A stretch of 63,190 nt of DNA, the filler included. It is 9 parts of 9 records of this genome, joined end to end, with 100 filler letters (N's around TTAATTAATTAA, not from the genome) between each part and the next. Parts side by side here need not be neighbours in the genome. Positions count along the whole stretch, not along the records: positions 34,436 to 42,125 come from SRR7504441_7615; 8 more parts are not named here. The stretch is one strand, 5' to 3'. Each line of letters begins with the position of its first letter. Within the stretch, counting starts at the first letter, position 1. Shown in pieces: positions 1-63,190 of the stretch. The position numbers were made by a program, and so were the translations under genes. A model generated the notes under the pieces. The model had not been told where the DNA came from and made no database searches. It saw only the letters and a program-made list of their open reading frames with translations.

Positions 1-20
1 GGGGGGGGGGGGGGGGGGGG
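1..20. other. Poly-G run at contig start (probable sequencing/assembly artefact)
   Basis: 20 consecutive G at the contig edge. Confidence 0.6.
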
Positions 21-23
21 CAC

Positions 24-727
24 CTCGAATATTTCCTGCAGGAAACTGGCGCAGGCGGCGAGGCCGGTGTGGGTGCCGAGCGGCTCGGCCATCTGCAGTT
101 TCGGGTGCAGAAACCCGCACATGGCGTCCTCGCTCAGCGGAGTCGACGTGTCGTTGATCAGGTTCACCAGCTGCTGAACCGGATCTGCGCCACCGCTCCC
201 GCACCAGCCGAGCCCGGGGCGCACCAGGCTGGACAGGCTGCGTCGACAGCTCGAACGACCCGCACGAGGCGTCTAGGGCCTCGGGGTACAGCTGCTCTTC
301 GCCGATCGATTGGCACGAGCCTGACGAGCGCAGCGTGGTCTTGCCCATAGTGTCGATCATGCTTTGGATCGTGTCGGTCGATTTGAAATTAAACTTAACT
401 GACGCCCCGCCCCGCTTGGTCACCAAGCAATACATCTTGCTGCTCGCGTTGGGGAAATTCTGCACCAGCCGGTCAGCTTCCCCCCACGCTGCGGCGCACG
501 TTGGCCGCCTCCACTACGTCCGCGGAGGCCATGTCTGCCATAGAGTGGCAGGTCCGGCGCATCTTATGCCGCTCGACCGGCCCGTGCGAGAGCATGTCAG
601 ACCTGAATGGAGACCGTGGCCGCACCCGTTGCTGCTCAGACACTGTGTGCAGCTGCGCTGGGCACGACTGCACCCGGGGCAGCGCCGGGCGGGCCATCGG
701 GGCCGGCTCGGAGACCGGGGGCTGCAT
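24..727 (-). CDS. Hypothetical protein, 3'-truncated; possible ubiquitin-like fold followed by a SnoaL/NTF2-like segment
   Basis: ATG 727. GT-AG introns 460-499 and 185-224 (40 nt each) give a continuous frame ...VKFNFKSTDTIQSMIDTMG...LHPKLQMAEPLGTHTGLAACASFLQEIFE. Confidence 0.55.
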
Positions 728-1118
728 CGCTCACTCGCTCACCGGGGGGCACGCGCTGCCCCCGGCTCGGTGATCTGCGACCGCAGGCCGATGGTAGCGC
801 GTTACAGGCGCCACTGACCCAATAAATATGTGGCTGTGAGGCTCTCTTGACCCGAAACTTGGTGGATAAAACAAAAAATCGAAGAAATGAGGAGGGCCAC
901 TACTGGTAGCATCAAACAAGGCGACATGATCAAAGGAGAGCCCGCTGCTTTCCAGCCGCTCTCGAGAGGTAGTCATCCAGTAGAACTGTATTTTAATTGA
1001 ATCGGTGCTCACAATTAAACACCATAATGCTAGATATCGATCGCGCATCGCATAGGTGTGCGGCACTCTGATTGTGCTAGTATACACAAGCTTGGACCCC
1101 AAGCCGTCGGTGGGCCGC

Positions 1119-1995
1119 TTAGGCCACCTGGGCGCTCCGCTTGGGCACGGCGTTGAAGAACTCGTCCAGCTCCTCCTCTTCCTCCTCCGGGGACTTGCCC
1201 TGAAGGCACAACAAGTCCGCCGGCAGCTCTGGCGTGGCCTTATCCATCATAGAGTGCTTCTTCTTCTTGTCCGGGGTCCGGAAGATTTGCTCCCATTGCT
1301 TCTCCTTGGCCTTCATGCGCTCGTCGGCCTCTGAGAGCACCCCGCAGTCAGCAGCAGCGACAGACCCTCCACGCATAGCGCGGGGTATCATCGACAGCCA
1401 GCTAGCCAGGTGCGATAGCCAGGGGCGCACCCTTGGTCTCGTTGTCGGCCATGATCATGTGCACGTACCCGCTGATCGTCTCGGCCGCCTTCTTGGCCTC
1501 GCCCTGCCCCGGCCGCTAGCTGGCAGCCCAGGGCCGGGCGCACACCTTGACGGTCTTGAAGCAGTAAGCGGACTTAGTCTCAGTCGGTCCGTCGGTCCCG
1601 GCCAGGTTAATGTTGAACGACTCACTCCCGTGCGCCCAGGAGGCCACCGCGTAATACGACAGTGCGTTGTACATTTTCTGGCCCCGGCCGCTCGCCCGGC
1701 GCCCGCGGGCGTGGGGATACCGTCAGCGGCAGGTTCCAGAACTCTACGTGGCCCTCGGTGAAGACGGCCTTGACTTTGCCCGGCAGCTGCTGGTTGGCCG
1801 GAGTGCTCGACACCTGCGGCCGGCTCGCTCGGCGGTCGGGACGGGTGGGCGAACCTTGAACTCGAAGACGGTGTACTTGTCCAACCGCTTGGTGGGGGAG
1901 TCTGCGCAGCCAGGGGTGAGGGTCGGCGGGCGCGAGGGGCTGGGCGCACCGGCCAGGCCGCCCGCGTACTCGCAGTTGCTCTCGCTGTTGCCCAT
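1119..1995 (-). CDS. N-myristoylated small protein with FERM-F3/PTB-like (talin F3-like) domain
   Basis: MGNSES start. About five short GT-AG introns. Spliced product ...YYAVASWAHGSESFNINLAG...YCFKTVKGEAKKAAETISGYVHMIMA resembles the talin/MyTH4-FERM C-lobe. Stop at 1119. Confidence 0.65.
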
Positions 1996-2131
1996 GCTTC
2001 TCGGGTGTTGTGTGGATAATTCAGACTGAAATTACAGAGGCACACGACGGTTACTTCCTGAAGTTTGTGGGGCCCCTCTGCAGCTGTCTGTTGCCTTGTT
2101 GTTGATGGTGTGAGGAGGGTCAACACTGCCT

Positions 2132-4097
2132 ATGGGCTGGCGCAAAGAGGTACAAGAGCGGTCCGAGGCCCGGTGGGCGAGCGCCGACCCCGGCTCGCCC
2201 TCCCGCCGCCGCGCCGTCGACTCCACCTCGGCCGCCGCCTTCCTGGTCGGGGCGCTCGGACAAGCATGGATGGAGCGGATGCTCGGCCAACGGCTTTCTC
2301 TCTGGCGGGACAAAGCTCTGCCGGCCGACCCGGCACAGACCGAGCTGCTCGACCTGGTCTTCGCGCCCGGCCAGGACTGCGACGCTTGCGGGCTCAGCCA
2401 TCCGGAGCTGGTCCGGGCCTGGTTGGAGGCGGCCGCGGGGGCGGTCGCCGCGTTCCAGTACAACGGGACCGCAGCGCCGGAGGAGCCGGCCGGACCGTTG
2501 CGGCACCAACAGATGAGGGAGGCGCTGTTGCCGCTGACTCAGGCCGGCGGCGACGGTCCGCGCGTGCTCTTCCTCCGGTGGCGAGCGGGCGCGGCGTCCG
2601 CCTCACGTCAAGAGGAGGCGGACGCGCTTTACAACTCGCGGGACGCCGGGGCGCGGCATTACGACGAGCTGTGCGAGGTGAGGCGGCAGCTGGACCGGCA
2701 GACAGCCGAGCTGGCCGAGCTGCGGTATGAGAACGAGCAGCTGGGGCTTCGAGACTTGCAGCACAGCGAGGACGTCGAGGCCTGGAAGAGAGCCAGTCAG
2801 ACTGCCATCCACGATAAGGAGCAGGCGATCAGCGCGCTGCGGCAGACGGCCGAGGGGCTGCCCGGGGTCTGGGTGGATGACGAGCTGTCCGTGACGGAGC
2901 ATCAGCGACGAATGGCCCGGTGTGCTGCCTATCCCGATGCTCTGGCTGACTCCGTGCAGGTACGTGTCGCGGCACGCGCTCAATTCACTGTTTATATTTC
3001 AGTCGGCCCGGACCACCGGGCTGACGCGTGAGGCTTTGATCTGCTGGCGGCACCGGGCGGCAGGGCAAGCGCCACCGGTCGCCCAAGCAACGAGGCAGGC
3101 CGGAGGCCCAAGCGCCGGCCAGACGAGCAGTCAAGTGGAGCGGGCGGCGCAGGCCGAGGAGAGAGCCATGCTGGTCGAACGGCAGATGTCGGAGGCGATC
3201 AAGGCGACTAACGGGAGAGCAAATGCAGAGAAGGCTATGAAGAGGCGCCCGAGTATGGAGTGGCTCACTACCGCCGCAGACCCTCCCCCGCACAGCAACG
3301 GCACCGCGGCGCAGGAAGCGGCCGAGCTGGAGCGAGTGGTTGCGGAGACGGCCGCCACGCAGCGGGCGCTCGAAAGCGATGAACGTGACTTGCAAGGTTT
3401 CTTGGCGAGCAATGCACTAAGGATCCGACAAGTCCAGCCACCGGCCAATCAGACGCCCGAAGATCAGATTAACGGAATGGTGGCCGACCTGCCGTACGTG
3501 CGCAGCCCTGTCCCCGGGGCTGGCGAGACGCGACCGGAGGCCGGATCCAACCAGACTGTGCTGGACAGTCGGTCTATTAGCAGCTGGGCCGAGGAGAATA
3601 TCCGGGCCCAGCTCGAGGAGCACATGCGGGCCGAGGAGGAGATGGCCGGCCCGTCAGCTAAGACGACTCAGACTGTTAATGCCAAAATTAAAGTGAGGCC
3701 CAAGGCGGCGAATATGCGTGCCCAGCTGGAGGGCGCCGTGAGCAGCATGGCGCGGGACAACATCAAGGCCGGGCTGGTCCGGGCTCAGCTCAACGGAAGC
3801 GGCGTGAGTGGAGAGACTTTGGCGAGCATCAAAGACGGGCTGGCCCGGACGGCAGGCTCGAGCGATTCTAGTGACATCCTAACGGAAGCTCTAAGCCAGA
3901 AGGAGCTGGCTCAGCTGGAGGGGGAGCCGTTGGGCAGTCCGACCAGCATTACCCGGACCAAATTAGAGCGGCTCAGGCAGAGCTCCAAGGACAAGGGAGA
4001 GACGGGTAGTACGATGCGGAAGACGCTTCTCGACTCGTCTGCAATGAGGCAGGCGTTCCTGAACAAAGCCAAGGAAAAGTACGGGCACGCGTTCTGA
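2132..4097 (+). CDS. Hypothetical coiled-coil protein
   Basis: ORFs 2132-3031 and 2922-4097 are joined in frame by GT-AG intron 2960-3002. Confidence 0.7.
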
Positions 4098-4527
4098 CGA
4101 GCTGGGGGCGTTGTCAATCTTGTATTTATTCTGTGAATGCTTACCGGCTTCACAATCTGTCTGATTGTCACGGATGAACAGAGCGGAACCTTGTAAATAT
4201 ATAAGACCTGGTCCTACAACAGATCAAGACGGCTGAGCTGACCAGCACTTGCCGGTGCGCTCGGTGTCGGATATTAAACCAGAATTCTCACTAGTAGCAT
4301 TGATCCACACGCGCAAACTAGTACTATGTTTATTATTGTACTATCTCACTGAGTAGCAAGTAAGTACCGGTACTCGTACTCATATTGACATCTGGCCAGA
4401 CACGCAGCGGACCTTCAACCGATCGATCCAACTAACTAACTGAGCCCAGCCCGCCACACTGGCTAGCCAGGCTGGCTCGCCACCTCGGGCCCGGCTCAGC
4501 GCCCATGGCCGACAGCAGCCCCCCCGC

Positions 4528-5010
4528 TTACTTCTCGTCCGGCTCGAGCACACGATCCACAAGTTCGCCATCCGGTCCTACGTTGGTCTTGCCATCCACA
4601 TACGTCGGCGGCGGGAGCTCGTAGCAGTCAACAGACTGGAACACCCACTTCTCTCCGCCTTCGCCATCTGGGACTCCGATCATTTCTGCCAGCGTGCCTG
4701 CCCCAACCGCCAGCTCAGGCGAGGCGCTGGGCCGGCAAGAGAGTGGGGGGCAGGACCTGGGGGGAACTCTTTGTCGCAGTTGTAGCAGGTGAAGCCCTGC
4801 GGGCCCTTGTGCTCTATCAGTGAGCCTCCGCAGGCCGTGTGCAGGATCGGCTTGCCCGACTTGGATTTGCCCTTCCTGATCACGCCCCGGCGGTCATGAC
4901 CGGACCCAGCGGGAGAGGGCCTGCTAGTCCTAGGCCGAGCTCAAGCCAGTGTTACGGGCAAACGAGCTAAGCGGGCGCCATTAAGCCTCAGCTCACCAGT
5001 GCTTCGACAT
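4528..5010 (-). CDS. Small zinc-ribbon-like protein (HxxC...CxxC)
   Basis: ATG 5010 and two GT-AG introns give MSKHWPSP...ILHTACGGSLIEHKGPQGFTCYNCDKEFPPEMIG...EPDEK*. Confidence 0.6.
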
Positions 5011-5079
5011 GACTGACGACCACCCTGAGATGTCCGTTGGTGTCCGTTGGTAAAAGAGACTGCGAAGGCGTCCGCCAGG
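5011..5079. promoter_or_regulatory. 69-bp bidirectional promoter with tandem TGTCCGTTGG x2 (5031-5050; CCAACGG on - strand)
   Basis: Lies between divergent ATGs at 5010 and 5080; the motif recurs near other gene starts. Confidence 0.6.
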
Positions 5080-8000
5080 ATGAGTGCCGAGACTGCCTCC
5101 GACCCAGACCGGGTCGAGCCGGCGGCGGCGGCGGCGGTGCCGGTGGAGGACTGCTCGAATGAGGCCTCCTCGAGCGACCAGGACCCGGAGCTCACACACC
5201 GCTGGACGCTCTCCCAGTTCTCCAAGTACCTACCGGGGGAGAAGGCGAGCGGCTGCCCGGCCTACGCTGACTGGGCCGCAGGTGCTCAGCGAGCCGTTCT
5301 TGTTCAACGGGCAGCAGTGGCGGATCATGGCCTTCCCGCGGGGCAACAACGGCAACGCCGCGGCCCAGTGCGATGGCGACTGTTTCTCTCTCTTCCTCGA
5401 ATTTCATGAGGCGCCCGTCGGGCAGGGCCGGTGCTCTGATCGGGGCAGCGCAGGTGGCCACCAATACGCACGCGGAGGCGGCGGTGAAGACCAAGCTCAC
5501 GGTCCTCCGGGAAGGGGCCGAGGGGATCACCAAGAGCTTTTGCCGCGGGTTTTGCATGCGAGCTCAGCACCGCGATTGGGGCTTCAAAAAGATGTGCCTG
5601 GTGGCCGAACTTCAAGCCGACGGGTGGCCGGTCCGGCCGGCCGCTGTGCGAGCCCCGGCGGGCAGGTACATAACGGACGATTCGCTGCAAATCGAGCTTT
5701 CGCTATGGCAGCTCAAGGGCGCCACGCTTGAACAGACTCTTAAGACCAGGCACACGTCTGTAAACAAAGAGTTCATCATAGAATCGATCGCGGGCAACAA
5801 CGTGGGCGCATCGTTGGACCTGACCGGCCAGGCGCTGACCCCCGAGTTTGCGGTGTCCCTTGGCAAGTCGCTTCACTCCAATACGTCCATCACCAAACTC
5901 AATCTTGCGAATAATAAAATCGGACCCAAAGGCACCACCGCCGTGATGGCCGCCCTGCTCAACAACAGCACGCTCCAGGAGCTCTGCATGCGCGGCTGCT
6001 CGCTGGGGCCTGCTGGCGCGATGCAACTTACTCAGGCTCTGGTAGCAAATCCGGCGCTTAGTGTCCTGCATATAGGAGCCAACAGTCTGGAGCCCAAGGG
6101 CGGGACGCTGCTGGGCGGGATGCTGGCGTGCAACTCGTCGCTGACTGAGCTTTCCGTTGACTCGAACAAGCTTGGCGTGGCCGGAGTGGACGCTTTGCTC
6201 AAAGGGGTGCAGGGCAATACGAGCCTACGGCTGCTCGACTTGTGCGACAATGAGCTGGATAAGACGATCGGGCCGCAGCTGCGCGAGACGCTCGAGGCTG
6301 ACAACGCGCTCACTCAGCTCGGTCTGGCGAAGAACTCTCTAGGCTCTGGAGTGGATGAGGTCTGTATACGGCGGTGTGCCGGGGGCTGAAACTGTGCTTT
6401 GCCAGGTGCTTCAGACGCTGCAGTCGGCGAGTGCCAGGCTGCACACGCTGGACATCTCGTGCTGCAGCCTGGGGAGCGAGAAGCCGGACGTGCTCGCTGA
6501 GACTCTGGCCAAGACTAGCTGTTTGACTACTGTTAACATTGCGGGGAACGGACTGGGGTTGGACGGAAGCTCCGCAGTGCTCCGCTCGTTGTGTACCAAC
6601 ACCACGGTGGTGCGGCTTAACATGAATAACAACGGCATGGGCGGCGATATCGGGGCAACGATCAAGAAAATGCTGAAATTGAACAAGACCCTCCAAGAGC
6701 TGCATCTGGCCTGGAACGACCTCGGGCATGTGGGCGGGATCGCGGTGGCGAAAGGGCTCAAGATCAACGGGGCCCTCACGCACCTCGACCTGTCGCACAA
6801 TTGCCTCGGGGCTGCAAGCGGCGCGTCTCTCGAGCAGGTATGCCGCTCGTCTGGCCTGCGGGCTGTTCATGACGGCTTGTGCAGGCTCTTCTGGCAAATA
6901 CTAGTCTCAAAAATCTGTGTCTGCGGGGAAATCAGTTGGAGGCCAAGGCAGGTACCGGGATCCTGAACGCGCTGGGCAAGCCTGGGTTCCATCTTTCTTT
7001 GCTCAACTCAACTCTGGAGACTCTGGACATCAGCGACAACAACCTGGGCAAGGCTGCGGGCGCGGCGGTTCGCGGACTTCTGATCACCAACTCAGCACTT
7101 ACGAGCCTCAACCTGAGCTGCAATAACATCGGGGCGGCTGGGGCGCGGTGCTGGGAAGAGGACCACCTGCCGAGTACGTTCCAAGCACTCGATGCCAACC
7201 ACACGCTCACACATCTGAACATCAGTGCAAACAGCCTGGGTGCAGACGGCGACAAGGCGGTATACGGGCTGCTCAAGTACAGCGTGGCGCTGAAGGAGCT
7301 TGTTGTGGGCAACAATGAGTTCGGGCAGGACGCCACTCTCGGGATTCTACACGCTCTGATGGCGACGCTGCATTCGGATGTGGTTATCAAAGATCTCGAA
7401 GAAGACATTGAGATCCTCGAGCCGAGTGACCTCAAGTTGTTTGGGCTGCCGCAGCAGCAGGCGGCGGACGTGGTGATGGAGCACATTTACTACAAGCGGC
7501 GCAAAGCGCAGCAGGCGGCGCAGGAGGCTTCGGAACAGCACGCGGAGCAGCAGCTGAGAGCACTGCAGGAGGCTGACAAGAACGCTGAGGAGCAGGCAGC
7601 TCAGCTGCTGCAGGAGCTGGAGGCGGAGCAGGAGACAGCGGCAGCTGCCAAGAAGCGCAGGCGCGACAAGAAGAAGAAGAAGAAACAGATTAAGAAGAGC
7701 AAAGCTGAAGAAGGTGAAGATGAGGATGACGGAGACGACGAGGCAAACGATGAGGATGCTGCAAAGGAGGGGAACGGCGTCGGCGTGGCTGCTGAAGCTG
7801 AAGAGGACGAGGGAGGGCATGTTGAAGAGCCTCTTTCAAACGGACACAGCAATCACGATGAAGAGACTCACAACGACGCTGGGATGGGCTTGCAGGCGGA
7901 TGTGGAGGGCAACAGCAGTAGTACCGGATCAGATGGGATGCGAAGCGAGACTCCGGAGCCAAGTTATGATGCCACTGAGGAAGCGGACGGCAGCGCCTCG

Positions 8001-9051
8001 AGCGTGACTGCCGGTGCGTGTGCCTGTGAGTGCGTGTCTGAGTTGTTGGCGGGATGACAGGTGATCAGTTTAGCGGGGAGATGCCCGAGTATGACGACAG
8101 CGACACATGGCCCAGCTCCAAGCCTCGAATGCAGCAGTCAGATGACGACGACTGCGGCGCCGCTGAGTCTAGCCACTCCAACAGCATCCCCAATGGAGAG
8201 TCGTCAATGCCATCGCTCCCTTCAGTGCAGAAATCGGCCTCTTGGGCGACAGTGGCCAACTCGGGCGAACAGCCAGGCGAGTGCAGTGACCAAGGGTCGG
8301 AGCAGGTCGCTCAACTCAAGCTGAGTGTGCAGCAACTCAGGCAGACGGTGCAGCAGCTGAACGATCAGAACAATCAGCTGCAGGCTGATTTGGTCGAGCA
8401 GCAAGCGGTGCACCAGCAGCAGCAGGCGGCCGAGGCTCGGATCCATGAGCTCGAGGAGAAGCTGGGTACTCAGACTGCTGAGACGAGCGAGCTGGTGGCG
8501 CAAGCCGAGCGCGCAAAGGAGATGGAGCGGACCGTGTTGCAGATGGCGGCGAAGATAACTCAGATGGAGAGGGCGGGCGGGCAGCTTTTGCAGGAGAAGC
8601 AGAGGCTGCTGCTGCAGTTGGAACAGTGGCAGGGCAAGCAGCTGAGCTCGCTGAGCGATGCGCAGGTCTGAGCTGGGCTGCCGGGTGGGCTGAGCTGTGT
8701 GGACAGGTGGTGCAGTTGGAGCATCAGCTTCGTGAGTCGATGGAGGCGGCGCAGGCTGAAAACATCGAGCGGAGGATCCAGCGTCGGGCCAATGAGCTGG
8801 CACAGGCGATGGTTGCACAGCATCAGAAGGCAGACGGCGCGCAGGCTGGGATGAACGGGCCTAACAAAGGAGCTTTGGACAACTCTCGGAGCACCAGCTT
8901 GCATCCCAGCTTGCAGGCCGGGTCTGCAGACATGTTTGGGGGCGAGTTGGTGGAGGAAATGTTTTGGGATTCGTCTTGGGATTCCTATGGCGGCTGGCCT
9001 GCGTCGGGGATATGGTCGCGCCAAGCATCCTTGGAGCATCTTTGCACCTGA
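5080..9051 (+). CDS. MATH/TRAF domain + RI-like leucine-rich repeats (NLRC3/RanGAP-like) + acidic region + coiled coil
   Basis: MATH motifs HRWTLSQFS, SEPFLFNGQQWRIMAFPRG and DWGFKKM. More than 12 28-aa LRRs (NxxLxxLxLxxNxLGxxG). Introns 5245-5281 (GC), 5411-5453 (GC), 5624-5665, 6360-6405, 6838-6884, 8014-8060 and ~8666-8706. 3' end uncertain. Confidence 0.85.
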
Positions 9052-9456
9052 AGTTTGTTGGCACTGCGCCATAGTGGATCGCGAAGCATGTTTTGTGTAT
9101 GTTGTGTACCGGTACTTTCTTTCCGTGGTACGAGTACGCGTACGTAGATTGGAACCAAAGTTATAATATAAATTTATTCCTAATTTAAAACAAAAATAAA
9201 ACAACAAATGCTACGTAGCAACAGACCTTTACCTGCAAGCGGAGCGGTCTCTATTAATATAATACATGTAAGTTCATATTCATGCTATTTATTTTCTATT
9301 TCAAGAGTGTAATGTACAACGATTACTATTTACAATTGAGACGGCTCTTTTGCGATTATGTCAGTACTTGGTCCGTCGTGTTCTTATTGTGGTCTGACTT
9401 AGTTTACGTGGCCGCTCCAGGGTTGCGTATGATTAGAGTATGAGTGTGCACTATGT

Positions 9457-11193
9457 TCATTTGGATCCAAGCAGCGCCACATAAAGCTGCGAGTAGGCCA
9501 GCTCCAGATGGCTACAGAACTGGTCCACTTGGGTCGCCAGCAGCCGGGCCTCCTCCTCCACCGCCGCCAGCGAGCCGTGCACCTTGTCCATAGGGCCTTG
9601 GTGCACAGCGGTGGCCACCAGCCTCTGGGTGAACAAATACCTCAGGCTGCCAGCATTCCTCTTGAGAGAGCCTCGGAGCGAGGCAGTCAGCGCCTCAAGA
9701 CCGGGCAGCTTGCTCAGGCAGTCCCCGGCCAGCAGCTGCAGGTGCTCGGCCATGTTCCGGCAGAGCTTCTCTTTGCTCCTCGCCTGGCTGAACTGTTCCA
9801 GAACCTCCAGCTTGAGCTCCGTCTGCTCATCGGGACTCAGTCGGACACCGGCCGATTTGAGCAGAGCGTTCGCCAGCGTGCACAGCGCAGCGGCCACTGC
9901 CAGTCGTCGGACCTCCGCGCGGAACTTGCCCAGCCTGGCGGTGTCGAGGGCGAGGGTCTCTGGCAGCTCGCTGACTTGCACGCGCTGCTTGTTCTCGAGA
10001 GAAAGCTTCTCGAGCAGCGACCCGATCGCAGTCCTGTGGCAGTCCTTCATCGCCTGCAGCGAGGCACCGGCCGGGTTGGTGGTCTGCCAGGCCCGGTCGA
10101 GCCAGTCTGCGGTCCGGTCCAGGGCGAGCGCGCCCGAGCTGACGGCAAGTTGGATTTGGTCTCGCTCGAATTCGGCTCCGACGGATCGGAAGATAGGCCG
10201 GTACAGGGCCAGCTTGACGTTCATCTCAGTGGCCCGGTGCTTCTTGAGCTGGTCGAGCAGCTGGTGCAGCAGCCGGGCTGCGGCCGGGGCGTCGGCGCAG
10301 TTGGTGTCGACTCCACTCAGCCAGCCCAGGATAGCGGGTGACTCAAGCATACTCGACTCCGCCGCGGTCTTCCCGACAGCATGGACAAGTTCGCTCATTT
10401 GGGCGGGGCCGAGCGCCCCCTGCGCGACCATCTGGCAAATGTAAGCTGGGTCCAGCTGTTCCTTCATCGGTTGGCCGGAGATGGCACTGAGCGTGTCGCT
10501 GATTGCGTCGAGACTCCTCGCGACCACGCCGAGCGACCGGGCGGACGCCTTGCCCTTGCGGCCGATCTTCTCGAGCACGGCGGCCAGCTCCTCCTGCTGG
10601 GCCCTGTCGGCCGCCCGGACGAACAGGGCAACCACTTTGGCGTGCCCCTTGTCGGGCATGATCAGGCCCTCCTGAGAGAACTCAAACGAAGGGTCAAGGT
10701 TGAGCTCGTGGGCCAACTGCCAGCTGTACGGCAGGTCGTGCCCGATCAGCCGGCGCAGCGCGTTCCCGCTCTTCTCGCTCTTCTCGGCCGGCGGCTCCGA
10801 GGCCAACTGCTTGATCAGGTCGCACCGCTGGTGGACCGTCGACCAGGTCTGGACCGCGGCCACCAGCCGGCGGATGCGCTGGCTCGGGTGGGTGACGTGG
10901 GTGACGGTGGGCATGTCCCAGCTGGACAGACGCTCCAGGTCTATGGAGAGCTCCCGGAGCGCCAGGAGCGACTCGTCGCGCGAGAGCTGGTGGGTCTGGA
11001 CGGAGCGTGAGCGGCGCTCGAGCCAGGAGGCGTGCCGGCTCCGGGGCGGCTGCGGGGTGCTGGGGCAGTCGGGCCGGGCCCCGAGCTCGGATGGTGAATG
11101 ATGTCGCATGAAGGTGATTAGTGGTAGCGTCGTGTGGTGGTGATCCGACATGTTTGTTGGTTCGAATCGATGGCTCTCAGGCGTCCAAATCAT
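9457..11193 (-). CDS. TCP11: T-complex protein 11 (TCP11/SOK1) family protein
   Basis: Intronless 578-aa ORF. LAHELNLDPSFEF, LYRPIFRSVGAEFER and LPETLALDTARL match TCP11 motifs. Start could be 11151. Confidence 0.8.
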   Translation of the reverse strand: MIWTPESHRFEPTNMSDHHHTTLPLITFMRHHSPSELGARPDCPSTPQPPRSRHASWLERRSRSVQTHQLSRDESLLALRELSIDLERLSSWDMPTVTHVTHPSQRIRRLVAAVQTWSTVHQRCDLIKQLASEPPAEKSEKSGNALRRLIGHDLPYSWQLAHELNLDPSFEFSQEGLIMPDKGHAKVVALFVRAADRAQQEELAAVLEKIGRKGKASARSLGVVARSLDAISDTLSAISGQPMKEQLDPAYICQMVAQGALGPAQMSELVHAVGKTAAESSMLESPAILGWLSGVDTNCADAPAAARLLHQLLDQLKKHRATEMNVKLALYRPIFRSVGAEFERDQIQLAVSSGALALDRTADWLDRAWQTTNPAGASLQAMKDCHRTAIGSLLEKLSLENKQRVQVSELPETLALDTARLGKFRAEVRRLAVAAALCTLANALLKSAGVRLSPDEQTELKLEVLEQFSQARSKEKLCRNMAEHLQLLAGDCLSKLPGLEALTASLRGSLKRNAGSLRYLFTQRLVATAVHQGPMDKVHGSLAAVEEEARLLATQVDQFCSHLELAYSQLYVALLGSK

Positions 11194-11209
11194 GTGCCCA
11201 AAATTTGAT

Positions 11210-11270
11210 TAACGGAACAAAGTTAACCGGTTGCTAATTCGGGAAAAGATGTCCGTTGATTTAACGGACA
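11210..11270. promoter_or_regulatory. Bidirectional promoter with three YAACGG sites, including inverted pair TGTCCGTT-gattt-AACGGACA (11250-11270)
   Basis: Lies between divergent TCP11 and phospholipase genes. Confidence 0.55.
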
Positions 11271-11312
11271 ACGTGAGCCAGATCGCCTTGACCGTCGGAG
11301 AGGAGGGGGGTG

Positions 11313-13076
11313 ATGCGCGGGCGGCTGGCGTTGGCCGGGCTGCTGCTGCTCTTCTCCGGGGGGGGCACACTCAACGCCAGCGCCTGGCGGCCGGGCGGGG
11401 AGGGCTTCCGCTGGCCCGAGATGCGCCGGCCCGTGGCCGGGCTGGCCGGGGTCTCGTTCTCGGGCGGGGGCTACCGGGCTTACGCCTCCTCGATCGGGGC
11501 CCTGCGAGGCATCCGGCAGCTCGGCCTGCGCAGCGACTATCTCACCGGGGTGTCTGGCGGCTCCTGGGCCACGGCCAGCTGGACCTTCAGCACCGACACC
11601 GACGAGTCGTTACTGCTCGGGGGGTTCGCCCCGCCCAGCGCGCTCTCGATGGCGAGCCTCAGCGAGTCTGACCCGCGCTGCGCACTCAGCGCGCTCACTA
11701 ACAACCTAGCGAGCCGGGTGGCCTGGATGGCCCCCGAGCACGGGTGCCGGGCGCGACGGCAGAGGCTGACCGTGCCGGTGCAGATTGTACGGGGCGTGGC
11801 AGCGGGCGATCGAAGATATCTTCCTGATCCCGCGCGGGCTGAACAAGTCTTCCATGTTCAGCCTGGACGGTCCAACGCTAAGCGAGCTGCTCCAGCGCAA
11901 CCCGTCACTCCGGACCCGGCCGTGGGCGCTGGTGCACGCTTCGCGGGCCTACCCAATCATATGCTCGGCGCTGATCGGGCCCAAGCTGTCGGCGCCGTTC
12001 GTCCCCGAGACGCCGATCGTGATGAACGAGGTGCTCAGTTAGCGGCCCAGCGTTAGCCTTGGGGCAGGTCACGCCTCTGTACATCGGCAGGCCACTGGTC
12101 TCGAACCTTAGGTGCTGCCCACCTCAGGCATGGGCCGACGGGATGGCGCAGTTACGTCGATCTGAGTGGAACAGTTACCTTTGATGTGCAAGTCGGGGGG
12201 CTTGTCGAGCCACTCGGGTATGGGGGCGCCCCGCCGGCTCAAGGGCTCGGACAACAGACATCAGGGTATCTATCAGTCCCTACCCCAGTCGGTTATACGC
12301 TCGCTGAAGCGATCGCCGAGTCGTCCTGGTTTCCTGGAGCATACCTCACTGAGATCTCCAAGGCGGTCTCGGAGCTGACAAGCAACACTGACCAGTACTG
12401 GTCGCCTGCGGCTGCCGCCCCGAGAGGGCACAATTTCATAGTGGGCGATGGCGGCAATGTGGAGAACACGGGTATCTTCTCGATGCTCCGGCGCAGGGTG
12501 CCAAGCTTGGTGGTGTTTGACTTTTCAGAGGACGTGTTGGCGCCTGCGGAACGCTGGGACCCGCACAACCGGTCGGCCACGCCGAACGACATCGGGAGCG
12601 CGCTGCCGTCGCTGTTTGGATGCTTTCTGGACAAGAACTCCACACGTGGATGGAACTATCGTCAGAACCAGATATTTCCGGCCTCCGACTTCCCCCGGCT
12701 GGTCAGCGGTCTCCAAGCCGGGATGAAGGCCGGCACTGGGGCAGTGGTCCGGTTGGAGCAGCGGACCGTTGAGAATCGACACTGGGGCGTGCCGGCCGGA
12801 CAGTCTGTGAATGTCACGTGGTTTTACATATCGCGGTGCCTCAAATGGGAGGAGCAGCTGCCTGATGAGCTCAGGCGGCTGGTCCAGCCGCACTCGGGCA
12901 GCGTGAATGATACGAGCAACCTAGTCAGGGGAGGTCCGTTCGATCGGTTCCCACATTATCCTACCTCGCGAGTGCACTACACGAGCAGTCAAGCCAACCT
13001 GCTCGCCGCGTTGCTTAGTTGGGTAGTGATTGAGAATTCAGAGCTCTTTGCTGCACAGTTGCACCGGGACGCATGA
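11313..13076 (+). CDS. Secreted cPLA2/lysophospholipase-like (patatin-fold) hydrolase
   Basis: Signal peptide; SGGGYRA oxyanion motif, GVSGGSW nucleophile and DGG motif. Three short GT-AG introns (first 11744-11783). Confidence 0.85.
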
Positions 13077-13900
13077 CGACGATTAAATTTGACATGCGCT
13101 ATCATGCGGCTCTACTCGTACCTCTCGTACCTCTCGCCGTATCTCAGCTAGTAACCTCTGCTCTCCGGCCGGTCTCCGCTGCACCGCCTCTCCGGCTCTC
13201 TTCGCTCTCTTTTATTCTTATTTTTGAACGTATATTTTCCAATGTGCTAACATCCATCAATCGTGCACGTCAGAACCTGGTGTGAGGTCAAGTTAGGTCA
13301 ATCATCAATTAATCATCAATCGGTGGGACCCTCAAATTTCGTCAGTCGACGTCAGCATGCGCAGTCAGTCACGTGCAGTGACTGCCGTGCAGTCAGCTGC
13401 AGGTTGCACTTGTGCTAATTTTGGCAATTTGGGAATATATGGTGTCCAAACCAACCCGCGCCTGGGTCTCGGGCGGACCCGGCCGGACGCTGTAAGCCCG
13501 TCCGCCACCCGGGCTGAGCTGGTCGCAGGCCGGGGCAGCCCTGCCCGTCGCACGCAGCCGGGCTCCCGGACTGGCAGCCCAGGGCCTTCGGGTCGGACAG
13601 GCCAGCTGACGGGTCCGGCCAGCCTCTCCAGCACCGCCTGCAGGGCGCGGAGGGCTCCCAGTCTGCCCAGGTCGCCCGCCCGCTCACCGGCCGGCCGACG
13701 GTGGGCACAGTGCCAGCGGCCTGCGGAGCTCCGCCCCTGGCGGCACCTGACTAAGGCCGAGCAGCATACGGCCATCGCCCAGGCGCGCCGCCCCCAGCCT
13801 ACCGACCAGCCGGCCCTGCCGCACAACTGGCGGATCCCGGAGCTGCGGCCGGCCACTCAGACCACCCGGCCCTCCTCCTCCTCCTCCTCCTCCTCGTCGT

Positions 13901-14000
13901 NNNNNNNNNNNNNNNNNNNNNNNNNNNNNNNNNNNNNNNNNNNNTTAATTAATTAANNNNNNNNNNNNNNNNNNNNNNNNNNNNNNNNNNNNNNNNNNNN
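13901..14000. other. Artificial contig spacer (N-TTAATTAATTAA-N). Identical spacers at 17998-18097, 21784-21883, 34336-34435, 42126-42225, 47511-47610, 54040-54139 and 59697-59796
   Basis: 100-nt N-padded six-frame stop linker repeated eight times. Confidence 0.98.
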
Positions 14001-14155
14001 TATAATAATCTTTAATAATGACCATGATACGTGTCGTTTTACAACTGGAGCAACAGCTACCGAAAGCTATTGTCACGAGGGAAAGCTGTCGTCATTTCCG
14101 AATTGAGACTTGACGCAGCTGCCCCCTTTTCACCTGAGCTAGAATCAACCATGAC

Positions 14156-16161
14156 CTAGCTAGCGGTTGCTGTTGCTTCAGTTGTAGAACGACTAGATTC
14201 AGGTGGCGCCCCGAGGTCGTTCACCTCGGGTCTCCCGGGTGAGTGTTCCATCTCTTCTCCTCCATTGGGCGGCTCATCCGCGTCTGGCATTTGCTCCTGG
14301 GGCTCGGTGTGGGTGGCCCAATACATGACGCATATAAGAGCCAGGTAGGTGACTATCACAATCGCCATCGACACCTTATCGTCGATCGGGCCCGCGGCTG
14401 CCTGCGAATCGGAGCTGATGTCTGTGGTAAGTACCAGCTCCGAGCCGAGCAGCATCAGCGTGCAAGCAGACATGATGGCCAGCCGGACGCCCTTCTTAAG
14501 CACTGAGCGCGAGGTTCGAATCTCCTCCTTGTGCGCCGCATGCTGCCACCACACGCGAGTCCGCTCATAAGCACGCCAGATTATAAGACAGCTAGGCATA
14601 CCTGGATCGTGAGACATACATTCACAACGGCCGCGGCCCGGATTGCCATCCGAGTGGTGGAGGTCGGAGATTGCACATTCTGCTGCTGTGTATTGATCTT
14701 GCTCGAGCCCCATAGCATCAGCGCAGCCATCTGAGCAGTCAGCGCTCATCCGGCCATCATTCTCGAGACTAGCCCCGGCTCTAATCCTAAACCTAACCCT
14801 GACTTGCCATGAAAATATGAGTCCACAGCCACAGCACTCCGCGCCAAGGCTGAATGTGTAATAAGGCGTGCTGTTTAGTCGAGCGCGTCGACAAATCAAA
14901 ATAATAGAGCACGATCATCAGCCCGAGCAGCACACCGCCGATCAGATAAAATGTATTCCCAGCGTCCACTGCTGCATTGTGCACTGAGGTCTGACTCTCA
15001 GCTGCGTGGTCGATCAGCGCTGCCCAGGACTCAGGCCGGACGCAGGGTGCCAGGGCCGGCTACCGCTGATGACGTTGGTTCCAAGTATCATTGTGACCAT
15101 CCGCTTGTACCTAACCTCCAGATATTTCTTATTCAGCCTCGCCCACCAACTGCAGCCAGACCTCAGGCCGAGCATCCGGCTCCGCACCCGGTCTTGTAGA
15201 GCCAGAGGAAAGTCATCATCCCCTTGTCTGCCGCCACCCCGCACAGCAACAGCACGCTGCTCAGCACGCACGACTTGTGCTGGCACGACTGCAAACCGCT
15301 CGCCTCAAACTTGGCCGCAAGCACAAATCCGAACAGCAGCACTAGAGACGATGTGTTCCCAATCGCCTCCTTGCGCATGAATCTGCAGCACTTCCGCTTC
15401 CGCTCGGGCTGCGCCTGGAAGTTGGAGGCCACGTTCAGCTCGATGCTTTCTAGCTGCTCGGCCAGCGCGTCTGACTGCTCAGTGAGCCTGGCCTGGTCGA
15501 GAGTCGGATGGCTGACGGAGATCTGACTGGACGGCAGAGCCACATTCACAACAAACGCCGTGAGCACGTACCAGCCGATCCAGAGCCCAATCCCGTACAG
15601 CAAGTGAGTGCAGAACTGCTCGAGCTGGACTGCCGAGCTGCTCACCGCGATGCTGCCTGTGACCACGCAGCACATGATAGTGAAGAAGAAGCCCCGGTGG
15701 AGGACGTCGTCCTGGAAGAATCTGGCCGAGTAGTGCACCGAGGCCTCCCACATGTGGAACGTGACGGACGACACCGCCAGCGTGACCAGCAAGTCTGCCC
15801 GGCCTGCTGGCCCCGGGTGTGGCCGGGCTGCGCACCGTGCGAGCCGGCCATGTAGGCCATGATCCTGCCCAGTGAGACCGAGTAGCACAGATCAAAGTAG
15901 AGCTCGGTCGGCGACTGCAGCACCTCGCTCCCGGATATCCGTTGCTGGTATCGTTGGTTCCGCTCCTCCCGGTACCGCTCGAACGACTCTAGCCAGTCTG
16001 CCGCCCGCTCGCGCCTCGGCTGGTCCCAGGGCCGCACCGATCGTGCCAAACGTCCGGCGGCGATCCCGGGGGGCGGAGCCGGCCTGGCAAGCCGCCGGCG
16101 GGTCGAGCAGCGGACCGTCCGCCCCCACGCTCGGCCCGTCCGCCTGGACAGGCCTCTCCAT
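14156..16161 (-). CDS. Low temperature requirement protein A (LtrA)-like multi-pass membrane protein
   Basis: SPTELYFDLCYSV and WEASVHYSARFFQDDVLHR motifs. About six introns, including GC-AG intron 14731-14807. Confidence 0.75.
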
Positions 16162-16235
16162 GGTCGAGCAGTCGCGGCTGTCGGGGCGGTGGTGATCCTT
16201 CCAACGGATCTTTTCTCGCTGCAGTACGCAGAGAC

Positions 16236-17955
16236 ATGCCGCGTCTCGGAGCAGCAGCACTGGGTGCCGGGCTGCTTGTGCTGGCCGGGTTGCAGCTGGC
16301 GGGCGGGTGCACCGCGCTGATCGTGGGGCGCAAGGCCAGCCGGGACGGCAGCGTCATGTGCTCGCACACCAATGACGGCGGGGCCACGACCGACCCGAGG
16401 CTGGCCGCAGTCGCACCCGGCACCCACCCGGCCGGCAGCCGACGGCCCGTCTTTGCCTCGCCCGAGAGCTACCCGCGGTACGTCGGGCGCGCCCGCGGTG
16501 TGCCTGCATACTTCCCAAGGGGTAATCAGACCGAGCAGCCCCCGATCGGGTATCGGCGAGTCGACCTGCTCGGCAGTGGCCTGGTCTGAGCACGGCGGCC
16601 GCGCGCCCCGGCCCTGCACGCTTGACCGGCCGGCCGAGTGCGCGTTGCTCTCGGTGGACGAGCTTTCCAGGCTGTGCATGGAGCGGGCTGGCTCGGCGCG
16701 GGAGTGCGTCCGGGTGATGGGCGCGCTGGCCGAGGAGCACGGGTTCTACGGGGCTGACGGGTTTGAGGGCACCGGCGAGAGTTTGATGGTGGTCGATCCA
16801 AACGAAGGCTGGATCTTCCACGTCCTCTCGGATCCGACAGGCCAGTCCGCGGTGTGGGCCGGCGAGCGGGTGCCGGACGACGGGGTCGGGGCGGTGGCCA
16901 ACATGTTCACTATCCGGGCGGTCAATCTGAGCCAGCCGGAGCGATTTATGGGCTCAGCCAACATGGCGGATCTGGCGCTCAATCATAACCTCTCAGAGCA
17001 CTGCAGCTCCACTGAGCGGTGCGACTTCACCTCCACGTTCAGCGACGGCGAGTACGCGCACAAGTACTACAGTGGCCGCCGGATGTGGGGCGCGTATCGC
17101 ATGCTGGCCCCTTCCTACACCGCCAGCAAGCTCTCACCGAGCTATGGCTCTCTCAAGCACGACGCGCCATACCCTGCTACAGTGCCAGTCAAACCGGACG
17201 AGCTGGTCAGCCTGCAGGATCTATTCGCGGTGCACCGGTCGTATTACCAGGGCACTGCATACGACCTGTCGGCTGGTCTGGCAGCAGGGCCGTACGGCAC
17301 ACCCAACAGGTTCAGTGCAGGGAAGGGCGAGTCGCAAGTGAAAGGCGCCTGGGAGCGGCCGATATCCTTGTTTCGGACCAGCGACAGCCACGTGGTCCAG
17401 GCCCGCAGCTGGCTGCCCGACCCGGTAGGCGGAACACTCTGGTTCGCGCCGCACTGCCCGCAAACGTCTGTCTACACTCCTTTCCCAGCAGGGATGGCTC
17501 GGGCTCGAGTGCCGTATGCGTACGAGCAAGGGCACCAGGCTCGACTGGACAAGCGCACCGCGTTTTGGGCGCACCGGTCGGTGGCACAACTGGTGGATAA
17601 CAAATTCAGGCTCGCAATCAAGCCGGTGGCTGCCGAGTATGAGCGGCTTGAGCGGCAGTCGATCCAGCTGCAGGCAGAGTGGGACCAGCTCTGGGAAGCA
17701 AAGCCCGAGTACCAGCTGCTCGACCGTCAGTTTAAGGCCAACGCTGAGCAGATCGTGCAGGCGTGGTGGGCTCTGTTTGATCGGTTGCTGTTCGAGTTTG
17801 CGGACGGCTGGGACAACACGCCCTCGCTTGGACAGGCCATAGGATACCCGGCCTGGTGGCTGAGCAAGGTCGGCTATCAGGACGGTCCGCCGCCCGTGCT
17901 GAGCAGCGAGCGGTTTCCGCGGCTGCCGTGGCGTCTTGCCCAAGCGAGCGTGTGA
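16236..17955 (+). pseudogene. Peptidase family C69 (dipeptidase/secernin-like, Ntn hydrolase), secreted; frameshifted by an apparent internal deletion near 16550
   Basis: Signal peptide then CTALIVGRKASRDGSVMCSHTND; IGESTCS, GESL, WERPIS and LWFAP motifs. Frame changes at ...PIGY/GIGEST. Could be an assembly error rather than a pseudogene. Confidence 0.7.
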
Positions 17956-18391
17956 GAATTTATGACCGGCGACACGATGGTCCGATGGTCCGAGTAANNN
18001 NNNNNNNNNNNNNNNNNNNNNNNNNNNNNNNNNNNNNNNNNTTAATTAATTAANNNNNNNNNNNNNNNNNNNNNNNNNNNNNNNNNNNNNNNNNNNNCAG
18101 AATCAACGGCCTTCGCTACATGTACACTTCACGCACGAGGATTCCACAACGTCCCAACGCAGGCGCCGAACGCATATAGGCCCAGCAACCGTACAGGACC
18201 AATCTCTTTAAGATTCATTTATGAAGCTTGCGCGGCAATAATTATACGGTACACTAAAATTACAAGCTACGTACGTATAGATTGTAACATTACGTATAAT
18301 GATCACGGCATTGTGACCCAGCCGCAGCCTCAAGCAGAAACGTAGAAACCGGACCACAAGCCAAGAGCACGCAGGCCGAGCGCGCGCGGCG

Positions 18392-19111
18392 TCACCGGCC
18401 GGCCAGGAACCGGCGGGACTCGCCCATCCTCGCGGCCACGTACTCGCTCCGCTTGTCGAGCCCCGAGATCCCGTGCTGGTGCTGGTCTGACATGCTGCCC
18501 TGGTTCCGCTTCCCGCCGTGCGTGCGCGAGTACGGCGTCACCGCCGCGGCGGTCCTGTGGTAGTTTGTCTCGCCCTTCCGAGGGTACATGGCCATCGGGC
18601 CGCCGTAGCCGTAGGCGGCCGCGTGGCTCCCGCATTCCAGTTCCTTGCCAAACTTGGTCACATAGTGCGGGGCGATGTGATCCCGCACCAGCACCGTGCA
18701 CGCGTGCGCCGGATTCAGCCCCCGGGTCGCCGCCATCTTCTCAAACACCCTCGTGAGCGCGGCCACAAACCTGTCGGCAGACAGTTTGACGGCAGGCCGG
18801 TAGGTGCTTCCAAGGGCGAGCTGGAAGAAGCCGTCGGCGTCTTTGGGCCGGGCGAAGAATTGGCAGGCCATGCAGAACTCGTGGAACTTGTCCCCGCGCA
18901 TGACGGGCTTGTTGGTGCTGTAATGATTGAACAGCGTGCCAAGGTCCACATTATGCTCGCTGCAGGTGGTAAACAGCAGAGAGAGCGAGCTGGAGGAGAC
19001 GCCGCTGCCCTCCCAGCTCACAGGGTGCCGGTCCAGGTGGTTGAAGAACATCGACGGCTCCTGCGCGTACCCGCGGCTGTTTGATCCGCACTCGCGCACC
19101 TCGCGAGGCAT
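18392..19111 (-). CDS. Hypothetical protein, possible p25-alpha/TPPP-like (EF-hand-like) domain
   Basis: 239-aa ORF. LFNHY..MRGDKFHEFCMAC..DADGFF..KLSADRFVAAL pattern. Divergent from the GH31 gene. Confidence 0.55.
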   Translation of the reverse strand: MPREVRECGSNSRGYAQEPSMFFNHLDRHPVSWEGSGVSSSSLSLLFTTCSEHNVDLGTLFNHYSTNKPVMRGDKFHEFCMACQFFARPKDADGFFQLALGSTYRPAVKLSADRFVAALTRVFEKMAATRGLNPAHACTVLVRDHIAPHYVTKFGKELECGSHAAAYGYGGPMAMYPRKGETNYHRTAAAVTPYSRTHGGKRNQGSMSDQHQHGISGLDKRSEYVAARMGESRRFLAGR

Positions 19112-19181
19112 TTTTGCCGCGTAACGTCATCCTGAAGCTCATGAAAAGAAAAGTGAGTCCTCGATTCATCACAGGGCGAGG

Positions 19182-21434
19182 ATGCAGCTGTGGGTGGTGA
19201 TGGGCGGAGCGGTGCTCCTCGTCGCGATGGCCGCGGCGGACGGGCGGCACCAGCTGGGCGAGTACTCTGTGTCCTGGTCGAGCGCCGGCCGGGTCCTGAT
19301 CGGGCGCGGCCATCGGCCCCCGGCGCTGGAATCTCACAAGCTGCTGGCGGCCAGCTGCGGCAACTGGTCGGCCCATGAGACCGCGGGCAACTTCGCCATC
19401 AGCTCACGGCCGGGCCGACTGACCGACCGGATGACAGTCGATCCCCCCGGGCGGATCAGCGCAACTCCCGATCGGCTGGTGCTGCAGGGCGGGCTGTCCT
19501 TCGACCCGCCGCAGCCCGGCTGCCCACCACTCCGGTACCGACTTAGCTTCCAGCTGGCCGGTTCGGCCCTCCAGCTGCTGGTCACGGCCCGGGCGGTCGG
19601 GGCCGGTCGGCCGGACCGGTTGGTGGTCGATTGGCTCCGGCAGCCCGGCGAGGAGTGGTACGGGCTGGGCACTCAGTACAGCACGTGGGAGCTTTCTGGC
19701 CGGAAGGTGCCAGTGTGGACCCAGGAGCAAGGGGTCGGCCGGGGGGTGCAGCCGCTCACGCTTGTGCTCAATCAGTTCAGCGGTGGAGCCGGCGGGAGCT
19801 GGTGGAGCACGTACTCCGCAGTTCCAATCGTGCTAAGCTCACGCTGCAGAGCGATCCTGCTAGAAAACACCGAATACGCCGAATTCGATCTGACAGGCAA
19901 CCAGTCGGGCGCGGTCTCGGTCCAGAGCTTGGATCTGCGCATGCGGCTCGTCTCGGCTGACAGCCCGCTCCAGGTGATACAGTCCGTTACGGAGTTCACA
20001 GGTCGGATGCGCCCTCTTCCAAGCTGGCTGAGCTCAGGCGGCGCGGTGCTTGGTTATGAAGGCGGCACTACAGGCGTGCTCGGGGTTGTAGATAAGCTGG
20101 CCAGCGCGCGGGTGCCACTAGCGGCGGTGTGGCTGCAGGACTGGTCGGGCGTTCGTCGGGACGGGTTCGGCGAACGAGTCGTGTGGAACTGGCAAACGAG
20201 CTACGATCGGTACCCGGGGTGGGACCAGATGCTCGGCCAGCTGCGGGAGCGGGGGGTGAGGGTGTTGAGCTACATTAACCCGTACCTGGCGGACTTTGCG
20301 GGAGGGAGAGATTTGTTCGATCGAGCCGCCGCATTAGGGTATCTGGTCAAGAATGCGAGCGGGTTGCCTTATATTCAGAACAGCGGTACTGAAATCTTCA
20401 CGTTTGGGACGGTTGACTTGACCAACCCCCAAGCTCGGGGCTGGTACTCCCGGGTGATACAGTGTAATATGCTCCGTGTGGGCGAGGGATGTGGCCCGTC
20501 CAACACGACCGGTCGGCCCGACAACTCGGCGAGCGTCGCGGGCTGGATGGCCGATTTTGGTGAGTACATACCGATGGATGCGGTGCTCCACCAGGGTCGG
20601 CCGGAGTCGGTGCATAACCAGTTCCCAGTGCTCTGGGCCGAGCTGAATGAAGCAGCTGTCAGCCAGGCGGGGGTAGACGAGCAGGCGGTCTTCTTTGTCC
20701 GGAGCTCGGGAGCTAGGAGCCCCGGCGCGGCCAGGCTGTTCTGGCTGGGCGACCAGCTGGTGACATTCGACGCGCAGGATGGACTGCGCTCGGCGCTTCT
20801 CGGGATGCTTAGCGCGGGGCTTGCAGGGCAGGCGTTGACTCATAGCGATATTGGAGGGTACACTATGATTGACGGCTATTGGGATGCGGAGAAATGCGTG
20901 CATGCCAAGTACGTCCGAACGCGTGAGCTACTCTACCGCTGGACGGAAATGAGTGCGCTGAGCGATGCGATTATGCGCACACATATGGGCAACCTGCCCA
21001 ATAATTCTGCCCAGGTATATTCAGACAACAGCTCGTTGGCTCACTTTGGACGGATGGTTCGCGCCCATCAGGCGCTGGCTCCTTACCGGCGGGAGCTGAT
21101 GCTGCAAGCCGCTGCCAGTGGGGCGCCGTTGGTCCGGCACCCTTGGCTTCACTACCCGTCCGATGCAAGGGCACGCAGCCTGACCAGTCAGTTCATGCTC
21201 GGGTCCGAGCTCATGGCAGCGCCTGTGCTTGATGCCAACGTGAGCAACGTGACGGTTTATTTGCCAGACCCGACGCAAATCTGGGTACATTGGCGGCGCA
21301 ATGAGCGGTTCAAGGGTGGGGCGACGTATCAAGTCCGGTGTGATATTGGAGAACTTGCGGTGTTTGCCCGTGCCGAGTTTGTGGAAAGCTCTTCCTGGCT
21401 CGATTTGCAAGCTGTCCTGCAGGAAGGCCACTAA
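19182..21434 (+). CDS. GH31 glycoside hydrolase, sulfoquinovosidase (YihQ)-like, with signal peptide
   Basis: Intronless 750 aa. EQGVGRG, WLQDWSG..FGERVVWNW, SYINPY, GWMADFGEY (nucleophile), WLGDQ (acid/base), HSDIGGYT and MRTH. Confidence 0.88.
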   Translation: MQLWVVMGGAVLLVAMAAADGRHQLGEYSVSWSSAGRVLIGRGHRPPALESHKLLAASCGNWSAHETAGNFAISSRPGRLTDRMTVDPPGRISATPDRLVLQGGLSFDPPQPGCPPLRYRLSFQLAGSALQLLVTARAVGAGRPDRLVVDWLRQPGEEWYGLGTQYSTWELSGRKVPVWTQEQGVGRGVQPLTLVLNQFSGGAGGSWWSTYSAVPIVLSSRCRAILLENTEYAEFDLTGNQSGAVSVQSLDLRMRLVSADSPLQVIQSVTEFTGRMRPLPSWLSSGGAVLGYEGGTTGVLGVVDKLASARVPLAAVWLQDWSGVRRDGFGERVVWNWQTSYDRYPGWDQMLGQLRERGVRVLSYINPYLADFAGGRDLFDRAAALGYLVKNASGLPYIQNSGTEIFTFGTVDLTNPQARGWYSRVIQCNMLRVGEGCGPSNTTGRPDNSASVAGWMADFGEYIPMDAVLHQGRPESVHNQFPVLWAELNEAAVSQAGVDEQAVFFVRSSGARSPGAARLFWLGDQLVTFDAQDGLRSALLGMLSAGLAGQALTHSDIGGYTMIDGYWDAEKCVHAKYVRTRELLYRWTEMSALSDAIMRTHMGNLPNNSAQVYSDNSSLAHFGRMVRAHQALAPYRRELMLQAAASGAPLVRHPWLHYPSDARARSLTSQFMLGSELMAAPVLDANVSNVTVYLPDPTQIWVHWRRNERFKGGATYQVRCDIGELAVFARAEFVESSSWLDLQAVLQEGH

Positions 21435-21883
21435 TGAGGCTTCCGTAGCGGCTTCCATGCTATGGATCCTGGCGGCTGTCCTTGTACGTATACTGTCTCG
21501 TAATGATCATGGTAACGATCCAGCGCCCGACATAGTTCATGGTATAGTTCAGAAATCCCGTGGAGAAATTCCCAACAAAAGTCCTAAGAAGCCTACATGT
21601 ATCAAATCTAATCATACACCTTTTTGACCCAAACTAATCAACAAGTTCGTTTTTAAAAGTTAATTCATATTTAAAGTCTGTTCTTGTCTCGAGGCAGGGC
21701 CACCAAAACCAACATGGGGAGCGCTTGTTTGGGACGTATTTGGGACGACCCACTCTGGCTTCTCTTCATGCCCCGTTCATTCANNNNNNNNNNNNNNNNN
21801 NNNNNNNNNNNNNNNNNNNNNNNNNNNTTAATTAATTAANNNNNNNNNNNNNNNNNNNNNNNNNNNNNNNNNNNNNNNNNNNN

Positions 21884-22089
21884 GCTGGCCAGTCCGTCAG
21901 CCGGACAGGGGGACTCGGACTCGGATTCGGAAGCTCCAGTGCTCGTGCAGGGAAGTGCGCCAGACAGCAGTGCAAATGATGGATACATTACCGCCCGACT
22001 GTCGCCTGAAGCTGATAGTGCCGAACCACAGGCCAATATCAATGTAGGTCAGACTTTTCTAACGCTCCCAGAAACACCGAGAACCTGAG
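21884..22089 (+). CDS. C-terminal fragment of an unknown gene (5'-truncated by contig edge)
   Basis: Open frame LASPSAGQGDSDSD...ETPRT* followed by AT-rich 3' region. Confidence 0.4.
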
Positions 22090-22355
22090 TCGGAGGTCGT
22101 AGTGCTGACTCATATGTGATTCTGCTAGCATTATTTTGCACGACCATGCCAAGAAATTGAGCTCTAGAATATTAAATTGATTTGTACTATTCGTCCTTCA
22201 TTACATGTACATGTACGTAACGGCAGATGACCCATGGCCACCGCTGATGTCTTTATCACATGAATGATGTTTGTGTGTGTTATGATACAGTACTAAGAAG
22301 CTATGATTTGTGCCAGGTAAAGATCATCCCAACGAAGGTCCTGGTGACGCTGGGC

Positions 22356-23921
22356 TCAGATATATCGTGGTGTCCGGGTCATCCAGGCGATGGAGCCACA
22401 TGAGAGCACCCAGCCACACGAGTAGGCCAGTCCGGCCGCCAGCAAAGACTTGTCGAGAATGTGCCCAGCGATCTGCGGATGGACCACCATCCCAAGCTTG
22501 GAGGAGGAGGAGGCCACTGAGAAGGCAGTGGTCCGAATGGCAGTCGGGAAGTGCTTGGGGGTGACGACATACATAATGGGCCATGTGCCTGCAAAGAAGA
22601 ATGCGTAGGCAAGGAAACTGATGCAGAAGATTGCTGGCTCGGGCGACCCTGCCACCACAACGGAAAACACAAACGAGGCAGCGCCGGTGCCCAGGATGTA
22701 TCCGATGAGCAGCTTGCTGTCGGACACCTTGCGTACCATCCACGAGGCCACCAGAAAACTTGCCGTGACCAGCAAACGTGCTGCAATCATCAATCCATAC
22801 GACACGTGCTCATACCCAAGCCTGCTAGCGATCTCGACCACCCACATGTACCAGCCGGAGCCGATCTGCGCGCCGAACCAGAGTCCCGAGGCGCACACCA
22901 GCGCCGAGAGCACCCCGGGGGTCCGCCAAGGCGACTCAGCCACTGGAGGAGGCTCGTCGGGAGCCATACATGCCAATTCGACCTCCACTCCCTTTTGTAT
23001 CTCAACCCCAACCAGCGTGATCGTCTCCTCCTCCGGACAGTCCTCGGTCTTGGCAACCGGGTCTACTTCCTCCTTCGCGGTGGAATCTGCCGGCTCAGGG
23101 ATCGGGGCATCGGCCTCGCTTGGTTCGCCTCTCATCCTGCGGACGATTGCCCAAGCCTCCTCAGTCCGGCCAACTGCCTGGAGGTACTGTGGGCTTTCCG
23201 GCACCGCGAGCATGAGCAGCATGGCCAGCACCGCTGGGGCTGCGGCGACGAGCACGAAGAGCCGCCAGTTTGGCATGAGCACAAAGGCCATCCCGCTAAT
23301 GATCAGCGCCCCCGCTTCATAGAAGAGCTGCCGCCGGCTGAGCCCGGGGCTGGCCCGGTCCGCACCTGGAGCAGGACCATGCACGTGTCTCTCTGAGCGG
23401 AGGGGAGTAGCTCGGCCACCATAGAGACCGCTAGGGGGAGGTTGCCTCCGATCCCAAGACCGGTTAAGACCCTCAGAACGATCTGTCCCGCCGGCTCAGC
23501 CCGGGAGGCAGGCAAAGGGTGTACCATGGTCTCAAAGTCCGGAGCGAACGCCGACATGGCCCCGAACACCACCGACATGCCCACTGAGACCATGAAGGCC
23601 GGTCGGCGCCCGAATTTGTCGCTGACTAGGCCGAACCCGATAGCCCCAATGGCCTGACCGGCGGCCGCGAACGATCCCAGGTGGCCTTGCTGGGCGGTGG
23701 TGAGGCCCCACTCCTCCTTGAGCCGCGGGAGCAGGAACGAGAGCACCGCGCCCTCAGAGCCGTCAGACATCCAACCGAGCCTGTACCCGGTCAGAGCGCG
23801 GCTGGCGCCCAGCGGACCCGCAGATGACGAAGACCCGGAGATGGAAGCTTCCGAAGGGCAGCTGGTCGATCGCCTGCTTGAGCCCGCTCCGCGGTGTCGG
23901 ACAGGGCTCGTTGCTTGCCAT
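22356..23921 (-). CDS. MFS transporter, SV2/SVOP-like
   Basis: GLVSDKFGRRPAF (motif A), GLGIGGNLP..VAELLP, PESPQYL and FPTAIRTTA. Three short introns. Confidence 0.88.
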
Positions 23922-24055
23922 GTTGCCTCGCTCCTCGACCTGGCCTCCCTCGAGACCGCGCTGACCACGCTGATGACTTGACCAGCCAGTTTGACTGCAG
24001 CTGGCTGCACGAAGAAGAGGCTGCTTCGTCTATCCGTCGCGATCGACTCAGCAGC

Positions 24056-24104
24056 AGGTCCCTAGACCCGTAGACCTGTCTATAGGTCCCTAGACCCGTA
24101 GACC
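24056..24104. repeat. 21-bp direct repeat AGGTCCCTAGACCCGTAGACC x2
   Basis: Copies at 24056-24076 and 24084-24104, upstream of the MFS gene. Confidence 0.85.
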
Positions 24105-24344
24105 CCACACAACTGTAGACTACATGCATGTACTCTATAATAGTACGAATAGTACCAGTACGATTATGCCATTCTCGAGAGTCTACACGATTTAGTCTTT
24201 ACTACACTCGTGGACGTGAGCTATCTGGTGAGGCGGGATAGCTGTATTAAAGCAATCTAGAAGTAATCGCACATAGAGGATGCAACTTTTACGTTGCTAC
24301 GTATAATCCGTCCATTCATGTGCAGCTCACAATCTTGACTTGTT

Positions 24345-27300
24345 TCAAGTGTCGTCATAGTGTTGTAAAGTTCGACCACCACTGCGCGCATCGTCTAGTT
24401 TAGCCGCCCCCTCACCCAAACCTTGAGGCCTCTCAGCGGTTGTATTAGGAGCATGGGATTGAGCGTACGCGTACGGCCTGCCGCTGTCGTGGTCCTTTGA
24501 CTGTTGGTGATGACTGTCTCGCACAGACGGTGGATCGCCGCCACGCTGGCTGCTGTGATGCTCATGCGATCCCCGGCCTGACCAACTAAGTCAGTTTGCC
24601 AGGCTCGCCAGCCGCATACCGCCACCGCCTCCATGTCGGCTGGCTGCCTGCATCGACGGTGGATCGCCACCACGCTGGCTGCTGTGATGCTCGTGCCTTC
24701 CACCACTGCTGTAGTGATGACTCGACGAATGCCCACCTGCTGCACACGGTTACCAGCAGGCCAGCAGCCACGATTACCTCGCTGCCAGTCCCCTCGCATT
24801 GACGGTGCATCCCCGCGCCTCTGGCTGCTGTGGTGGCTAGCGCCGCCGTATCGGCTGCCTGGCGGGCTCCCGTGTCTATTTGGGCTCCTGTCGTGTCGAT
24901 GAGGGCTTCTGTCGTATCGATGAGGACTCCGATCCGCGTGTCTGGCCGGGCTGCGATGCTGAGGCCGGTCGCTGTATCTGTTTGGGCTCTTTGCCCTTGG
25001 ACGTGCGGAATCCTGCACCGAGCATCAGCAACTCGAATGGAGGACAGATAAGGCACCTTGGATGTCGGAATTTCGCCCTCCTCAACTGGAGCCGCTGGCT
25101 TGTGCGAGGCCTCGCCTGGTGGGTGGACCGGTACGCCTCCTTGTCTCACCTCTTGCCTCTTCTTGAGCGGCCTGTCCTCCTTAGCATGCTGTGGCCGCTT
25201 GATTCCACGGCTCGCATCAGGCCGGCTGTGCGGATGGCGCATGTGTGACGGCGATGGCGAGCGCTTCCTGATCACCTTTCCGTGGACTGGCGCGCCGCTG
25301 GCATCAAATGCCGGCTTGACCTTGTGTGCAGCCTGGAGGGTATCTGCCCGCATTGCTACCTGAAACCAGTCACTAAGTTCTGCCCCTGGGCCAGTGATGC
25401 TCGCACCTTGGCTAGCTTCTTGCTCACCATGGCTTTTCGGCGAACATCCTTAACAGGCCCCAACTCCAGATTGTTCAGCTTCTTGTACATGTCTCGGGTT
25501 TGCTCCGGGTGCATCCCGCTCTCATTAGTCGCAACTTGCCAGAGCCCCAGTTCCAGATCGCCTGACGGGAAATTATAATGAAACTCGCGGCCCATTGTCT
25601 TGGGATTCTGGTTTTCTTTGATATAAATTCCAATGTGTTGCCCCAGCTCTGTCAAGGCTTTCTTGATCTTCTCTAACTTCTTGACTTTGTCCTCGTACGT
25701 GTATGATCTGACCAGCTTGGCTATCAAATTTTGACCAGTTGCATCCCCCATTAGGGAACCACATAGCTTTTGCAGCTTTTTGGCGCTGTAGGCAGGCTTC
25801 TGCACACAACCGAGTGTCAACTAACAAACTTGGGAGGTACGGCGGCTATCCTCACCTTTGCTGTCTTGCCATCTTTCTTTGAGGTGCGGTCCTTTGTCGA
25901 CTCTCGCTTCACCTGATAGTGCTACACTTCAGGCATCGACTAGGACCAGTGGTTCTGACCCCTGACACACTACCAGACAGGGCAGCGCCAACTATAGACG
26001 TAATCATTCATCACGCTCACCTTGATTTTGCCCACTCCAGCCCTGACCTTAGGTGGCTTGGGCGCTTTGGGCAGCTTGGGCGGCTTAGGCCGCTTAGGAG
26101 CTTTCGTGGGGGCTCGCCGGAGCTGTTCAACCATCTTTAGATACGGTTGGTTTGAATCAAACCCGCCACGTGCCACCTGAACACACTCTTAGCAACCTCA
26201 ATCGGCATTGCCAATCACCAGCAGGTCCAGAAGCAACTGCTTGGTCCTCCTCTCCAGCTTGTTCTTCGAAGCCAGTCGCGTCCGCTCGTCCTTGTCCTTG
26301 GAGCCTCTCTCGACAATTTTCTCTCGGAGACCAAGGCTGTCGTCATCACGAATGCTGTATTCCCATGATCCAAACCCATGCTTCCAGACACCAACCAGCA
26401 TCCGATCGTCATCGCGACTGCCCCAACCGCCCTCGATTGTGTCACTCCACTTTGGCTTTTCTGCACTACAGAACCTAAACTGCAGAGGGTCCTCCAACTG
26501 ACTCAGCTCCTTGTTCAGGCAGGTCAGCGCTGCAACTTTGTACAGAAGCTCAGGGGCGTTCACAGTGACACCGTCAATGGTTGCCTTTGGAGCTACCTTG
26601 CTCGCAGCCTTCTTCTCTGCGTCAGCTTTATCTCCATCTGCTATTGCAGAGAGCGGTTTGTTGTCATCATCGTCGTCCTGGTCATCCTTGCCCTCCACCC
26701 GTGTCTCTGGTGGGGCATCCACCGCCTGTCGACAGGCCTCGATCACTCGCTGGCCAAACTCTCGAGCTTCCGGCTCATAAACAATCAGTTCTTCAACCTT
26801 GGCATACAAAAGCATCTCCCGTATCCTTGCCAGGTCTCCATATTTAGTCATGGCATCCACGAATGCCTTTTTCTGTGGCCCGCTAAAGCCTTGGCGCTGC
26901 TGAGGCTTGCGCCGCTGCTTCGACAACTCTTTACCCTTTGCCTCTTCTTCCTTTGCCTCTTCTTCCTCTTTCTTGACCAATTCGGACGGATGCAGGATTC
27001 TCTCAAACTGCTGAGGCGCCTGCACGCTTTTGATCTGGGTCTTGAGCTCATTCCACGTGTCGTCTGCCTTTGGCTCCTCGACCGGATCTGGGACTGTCGA
27101 CACATCTGCAACTGCAAAAGCTGATAACAGATCTTCATTCGAAGATTGGGCGGCTCCTTCGAAATCGACGTCTTCTGCCCGGTTCAAGATGGCATCCAGG
27201 TCATTCTGTGGCTCTGGGTCGTCGTCGTTCTTCTTGAACAAGTCAGCAGCTCCAAATTTGGCCACTTCAGCCATCTCTTTCTGTGTAATTTTGTCGCTCT

Positions 27301-30300
27301 TTTGGTTGGCTCTGGAGATCACCAGGTGATTAAGTACCATTTTATTCTTGGCACGGTTGAGAATATCGTCCTCTACCGTGTCCTTCGTCGTGAGACGATA
27401 GATTCGGACTGTCTTTGTCTGCCCGATCCGATGGGCTCGCGACTGCGCCTGCAAATCGTTCTGTGGATTCCAATCAGAGTCATAGATGATGACAGTGTCT
27501 GCACTGGTCAGGTTGATCCCTAGGCCACCAGCTCTTGTTGAGAGCAAAAACACAAAATCTGGAGAATCAGGCGCGTTGAACTGCTCCATTGCACGCTGGC
27601 GCTGCAGGTGACTGGTGGAGCCGTCCAGCCGCTGGTGCTTCATTTGGCGTGCAGTTAAGTAGTCTGATAATATATCGAGCATTCGTACCATCTGTGAGAA
27701 TATGAGTACCCTGTGCCCGTCTTCCTTTAATCGGAGCAGCAGCTTGTCTAGTAGGGCTAGCTTGCCAGAAGCATGAATCATGGTATACACCTTGTTGTTT
27801 TCGGCCGGGTTTTCAGCATTGTCAAATAGATAAGGGTGGTTGCAGCATTTCTTGAGCTCCATGATGATATTTGACAGCGTGCTCTTGCCGGAGCCGAGCA
27901 CACCCTTGTTCAGCTCATCGAAGTTACGCTGCAGGATCCACTTATAGTACCGCCGCTGCATGGCGGACATCTCGACTCGCAAGATCTGCTCAATTTTGTT
28001 CGGCAGAGACTTTTCAACGTCCTTCTTCACTCGGCGGAGCATGTAATCCTTGAGCTTGGTGTGCAGCAGCCCGACAGTACGCTTGGCTTCTGCAGGATCG
28101 TCGGACCTAATGCCCTGAAACTCTTCTTCAAACTCCTCAAAGTCGTCGAAGTTCTTGCCATCCAGGAAGAAGAGCAGGCACCACAGCTCACGGAGAGAGT
28201 TCTGGAGCGGTGTGCCTGTGATGAGGATCCGGTGGTCGGTGCGAAACTCGTCCAGCGACTGAAACAGCTGGGATTGGTCGTTCTTGAGACGATGCGCCTA
28301 AGCAACAGCATGTAGTGAGCATGGCACCGAAAAGGGGTAGCAATCTGCACCTCATCGACAAGCAGTGCAGCCCACTTGATCTTAGATAGCGTGCTGGCAT
28401 CACGAATCGCATACTCGTAGGTCGTGACCATGGCATTAAACATCAGACTGTTTGACTTGCCATTGCCATAGAACTCGTGCTCCTGAATCTCCTTGCAGGC
28501 AGTCTTACTTCCTGAGTAGCTTATCACGTTCATCTCAGGACACCACTTGCCAAACTCCCGCAGCCAGGCACCCATTGTCGAGAGCGGAACAACCACCAGG
28601 AATGGACCTGGGATCTTGAGCTCGAACTGCAGACAGCCCAAGAAACTAATTGACTGGATTGTCTTGCCCAGACCCATTTCGTCAGCCAAGATGGGGCTTT
28701 TATGCTGATACCACTGCTTCAGCAGCCAGCTCACACCTACAACAGGCTGTTCAGGACAACACAGAGACATCATCATGCCTAGAAGCTGGTAGTCACGCAG
28801 CTCGCCTCCTTTGAGAAACGCGGGCTGCTCACTCAGCTCACTGTAGGTCGTGTCGCGCCGCACCTGACCAGACACCGTCTCAGCACACGGACACCCAGCA
28901 GGATAGCAATTTAAATCTGGGCAGCACCTTCTCCGGTCCACCAGCAGGGTGAACAGGCCTGTTACGCACTCGCTGCTTGTAGTTTTCAATCAGGGGGCTG
29001 AATTGTTGGATGTCCTCCTCTTCCTCCCAGGATATTTCATCGTAATCCAGACCACACCACTTGACCAGGTACTCATTACAACCCTGCAACAGCTCAACAC
29101 ACCGACCCGGCACAAGCCATCGACCTGAGGGTTGTGTGCAGTCGGCTTCTTGAATCGAGAGTCAAGGACTCGCTCCACAAGCACCCACTGTGCCTGGATC
29201 TCCCGGGCTTGCTGCATTCGAATATCGTGCTCCTCCTTTTCATCATAACCGAGCCTGCAGCAGGCCGTTAGCCGGCCTTAATGGGTCTGGCCTACTTGAA
29301 CGCCTCCTGCTGCAGCTTTTTGAGCTTCTTGAGATACGTAGCCACTTGCTGTTCTCCATCCACAAACAGCCGAAGCTCATGCTCAGTGTGGTACGAGTCG
29401 TGCAGGTGTGACCACAACTTCCATTTGACTTTGTACTCTCGGCGCAGCTCGCCCTCCGGATCCTTCACATCCCTGTGGTCCATCACCTTCTCCACCTGCA
29501 CTGCACGGTCAGCCTAGCCGAGCAGTTCGACTGCCTTGTCGCCATCCCGTTCCTGATTCCACTCGAGCTTGACGAAGTTATCTTCGAACACGTCACTGTC
29601 CACGTCGCTGCCTGCTTGGTTGAAGTCGTACAACCCGTCGTCGTCGCTCTCGAGCCTGGGATTCAGCTCAACACTCTCACAAAGGCCAGCGCTACGCACT
29701 TGCGCTTCTTTGCCTTGGCCTTGCCACCGGCACGAGCCTTCTTGCCCTTACTCTGCTTCCTGCACCGTCGGACCCACGAGTGAGCGGCTCAGCGCGCGGC
29801 GTGTCCGCGACCTTGAGGCTTTCTTGGGCGGCGGATCGCTGAAATCATCATCTTCCTCACTGCTAGATTCCGATTCTTCAGGCTCTTCCTGATAAGCTTG
29901 CTCGTCGTCAGAGTCCTCCTCCTCCTCCTCACCCGTATTAGGCTGGTCCGCCTGCAGGGCCTGTCAGAGAGCCGGCCCGCACGCTGTGGGGAGCAGTGAC
30001 CTGCTTCCTATCACGGCCCGATCTCCTTAGAAACTCTTCAGGGATTGAATTATCGACAGCAGCAGCTGCTCGGATCCTATCCTCCGCATCTGCGACCGCT
30101 GCCGAGTCAGTGCCAGTCGCGCACAGCTATGGCCTGGCCAGCTAGCGGCTTGCACAGCCCACACAGCCATAGGTGAACAATGGGTAGTGTGGCTGGGGAC
30201 CTTGAGACGGCTTGGAGGCGGGATTGCCCGTCGATGCTGGGGCCTTGGCCGCCTCACGATCGCTGTCGCTGCCCGACTCGCTCGATGAAGAAGAGCTTGA

Positions 30301-30704
30301 CGCCGAAGCTGCGCACCCTCCACCAATCAGTGTGTCGACACAGCCAGAGCATAGAGGGCCCGCCTTGAGGACCGCACCGGCCTGTTACAAATCTAACCAG
30401 CCAGGGCCAGACCCGCGAGCCGGCGCGCCCTAGCTGAGGAACAGCTGGGCGGCCAGCCCGGCGGCTCGAGCAGCTTGCGGGCAGACTAGTGGTTGGGCGT
30501 GTGGCGGACCTGAGCTCGAATCCGGTTGCTGCTCCGGGTCTGCCGGCTCCGACTCGGGGCTGTGCACACAGGCACAAATCAGACCCGAGCGACTGGCAGG
30601 CCGGTCCAAGCCCCAAGCCCAGCCAGGACACCGCGGCCGACTGGCGGCAAAGCAGGCTGAGGGGCGCACCCGGGGGGCTGTTGAGCCTCGGGCGGGTCTG
30701 CCAT
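24345..30704 (-). CDS. CHD1: CHD1/CHD2-type chromatin remodeller (tandem chromodomains, SNF2 ATPase, SANT/SLIDE-like region, C-terminal DUF4208-like domain, RS/H-rich tail)
   Basis: [78 protein letters not shown] and [10 protein letters not shown]. More than 15 short introns, including GC-AG 28737-28778 and 29496-29534. Termini approximate. Confidence 0.93.
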
Positions 30705-31062
30705 GCGCGCTAGGCGCCCGGCGTCCACATCCACTGGGCAGAGCAGCGCCTGCAACCACGCACCGGTCAGACCTGTGGTTCTCTCCGCCGGCCTCGGGGT
30801 CCGGCTTGCTGTGCTCCGAACGGCATCGATGCCGCAGAGCCCGGGGCCAGGCCGGGCCGGGCCGGGCCGGGTGCTAGGGGGGACTGGGGCAGGCTTGGGC
30901 AAGCCCGAGCCCGGGGATCCGGCTCGGAGCACCTGAGTCGCGAGGGTAAAAGCAGCCTCCGGAGTCGAAGAGCGGTGTGGTGCCCAGCTCCTCTCAGGCC
31001 GCCCAACGGAAATTATTCCAGCCACCCGGTCCCGCCAGAGTCCGAGCACTGGTCTCGCAGGC

Positions 31063-31929
31063 ATGGACCTGGAGATGTTCCAAATGGCCCGGTCGAGCGT
31101 GGCCGGGGCGGCGCTGGGGGGCGGGATCGCGTTCACAATCGGGTGCTCTCTGCTCGAGATTTCGACCAACCCAATGTTTGCCACTTTGTTCGGGGTGAGC
31201 CTGCTGCTGCTGGGCGCGATCGTACTGTGGCGGGCGCTGGCCCCGGACCTGCCACCCAGCCTGGGAGTGCGCCTGCTCACCGGCGCCTCGGCGCTCCTGG
31301 TGCGAGGCCCGGCGCCCCGGCCCGAGGGAAGCCCTGGGGGCTAGATTATGTCGGCGGGGCTGTTTTGCTATCGGCTCGAGGAAGGCTGGAACCCTTCGAC
31401 CGACCCGCCCGGGCGGAAAGTGCCCATGTATGTGGTGCTGAGCAGCGCGCTGAGCTACTCGATCTGCTTCACCATCGGGGACTTAGTGAACCAGGCAGCT
31501 TGGCCGGGCAGGCGGGGGCGAGCCAGGCCCAGGGGGTAGGCTACTGCAAGTGCTGTCAGGACAACGAGGAGGCCGTCACTCCAGTGGTGCGCGCCTCGTC
31601 GCGCTGGCAGCCGAACGGCAGGGCAGGTGAGCACACAGGGCCAGATGTATGTTCTCGCTATGGCTGGGCTTGGCGGGGGTGCACTGCTGGGAGGGCTTTT
31701 TGCGTTGCAAGACTTGGAGGATGCCACGCCCGTCGCGTTCATGGGCAAGGTGGGCAGGGGCAGCCGGCCGCAGGAGAGCAGCCCTGGGGTGCAGGAGAAC
31801 AGCGCGATGATTTGTGGTGCGCTGGTGGGGGCGGTGGCCGGAGCGGCGATCTTCAGACTGCGGGAGACCAGCTCTATCAGGATCCTGCCGTCCGAGTGGG
31901 AAGACGAGGAATCGTTCTCGCTTATGTAG
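31063..31929 (+). CDS. Multi-pass membrane protein of unknown function
   Basis: About six TM segments; LLEISTNPMFATLFG, KVPMYVVL and LFALQDLED. Four short introns. Confidence 0.7.
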
Positions 31930-32054
31930 CTATAAACCTACGTCCGAGTACGTATTAAAGTATACTCACAGTATTTACATTATGCCTCAGGTTATGTTAA
32001 TTGAACCTTCTCGAGCTTAATCGTATACACATACAGTACGAGTATCTTGATGAT

Positions 32055-34335
32055 CTAAATCGAGTCAAGCCCTTGACTGAGTTTGCTCGCCGCCTCGTCG
32101 CCGAGCAGCTCGCGGGCTTTACTCACTATCTGAGCCACAGAGAGACTCTTCTCCGCTTGCTTGTCCTCAATTAAGTTCTGTTGGCTCAGCTTGCCCTTGT
32201 TCTCACTCTCCAGCTTCTCTAGGAGCTGATTCTCTACCATCCCACGGCACCCACCGTTGGCCTTGCACTGGTTATTCTGGTTGACGCACATGAAGCCCAC
32301 TTGGTTCCTGTTGCTGAAGTTGTTATTCCTGGTGGACATGTAAGAGAAGGAGCCTGCCTTGTTCATCTTCATCGCGCCACCGTCAAAGTAAGGAGTCCGA
32401 GTCCCTTCCCGATCCATTGCGCCATTCAGCTTGGCGCAGTTGCGCGGATCTCGTTCGCGATCATTGTTCTTCCTAATCTCGCCGAGCTGAGCCAGAGTGA
32501 GGCATTGCTGTCCATTCTGTTTCATGTTTGCATGCTGGTTCAGGAAGGCCATCTTCATGATCGCAGCCTTGTCCGGCTGGCCTTGTGGCGTCCAGAACAT
32601 GCCCTTGTAGTTCTTGCCCAGATCCTTCCAGTTGGCCGAGGTGACCGACCCCGCCGGGTAATTGGTGCCGGCCGCCACCTCACCAGCATGCTGCCCGTTG
32701 TCAGTAGCCCCCAGCTGCGGCTGCTGCTGCGGCCTGCGCCTGCGCCTGTTCCGTGCTTTCCCGATGGGCGTCTTTGGCATCAAGTCCTGATCGACAAGGT
32801 TGCTCCGATCGGCCCGGCTGCCGCGATTTCTCCTGTTCTCAGCCAAATCGCCTGCGCCCTCAGCATCATTCGGGTTACGTCGCGGGTTGTAATCAGACCC
32901 CGTCCACTGGAAATGGACGTAGTCACCTTGGTTGATACACAGATCGTTGGGGACGAAATCGTATTCAACCGCTGGGTAGACCTGTACAATATTCCCCCTC
33001 TTGCCCCTCACTCCGAGGTTATAGACTTTAGCATTGGCCATGGCAGCCGGGCGCTGCCTGATTTCAAACACATACGACCGATCCTGGAACGTACGGCCGT
33101 ATTGGTTGGTGTTGACTGCCAGCGAGAGGAAAGTGGACTGGCCGTCATCGCCCAGCCCGAGGTAAGGATCCTGCACCACTGGGCTTGAGCCTGGCCTCCT
33201 CCTGCGCTCGTTGTCAGCCGAAGTCGCCTTTGGCGTGCCCTCGTTATCCCAAGCCCAGTAGTCGGAGGTCGAAATGTTGTACCGCAGCCGGAGCACGCAA
33301 TCCTTCTGAGCGTGGTCGGGAATCGTCCATATGTATCGGCTAGGATTGACACCATGAGGGATTGCCGGGTCGGGATTTGCAGTCTCGCGAGCATTACCCA
33401 GATGATTCTCGCGAGAGCTGCTCGACTTGCCATTGACGCAATCAACGGTCTTAGCGTCCTTGGGCTCATTGGCTTCCAGCCAGTCCTGGTCCTTAAGATC
33501 GGTCACCTCTGTCCACTGATCGCCAGACTTGCCGGATTCGGCCAGCAGCTGCCTGTTGGCCTGCCGCGTCTTGGGGTGGCTTGGGTCCCACCAGACCAGC
33601 TTGCGCACCTTGCCGTTCGGACAGCCGTCCTTATCCGTCCCGCCCGCCCCCGGTACGCACACCGAGCGAGGCTTGACATTGGCGCTCTCCCTCTTGTAGA
33701 ACTCGCAACGCTCAGGGTTGTTGGTGATGACTGCAATATCCCGCCAAGGCGACACGTCCCAGTATGGATAGTAGTCCCTCTCCTCCGGCACTTCAAGCCC
33801 TCGCCGGTTTCCATTTGGGTTCTGTCGAGTGGCGAGCGCCCCCTTCCTCCCTTGCACATTTTGATCGGCTGTGTATAGCCCACCGTTACGCGGCCTCTGC
33901 TTAGCGGCCTTGTAGTAATCAATCCCCTCGTGCATCCCGAACCGGCGGGTCTGAGGCGTGTTTGCCACCGCGGACTTGTCGTCCTCCTTTATCCTATCGG
34001 TGGCCGCATCGTTGTCGTCTTTGGGCGTCCCGTCACGCGGGGCGCCGACCTGTCCCTGTGGCCCGCGGTACTTCTTGGTCGGGTCGAGTGTGTCCTCGCA
34101 GGCGTACTGGAGCACGATCTCGCACCCGGTCATCGGGTTAGTCCCGCACCTGCCCACCCGCGTGAGCACCACCCGACATGCGGACGGCAAGCAGCCCGCT
34201 TACCCATGCTGGGCGGTCCACTCAACTGCGAGCTTGGAGCCGGTGTAGTAGTAGGTCTTGTCCACCTTGGTCTCCGGCCCGACCTGCGGCCGCGGGCACG
34301 CGTACCCGCCCTTGGCGTTGTTCTGAGAGTCGAAC
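32055..34335 (-). CDS. Protein DD3-3-like, 5'-truncated by contig edge
   Basis: FDSQNNAKGGY, WTAQHG|CG, PEERDYYPYW..SPWRDIA, CVLRLRYNIST, VNTNQYGRTFQDRS, GKRGNIVQVYPAVEYDFVP and STRNNNFSNR. Confidence 0.85.
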
Positions 34336-34484
34336 NNNNNNNNNNNNNNNNNNNNNNNNNNNNNNNNNNNNNNNNNNNNTTAATTAATTAANNNNNNNNN
34401 NNNNNNNNNNNNNNNNNNNNNNNNNNNNNNNNNNNGCACACCGCTGCAGGGGGCACACCGCTGCATGCAGGGCGAGGGGTGAGG

Positions 34485-35303
34485 ATGGGCAGGGGCCCGG
34501 CGGCCCTGCAGACGCTGGACCAGCTCAGTGCTGAGACCGCCGCCCGCGGTGCCCTGCTGGCCCGGGCCGAGCAGGCCGCAGCCGCACAGCCCAACTCGAC
34601 CCGCGCTTTCGAGGTTGCGCACGCCCGGCTCAGGCTCGCCCAGGCCGCGGCAGCCGAGGAGGTCGCCGAGCGGAACAGAGATGTAATGCGGCACCCAGCA
34701 CCACTGGCCCCGCCCAATCTGCACGAGCTGGCCCGCCGGCGCATGGGCCTCAAAAGCACGGGCGGTCCTCACGCGCTCACCGTTCCGATCAAAACCGCCA
34801 CCCCGGCCAAAACCCGGCGACAGAGCCTCGAGCCGGCGGTGCCGGAGCTGGACCCGGAGATCGCGGCCAAGATCGAGCGCGACAGCCGGCTGCAGCACGA
34901 GCTCCAGAGCTGTGCCAAGAGCAAGGCCAAGGGTGTAGCGGCCTGGATATCCAGTGTCAAGGGCGTGGCGGCTATGGAGCTGAACCGGCAGCAGGAGAAT
35001 GAACTTTACTTGGAGCGTGAGCTGTGTCGGCTCAAGGAGCTTGCCGAGCACGAAGACAATGTCCTTAGGCAGCAACAATTGGATGCGAAAGAGCAACAAC
35101 GTGAGCTGAGCCGTCAGAAGAGCAGAGCAAAGGAACTTGCAGAGCAGAAGACGGCTGAACTGGATAGACTGGTCAAGAAGGCGTTAACCGAGATGCGTGA
35201 ACGTGTAGCTCAAGGGACATTACTGCCGGGAGACGGACCTAACTTTGATCCAATGAGTCAAGTATCATCAATAATGGCACGTGAACAGTGTGAGCAGGGG
35301 TGA
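34485..35303 (+). CDS. Hypothetical coiled-coil protein
   Basis: Uninterrupted ORF with E/Q/R/K-rich heptads. Confidence 0.65.
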   Translation: MGRGPAALQTLDQLSAETAARGALLARAEQAAAAQPNSTRAFEVAHARLRLAQAAAAEEVAERNRDVMRHPAPLAPPNLHELARRRMGLKSTGGPHALTVPIKTATPAKTRRQSLEPAVPELDPEIAAKIERDSRLQHELQSCAKSKAKGVAAWISSVKGVAAMELNRQQENELYLERELCRLKELAEHEDNVLRQQQLDAKEQQRELSRQKSRAKELAEQKTAELDRLVKKALTEMRERVAQGTLLPGDGPNFDPMSQVSSIMAREQCEQG

Positions 35304-37155
35304 CAAAGTCCGCATCGCTTTGGTTGAAAGGAGCGAACTAGTGCCGGTGCTTATAGACAATGAAAGGCCACCTACACAGGGTGGTCAATCTCAGAACAAG
35401 ATTCAAGTGGACTCGCCTGCGCCACTGAATGTACTGCCGTCTCCCCCACGACAGTCTTGAAATCTCACATTCCGGAAGCTCCGAGAGATGTGAGCTACGC
35501 GTCCGTATCCATCATGTACAGAAAAGCCGCCTGCTCCCCCGAATGATGCATTCTGACCACCGGTACAGTTGATGATTGTTAGATTCGAAACATTCAGGAC
35601 TGTATTCTCAAGTCGATCAGCATAAGAAAATAAAGTTACACCGCCTGCACCAGCTCCCTTGACACCGGATTTTGGAATATTGCTGTCTCCACCAGAAGTG
35701 TCTCTGACAGTCACATTTTGCATCGTATAACTATTGCTGTCGATGTGACTCCTGGTCGACGTGTAGGTATAGAGGTGGAGACCTGTTGCCCGATGCTCCA
35801 TAGGTGTGTGGCACGATACAGCGTGCAGTGGACCTTGCAACCGAAGGGCAGCACATATGCGTGTACCCAGGAACCACTGCACACACAAGTTGCAACATCA
35901 ACGTGATAGGTAAAAGCCTGTTCATCATGGGCATTGGCGCTCAAGTAACCCTGGACTGCCTGGGTCAAGGTCCAGGCTTTATATTCAAGGACGCAGACAC
36001 CATAGTTTTGGATAACTTGCTCATCCGTAGTGCGGTCGCTGGCGCTTTGCAGGCTCTAGACAATGCCCTAGGTGCTGGTGGCATGACTGCACTTGGCATC
36101 AAGAATCTCACTTTGACGCGAACCAGCTTCATCAATTGTAGTGGTGCAGCTGCTGGGGCCATCCTGGCCAGCTCGGTTGTCGACAGCGGCGCCATCAATC
36201 ATATAAGAGAATTCCGTGATGTGTCCGTCCATGATTGCCACCAGGTGTGCTTGTCCTGTGAGGAACCTGCCCGTGCTCCTTTCCAGAGATGTCGCGACTG
36301 TACACACGATTCACAAGGACAGCAATCACTCACTGGCAATTATTACCCAATGATTGCTGGTGGTATTGCCATCGGCTGCTGCGAGCTGCATTGACTGCTG
36401 TCACTGCCCTCGGGGTGCACATGCAACTGACATCCCTCAAACACTGGCAGCGGAGTTGGGGCTTCGGTATAAGTCAACCCACCTCCGCAAGCACAGCACG
36501 CTGTGTTGGCCGTGTACTCGGGCTCTCCATTTGCTGAGGAGTCTCCCCACGTGCATTCATGGCCCGGGACCCAGGAGCTATCTTCGAGCGACTTCTTGTA
36601 ATACCAGGCACAGCTATATTCCTGCCCGTCGCTGTCATGCCACAGGCTTCCATCTGATAAGTTGTAGTTGAAACAGTTTGGAAAGCCTGCCGTCGGGGCG
36701 GACGTCGGGGCCCCAGTGGGAGCGGGCGAATCGTCCGCCCAGCACAGCCGCCACCCGGCGAATTTAGTGAACCGCATGTTGACCCAATCTTCCCCCTGCA
36801 CAGACGGCCTCCAGCTCACTGTGGCCCCTGCGTCCACGGGGGCTCCGAGCGGACCGCAGAACTGGTCATCGTTGTCACCACAGTTCGAGCCGTGGCCCGA
36901 GTAGTCAGTGCCGTCCACTGTAAGCTTGTCTTGCCCGACATACCCGCCCCAGGTGGCGAACTGGGGGCTGCTCACCCAGCCGGCCGCGGACACACTGAAC
37001 TGGCACTGGCTCATGTTATACTTGCCGGGCCAGCCAGGGCTGGTGACGCACTGGGCGCCATCCGCTTGGCACACCGAGCCGGCCGGCAGCACGAACGCCC
37101 CAGCGCGTGCCTCCTGCACCAGGAGCGCGGCCAAGAGCACGAGCTGCATCGCCAT
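35268..37155 (-). pseudogene. Secreted/surface protein (CUB-like + Cys-rich module + right-handed beta-helix/PMP-like repeats) disrupted by internal inversion 35807-36372
   Basis: Signal peptide, CVTSPGWPGKY..GWRLC, WHDSDG..TANTACCACGGG and HVHPEGSD..C..QQP on the - strand. The continuation CGTIQRAV...AGGIA is on the + strand. The gene resumes TYGASGN..NVTVRD..GAGAGG on the - strand. Confidence 0.8.
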
Positions 37156-37264
37156 ACGGCTGTCGGGCCCTGCACCAGGCAGCAGGCGTGTGGACCGCTC
37201 CCCGCCCGCCTTTTCAAGGGATGCCACTGCCAGGGTTGCTTTCCGTTGACTTGTCGTTGACACA

Positions 37265-38312
37265 ATGCTCATCCGGAGGGTCGGGCTGGCAGCAGCAAGC
37301 CGGTGGGCGGGGCGGTCGTACTGGGCGGCGGACGGGATCCCGCTGGACCCGGAGTACGGGATCCCTGCGCTCGGGCTGGGCACCAGGCTGGAGGCCGCCC
37401 TGCCGCAGATCAGCCGGGCGCTGGCGGCCGACGGCTTCTACACGGCCCGCGGCTGGCTGGGCGAGCGGATCTGCGCGGCCATGCGGGCCGACGCGGTCCG
37501 GATGCGGCTGACGGATTCCTGCGGGGATGTCAAGTTCCAGCAGTCGCTCTCGGTAGGGGCCGACGGGGTGCCCTTCCCAAAGACCGGCGTGTTTAGCGCC
37601 GAGCTGGACGGTGCGGCCCTGGAGGCCTTGGAAGACGGTGGGCAGGGCACGAGTGGGACGAGGCGCCTCACCTGCTGGCTTACACTAGAGAGCTGATGCT
37701 GTCCGGGCCTGCCGGGCTGAATCGAGTAGACGGGCGGGGGCTCTCTGCCCGGGTGTACGGGACAAAGCTGGCGGTGGCCGAGGGCGGCGGCTCGCGCTAT
37801 CCGAAGCACGTGGACAATGCGTGCGAGTGCGACGCGTCGGGCCAGTTGATGGACCGGCGGAAGCTGACGGTGATTTACTATCTGAATCCCGAGGTGGGTT
37901 TGGTATGGAGAACGCTGAGTAGTCGGGCAGTTGGATGTTTCAGACGGCGGGCAGCTCCGGCTGTGGGACAAACAGGATCGCCAGGTCGAGATCGATCCGG
38001 GTGGGCGCGCGCATTGGGCCAATCAGTTGACTAGGGTGCCAGTGGGCGACACGGTGGTCATGTTTTGGAGTGATACATGTGTGCATGAAGTGCTGCCGAA
38101 TGTGAATGACCCATCGGCGAGTCTGTGTCCGTTGCGCTGTGGCTGAGCGCGTTGTGGTGCAGGACGCGAGCCGGCATCGGTGGGCTTTGACGGTGTGGAT
38201 GGTCGAGGAAGGTGGTGATGGCGAATCCTTGTGCGATAAAAGTACTGAGGAATGGGCTGCGGTGGAGGCGCACTTCAAAACAGAATCTTCAGGACAAACT
38301 AACTTAGAATGA
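37265..38312 (+). CDS. 2OG-Fe(II) oxygenase, EGL-9/PHD prolyl-hydroxylase-like; probable mitochondrial presequence
   Basis: YPKHVDN, RRKLTVIYYLNP, GGQLRL, FWSD..HEVLP and HRWALTVW. Four introns, two GC-AG (37625-37662, 38117-38162). Confidence 0.85.
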
Positions 38313-38401
38313 CCACCAACCGCACCGATTAAATCTGTACCTACACGTTTATCGTGATTATGGATGTGCTGAAGGCAAACCAAAAGCCGTTGGAGCACAC
38401 G

Positions 38402-40726
38402 ATGCGCCGCAGGCTCTTCTTGTTGGTCGTGCTGGCGGCAGCGGCAAGTGCCGGGGAGCTGCCGGAGCTGGCTGTGACTGGCTCAACGACCGCTGATGCC
38501 CGAGTCTGGCTCAACGGCCGCCAGTGGTTCGCCAACCGACTGGTTTCGCTCAACGTGGCCGGCCGGCTGTACTCCACCGCCCCCGGGGCCGCCCACCCGC
38601 TCCGCTTGCTGGCAAGCACCAACAGCACGGGGGTGGGGCCGTGGGGCAGCTACCAGGCGGTCCAGGCCGTGTGGCTGGCCAACAAGACCCGGATGATCAC
38701 AAAGGTGCTCCTGTACCACGCCGCGGATGCGCTCGTGTTCTCACAAAGCTTTCCGGACGGAGTGAGCAACCCGCCGGGCGGCGACAAGAACGGAGTGCTC
38801 TCTGGCTTCCCGGTGTTTGCACCCGAGACCGTGCCGGGCCCGCAGCGGCTGTGGATGGGGTACAACGGATGGGATTGCGATGAGCAGTACGGCTGCGTCC
38901 ACTCGCAAGCCCAGCGAGTGGCGCTCGGTCAATGGGACAACGGCACTGCCGTGCTGCCGTACGGGCTGGAGGGCAGCGGGCCGCTTGTAGTGATGAACTC
39001 GTCTGGCGAGAGCAGCGTGGTGATCTCGGCGGCTAGCAGCTTTATGGTGGCTAGCCAGCAGTACACAGCTGGCGGCCCGCTCAGCTTTGGCGTGATGGGC
39101 AGCGTGACGGAGATCCCGGCCAACTTCTCGGTCGAGTTTGTGATGGTTGCCGGCCGCGGGCCAAACCATGCCGTCCGGAGGTGGGGCAGCCTGCTCCGGT
39201 CGCGATACAAGAAAAGCAACCCGGAGGGCAAAGACTTGACTACAGCCAAGCTCGGGTACGATACTGATAATGGGGCGTTCTACTATTATAACCCTGAGCC
39301 GGGCAAGACATACGCCCAGACTTTGATGGATGTCAAGGCCGATGCTGAGCAGAAGGGGTTGCCGTTCAGACACGTCCAGCTAGATTCGTGGTGGTACATC
39401 AAAGGAGCCGGCGGTGGCACAAAGACGTGGTCGCCGGGCCCCAATACCTTCCCAGACGGGCTGGCGGTCTTCTCGAACGCCACTGGGTGGAAGATTACGG
39501 CGCATAATAGAATGTGGAGCTCAGAAGTGACCTATGCCAGGCAGAATGGCGGCGATTACCCGTGGCTGATCAACGGTACCGAAGCTGTGCCGACCAGTCA
39601 GGCCTTCTGGAACTGGCTGATGGCCTCCGCCAAGAGCTGGGGGCTGGTTGTGTACGAGCAAGACTGGCTGTTCACAGAATTCGTTGGCAGTCAGCAGCTG
39701 CTCGGATCTGCCGGGTTGGCCCGCGACTGGCTGATGCAGATGGGCCAAGCAGCTGAGGCCAACGGGATAGCAGTGCAGTACTGCATGCTTTGGCCCCGGA
39801 TGGCGCTCCAATCGCTGGAGCTGCCTGCTGTGACCACGGCTCGTGCCTCGACCGACTACGGGGCAGGCAAGAACGACCAGTGGGTGATGGGGCTCTCGTC
39901 TCTCTTCCTAGACTCGCTGGCCCTCCGCCCAACCAAGGACAATTTCTTCAGCACGGACCACCAAGGCAAGGGCAACCCCAAGGGCATTGAGCATTTCAGC
40001 AGACTGCAGTCGCTGGTCTCCACCCTGTCCACAGGCCCGGTTTTCCCGAGCGATGCGATTGGGTGCAGCGACCCAAAGCTGATTATGCGCTCGTGCACCG
40101 AGGACGGTTCTTTGCTCAAGCCTGATCGGGCCGCAACTAATCTGGACAGCAATATTCTGAGCAAAGCTCTCGCTCGGGCCTCCGGGTCTACCGAGCCTGG
40201 GGAGTTGCAGAGCACCACAGCGACTGTCTCTGGTGTGCAGTACTCGCTGCTCCTGGCGGCCAACTCGACAGCGTACAATATGACCCTCGCAGAGCTCATC
40301 CCAGAGGCGGCGAGCGGTGCTCGCTTTGCCGCATTCGAATCAAATAGTACAGGCAGCCTGGAGCTATTTGATTCGACACATCCCATTAGGATCAGAACAA
40401 ACGACAGATGGAGCTTTGAGTTTTGGACCGTCGCACCAGAGCTCGGCCACGGTATGTTCTTTCTAGGGGAACAGGATGAAAAATGGGTGGCTGTGAGCCC
40501 ACAGCGTTTTGTGAGCATTGAAGCCAGCCAGCCGGGCCAGCTGCAGGCCAAGTTTGTTGGCGAGGCTGGAGAACCGGTGCAGCTCGCTTGGGCTTGGACC
40601 GGCACTGGCACTGGTGCTGACATACACAGGCAGTCTGTCATCTGCAAAGTTGGCAGCGATGGCTTTGGCCGTGCGATCCTAAACAACGACGGTTCAAATC
40701 AGTGTATGCAATCGCCGAGCAACTGA
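38402..40726 (+). CDS. Secreted uncharacterised glycoside hydrolase (TIM-barrel, GH27/GH36-clan-like)
   Basis: Intronless; signal peptide; YDTDNGAFYYY, QLDSWWY, AHNRMW, YEQDW, QYCM, ARASTDY and LSTGPV..SD..G. Confidence 0.7.
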   Translation: MRRRLFLLVVLAAAASAGELPELAVTGSTTADARVWLNGRQWFANRLVSLNVAGRLYSTAPGAAHPLRLLASTNSTGVGPWGSYQAVQAVWLANKTRMITKVLLYHAADALVFSQSFPDGVSNPPGGDKNGVLSGFPVFAPETVPGPQRLWMGYNGWDCDEQYGCVHSQAQRVALGQWDNGTAVLPYGLEGSGPLVVMNSSGESSVVISAASSFMVASQQYTAGGPLSFGVMGSVTEIPANFSVEFVMVAGRGPNHAVRRWGSLLRSRYKKSNPEGKDLTTAKLGYDTDNGAFYYYNPEPGKTYAQTLMDVKADAEQKGLPFRHVQLDSWWYIKGAGGGTKTWSPGPNTFPDGLAVFSNATGWKITAHNRMWSSEVTYARQNGGDYPWLINGTEAVPTSQAFWNWLMASAKSWGLVVYEQDWLFTEFVGSQQLLGSAGLARDWLMQMGQAAEANGIAVQYCMLWPRMALQSLELPAVTTARASTDYGAGKNDQWVMGLSSLFLDSLALRPTKDNFFSTDHQGKGNPKGIEHFSRLQSLVSTLSTGPVFPSDAIGCSDPKLIMRSCTEDGSLLKPDRAATNLDSNILSKALARASGSTEPGELQSTTATVSGVQYSLLLAANSTAYNMTLAELIPEAASGARFAAFESNSTGSLELFDSTHPIRIRTNDRWSFEFWTVAPELGHGMFFLGEQDEKWVAVSPQRFVSIEASQPGQLQAKFVGEAGEPVQLAWAWTGTGTGADIHRQSVICKVGSDGFGRAILNNDGSNQCMQSPSN

Positions 40727-40969
40727 AGAGCAATCATGAGCTTGCGGAAGAGATACGGAAGAGATCACTGTAATTCGGAAGTATAGACGCACCCACGGTT
40801 GGACTCGCAAGTAAGTACTTTATATAATAAAACTTGCTACGAGTATCTTGCCCTTCAGCCGGTCGGCTTATAAGACAAGCCATGCCTTGCATGTTTTCAA
40901 TTCATGAGTTTGCGTGTACGAGTATGCACAATCCGAATCATCACCAGCCAATCCAGCTCATCCAACTCA

Positions 40970-41855
40970 TCAAAGACCTGCAATAATGATTCCAACGATG
41001 TCACCGACGGCCTTGCCAGCGCCTTTGAAATCCTGGCCGCGCCAGTCAGCGCTCACTGCCTTGCAGTCGGTGGTGATCTCAGTCCGTTTCTGGAAGATGT
41101 GTACGGCGTCCTCCACCACAACCTTGATCACATCCAGAACGTTCCCGCTGAGTGCTGTAGCGACGTCGTGGATCTTGGCTGCAAAGTCCTTCGCGTCCTT
41201 CACGCAGGTAGCGATCGCTGTCCCAAAGTCCTTCAGCATTGTCCCGATCAACTCGAACGCTTTGACCACGGCTGGAATGGTCTTGTGGTTGAATCCTTCC
41301 TCGAAAAAGTCGACGACCGCCTTGATGTCCCGCGCGGTCTGGTTTCCCCAAACCGGTCAGAGGTCATTCACCGGGCAACAGGCGCACCTGGTTGATGTCG
41401 GCGAGGCAGTCGGCGAACCCGATCTCGGTGCCGAGCCCTTCGGTGAACCCGACGAGAAACTGACCGACCTCCTTGGCAACGGTTGCGGCGGTGGGCGGGG
41501 GAGGCCCACGAACGCAGCTGAAATCGAGGGTGGTCCCCTTGCACACGTAGGTGACTTGTGTGGCGTTGATTGGATCATACAGGATAGATTCGGAGGGGGT
41601 GACGGTCTTGCCCCATACTGCGCTCACCACCGGGACCAAGCTGTCGCCAGCCGAGACATTGCCCATCGAGGTAGTGTCGATGCACTTGCTTTGCCACACC
41701 GGGTAGCTCTTTGTCGAGCCGGAATTGACACCCGAATCCTTGTCCGCCAGCTTCCAGTGGAGCACGAATGCGGCATCGTTGTAAACGCAGACGCTATTGG
41801 CGGTCAGCTCGGAGGCGGCGGCTGATCCAACCAGGAGCAACACTACATGCCACAT
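40970..41855 (-). CDS. Secreted two-domain protein (beta-rich N-domain + amphipathic helical C-domain)
   Basis: Signal peptide MWHVVLLLVG. One GT-AG intron (~41339-41387) joins ORFs 41364-41954 and 40970-41269 in frame. Confidence 0.75.
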
Positions 41856-42482
41856 TGCCTGTTGCGTCGAGCAACGGACGCGTTGCAGCTGCAGCAAGCC
41901 GAAAAATAGAGCTCGAGTGCGACAAGCTTGCACAAAGAATAAGAATAAGGACACTTATCATGAAGTGTTCTAGAAAGGTTTATCAGGCTCACACAGCTCA
42001 CACCTTCAAAGACTCCGAAGACTCCTAGAAGACTCCGCGACTCCGGATCCATCTAAATATGATTCTCATCTTCGCAAATTGAGTCCCGATTGGCGGCGGG
42101 CGGGGGCGTCCGCGCCATTTCCCCTNNNNNNNNNNNNNNNNNNNNNNNNNNNNNNNNNNNNNNNNNNNNTTAATTAATTAANNNNNNNNNNNNNNNNNNN
42201 NNNNNNNNNNNNNNNNNNNNNNNNNAAATCGACAGTCAGAGTGACTGCAGAAGTCATTCAACGGGCGGGGAGAGGATCGCGGTGATCAGCTGCAAATCGG
42301 ATCAACGGAAACACCTGGAGGCAACTTCTCCTCCAGCTCCGGCCAGAGGCGTGTACGCAGCCTGTGGCGTGGGATAAAGCCGCCCTTCTCGAAAGCTGAG
42401 CGCGCTCACCACGGTGTTGCCTGGGCTGGTCCGCACCTACGACAGCCGGTTGGAGGGAAGCGCCCACAAGCCAGCCGCCGCC

Positions 42483-44159
42483 ATGTCCGCCGGCGATGCT
42501 CCACCACGGTTGGAGCAGGAGGCGGAACCGGCTGAGCGCAAACCTGAGAGCGAGTCAGCCGGGGAGGACAGCAGCAGCAGCGCCTTGAGCGACGAGGAGA
42601 CCGTCCCCGCGATGCAGCCAGGCTTTGGCACTGTCGATGACGCCCCCGTTACGACCGCAGACGCGCAGCCACCGGCTGGGGAGGCATCGTCGCTGATGGC
42701 CGCCAAAGAGGCCGTGATTGCGCACACTCGCGCCCGGGCAGCAGAGGTGGCCGTGGCGGTGGCGCGACCACAGCCAGCTGACGCTTCCGGTGGGCCGCTG
42801 GGTGGTGGATGGTCCAACTGTGCTCTGTGTAGGGGCGCGGGCACAGCAAGTGGCCACCTTGCAGGAAATGTTCGCCAAGGGCACTGCGATTGTGTACATC
42901 GAAGCGAGCGACCACAAGGTGACGCGCAGCCCCAGCGCCGCTCAGCGCTGGCTGGCAGGTGTTTGAGGTCGAGTCCCGTGTGGCCTTTGTTTCTCCAGCG
43001 GTGAGCCCCTCCTTGTCCGAATGGCTCTAGCTTCTACGGCTGGCCCTTGCAGCGGTGCTCAGGCAGTGCTGGCAGGTGTGTCGAGGGTTCGATCCGACCA
43101 ACCCGTCCACGCCGATCAAGCTGGCCAACATTTCGTCACACGTGCTCGAGCGGATCCTCGAGTACTGCTGCTTCCACACAGCATCCGGTGCAACCGCCCC
43201 GGCCCGGCCGCTCACTGCAGTCGCCTAGGCCGCTCCGCCAAGGAGAGTCGTGCGTTTGACAAGAGGTTTGCGAAAGTCGATAGGGCGACGATGTGCGAGG
43301 TGTGAGCTGCACAACCCATGCCAGGCCGAGGCGGGGGCTGGCAGCTGGCGTCTGCGGCCTACTACATGGAGCTCGAGCCGTTGATTGATCTGACGTGTAA
43401 GGCGATTGCCTCTTCTATAGATTGGAGCTCTCCAGAGGCGATACGAGATGCGTTTGGGTGGGTTCAGCAGCAGTGTGGGCTGATCTGCTGTGGCAGGCTG
43501 CCGGACGACTTGACAGAGGAGGAGAAACTGGAGCCGATAGCATGTGATGTAGATGACATCCGGACAAAGTAGTTTGCTAGCCGCTGGCCAGTAGCTGATG
43601 TTGGATTGCAGGCAGTATAACAACTTGCTTGCTCGCAAGCGCAAGCAGCTGGCTGATAGCAAGGTGGCGGGCAGCTGCGGATGGCGAGCTGAGCCCGGTG
43701 CAGGCCGGGAGCAACCAGACGAGCGTGCCCCAGGAGGACTCGCGGTCTGTGGATGAGCTGCTTGCTTTCATCGGGGAAGTAGACAACGGTGCACTGCCCA
43801 ATCAGCGCTCCATATTGATTTTGGGGGCAGACGAATCTGGGAAGAAGAAGAAGGGCAAAAAGAAGGGCAAGAAAAAGGGCAAGAGTGAAAAGAGCGGGGA
43901 TGAGCAGGAAGGTGGGCAGCAGTCCGAGCCGGCAGTGCTGTGCAACGAGGACAAGGAAGGGCTAGCGGCGAAGCTAGCAAGCATCACTGTGGACGATATT
44001 GAGGATATCTTCAACGAGTTCGACGACGACGATGACTTGGACCCTGAACTCAAGGCGCAGCAGGAACGCGAACTGGCAGAGTTCTCTTCGCGGCTCGGTC
44101 TTGGGACCCAGGTGGGTGGTGCTGAGCAGGACAAGGAACCGGAACCCTCTGAGATCTAG
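42483..44159 (+). CDS. SKP1-like protein, ASK20/21 type
   Basis: VLERILEYC.FH, LASAAYYMELEPLIDLTCKAIA, LPDDLTEEEKLEP, DSRSVDELLAFI and DLDPELKAQQERELAEF. Nine GT-AG introns. Confidence 0.88.
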
Positions 44160-44600
44160 GCTCACATAGCTTTGAATGCTCACTCGTGCGGGGAGCCGCT
44201 GATTTAAGCCAGCTGATGGGCACCGCGGCGCAGCAGAGTGTTCCGACCAGTAGACCGTCCACCACACATACATGCAGAGTTCACTTTCAATGACACTTAG
44301 TAGTCTAGAGATCTAGATAGGCCACAATTAAATCAAATGAGTAGCAAATCTGCGTCTCAAACACGAATACGTTGTCGACGTGATTCTACTGTTGAATACG
44401 TTTGTTCTAAAGTTGTTTAATGTAACTCCACCACCCGGAGCCGCTACCGTATAACTAATTGTTTACTCAAACTCAATGTGACGATAAATTAATGCAGCAA
44501 GGTGCGTATTCTGTGGCGCATTAGGTGCGCCTTAAATGTGAACTGTATATACGCCGCATCCTAACCGAGCAGCCAGGGCGGATCTTGGCCCTGGCCAGCT

Positions 44601-45117
44601 TTAGCTCACAGCGTCGAGCGCCAGGTGCTGGAGGATATGCGACGCTGGGTCGGACGCATCCAAGTACGGCGTATCAGCCTCCACCTGCTTGCTTTGCCGC
44701 TCCATCTGCCGCTTGCAGCGCGTGCCAGCCTCCCTTTCGCTGCACTCTTCTACGAGCACTTGCAGCGCAACCCTGGACGAGGTGCACCGGGCTCCCGCAA
44801 GCTGCACTACCGCGGCCGCCGTCTCCTCCAGGCACGTCATCTGAGGCGCAGCCAGTCCGCGTTGCTCGGGCAGCAATCCGGGAGCAACGTACAGGGCCAG
44901 TCCAAACCGTGTCGTGTGGAACTGCGCGCAGCCTTCACAGACGTCGAAAGCCGGGGGGTCCTCGAACGCCTTTGGACTGCGTGACGACGGGTGGCGCCGC
45001 TTGCTGTTAGGGCTGGCGCGCATAGCCGGTAGCTTGTTGTTGTGGCTGCCCTTCCTATCTCGGGGGCTGGGGTAGTGCCCACGTCCCTTGCTTGGTCTTG
45101 CCGAAAGCGGAGCCATG
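44601..45117 (-). CDS. Hypothetical protein
   Basis: GC-rich ORF between AT-rich spacers; no recognisable motif; boundaries uncertain. Confidence 0.35.
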
Positions 45118-45371
45118 TTCGATTGGCGGGCGATTTTCGAAGTCGAGCGAGCTTCCAATAAATAAACTCGTGACTCAACTCTACGATTGTACGAGTACGA
45201 GTACGTACAATAACGTTGTACTGTACACGATATATATTAGACATTTCATGAATATGTACCTGGTACCGAATAAAAGGACCAATGTATTTGTTGGACACGC
45301 GTGTGATAAGCGTCTCAGTCTGGTTCTACTCTCGCTCACACCGTACTATTGAACTCTGATTCTTATCCAGC

Positions 45372-46352
45372 TTAGTTCATCTCCCGGGGAGTCTCTAGCA
45401 ACACATCATCGTGCCCGTCCACATGAACCTTGCCAGGCGCGCCTCTGCCCCAGTGCAGGTCTTGGAAGCTGCCGTCGGCCACGGGGAGGCTCGTCATTGC
45501 CACGGGCGGCACCGTCCTGACCGAGCCATCAGCCCCAGAATCACTGCACCCAGCCCACCGAGCAGGAACAGCTGGTGCCGCTAGCTTCTCCGGCGCAGGA
45601 GCAGACCGAGGCAAGTAGGCGCGGTCGGACGCCCGGCCGGTCTTGCAGCCGGGTGCCCGCGGTCCGAGGACTGGGATTGGCTTGGGCAGTGCGCCTGGGC
45701 GGTGATGCTCTGCATAGTGCAGCGGGAACGAGGTCTGGTACTCTGGTCTGGCCCAGGTCTCCTGAGAAGCACGTGAGCGCTGACTGTAACGGCGCGACGC
45801 GAACCGGATGAGGTGCGATGCAGCTCCCTTCGAAGCTAGCAGTCCAGTCTCGGCCCACTGGCAACCCAACCTCCAGTCGCAGCTCGCTTGGACAGCCGCA
45901 CCTACCAGCCGTGGCTCGGTCCCGCGGCGACTGAGCACGCACTGCTCTAGTGTGAGCGCTTGCTCCAGCGGCGCGCCGTCAATCGTGCACAATACCTGCC
46001 GAGTGCACTCAGTGCCCGGGCAACTCTGGGTGCGGACCTGTGGCCAGCGCAGCCGGAGGTCTCTGCACGTGTCTTTGAGCACAGTCCCCACTTGTGTGCT
46101 TCCTGGGTACCCTCGGGTGAAGTAGTGCCGCCCGGAGCGCATCCTGATCTTCAGGGGCGCGCCGACGCCCGGTGCCGGCTGGCTGCTGGACTCTAGCAGC
46201 TGGTATTCGTGCCGCGGGTACTGAGCCTCCCAAGGCAGCGGCCGGACCAGCCCTGAGCACTCGAGTTGGTGCTCCAGACGGCGAGGGCCCGGGACTGGCG
46301 CCGCTGTCCCGCGCTGGTAGGGGATGTTGTTCTGCCGATGCCAGACGTTCAT
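45372..46352 (-). CDS. Hypothetical protein, possible ubiquitin-like domain
   Basis: 326-codon ORF. LKIRMRSG..YPGSTQVGTVLKD..IDGAPLEQALTLEQC resembles a beta-grasp fold. Probably contains in-frame introns. Confidence 0.5.
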   Translation of the reverse strand: MNVWHRQNNIPYQRGTAAPVPGPRRLEHQLECSGLVRPLPWEAQYPRHEYQLLESSSQPAPGVGAPLKIRMRSGRHYFTRGYPGSTQVGTVLKDTCRDLRLRWPQVRTQSCPGTECTRQVLCTIDGAPLEQALTLEQCVLSRRGTEPRLVGAAVQASCDWRLGCQWAETGLLASKGAASHLIRFASRRYSQRSRASQETWARPEYQTSFPLHYAEHHRPGALPKPIPVLGPRAPGCKTGRASDRAYLPRSAPAPEKLAAPAVPARWAGCSDSGADGSVRTVPPVAMTSLPVADGSFQDLHWGRGAPGKVHVDGHDDVLLETPREMN

Positions 46353-46531
46353 TGTGCTCTCTGCAGCTGGTGCCGTTACGATTCGTCCAGGTTATGCATC
46401 ACAGATGCGCATGAAAAAAGGGTCAATTTTAAGTACTTGTAGTAGCGTCGTAGGTACCAAAAGCTTTAGGCCTACTGCTGACATGTGTGGTACCCATGTT
46501 ATTTGACGATCGATTCATCTACAATACAAGG

Positions 46532-47473
46532 CTATTGCGCAATTGCATGCAAGACGCTTTGACAACGAGAGCAAAGCTCCTCGCCGCCGCTAATATTGTA
46601 CCTCCAACACCTCGGGCATTTGGAATTGCGTGTGACACCCACAGAGATCACCACCGGCTGCGGCCCAACACTGCTCACCCACTCTCGCTCCGAGCTAGAC
46701 AGCACTTCCTGCAAGCGCCGCAGCAAGTCAACCATGGTGACTTGGGGGAGGCCCACCCCTGGCAGAGACCCCGCATCAAAGTGGACTGATGCTGCCAAGA
46801 AAAGCCGGGCAAGCTCGTCTGCCCCTAGCCTGTGCTCCAAGAACTCGCGATGCTCGGGAGCGGTTTGAGAGAGTGAGAGCAAAACCGATGACTGGGCCAT
46901 CCCAGAGATCCGCTTCTCCGCACGAACAGCCTCGACACACTTGTTAACCTTCAACGCATTGCTCAATCAGTGCAGAGCGCAGCAGAACAGGCACTTCACT
47001 GCGGAGTCCGAGCAAATCGTTCCACTCGACTGCCATCTCGGGCTGGTGCCACTGCCCTTCGACTGCCTGCATCCAGCCAGACCGGAACGCAGCCTCACCC
47101 ACGGCGTTATGGTCGTGCTCGTGCACGTCCTGCACAACACATCACACTGGCTGCGCTGACCGGCTAGACCTGAGCAAAGTGGCACAGCACCGGTGAAACG
47201 GCGTTCGTGACCGTCTGCAGCACTGCGCAGAGCACAGTCTGGGCCGCACGTCGCGAGTGTGATCCGGCTCCATCGGCATATAGCCTGTCTTTTGCGATTT
47301 CAAAGTAGAATGACGAGAGGTCCTGATTAACAAATTGGCCAATCAGCCTGACGACCTGCCCAACAGCGCTTGCTAGTCCAGGCGAAGACTGGGACCTTGC
47401 TATACTCGAGCTCTTCATAATGGCCTGTGACCTCGCGTTGCCACCGGTGCAACTGGTGCAGCAGGAAACGGTC
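46532..47473 (-). CDS. IARS2: Isoleucyl-tRNA synthetase, bacterial/mitochondrial type, C-terminal part (5'-truncated)
   Basis: VDRFLLHQL, DLSSFYFEIAKDRLYAD..SRRAAQTVL, SPVLCHFA and C-terminal zinc finger KCPRCWRY..LCSRC. Confidence 0.9.
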
Positions 47474-47610
47474 CACCTGTCATCCAAATCAGGCCTACAC
47501 CTGGTCCGCTNNNNNNNNNNNNNNNNNNNNNNNNNNNNNNNNNNNNNNNNNNNNTTAATTAATTAANNNNNNNNNNNNNNNNNNNNNNNNNNNNNNNNNN
47601 NNNNNNNNNN

Positions 47611-48052
47611 CCACCTTGGCGAAGCTGCCTTGCCCAATCACACCGACCAGCTCGAAATCCTCCTTGCTGACCTTGTTCCCAAACGTGTTCTGCTCCACCA
47701 TTGAGGGCGAGTGCTGCAGCGCAGGCTCGGAGTAGCTGGCGTGGACCGTGTCGTTTATAGCTCGCATCCAGCCGTCCCGGTCCTCCCGCGAGGTGCAGCC
47801 GACCTCCCACTGGTCCGACCCGTCGGCTGTCTCCAGCCGGAAGCCCCACGGCCGCTTCTTGGTGTTCTCCACGGCGCCTCTTACATTGGTGAGCTGGTGG
47901 GAGCCGCGCTTCTCCTCGCCTTGCTTGTTGCTGGCGTAGTAGGAGATCTCGTGGTCGGTCAGGATCACCCAGCGGTCCCGCCAGGGCGCCATCCCCATGA
48001 ACGACTTGCCCGCTTGCTTCTCCAGCTGCCCTTGCCGCACTATCACCGACAT
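47611..48052 (-). CDS. PH-domain AGC kinase (Akt/PKB-like), 3'-truncated
   Basis: PH domain (GQLEKQ..WRDRWVIL..RDGWMRAIN) followed by KVSKEDFELVGVIGQGSFAKV. Confidence 0.85.
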
Positions 48053-48095
48053 GCTTGGTGCCGGCAACCGACACACCAACGGAAAATCGATCCGG

Positions 48096-48561
48096 ATGGC
48101 AAAGCTGGAGCTGACCCTGGACGAGATCTGCCAGGACCTCCAGGCGCTCGGTGCCGGCCGGCCCGGCCCCTGGCTCAGCCTGTGCCAGAGGATGCCGGCG
48201 ACTTGGCCGCCACTCTGGCCTGCCTGGCTGCGGTCGCCCCCGATCCGAACAGCCCGACGGACGGCGAGCAGCAGCAGCTGGCGGCCGAGCAACGGATCAA
48301 CGCAGGCAGCGCCGGCACTGGCAGTCGGGGCTGAGCCGCGGCGGGGCAGTCGGGGAGGGGCCATTGGATCGGGAGGCATGTGCGCTGTTTCTGCAGACGG
48401 GGGCGCGGGAGGCCGAGCTGGCTAGCAAGATCAAGGCGGTGCAGCAGTCGATCAGCGAGCTGGAGGAGGGACTGAAGCAGGATCTGCAGGGCTTGCAGGA
48501 CGCCCTTCGGCAGGAGATAGTACCAGGGACCGGCGATCAGGGACCGGCGGCCAACGACTGA
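48096..48561 (+). CDS. Small coiled-coil protein
   Basis: MAKLELTLDEICQDLQAL. One GT-AG and one GC-AG (48306-48349) intron restore a continuous frame to the stop at 48561. Confidence 0.6.
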
Positions 48562-48686
48562 GCGTTGCCTGCTCATTGTTATAAATAAATTGCTACGTAA
48601 TCTATAGGGTTTTATTCGGCTTTTATCGTACTCGTATCTAACTCGTATCTCTATATGATAAGGACGCATCTAAGCTTGGTCGCAAT

Positions 48687-49964
48687 TCAAACTTTGCTGG
48701 CCAGTGGCTGCACCGTCGATGGCATCTCGAAGTCACCCCGACCCTCGGCCAGCAGCCAACCGGCCACATCCGCACCCAGCTGCAGCGACGCCCCCGCGGC
48801 CTTCCCGTGACACGTGCCCACTGCCGCCACCCTGTCGCTCTGCCAGCGCGCCTGGATCTGCGAGGTTTCCGCCGAGCAGGCGGTGAAGCACGGCTTGGTC
48901 CTGTAGCTGGCCGGCCGTAGCCCGGGGAGTGCCTCCGCCAGCGCTGATTTGAGCTCGTCAGCCTGCTGAACACACCCGCTCCCAGCCATCCACTGGGCTA
49001 TCAGCGCATCGGCCCGGGCCGGGTCATCCGCCGGCCGGGTCGGGAGCCACTGATTGGCCCCGCCGCCTATCTTGATGTAGGTCTTACCGTCCGGATATTC
49101 AATTGGAGGCAGAATGTACACCGTACTCGCCTCGATTTGGTCGTGTGCCGACCCGCCGGCAGAGCCGGGCTGCTGGGCCCGCTCGTACTTGATGGCCGGC
49201 ATCCCGGCGAACTGGGTCAGCTGCTCCGGGCTCAGCTCGGCCAGCAGCACCGTCCGCTTGGAGACTCTGTACCCAAGCACCGGCAGCCCGCTCGCCCGCA
49301 AAACGCTGTCGGTGAGCCCCCCACACGAGACCACCACCCGCGCCGCCCGGATCTGCTCCCCGGAAGATGTCTGTACCAGCACGCCCGACTCGGCGGGGGC
49401 CAGCTGCGTGGCCGCCCCGCGCACAATCCTCCCGCCGGCCGCCGCGAACACTTCGTTGTTGGCTCTGATCAGCGCCAGAGGGTTGACGTACCCTGCTCCG
49501 CTCCGCGGCGGCTCGAATAGCCCAGCCGCCCCCTCGGTCACCGCACAGTGCGGCAGCAGGCCCCTCGCCTCGGCCGCGCTGAGCACGCTTGCCGGCACAC
49601 CCGCCTGCCCGAGCGAGCCGGCAAGCCGGTGCACCAGCTCTGGACGCCCGAGCACCGCCGAGCCGCAGGCCACCCTGAAGCGGATCCCACTCTGGGCCTC
49701 CAGCCCGGCCGCCCGCTGGATTGAGCCCACGTTGGCCGCCACCCAGCTCGGCTCGGACTCGGCGTCCGCGGCCCGAATGATCCGGCCCATGTCCAGGTGC
49801 GAGGCAGTCCGCTCGGCCGAGCCGCAGACCAGGCACACCTGCCCTCGAGGGAGCGCCTGCTGCAGCTCCCGGGCAATCGCCGACCCGAGGCAGCCGTTCC
49901 CCACTACCGCCCAGTACACCGACGAAGCTCCAGCCATCCCCAACTCGAAGTGCTTGGCTCTCAT
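48687..49964 (-). CDS. FAD-dependent oxidoreductase, sarcosine/pipecolate oxidase-like (DAO family); possible PTS1-like C-terminus (-SKV)
   Basis: Intronless; VVGNGCLGSAIA dinucleotide fold, SHLDMGRIIR, AGYVNP and YILPPIEYPDGKTYIKIGG. Start at 49964 or 49937. Confidence 0.85.
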   Translation of the reverse strand: MRAKHFELGMAGASSVYWAVVGNGCLGSAIARELQQALPRGQVCLVCGSAERTASHLDMGRIIRAADAESEPSWVAANVGSIQRAAGLEAQSGIRFRVACGSAVLGRPELVHRLAGSLGQAGVPASVLSAAEARGLLPHCAVTEGAAGLFEPPRSGAGYVNPLALIRANNEVFAAAGGRIVRGAATQLAPAESGVLVQTSSGEQIRAARVVVSCGGLTDSVLRASGLPVLGYRVSKRTVLLAELSPEQLTQFAGMPAIKYERAQQPGSAGGSAHDQIEASTVYILPPIEYPDGKTYIKIGGGANQWLPTRPADDPARADALIAQWMAGSGCVQQADELKSALAEALPGLRPASYRTKPCFTACSAETSQIQARWQSDRVAAVGTCHGKAAGASLQLGADVAGWLLAEGRGDFEMPSTVQPLASKV

Positions 49965-50181
49965 CAAGAAGAACCCGGCGGATCTTGCGGATCGCGGGAT
50001 CGCCAGCGGATCGCTGGGATGATCTTGGATGGATTGAGCATTGGTTTAAACCACTAGGATTGCTAGCTGTGAATGCCGTGATTGTAATGATCCTAGAGCT
50101 AAGCACAGATTCAACAAACCGTAAACAAACCGCGCATTACCGTCAACACTTTGATTTTGACACTCACGTAACTTGGATCAA

Positions 50182-51102
50182 TTATTTGACAAAGTGGCAG
50201 AACCCATTGGCCTTGCAGTACTCTTGCGATAGCCCGGCGGGGCAGTGCTGCTCGGCCCATGCATGGCAGTCGGCGTCGGCCTTGCATCCGACCACAGCCC
50301 CCGGGTCGCACTTGGCAGGTGGGCTGGGCGGGGCAGGCGGGCTTGCGGAGCAGTTGGCCGGCGGGGTGGGCTGGGTGTCGCAGCCGCCTGCACTGGGCTC
50401 GGTCGGACCCTGCGGGAGCGCACCTGGGGTGGAGTAAGGGTCGTCGGGGCTAGCCAGCTCGACGCAGCGGCCGCCCAGGTTGCAGTACTTGTACAGCTGA
50501 GTGCTCGAGTACCAGCCCCAGCCAGCGAGCTGGCCCAGCGTTATCTCGGCCGGGTCGCCGGCGGGCAACAGCTTCTCGGACCGGTAGCCCACCGACCAGG
50601 CCTGCTGGGTGCTCGCAAACCCACCGCACGGCCGGGCGGCCCGGCCGTTGTTGTCGTACCCACACGGGCAGCACCACGAGTACTGCTCGCGGCAGGTGAC
50701 CGGCTGCTGGCTGTCTGGGAGCAGTTTCTTCTGCAGAGCGTCAGCGTACTTGCACCCGATTTTCCCGATGAACGAGTCCCTGGCCTGCCCTCAGGCGGCT
50801 GGCGGACAGTCCTCCCACCCGAACTTGCAGTCCGAGTGCGGCGCGTAGCGCTCGCCGCAGCCCATCATCTGGTCCCAGGTCTGATTGCACGGCGGGAACA
50901 CCGTCCCGTCCGGCTGGGCCCCGCCGCACGACTTGAGGCTGGCGAAGTTGCCCGCGAACGGCCAGTCACATTGGCTCGGGCCGTGCGCTGGCCGGTCGAA
51001 CCGGGAGTGCGCCCAGGACGGGTTGTCCCGCCGCTGGCTAAAGTCGCACAGGCCGGCGGCCCCGGCTGCCAGCAGCAGAAGCTGTGCGCCCAGCAGCCGC
51101 AT
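50182..51102 (-). CDS. Secreted cysteine-rich protein with Pro-rich linker
   Basis: Signal peptide MRLLGAQLLLLAAG; one GT-AG intron; more than 20 Cys; terminal module CKADADC..C..YCKANGFCHF. Confidence 0.7.
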
Positions 51103-51254
51103 TGCTTCGGTCGGCGACGCCGACGGGCGTGTGCGTGTTAAATTAATTAAAAGGCGCGGGAACACGTTCAAAATCCTTCATTTCTGTACGAGTATCCTAT
51201 GCTCATCTCACAGCTAGCGTGTCTTGCCTCTCAGCTCTTCGCCCCCTCGCCAGG

Positions 51255-52443
51255 TCACACCTTTGTTATAGCCAAGGCGCCACGGGGCACCATCCCGGCC
51301 TCCTGCAGCGTCTTGCCGAGGTGCTCTTGGGTGTAGATCTCGCGTGGAAAGGTGTTGGCCAGCGCCCAGCTGCCCGGCGGCAGCCCCGCCCCCCACAACC
51401 GGGCCACGTGGTCGTGCACGGTGCCCAGCGTGTCGGTCGGCTTGAACACCACCTTCTCGTTCGAGCCGTCCAGCAGGGTCAGCCGCACCGTGCACGTGTC
51501 ATACTGCTTCTTGGCCTTGGGCGCGGCCTCCTTCACCTCCGCGGACGGCGCCTCGGCGGTGGCGTTCTCCTCGACCGGGCGCTTGTTGCCGAACCGCCTG
51601 GCGCGATCGGCTGCGATGTCGGCCTTCACCTTTTCTTTGAACGCCTTGTCCTCCGCCTTCTTGCGCTTTGCCTCGTCCAAAGCCTGCCTGCGCACCATGG
51701 CCTCGATCTCCTCCTTGGCCTCGCCGCCCTGCTTGCCGTCGCTGCGCCGCTTCTTCTCCGCCTCCAGCTTGTCGGCCTTCTCCTTGACCATCCTCGCCTC
51801 CCTGGCCCGGGCCGCCCTCTCCTCGACGGCCTTCTTGCGCTCCTCCAGGCTGAGCTGCGGCTTGCCCTCCCCCTCCTGGCCCTCCCCCTCGCTGCCCTCG
51901 GGCTCGGCGCTGGCGTTCTTCTCGATGGACTCGATGGAGGCCCCGAGCCGCTGCCCGCCGCCGGAGCTGCCCCCGACCCCGGCCACCTCGCCCACGACCT
52001 CCCACGAGTCGTTCCGCTCGCTCCACTTGTACAAGAACGCCTTGCCGTCGTTGCTGAACGTCTGGGTCTCGCCGTCCTTGTAGCCCGGCTTGGCCACCTG
52101 CCCGCCCCGGGTCACGCACCCGCCGGTCCGGCCGGGCCCGTCGCCTGGATTCGAGTGAGCGTGGCCACGTAGGCCGCCAGCTGGGTGTCCCCGCCGGACG
52201 CTTGGGCTGGCGCGGCCGACGGCGCGGCCGACGGCGCCCCGTCCGGGTTTGAGAACAGCCAGTCCATGGCCTGCTCGACCCCCTTGCCCTGCGTGTGCTG
52301 CACCGCCGCCTGGCACTTGGCCCGGTCAAAGCCCATGTCCATCAGCGACGCGATCAAAGGGTCCTCCGACCCGCCGCTCGACAGGTTTTGCCCGCCCTGC
52401 TCGAGGCTCGCCCGGATCGCCGCGTCCAGGTCCAGTCGCCCAT
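51255..52443 (-). CDS. UBA-UBX domain protein (UBXN1/SAKS1-like p97 cofactor) with UIM and a PLAA/Doa1-like segment
   Basis: LDAAIRASL (UIM), LMDMGFDRAKC..VEQAMDWL (UBA) and VRLTLLDGS..FKPTDTL..FPRE..TLQEAGMVPRG (UBX). GC-AG intron 52098-52144. Start codon ambiguous. Confidence 0.85.
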
Positions 52444-52657
52444 GCTTTGGTTCGAGCCTTCCCCCCCCGCCAAAGAAAAACGGTCTCTCTCTGTTGTTGA
52501 TCCTCCTCTGTGTGCGGCGTGCGCCCGGTGGGGGAAGAAGAGACGCGCGCATGCGGCTCGGGACACTGGCGGGTGGCGCGCACACACACCCAGAGGCAAG
52601 GAGGACGCCGGGGCACGGCTCACCCCTGGTTGGTGTGGTCATCAAACCCAAAAACGA

Positions 52658-52730
52658 TATCCACGGTGGGGATCGAACCCACGATATTCAGCGTGTAAAG
52701 CTGATGTCCTAACCACTAGACGACATGGAC
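52658..52730 (-). tRNA. tRNA-Val (anticodon UAC)
   Basis: Cloverleaf GTCCATG..GTCTAGTGGTTAGGAC..TCAGC-TTTACAC-GCTGA..GTGGG-TTCGATC-CCCAC..CGTGGAT-A. Downstream T5 Pol III terminator at 52650-52654. Confidence 0.95.
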
Positions 52731-52767
52731 TTTACAAACAAGTCGAGATCGGAGACCTGTGTTTATG

Positions 52768-52786
52768 AGCTGATGTCCTAACCACT
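52768..52786 (-). repeat. Exact 19-bp copy of tRNA-Val D-arm/A-box segment (52699-52717)
   Basis: AGCTGATGTCCTAACCACT at both positions. Confidence 0.9.
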
Positions 52787-52875
52787 GCCGCCGGGCCGCG
52801 CCGGCCGCTACCCCAGCATCACCTCGGTGACTTTGCCGCCCTCTGCCGCCGCCCACTACGTCAGCTGCGATCCGA

Positions 52876-54039
52876 ATGGCCGGGTCACACCGGCCGAGCG
52901 CTCGAAATGGTCGGCCGGGAAGCTCAACAAGAAAGCCCGCCCGGACTGGGAGTACCGCTTTTCGGGCGGCCGGTGGATAGAGTGAGTGGGCATTCTGGAG
53001 AGTAGGCCGGGTCGCTAAGGCCAAGTGCGCCGACTTGTCAGCGGGTAGAGGCCGGAAGCTGAACACCGGCACCCGGCCGAACGACGGGAGTACCGCTTTT
53101 CAGGCGGCCGGTGGATGCTGTGGCATCTCAACACCGGCGAGCCAGGTGCGCGAACTGTGGGCAGGTCGCTGCGGAGAGCACCAACGACAGTGTGAACGAC
53201 AACAACAACAACCGTGAACGGCCGGGCGCGTCGCGGCAGCAGATGGAGGACCTGTCGCACCGCCGGCGGCAGGCGGTCACCACGCTGCTCGAGGAGTGGA
53301 ACGACCAGCACGCCAGCAAGTCGGACCAGGCCGTCGCCCGGGCCGAGAAGCTGCTGGCCCGGCCGCCGCCCAGCCCGGTCCGGTTTGAAGCGCCCACGTC
53401 CGGGCAGGGTGACCGGGTGGGCCACTCCGAGGGGAGCAGCTGGGTGCCGGCCGATCGGGTGATCGCCCGGCTGCCCGGCCCGTCGGCCCACCTGATGGAC
53501 ACGTTCAGCGCGCTCGATGCCAACCAGGACGGCGTGATCGACCGGCACGAGTGGCAGGCCGGGCTGACCGCGCGCAAGCTGGCCCCCAGCCCCCCGTGGA
53601 TGGGCCGAGACGGCCTGGAGCCGCTAGGCCGGCCGGTCGGGGAGCCCCGCCCGACCGAGCCGGACTACCTGGCTCGGATGACCCGGCTGGCCGAGCAACA
53701 GCAGCGGGTGCACGACGGAGTGGCCTCCACCCTGGCCCAGATCCAGGAGCGCCGGGCCTGGGCGATGGCCGCCCCGCCCAGCGAGCCGCTGATCGACGGC
53801 CGGCAACCTGGGGCCGATCCGGAGCGGATGATGGCCCGGTGGGCCGACCGCCAGAGCGCGTGCGACACCGGGCTGGACGATCGGATCGCTCAGATCAACC
53901 AACAGGCCGCCCAGGCGCGTGGCTCGCTCCAGTACGCCCCGCCGGTCTGTCCGCCGCAGCCGTGGGCGCCGCCGCCGGATCTGGTCGAATGGGAGCGAAT
54001 GGTCCTGGCCAGCCGGCTTCAAGCTGAGGTGGCGCCAGC
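52876..54039 (+). CDS. EF-hand-containing protein, 3'-truncated; 5' structure uncertain
   Basis: FSALDANQDGVIDRHEW EF-hand in an ORF open to the contig end. Confidence 0.6.
52948..53116. repeat. 31-bp direct repeat (30/31 identical), period 138 bp
   Basis: GGGAGTACCGCTTTTC(G/A)GGCGGCCGGTGGAT at 52948-52978 and 53086-53116. Confidence 0.85.
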
Positions 54040-54139
54040 NNNNNNNNNNNNNNNNNNNNNNNNNNNNNNNNNNNNNNNNNNNNTTAATTAATTAANNNNN
54101 NNNNNNNNNNNNNNNNNNNNNNNNNNNNNNNNNNNNNNN

Positions 54140-55964
54140 GGCCTGCTCCACGAGCTTGGCACTGGCTTCTGCGTTCTCAGACTCTCGTCGTGAGTGGTCC
54201 AGGTTGGCAGACTCCAGCGCGCTCTGCAACGACAGCATCGACAGGGCGTGCTCCACCTCGATGGACTGCTTCTCAGCTACCATTTCAGAAATCTTTGATT
54301 CGGCGAGGCTCAACTTGCGCTGTAGGCTGCTCTCGGCATCTTCGCCTGGTTTGGAGTCCCGGTTCTGGCTCTCAGCAGCTGCCATCTGTCTCTCGAGCGC
54401 AGCAACCTTGCTCTTGAATACGGCCGCCTCATCAGCCTTGGCTGCAACAGTCTTGAACTTTGCCTTGCTTTGTTCGAGCGCCGCGTTGGCCTCGGCTAGC
54501 TTGGTGCCGGCGCTCTTCACCTGCTGCTCCTTGGAAGCCAGCTGCGCCTCCAGCTCTTCGATTTTGAGTTCGTCCACTCTTCTGGAGACTCCTTGCGCTG
54601 CAGTCGCCTGCTTTGTGAGTGAGGACATAACTGCCTGTGCCTGCGACTGGTCTGCAGACAACTCGTGATTCTGTGCCTTCAAACTAAGCACTTGACCCTC
54701 TGCGTCCGCCAGTTTGCGCGCGAGCTCGTCGGATTTGGCCTGTGCAGCTGAATTTGCCTCTTGAGAGCCTTCAGCCTGTGACAGCTGCAGCTTCCTCAAC
54801 TCGTCCGCCTTCGCGGCCTCGGCCTTCTGAGCTTCTTCCAGAGCTTGCTTAGCTTGCTTCAGCTCCTCCGCGGTGGCTGCTTCAGCCGTCTTGGATGCCC
54901 CCAGCGCTGCCTCCACCTCCGCCAGCTTGCCGGCCTGAGTGTCCTTAGAATCCGCAGCCTGGCTCGCTGCCTGGGCTTTAGCCTCCGCAAGTTCGGCCTC
55001 AAGCTCAGCGATCCGCTTGGCTGCCGCCTCCGCCTGCTCCTGCTTCAGCTTCTGCTCTTTACTCAACTCCGCTTGGAGCTCCGCCAGCTTGGCTGCCTGG
55101 TTTGTCGCCTCCGCATCGCCAGCCTGGGCCACGCCCGTCAGCTTGGCCTGCGCCTGATCCAGCTCGGCCTTCTGCTGGGCAGCTTGCTGCTCCACCTGGT
55201 CTAGCTTCTCCTGCAGGTCTAGCCGGCCCTGGGTCTCCTTGGCCAGCTGCTTCCTGTGCGCCTCCTTTGCCAGCTTCTGGCCCTCCTTCATCGCCTCATT
55301 CTCAGCCTCCAGCTCACTGATCTTTACAAGTTGCTCCTTCGCCCGCGAGTCAGCTGCCGACTTGGCCCCCTGCTCGGCCCCGGCTAGCTGCTGCTCCAGA
55401 GTGGCCAGCTTCCCCTGAGCCGCCTGCAGCTCGCTCCGCAGCTCGGCCTGTCCTGCCTGGCTCGCCTCCAGCTTAGCTTGCTTCTCCTGTGCCTCCTCCT
55501 CGAGCGCCTTCACCTGCGCGCTCGTCTGCCGCTTCGCCTCGGCCACGCCATCGCTCTCGGCCAGTTTGCCCAGCTCGAGCGCTGGCACCTGGGGCGAGCT
55601 GCTCGGCTTAGGCTCAGTAAGCTCGCTGATCCCACTGACCGCCGAATGCAGGCTGGCCGTGCTGCTCGGCGTCGGCAGTGGCGACTCCTGCACCCGCTCG
55701 ACCGGGCCCGGCTGGCGGCCCGGCACCTCCACAGGCGGGGGTGGCGGCGCAGCCGGCTCCTCCTTTGCGGGGGTCACTGAGGCGCTCGTCGGGGCCGATT
55801 CATCGCCTCCGGCGGCCTGGCCCTTCTTCTTCTTCTTCTTCTCTTCCTTCTTCTTCTTGTGCTTCAGGAAGAGCGCATCTGGCGCCCGGTCGGATGGAGG
55901 CCGGGGCGGGCCGGGCACCGAGGTCGCGGCGCTTCTTTTGACGCTGTTCTTCCTCGGGATCCAT
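54140..55964 (-). CDS. Long coiled-coil protein (golgin-like N-terminus), 3'-truncated
   Basis: MDPEEEQRQKKRRDL|DALFLKHKKKK after one GT-AG intron; extended A/E/K/Q heptads. Confidence 0.75.
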
Positions 55965-56162
55965 CGCGCTGGGCGAGCGCACCTAGCGAGTGCCGGGCGG
56001 CGAGTTGCCCGAGCTGCCAGGCTAGCCGGCCAGTCAGCCAAGCAGGAGGCCGGGCAGGCACCGCCAAGCCACCCAGGCAGCCACCGGATCGATTCGCGAG
56101 CCCTGGCGGTTGCGTCAAGAAAAAAATTCAGCGGCGACGTCGATCGCGAATTGCTGCAGCTG

Positions 56163-56199
56163 ACGTGTTCCGATTGATCCATACGTGTTCCGATTGATC
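56163..56199. repeat. 17-bp direct repeat ACGTGTTCCGATTGATC x2 in divergent promoter region
   Basis: Copies at 56163-56179 and 56183-56199. Confidence 0.85.
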
Positions 56200-56562
56200 A
56201 AGACCCGATCCGGGTGGTGTTGGTCGGGAACCGCTGATGCAAGACGACGCAGGCCTCAGGAGCCTAAAAACCCTGGCTTCAGTGTAGGCTTTAGGCGAGC
56301 TACACGGCCACCCGCGGCACTATGACTAAGGACGTATACGTAACTGCTCGTATGAGCCAGCAGGGCGATCCGCGCTTGGTTGTAGCTTGGTTGTAGTAAG
56401 AGGACCGCAACCACGACAAGGTTTTGCGGCAATGGCCTCGTTCGTGCTTAGTCTCGGAGTCCGTGGTCTCGAGCTGTGACTCGTGTATGACTCGTGTCTG
56501 AGAGGAGAGCTCTGGTGGCCTTTCGGAGCGTCAAGCGCTTTGATTCGCCGTCGTCGCCAGCA

Positions 56563-57900
56563 ATGACGCTTTCGGAGCTGGGGCTCGGGCTGGACGGGGT
56601 GCAGCAGTGGGTCAGCCGGGCGGCGGACTGGGCCGGACTGCACGAGTACGCACTGCTCGCCCTGCTGCTGCTGGCCGCTGGCTGGGCGTGCAGCCTGGCG
56701 CTCGCCCGCAAGCCAGCAGCGAGCCGATTCGAGGGCACCGCCTCGGCCGAGCTGCGGAGGAGGCGGATAAACAACCTGCGGACCAGCAGCAAGCTGTTTA
56801 CCCCGCCCTTCCCGAATGGCTGGTACTGCCTGTGCCGATCCTCCGACCTGCAGAAAGGGGAGGTGGTGCCTGTTGCCGCCTTCGGGCGGGAGGTGGTCTG
56901 CTTCCGCGGTCGGAAGGACGGAAAGGTCGGGGTGCTTCACGCGTTCTGTCCGCACCTGGGCACCCACCTCGGGTACGGGGGGCACGTAGAGAAGGACAGC
57001 ATCGTCTGCCCGTACCACAGCTGGTCTTTCAATCGGTCCGGCCAGTGCACCCAGATCCCATACACAGAGCGCTCGATAGACAGCTTCGGGCAGCGGGTCA
57101 ACGCCAAGAGCTACCCGTGCGTCGAGGCGGCCGGCTGCGTGCTCGCCTGGTTCCACGCGGACGGAGCCGACCCTTGGTATCAGCCGACTCTGCTGCAGGA
57201 GCTTGAATCAGCCCGGATGAAGTTTGTGGGAGACTTTGAGGTGGACGACTGGCACATGCACTTGACCGAGCCGTCCCAGAACGCGTGCGACTGGTACCAT
57301 TTCAAGACCGTGCATCAGTGGCTCGGGCAGCAGCCGTCGGCAAAGCTCAAGTGGATCTGGGTTCAGCATGCATGCAAGACGCACATGAATCTGCTCGGCA
57401 AAAACCCCAACGGCGACCACCGATGCATCCGTGACTCGCTGTCACCCAAGGGCGAGCTGCTCCCGCCGGAGATGATTGTGCTCGAGGAGTCGCCCGTGAT
57501 TATTAGGCTGTTCGGTTGGCTGCCTGTACCGGGACCGCTGTTCAGGCATTTCAAAGCCGAAGCTTGGTTCCAAGGCCCGCAGCTGTCTGTCTTCCGAGTG
57601 CGGAGCTGGCTATTCGGGGAGAGCCGGACCATATTTTGCTTCACGCCGGAGAAGCCGTTCCTGCAGCGGTGTATCTGCCGGTCGTATTGCTCGTGGCGGA
57701 TGCCCGAGTGGTTGGGCCGATTTCTCGCTCGAAACGGGATTGCGACGATCGAGCAGGACAGGAGGGTGTGGGAGAACAAACTAACCTGTAACCCGCGCAA
57801 TCTGGTCACCAAGGATGGGCCGTTCGCTGCGTATGGCACCTGGGTCAAGCAATTCTACTCGGAGTCTTCAGCCAGCTGGGACGGCAGTCTAGACTGGTGA
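56563..57900 (+). CDS. nvd: Rieske sterol C7-desaturase (Neverland/DAF-36 family)
   Basis: N-terminal TM; PPFPNGWY; Rieske CPHLG..CPYHSW; iron motif DWYHFKTVH; EQDRRVWENK..KQFYSESS..LDW. Confidence 0.9.
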   Translation: MTLSELGLGLDGVQQWVSRAADWAGLHEYALLALLLLAAGWACSLALARKPAASRFEGTASAELRRRRINNLRTSSKLFTPPFPNGWYCLCRSSDLQKGEVVPVAAFGREVVCFRGRKDGKVGVLHAFCPHLGTHLGYGGHVEKDSIVCPYHSWSFNRSGQCTQIPYTERSIDSFGQRVNAKSYPCVEAAGCVLAWFHADGADPWYQPTLLQELESARMKFVGDFEVDDWHMHLTEPSQNACDWYHFKTVHQWLGQQPSAKLKWIWVQHACKTHMNLLGKNPNGDHRCIRDSLSPKGELLPPEMIVLEESPVIIRLFGWLPVPGPLFRHFKAEAWFQGPQLSVFRVRSWLFGESRTIFCFTPEKPFLQRCICRSYCSWRMPEWLGRFLARNGIATIEQDRRVWENKLTCNPRNLVTKDGPFAAYGTWVKQFYSESSASWDGSLDW

Positions 57901-58091
57901 GTGAACTTAGAGTGAACCCGGGCCTGCATGGGCGCCCTATGCGCCGGACCGAATGGCGCAGGACACATGCTCGCCCTCCTCGCGTTCATTCACACACGCT
58001 TGCCAAGCTCGTGAACATAGCATTGCGCTTGCCGTGCCTTAGCTATACTGATAGGGCTGCCATTTTAGCATGATTGTTACCACTGTGATGT

Positions 58092-59664
58092 TTACAATGT
58101 ATCTAAAGTCGTTGCCTTATCCGGCTTAAAATCAGGCTTATCAGGCTCCGAGAGCTCTACCGTTGGCAACGGATTACATTGAAGATCCATCTTTCCGATG
58201 TCGCCACCGTCTGGCAAGCTCTGCAAGCTCGGCGAGCTCGGCGCACGCGGTTGTGCATACCGAGATAACAACCCACTCAAAATAGCCAACCCCACGACGC
58301 CCGCTGCGGCGGAAAGATAAACCCGCCAGCCTATTGTCTCGACCAGCCACGCAGACGCCAAAGTGCCGGTGGCTGCCATAGCAAACGTGAGGGTCTCGGT
58401 CACTCCTTGAAGTCTTTCCTTCTCCTCGGCAGGGCAGCTCTTGTCAAGGAGCACAGTCCCACCGATGAAGCCGAAATTCCATCCAAACCCGAGTACAACC
58501 AGCCCTGTAAAGAACTGCCAGAGCCCTGTGCCTGTGAGCGTGAGAAGGATGGCCCCCATGAGCACGGCAGTGCCGATGTAAGACACCCATGCAGGCGAGA
58601 GCCACTGTATCACGTTGCCGGTGACAAATGAGGGCGCGAACATTGCGGCCAGATGCAGCTGTATCACTAGGGTGGCTTGGTCGAGGGAGTAGCCCTCGTC
58701 TAGCATGACTATCGGGGTCGGAGTCATTACGGCCACCATAACAGCGAAGCAAACCCCAGAGAGCATCATGGCCTCGCCCCGGCCGTCCACGAAATACTCG
58801 AGGAACGACAGCCTCGCACTCTGCTCGCCCGCTTCCGTTTCGGCTTGCGGTGCACCCTGTGGGTAAGTCACGGGCATGAGCAGGAGCAACTGCACAGCAT
58901 GCATACCCGCAAGTAGGGAGTAAGAGCCAACATACGCTGCTCCGAACAAGTCCTTGCTGCGCGTGGCGGTCTCCGGGCCCGCGAACGCTCCTATGAGCCC
59001 GCCTGCTAGTACCAGCGACGGCGCCCTGGACTTCCAGGCGCCTTCAGGCACACACTCGAGCGCCGCAAATCGAATCAGCTGGGTGCCGATCGAAGCCACC
59101 CCAAGCAGCAAACTACCCGCCGACAGCAGCGCCACAGAGCGCAGCGCAGCTGCCTTGACGCAGACCAGCGCCCCCAACGCCCCGACGGTGCACGCCACAG
59201 CGAACCCGACACGCCGGCCGTAAGCCTTCATTAATGCCGAGAGCGGGTAAGCCGCGAGGCAGGAGCCCGCGAACTGGATGCCGGTGGGCACCGTGGCCAG
59301 CGACTCGTCGCCCGAGTCTCGCTCGAGCATCTCCTTGGCCGCCGGGGCCGTGGCGGCGAGCGTACCTGCCACCAGCAGCGGGGTGGGCCCGGCTCGTGGG
59401 GCACCGGTCACCGCACATCACCGCGAACCCGAAGGCGTACGCGGAGCACAGCGCCGTCAGCGAGGCGATCTCCCGGCATCCGAGGGCGGGTGGCTCCTCG
59501 GGCGCTGCAGGTCCCTTCTCCGCCGCAGCCACAGCAGCAGGGTTCGACTGCAACGTCATTGCCGGTGGCGGCGGCCCCGGAGGAGGCTCTGGTGGCCCCT
59601 TGCCATCGTCTTCACTGCCGCGGTCTTCGGGGGCGTCCAGTTGAACCACGCGGTCCTCACCCAT
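58092..59664 (-). CDS. MFS transporter
   Basis: About 12 TM; LMKAYGRRVGF, RFAALE, IQLHLAAMFAPSFVTG and LGFGWNFGFIGGT. One GT-AG intron. Confidence 0.85.
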
Positions 59665-59922
59665 CGGTTGTCTAGTACAGACCTAGACTCAGGCTCNNNN
59701 NNNNNNNNNNNNNNNNNNNNNNNNNNNNNNNNNNNNNNNNTTAATTAATTAANNNNNNNNNNNNNNNNNNNNNNNNNNNNNNNNNNNNNNNNNNNNGCAT
59801 CTCCGGCGGCGCAGAGAGGATGAAAATGAGGATCTATGAGCAGCGCCCAAGCTCGTATTAAACCTGAATCGCGCTTTTATTACATAGTAAGCAGCAGTGT
59901 AGGTGATTATCTATGGCAAGAT

Positions 59923-61137
59923 TCAATATGATTGGGGGACGGCCTTCGCGTCTTTCAAACTGTCAAGATAAACCACAAGCTCCTTAGCCGTGTCATCGAT
60001 TCTCCTCAACTCCTTCCGTTGCCCAGTCATCGCTTGCTCAGTCTCCGCTTGCACTTCGACCACCTTTTGCATTGTCCGCATCTCCGATTCGAGCTGCTCT
60101 ACTCTAGCCTGCAGCGCCTCCTCCCGCTCACTGGCCGCCGCCGGCTCCCATCTGCCTTCCGTAACAAACGTTGAAGAGCCCACCTCCGGGCCGCTCGCCG
60201 CGCGCTCCTTGACCAGCTTCTCCACCTGAGCCTCGGTTGAGATTAACTGGGCCTCGAGCTGGCCCAGCCGGTCGGTCAGCGTGTCCCGCTCGGCCAGCAG
60301 TGAGTCTATCATGCTCATCAGCCTGGCCTGCATCGCGCCCCCGTCTTCCGGCTCCGGCTCGGGCTCCGGCTGCGGGCTGCGCTGCCGGCGCTGGAGCCTG
60401 TCCAGCTTGCTGCCGAGCGTCTGGATGCAGAAGACCATCTCAGCCATCAGCCGCTCTTGCTGCTGCTGCACCTGACTCAGCAGACTCCCCCGCTCCGCAC
60501 ACTGCGTGCTCACTTGCCTGCAAGCCTCATGCAGCACAGCATCGATCGCCTTGGCCTGAGGCGCCAGCACCTCCAGCACCTCCCCCACGTCCGCCCGGCA
60601 CACCGCCTGCTCCACCCTGGAGGCGGCCGCCTGAGTGTCCGAGAAAAGCGACTCAAACACTCTTGTAAGCTCCAGCACCTCCCGCCGGGAAGCCGGCTGG
60701 GCGGACGGGAAGACGATCGTGCGGAAGGCCTGATGCTCCTCGCTCCACACCACCATCTTGTCCCCCCCGCTTGATGAGCCCAGAATCCCCCCGACCGTCG
60801 GTTCACTCTTCCAGAAAGCCGCCGGTATCCTGGTCGGCTCACTCGGAGTAGCCTCCCGCTCCGGGGTGGGCTCCCCAGTAGCTGGGAAGCGCTCTACAGG
60901 CCGCCGGCTGCCGGTGGAGTCCACTGCCAGCCGGGAGCCGTACATTGATGGGTCAAACAGCCCTGAGGCGTCCAGCGTGGGCGGGGTGGATTTGGCCCGT
61001 CGGATCGGGTATTTCAAGGTGTCACACTTGTGCCTGACTTGGGCGAGCGAAGGCAGCGTCCGGATCGCGTGCTGCACCGCCAGGTCCTCCTGCAGGAACC
61101 CCGGCAGCGCGCACTCGGGCTCCTGGTACAGCGCCAT
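59923..61137 (-). CDS. Axonemal dynein light chain domain protein (p28/DNALI1/AXDND1-like)
   Basis: FPSAQPASRREVLEL and LHEACRQVSTQCAERGSLL followed by coiled coil. Confidence 0.8.
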   Translation of the reverse strand: MALYQEPECALPGFLQEDLAVQHAIRTLPSLAQVRHKCDTLKYPIRRAKSTPPTLDASGLFDPSMYGSRLAVDSTGSRRPVERFPATGEPTPEREATPSEPTRIPAAFWKSEPTVGGILGSSSGGDKMVVWSEEHQAFRTIVFPSAQPASRREVLELTRVFESLFSDTQAAASRVEQAVCRADVGEVLEVLAPQAKAIDAVLHEACRQVSTQCAERGSLLSQVQQQQERLMAEMVFCIQTLGSKLDRLQRRQRSPQPEPEPEPEDGGAMQARLMSMIDSLLAERDTLTDRLGQLEAQLISTEAQVEKLVKERAASGPEVGSSTFVTEGRWEPAAASEREEALQARVEQLESEMRTMQKVVEVQAETEQAMTGQRKELRRIDDTAKELVVYLDSLKDAKAVPQSY

Positions 61138-61229
61138 CGGAGCCCCTGGCACCGCTGCCTCCTCCAAATAGCTGAGCGAGCAACGGAAAGCGAGTTGGCC
61201 GTGATGAAGAGGCACTGAGGAGGGGGGGG

Positions 61230-62245
61230 ATGCGGCCTCGGCGGAATGGGTTCCAACGGCCCTGGACCCTGGTCCAGGCACCGCCCGCCCGCGCGGCCCG
61301 GCTCACTGGCCCCAGATCTCCACCTTTGCCATCTACCTGGCGCTCGGCGGCCTCGCCCCATGCCTGTGGGCCACCGCGGGGCTGGTCCGCCCGCCGCACC
61401 CCCCGGAGCCCCAGCCCCGGCGGCAGGAGCGCACGCTGTTCTCGCGGGCGGTCTTCTACGGCTTGGTCGGGGGCGGGGCGGGGCTGATGCTCCTGTGGGT
61501 GTGGATCGAGGCTGGCGACCCAGGAGTTGACCAGGTACCCGTCGCCTCGCCGGGGCCCACCGGGGGACAGCGGCCGGTGCCGGCGGCGCCCGGGAGCCCG
61601 CCGCGGGAGCTCTGCCGGTTCTGCTACACGCCGCAGGTATCGGGCGGGCGGGTGGGGGGAGGGCTGAGCGGGGGGCAGGGTCCGCGGACTAAACACTGCG
61701 GCCTGTGTAATAAATGTGCGGCGGCCGGTTTGCAATGTGAGCGGGGTGCAGGCGTGGACGAGTTTGACCACCACTGCCTGTACCTGAACACCTGCGTCGG
61801 GGGCTCCAACTACGGAAAGTTTGTGACGCTCGTGCTGCTGTCTGTGCTGGTTCTTGCTGCCCAGAGCGGGTTCTGTATCTACCTCATCCCGCAGCAACGG
61901 CACATCAGCGTGCCCCGGACCGCCGCCCTCTGCGCGGTGGGGCTGGTGGCGCTGGCCATTAGTGCACTCTGCGCCAGCCTCCTGTCGGCGCACGCGTATC
62001 TCCGGCTTTGTCGGCATCAAACGACTTACGAGTTCCTACGAGAGCGGAAAGCCAAGCGGATGGAGCGGATCTGGAAGGCCCAGCAGGCGGCCGAGCAGCA
62101 GGAGTACGCGCCGGACCCCGCGGCCGAGGCGCCCGAGCCGGATCCGGGGAACGCGGTGCTTGTGCCGGAGCCGGTGGCCCAAGAGAGCGCCGCGGACGAG
62201 ATCGTGGGCCGGGCCTCCTCCTTCTTCGGGGTCTCCACCGAGTGA
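61230..62245 (+). CDS. DHHC palmitoyltransferase
   Basis: RRNGFQRPW N-terminus; CRFC..[26 protein letters not shown]; TTYEF. Several introns, first GC-AG 61278-61315. Confidence 0.92.
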
Positions 62246-62526
62246 GCCTCTTACTGGGCGCTTTGCCGCATCTCACGGTATTAGTTACGTTTTGTAATCG
62301 TCACAATTTGTTGCTCGTGATATAACATTAGCTACTCGTGATCCAATCGTTGAATCGTATAAAGAGGTGTGCACACTCTTTTATTGTAGCGGATGAACGT
62401 ATAGGATTGGCGCTCTATTCGATGTCGCACATCGTTGCTACGCATTTAGACGCATGCAATTAAGAGCTCAAGCCTGGTCAGGCCAGTGCGCCGTGCCGTT
62501 GTGATGTGTAAATAACGGTCATATCC

Positions 62527-63190
62527 ATGGGAAACGAGGCAAGCAGTGGAGTTTCGGCGGTCGCCGGGACGGCCGAGCTGGTCTTCTCGCTGCTTGACCA
62601 GGACGGGGACGGCCAGATCACGGAGGACGAGAGCTACGTGGTCACTGTCCAGCTCACACCCGACCTGCAGGCCGCGCAGGAGGCCTGGGATCTCTTCTTC
62701 CGGGACCGGAAGCCGGGGCCGGTGAGCAAGCAGGAGTGGGTGAGCTTCTTCGGTAAGCGGGCGGGCGAGACCGAGGAGGAGCTGAAGGAGAACTTTCCGC
62801 GCACCGAGAAGGAGCTGCAAGAGCTGTACAGAGCTATCCACAAGCAGAAGGTGTGTCGGGCGGCGGCCGGCTGCGGCTGACGGCGAGGCCACAGGAGTCG
62901 CAGCTCGAGCAGCTGCTCACGCAGTGCTTCCAGATGGTGGACACCGACGGCGACGGGTCGATCGACCGAACCGAGAGCTTCACGGCACCGGGCTGGCCAG
63001 GACGGGGGGGCTGACGGGGGGGCAGATCGGGCGAATCATGCAGCCGGGGGCGAGCGATGCGGCGCTGGAACAGTTCTGGGGAGAGATGCAGGCGGACCAC
63101 GACGCGAACAAGGACGAGCGGATCCAGCTGGCCGGTGGGCGGGCGGGGGTGGCGGGGGGCGGGAGCGGGCGGCGCAGAGTGGCTCGGCTT
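62527..63190 (+). CDS. N-myristoylated multi-EF-hand calcium-binding protein, 3'-truncated
   Basis: MGNEAS start; EF loops DQDGDGQITEDE, DTDGDGSIDRTE and DANKDERIQLA. Confidence 0.8.

Follow-up and report, generated by a model that had tools for sequence, protein, structure and literature searches.

The locus described here raises the question of how a gene for a presumably secreted repeat protein came to carry an internal piece of its own coding sequence in backward orientation, and whether this arrangement is present in the DNA of the organism concerned. The gene is located on the minus strand of the analyzed window, i.e., the whole stretch of DNA of 63,190 nucleotides. Eight identical 100-nt spacers of the structure N44, TTAATTAATTAA, N44 were observed in the window (13901-14000, 17998-18097, 21784-21883, 34336-34435, 42126-42225, 47511-47610, 54040-54139 and 59697-59796). 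The window therefore consists of nine separate contigs of approximately 3.4 to 13.9 kb, and neighborhood across a spacer is meaningless. The gene itself resides on a contig of 7.7 kb (34436-42125).

The features of the gene are summarized in Table 1. Direct reading of the ATG at 37155, the breakpoints, the segment, the intron and the stop showed that all coordinates given in the initial annotation of this locus are correct. The first part of the gene encodes a hydrophobic, signal-peptide-like start followed by cysteine-rich N-terminal domains, as read from its translation, and its last codon before the right breakpoint is CCG (36375-36373, read directly in the minus-strand frame). In the arrangement of the window, the product would be truncated at 270 residues (261 + 9). 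The inverted segment codes for the predicted helix cap (TIQRAVDLA) and for the initial rungs of the putative beta-helix. It is open solely in frame 1 of the plus strand, where its freedom from stop codons had already been noted, and contains 4 to 12 stops in each of the other five frames. The repeats of the last exon follow the patterns NVTVRD..GG, NLTIINCTGG..GGAGG and NVRFQDCRGG, and the length of the spliced collinear read-through is a multiple of three. Flipping the segment indeed restores both reading frames, as initially described; as evidence of design this observation does not hold, since any clean inversion does so.

Table 1. Features of the beta-helix gene and its inverted segment; positions refer to the window.
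Feature	Position	Strand	Description
First part of gene	36373..37155	-	261 codons from ATG 37155-37153, ending ...SSQCSSQQP
Out-of-context tail	36343..36372	-	9 codons MAIPPAIIG, stop 36345-36343; antisense of inverted piece
Inverted segment	35807..36372	+	566 nt, 188 codons + 2 bases, CGTIQRAVDLA...PMIAGGIA, no stop
Left breakpoint	35806..35807		No inverted repeat with right breakpoint
Right breakpoint	36372..36373		On codon boundary of upstream part
Gene resumption	35783..35806	-	Last (third) base of split codon, TYGASGN, 2 bases of next codon to donor
Predicted intron, 46 nt, GT..AG	35737..35782	-	Predicted from the frame, which stops without the intron and runs to the stop at 35403 with it
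Last exon	35403..35736	-	Begins SNSYTMQNVTVRD...; beta-helix repeats; stop 35405-35403

Within the gene (35403-37155), a sharp step in composition was observed at the right breakpoint, with a GC3 of 0.74 for the N-terminal part vs. 0.52-0.54 for the inverted segment and for the last exon. This step is not a sign of a two-gene chimera, because natural contigs (see below) bridge both parts. Moreover, a candidate in-frame GT..AG intron of 78 nt (36245-36322, plus strand) may be located inside the inverted segment, in a cysteine-rich stretch. The homologue P0012 has a 31-residue gap over this candidate, and residues 150-184 of the structural model, its only long low-confidence part, show pLDDT values below 50 there. 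The convergent neighboring gene (34437-35303, plus strand) encodes a charged, coiled-coil-like protein; it ends approximately 100 nt from the stop of the beta-helix gene, is truncated on its 5' side by the contig border, and has a single, weak match in Pfam (DUF4407, E 0.009).

Taken alone, an open frame of such length is weak evidence, given that 504 of the 1148 566-nt pieces sampled across the window are open as well. Since open 566-nt frames are common in this GC-rich, gene-dense window, it is homology, and not the open frame, that lifts the observation above chance. Based on an exhaustive HMMER search, 12 proteins matched the inverted segment at E<=0.001 (best 7.7e-11). Ten of these were fetched, among which P0004, P0006, P0009 and P0012 were used for junction alignments. 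These four proteins originate from ENA metagenome assemblies and have the same architecture as the window gene, namely a cysteine-rich N-terminal part, the cap motif and GG/GGAGG repeats. Left out of the junction alignments were P0003, P0005, P0008, P0010, P0013 and P0014, long proteins with many repeats or of bacterial appearance whose match is confined to the first ~120 residues of the segment, whereas P0007 and P0011 were used in one other alignment only.

In tblastn searches against the raw window, residues 165-305 of P0012 were placed on the plus strand (35807-36241) and its residues 333-388 on the minus strand (35588-35421), with a similar result for P0009. The match started exactly at 35807 in three of the four homologues and at 35813 in P0006. 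For blastp, a read-through protein was built with an X at each break, placing junction A at position 262 and junction B at position 451. P0012 (query 230-558, E 1e-20) and P0009 (query 242-532, E 5e-19) each aligned to it in a single HSP spanning both junctions, and the alignment of P0004 (E 7e-19) spanned junction A. Junction A was thus covered by three of the four homologues and junction B by two, P0004 and P0006 being too short for the latter. Furthermore, the ~30 final residues of the first part of the gene align with P0012, P0009 and P0004 in the stretch immediately before the cap motif of these proteins. Homologues match the raw window on the plus strand from 35807 and then on the minus strand further downstream, and they align without a break across both junctions of the read-through protein; the collinear order is therefore ancestral. 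At the level of sequence comparison, the 566-bp segment was confirmed to be inverted relative to this ancestral collinear gene. Protein searches for close relatives, comparing the segment with longer proteins and the N-terminal part with proteins of near lengths, returned none. Likewise, 195 pattern matches in JGI metagenome contigs led to no confirmed related locus, and the exact 24-nt flank pattern had no match in the metagenome, viral and genome contig collections.

Regarding the nature of the product, a beta-helix-type secreted repeat protein is a reasonable assignment. The initial annotation had named the locus a surface beta-helix gene; the beta-helix part of this designation appears reasonable, whereas for the surface part a signal-peptide-like N-terminus but no anchor was seen. 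The cap motif TIQxAxDxA was recognized by eye ahead of the first rung in all ten fetched relatives, including typical bacterial multi-repeat proteins. The repeats of the gene (N-x-T/S-hydrophobic ... GG ... GGAGG) resemble those of right-handed parallel beta-helix proteins (Pfam families Beta_helix PF13229, Chlam_PMP PF02415 and DUF1565 PF07602). No Pfam family scored above its threshold on the pieces from the window or on the homologues, the best match on the homologues being Beta_helix on P0006 (E 0.11; 12.5 bits vs. a cut-off of 25.9), and sequence searches returned no relative of solved structure. The segment as modelled by AlphaFold2 (mean pLDDT 73.4, pTM 0.74) consists of a helix at residues 2-10 followed by 10 strands. 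Foldseek searches against the PDB gave no match at E<=0.001 (best E-value 0.03), and the list of weak matches comprises mostly beta-helix or solenoid chains, mostly enzymes, e.g., a PL6 alginate lyase (probability 0.99, TM 0.47). Of the named Atlas clusters, the nearest carry the families Chlam_PMP, Beta_helix and DUF1565, at a score (0.83) that represents a lead only.

The collinear form of the gene was encountered in seawater. A search of public sequencing runs returned 12 marine or seawater metagenome runs containing small shares of the region, none of them an RNA run. Contigs of four runs (X1-X4, originating from four studies) were placed on 34500-37500, giving eight records and a very thin cover, with a depth of about 2. 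Only two of the eight records reach a breakpoint, namely record 1 of X1 (151 nt, 0 mismatches) and record 8 of X4 (267 nt, 1 mismatch). Both contigs, which derive from different studies and different years, join 36373 (minus strand) straight to 35807 (plus strand) with no extra letters and 1 bp shared. The predicted QQP|CGTIQ join was thus found in natural contigs, and the microhomology of 1 bp given in the initial annotation has the same value there. The unflipped gene exists in nature and is essentially 100% identical to the window where the sequences overlap. The statement that no base was gained or lost is thereby supported independently for QQP|CGT; for the other junction it follows only from the frame and the homologue alignments, the four runs leaving the second collinear join (36372 to 35806), the central part of the segment and the intron uncovered. 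The two junctions of the window itself are carried by none of the eight records and lie where the four runs have no cover, so that this result speaks neither for nor against them. The run type of X1 and X4, listed as 'DNA?', is a guess.

Contigs of run X3 differ from the window in several respects. They match 35299-35566 and 34638-34670 at 90-99%, with one base missing at 35383, and continue into dissimilar sequence ahead of 35299 (144 nt) and of 34638 (18 nt) and past 34670 (143 nt). This pattern suggests that X3 contains a related strain or species, or a paralogue, whose 3' intergenic region appears to be different.

Among the explanations considered, a real and very young two-break inversion allele truncating the protein is the leading one, to which we assign about an even chance; of the three options offered in the initial annotation, its 'very recent inactivating inversion' still leads. 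According to this explanation, the normal, ancestral and circulating form would be the collinear minus-strand gene with a product of ~568 residues. In the derived allele represented by the window, the 566 bp of 35807-36372 would have been cut at two points and rejoined backwards without loss of a base, either by two breaks and end joining or by a replication template switch, a route to which a site-specific recombinase would not fit. End joining or template switching is favored over a recombinase because no repeat is present at the ends. Translation of the inverted allele would end after the 261 + 9 residues and the beta-helix would not be made, i.e., the allele would represent a loss-of-function structural variant. 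The inversion would be very young, because the flipped piece is still open and, where the sequences overlap, identical to the wild collinear copies. We infer the presence of the window's arrangement in the organism's DNA, as well as the repair mechanism.

Small inversion polymorphisms arise by two-break end joining or template switching. The window resembles such ordinary polymorphisms in its clean reciprocal junctions, the little microhomology, the knocked-out gene and the intact allele that still circulates; no tested feature differs, and the inverted arrangement was seen in the window alone. If the inverted allele is real, an uncultured marine eukaryote in which the intact allele still circulates would offer a clean natural case of a secreted repeat protein knocked out by a two-break inversion, and thus a modest population-genetic curiosity and a marker for strain tracking. 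What is new here is the natural circulation of the collinear allele. The gene model can be corrected, and the practical gain consists in the correct annotation of the beta-helix gene model.

A less probable but serious competitor is that the organism has the collinear gene only and that the backward orientation of the 566-bp piece arose in amplification, assembly, scaffolding, gap-closing or later in-silico processing of the record. The only independent records reaching a breakpoint (two records, from two of the four runs) are collinear with 0-1 mismatches, which counts in favor of this explanation. Moreover, the window is composed of nine short contigs strung together by N44-TTAATTAATTAA-N44 linkers, which indicates a draft assembly of metagenome or single-cell type in which errors are commoner. 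Neither the flipped piece nor any downstream exon is damaged, and the zero decay seen there would look the same in an artefact; in addition, the breakpoints lie at arbitrary positions devoid of a biological signal such as repeats or splice sites. On the other hand, a de Bruijn-graph contig should not be able to hold junction words absent from the reads, and mis-traversal of the graph is not expected where the microhomology is 1 bp and inverted repeats are missing. The window also lacks further signs of such errors: only two inverted-repeat pairs of at least 30 nt, both low-complexity AAG runs, were found as potential palindromic fold-backs elsewhere in it. No other strand-flip anomaly was seen in a codon-usage scan, which is coarse and places the beta-helix gene itself below its threshold, and no split domains appeared in a Pfam scan of 10 ORFs beside opposite-strand neighbors.

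Chimeras formed during multiple displacement amplification (MDA) deserve particular attention in this context. According to the account of Lasken and Stockwell (2007, PMC1855051), inversion was seen in 406 of the 475 MDA chimeras, inverted sequences with intervening deletions accounted for more than 85% of the rearrangements, and in 76.8% of the junctions the 3' end was primed on at least two complementary bases. Like these chimeras, the flip in the window is short-range, spanning less than 10 kb, and shows little or no homology where the ends meet. Unlike the chimeras described there, which have a single joint and an intervening deletion, the window has two reciprocal joints, no lost base and 1 bp of microhomology; one junction was found to be lossless in comparison with natural contigs, and the frame is kept at the other. 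Two exactly reciprocal, lossless junctions are what a physical inversion gives, unlike the commonest amplification artefact, and two independent MDA chimeras with exactly complementary breakpoints would be required. The earlier view that two reciprocal junctions are hard to obtain from one amplification chimera is therefore sound, MDA chimeras being single junctions as described in PMC1855051; it does not extend to other assembly and processing artefacts. If the flip is an artefact, the locus serves as a warning that precise, reciprocal and repeat-free inversions can sit in draft eukaryotic assemblies and truncate gene models.

Improbable, in our estimation, is a programmed and reversible inversion, i.e., a eukaryotic counterpart of bacterial intragenic invertons that switches the secreted beta-helix protein off and on in the population. 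Bacterial phase variation often controls variable, repeat-rich secreted proteins of this kind, which counts in its favor. Both orientations exist for nearly identical sequence (the window vs. X1 and X4), the flipped piece shows no decay, and, if the assembly represents a population consensus, the flipped form would have been in the majority in its sample. However, a repeat search found no inverted repeats pairing the two breakpoints, and the 24 nt at one breakpoint match the reverse complement of the other at 8 of 24 positions, i.e., at chance level. A recombinase site is disfavored because of this lack of inverted repeats. In agreement with the initial annotation, no recombinase family was found among the 20 long ORFs of the window scanned against Pfam, the gene's own contig comprising just 7.7 kb. 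Furthermore, the two orientations were never found together in one sample, and the known homologues are all collinear proteins. The switch option raised earlier thus gained no positive support, and the evidence is accounted for by the ordinary options, a young knockout inversion or an artefact.

Comparison with known systems leads in the same direction. Ciliate scrambled genes, with their programmed inverted DNA, carry pointer repeats on their segments, and the inversion-based mating-type switch of methylotrophic yeasts uses long inverted repeats; the breakpoints in the window have neither kind of repeat. The closest programmed analogue known are the bacterial and archaeal intragenic invertons. 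These elements, as described by Chanin et al. ('Intragenic DNA inversions expand bacterial coding capacity', PMC10028968), possess inverted repeats and an invertase and occur in both orientations in one clonal population. The window shares with them a segment within coding sequence and two orientations, one of which has a premature stop. It differs from the invertons of that report in having no inverted repeats, a defining feature of this class, and no recombinase seen, in originating from a eukaryote and in having its orientations in different data sets. Less probable again is the specific proposal that a marine protist flips the 566-bp piece back and forth without inverted repeats, by a mechanism unlike that of bacterial invertases, so that populations would differ in making the protein. 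If true, this repeat-free switch would represent the first case of a eukaryotic nuclear gene turned on and off by an intragenic DNA inversion. A literature search for such an inversion in eukaryotes, a weak search and no proof of absence, returned only prokaryotic work. Wide importance would attach to the locus only under this unlikely switch reading.

Finally, it is highly improbable that the DNA is truly inverted and the message rescued at the RNA level, by rejoining of the pieces (a scrambled gene) or by splicing that skips the antisense piece: a donor-like TGG|GTAATA (36346), located immediately ahead of the premature stop, is in frame with the acceptor (exon start 35736), and the type of the runs X1 and X4 is only guessed to be DNA, but the resulting product of 380 residues would have no cap, the skip would delete the cap and the first helix rungs and need a 610-nt intron vs. 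the 46 nt of the sole intron predicted, and DNA is by far the simpler explanation of a collinear junction found in metagenome-labelled runs. Splicing from this donor to the exon start at 35736 thus appears unlikely from the sequence. The 'scrambled gene needing rearrangement' of the initial annotation is likewise disfavored, as the collinear junction is ~100% identical in contigs of two runs listed as DNA, a label that was guessed.

Apart from the beta-helix gene, the following observations were made in the window. Three long ORFs score well as coding sequence and match no Pfam family at E<=0.001, namely 32055-34199 (minus strand, 714 aa), 38333-40726 (plus strand, 797 aa) and 54092-56197 (minus strand, 701 aa); they represent putative lineage-specific or poorly known proteins. 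The well-scoring ORFs 18395-19126 (minus strand) and 19125-21431 (plus strand) abut within 2 nt on opposite strands and are probably divergent genes. The former has no family, and the latter encodes a GH31 glycosidase for which the Pfam match begins only at residue 315. Moreover, the window contains a fragment of a CHD1-type helicase, the relatives of which are only 28-55% identical and originate from plants, algae, animals and protists.
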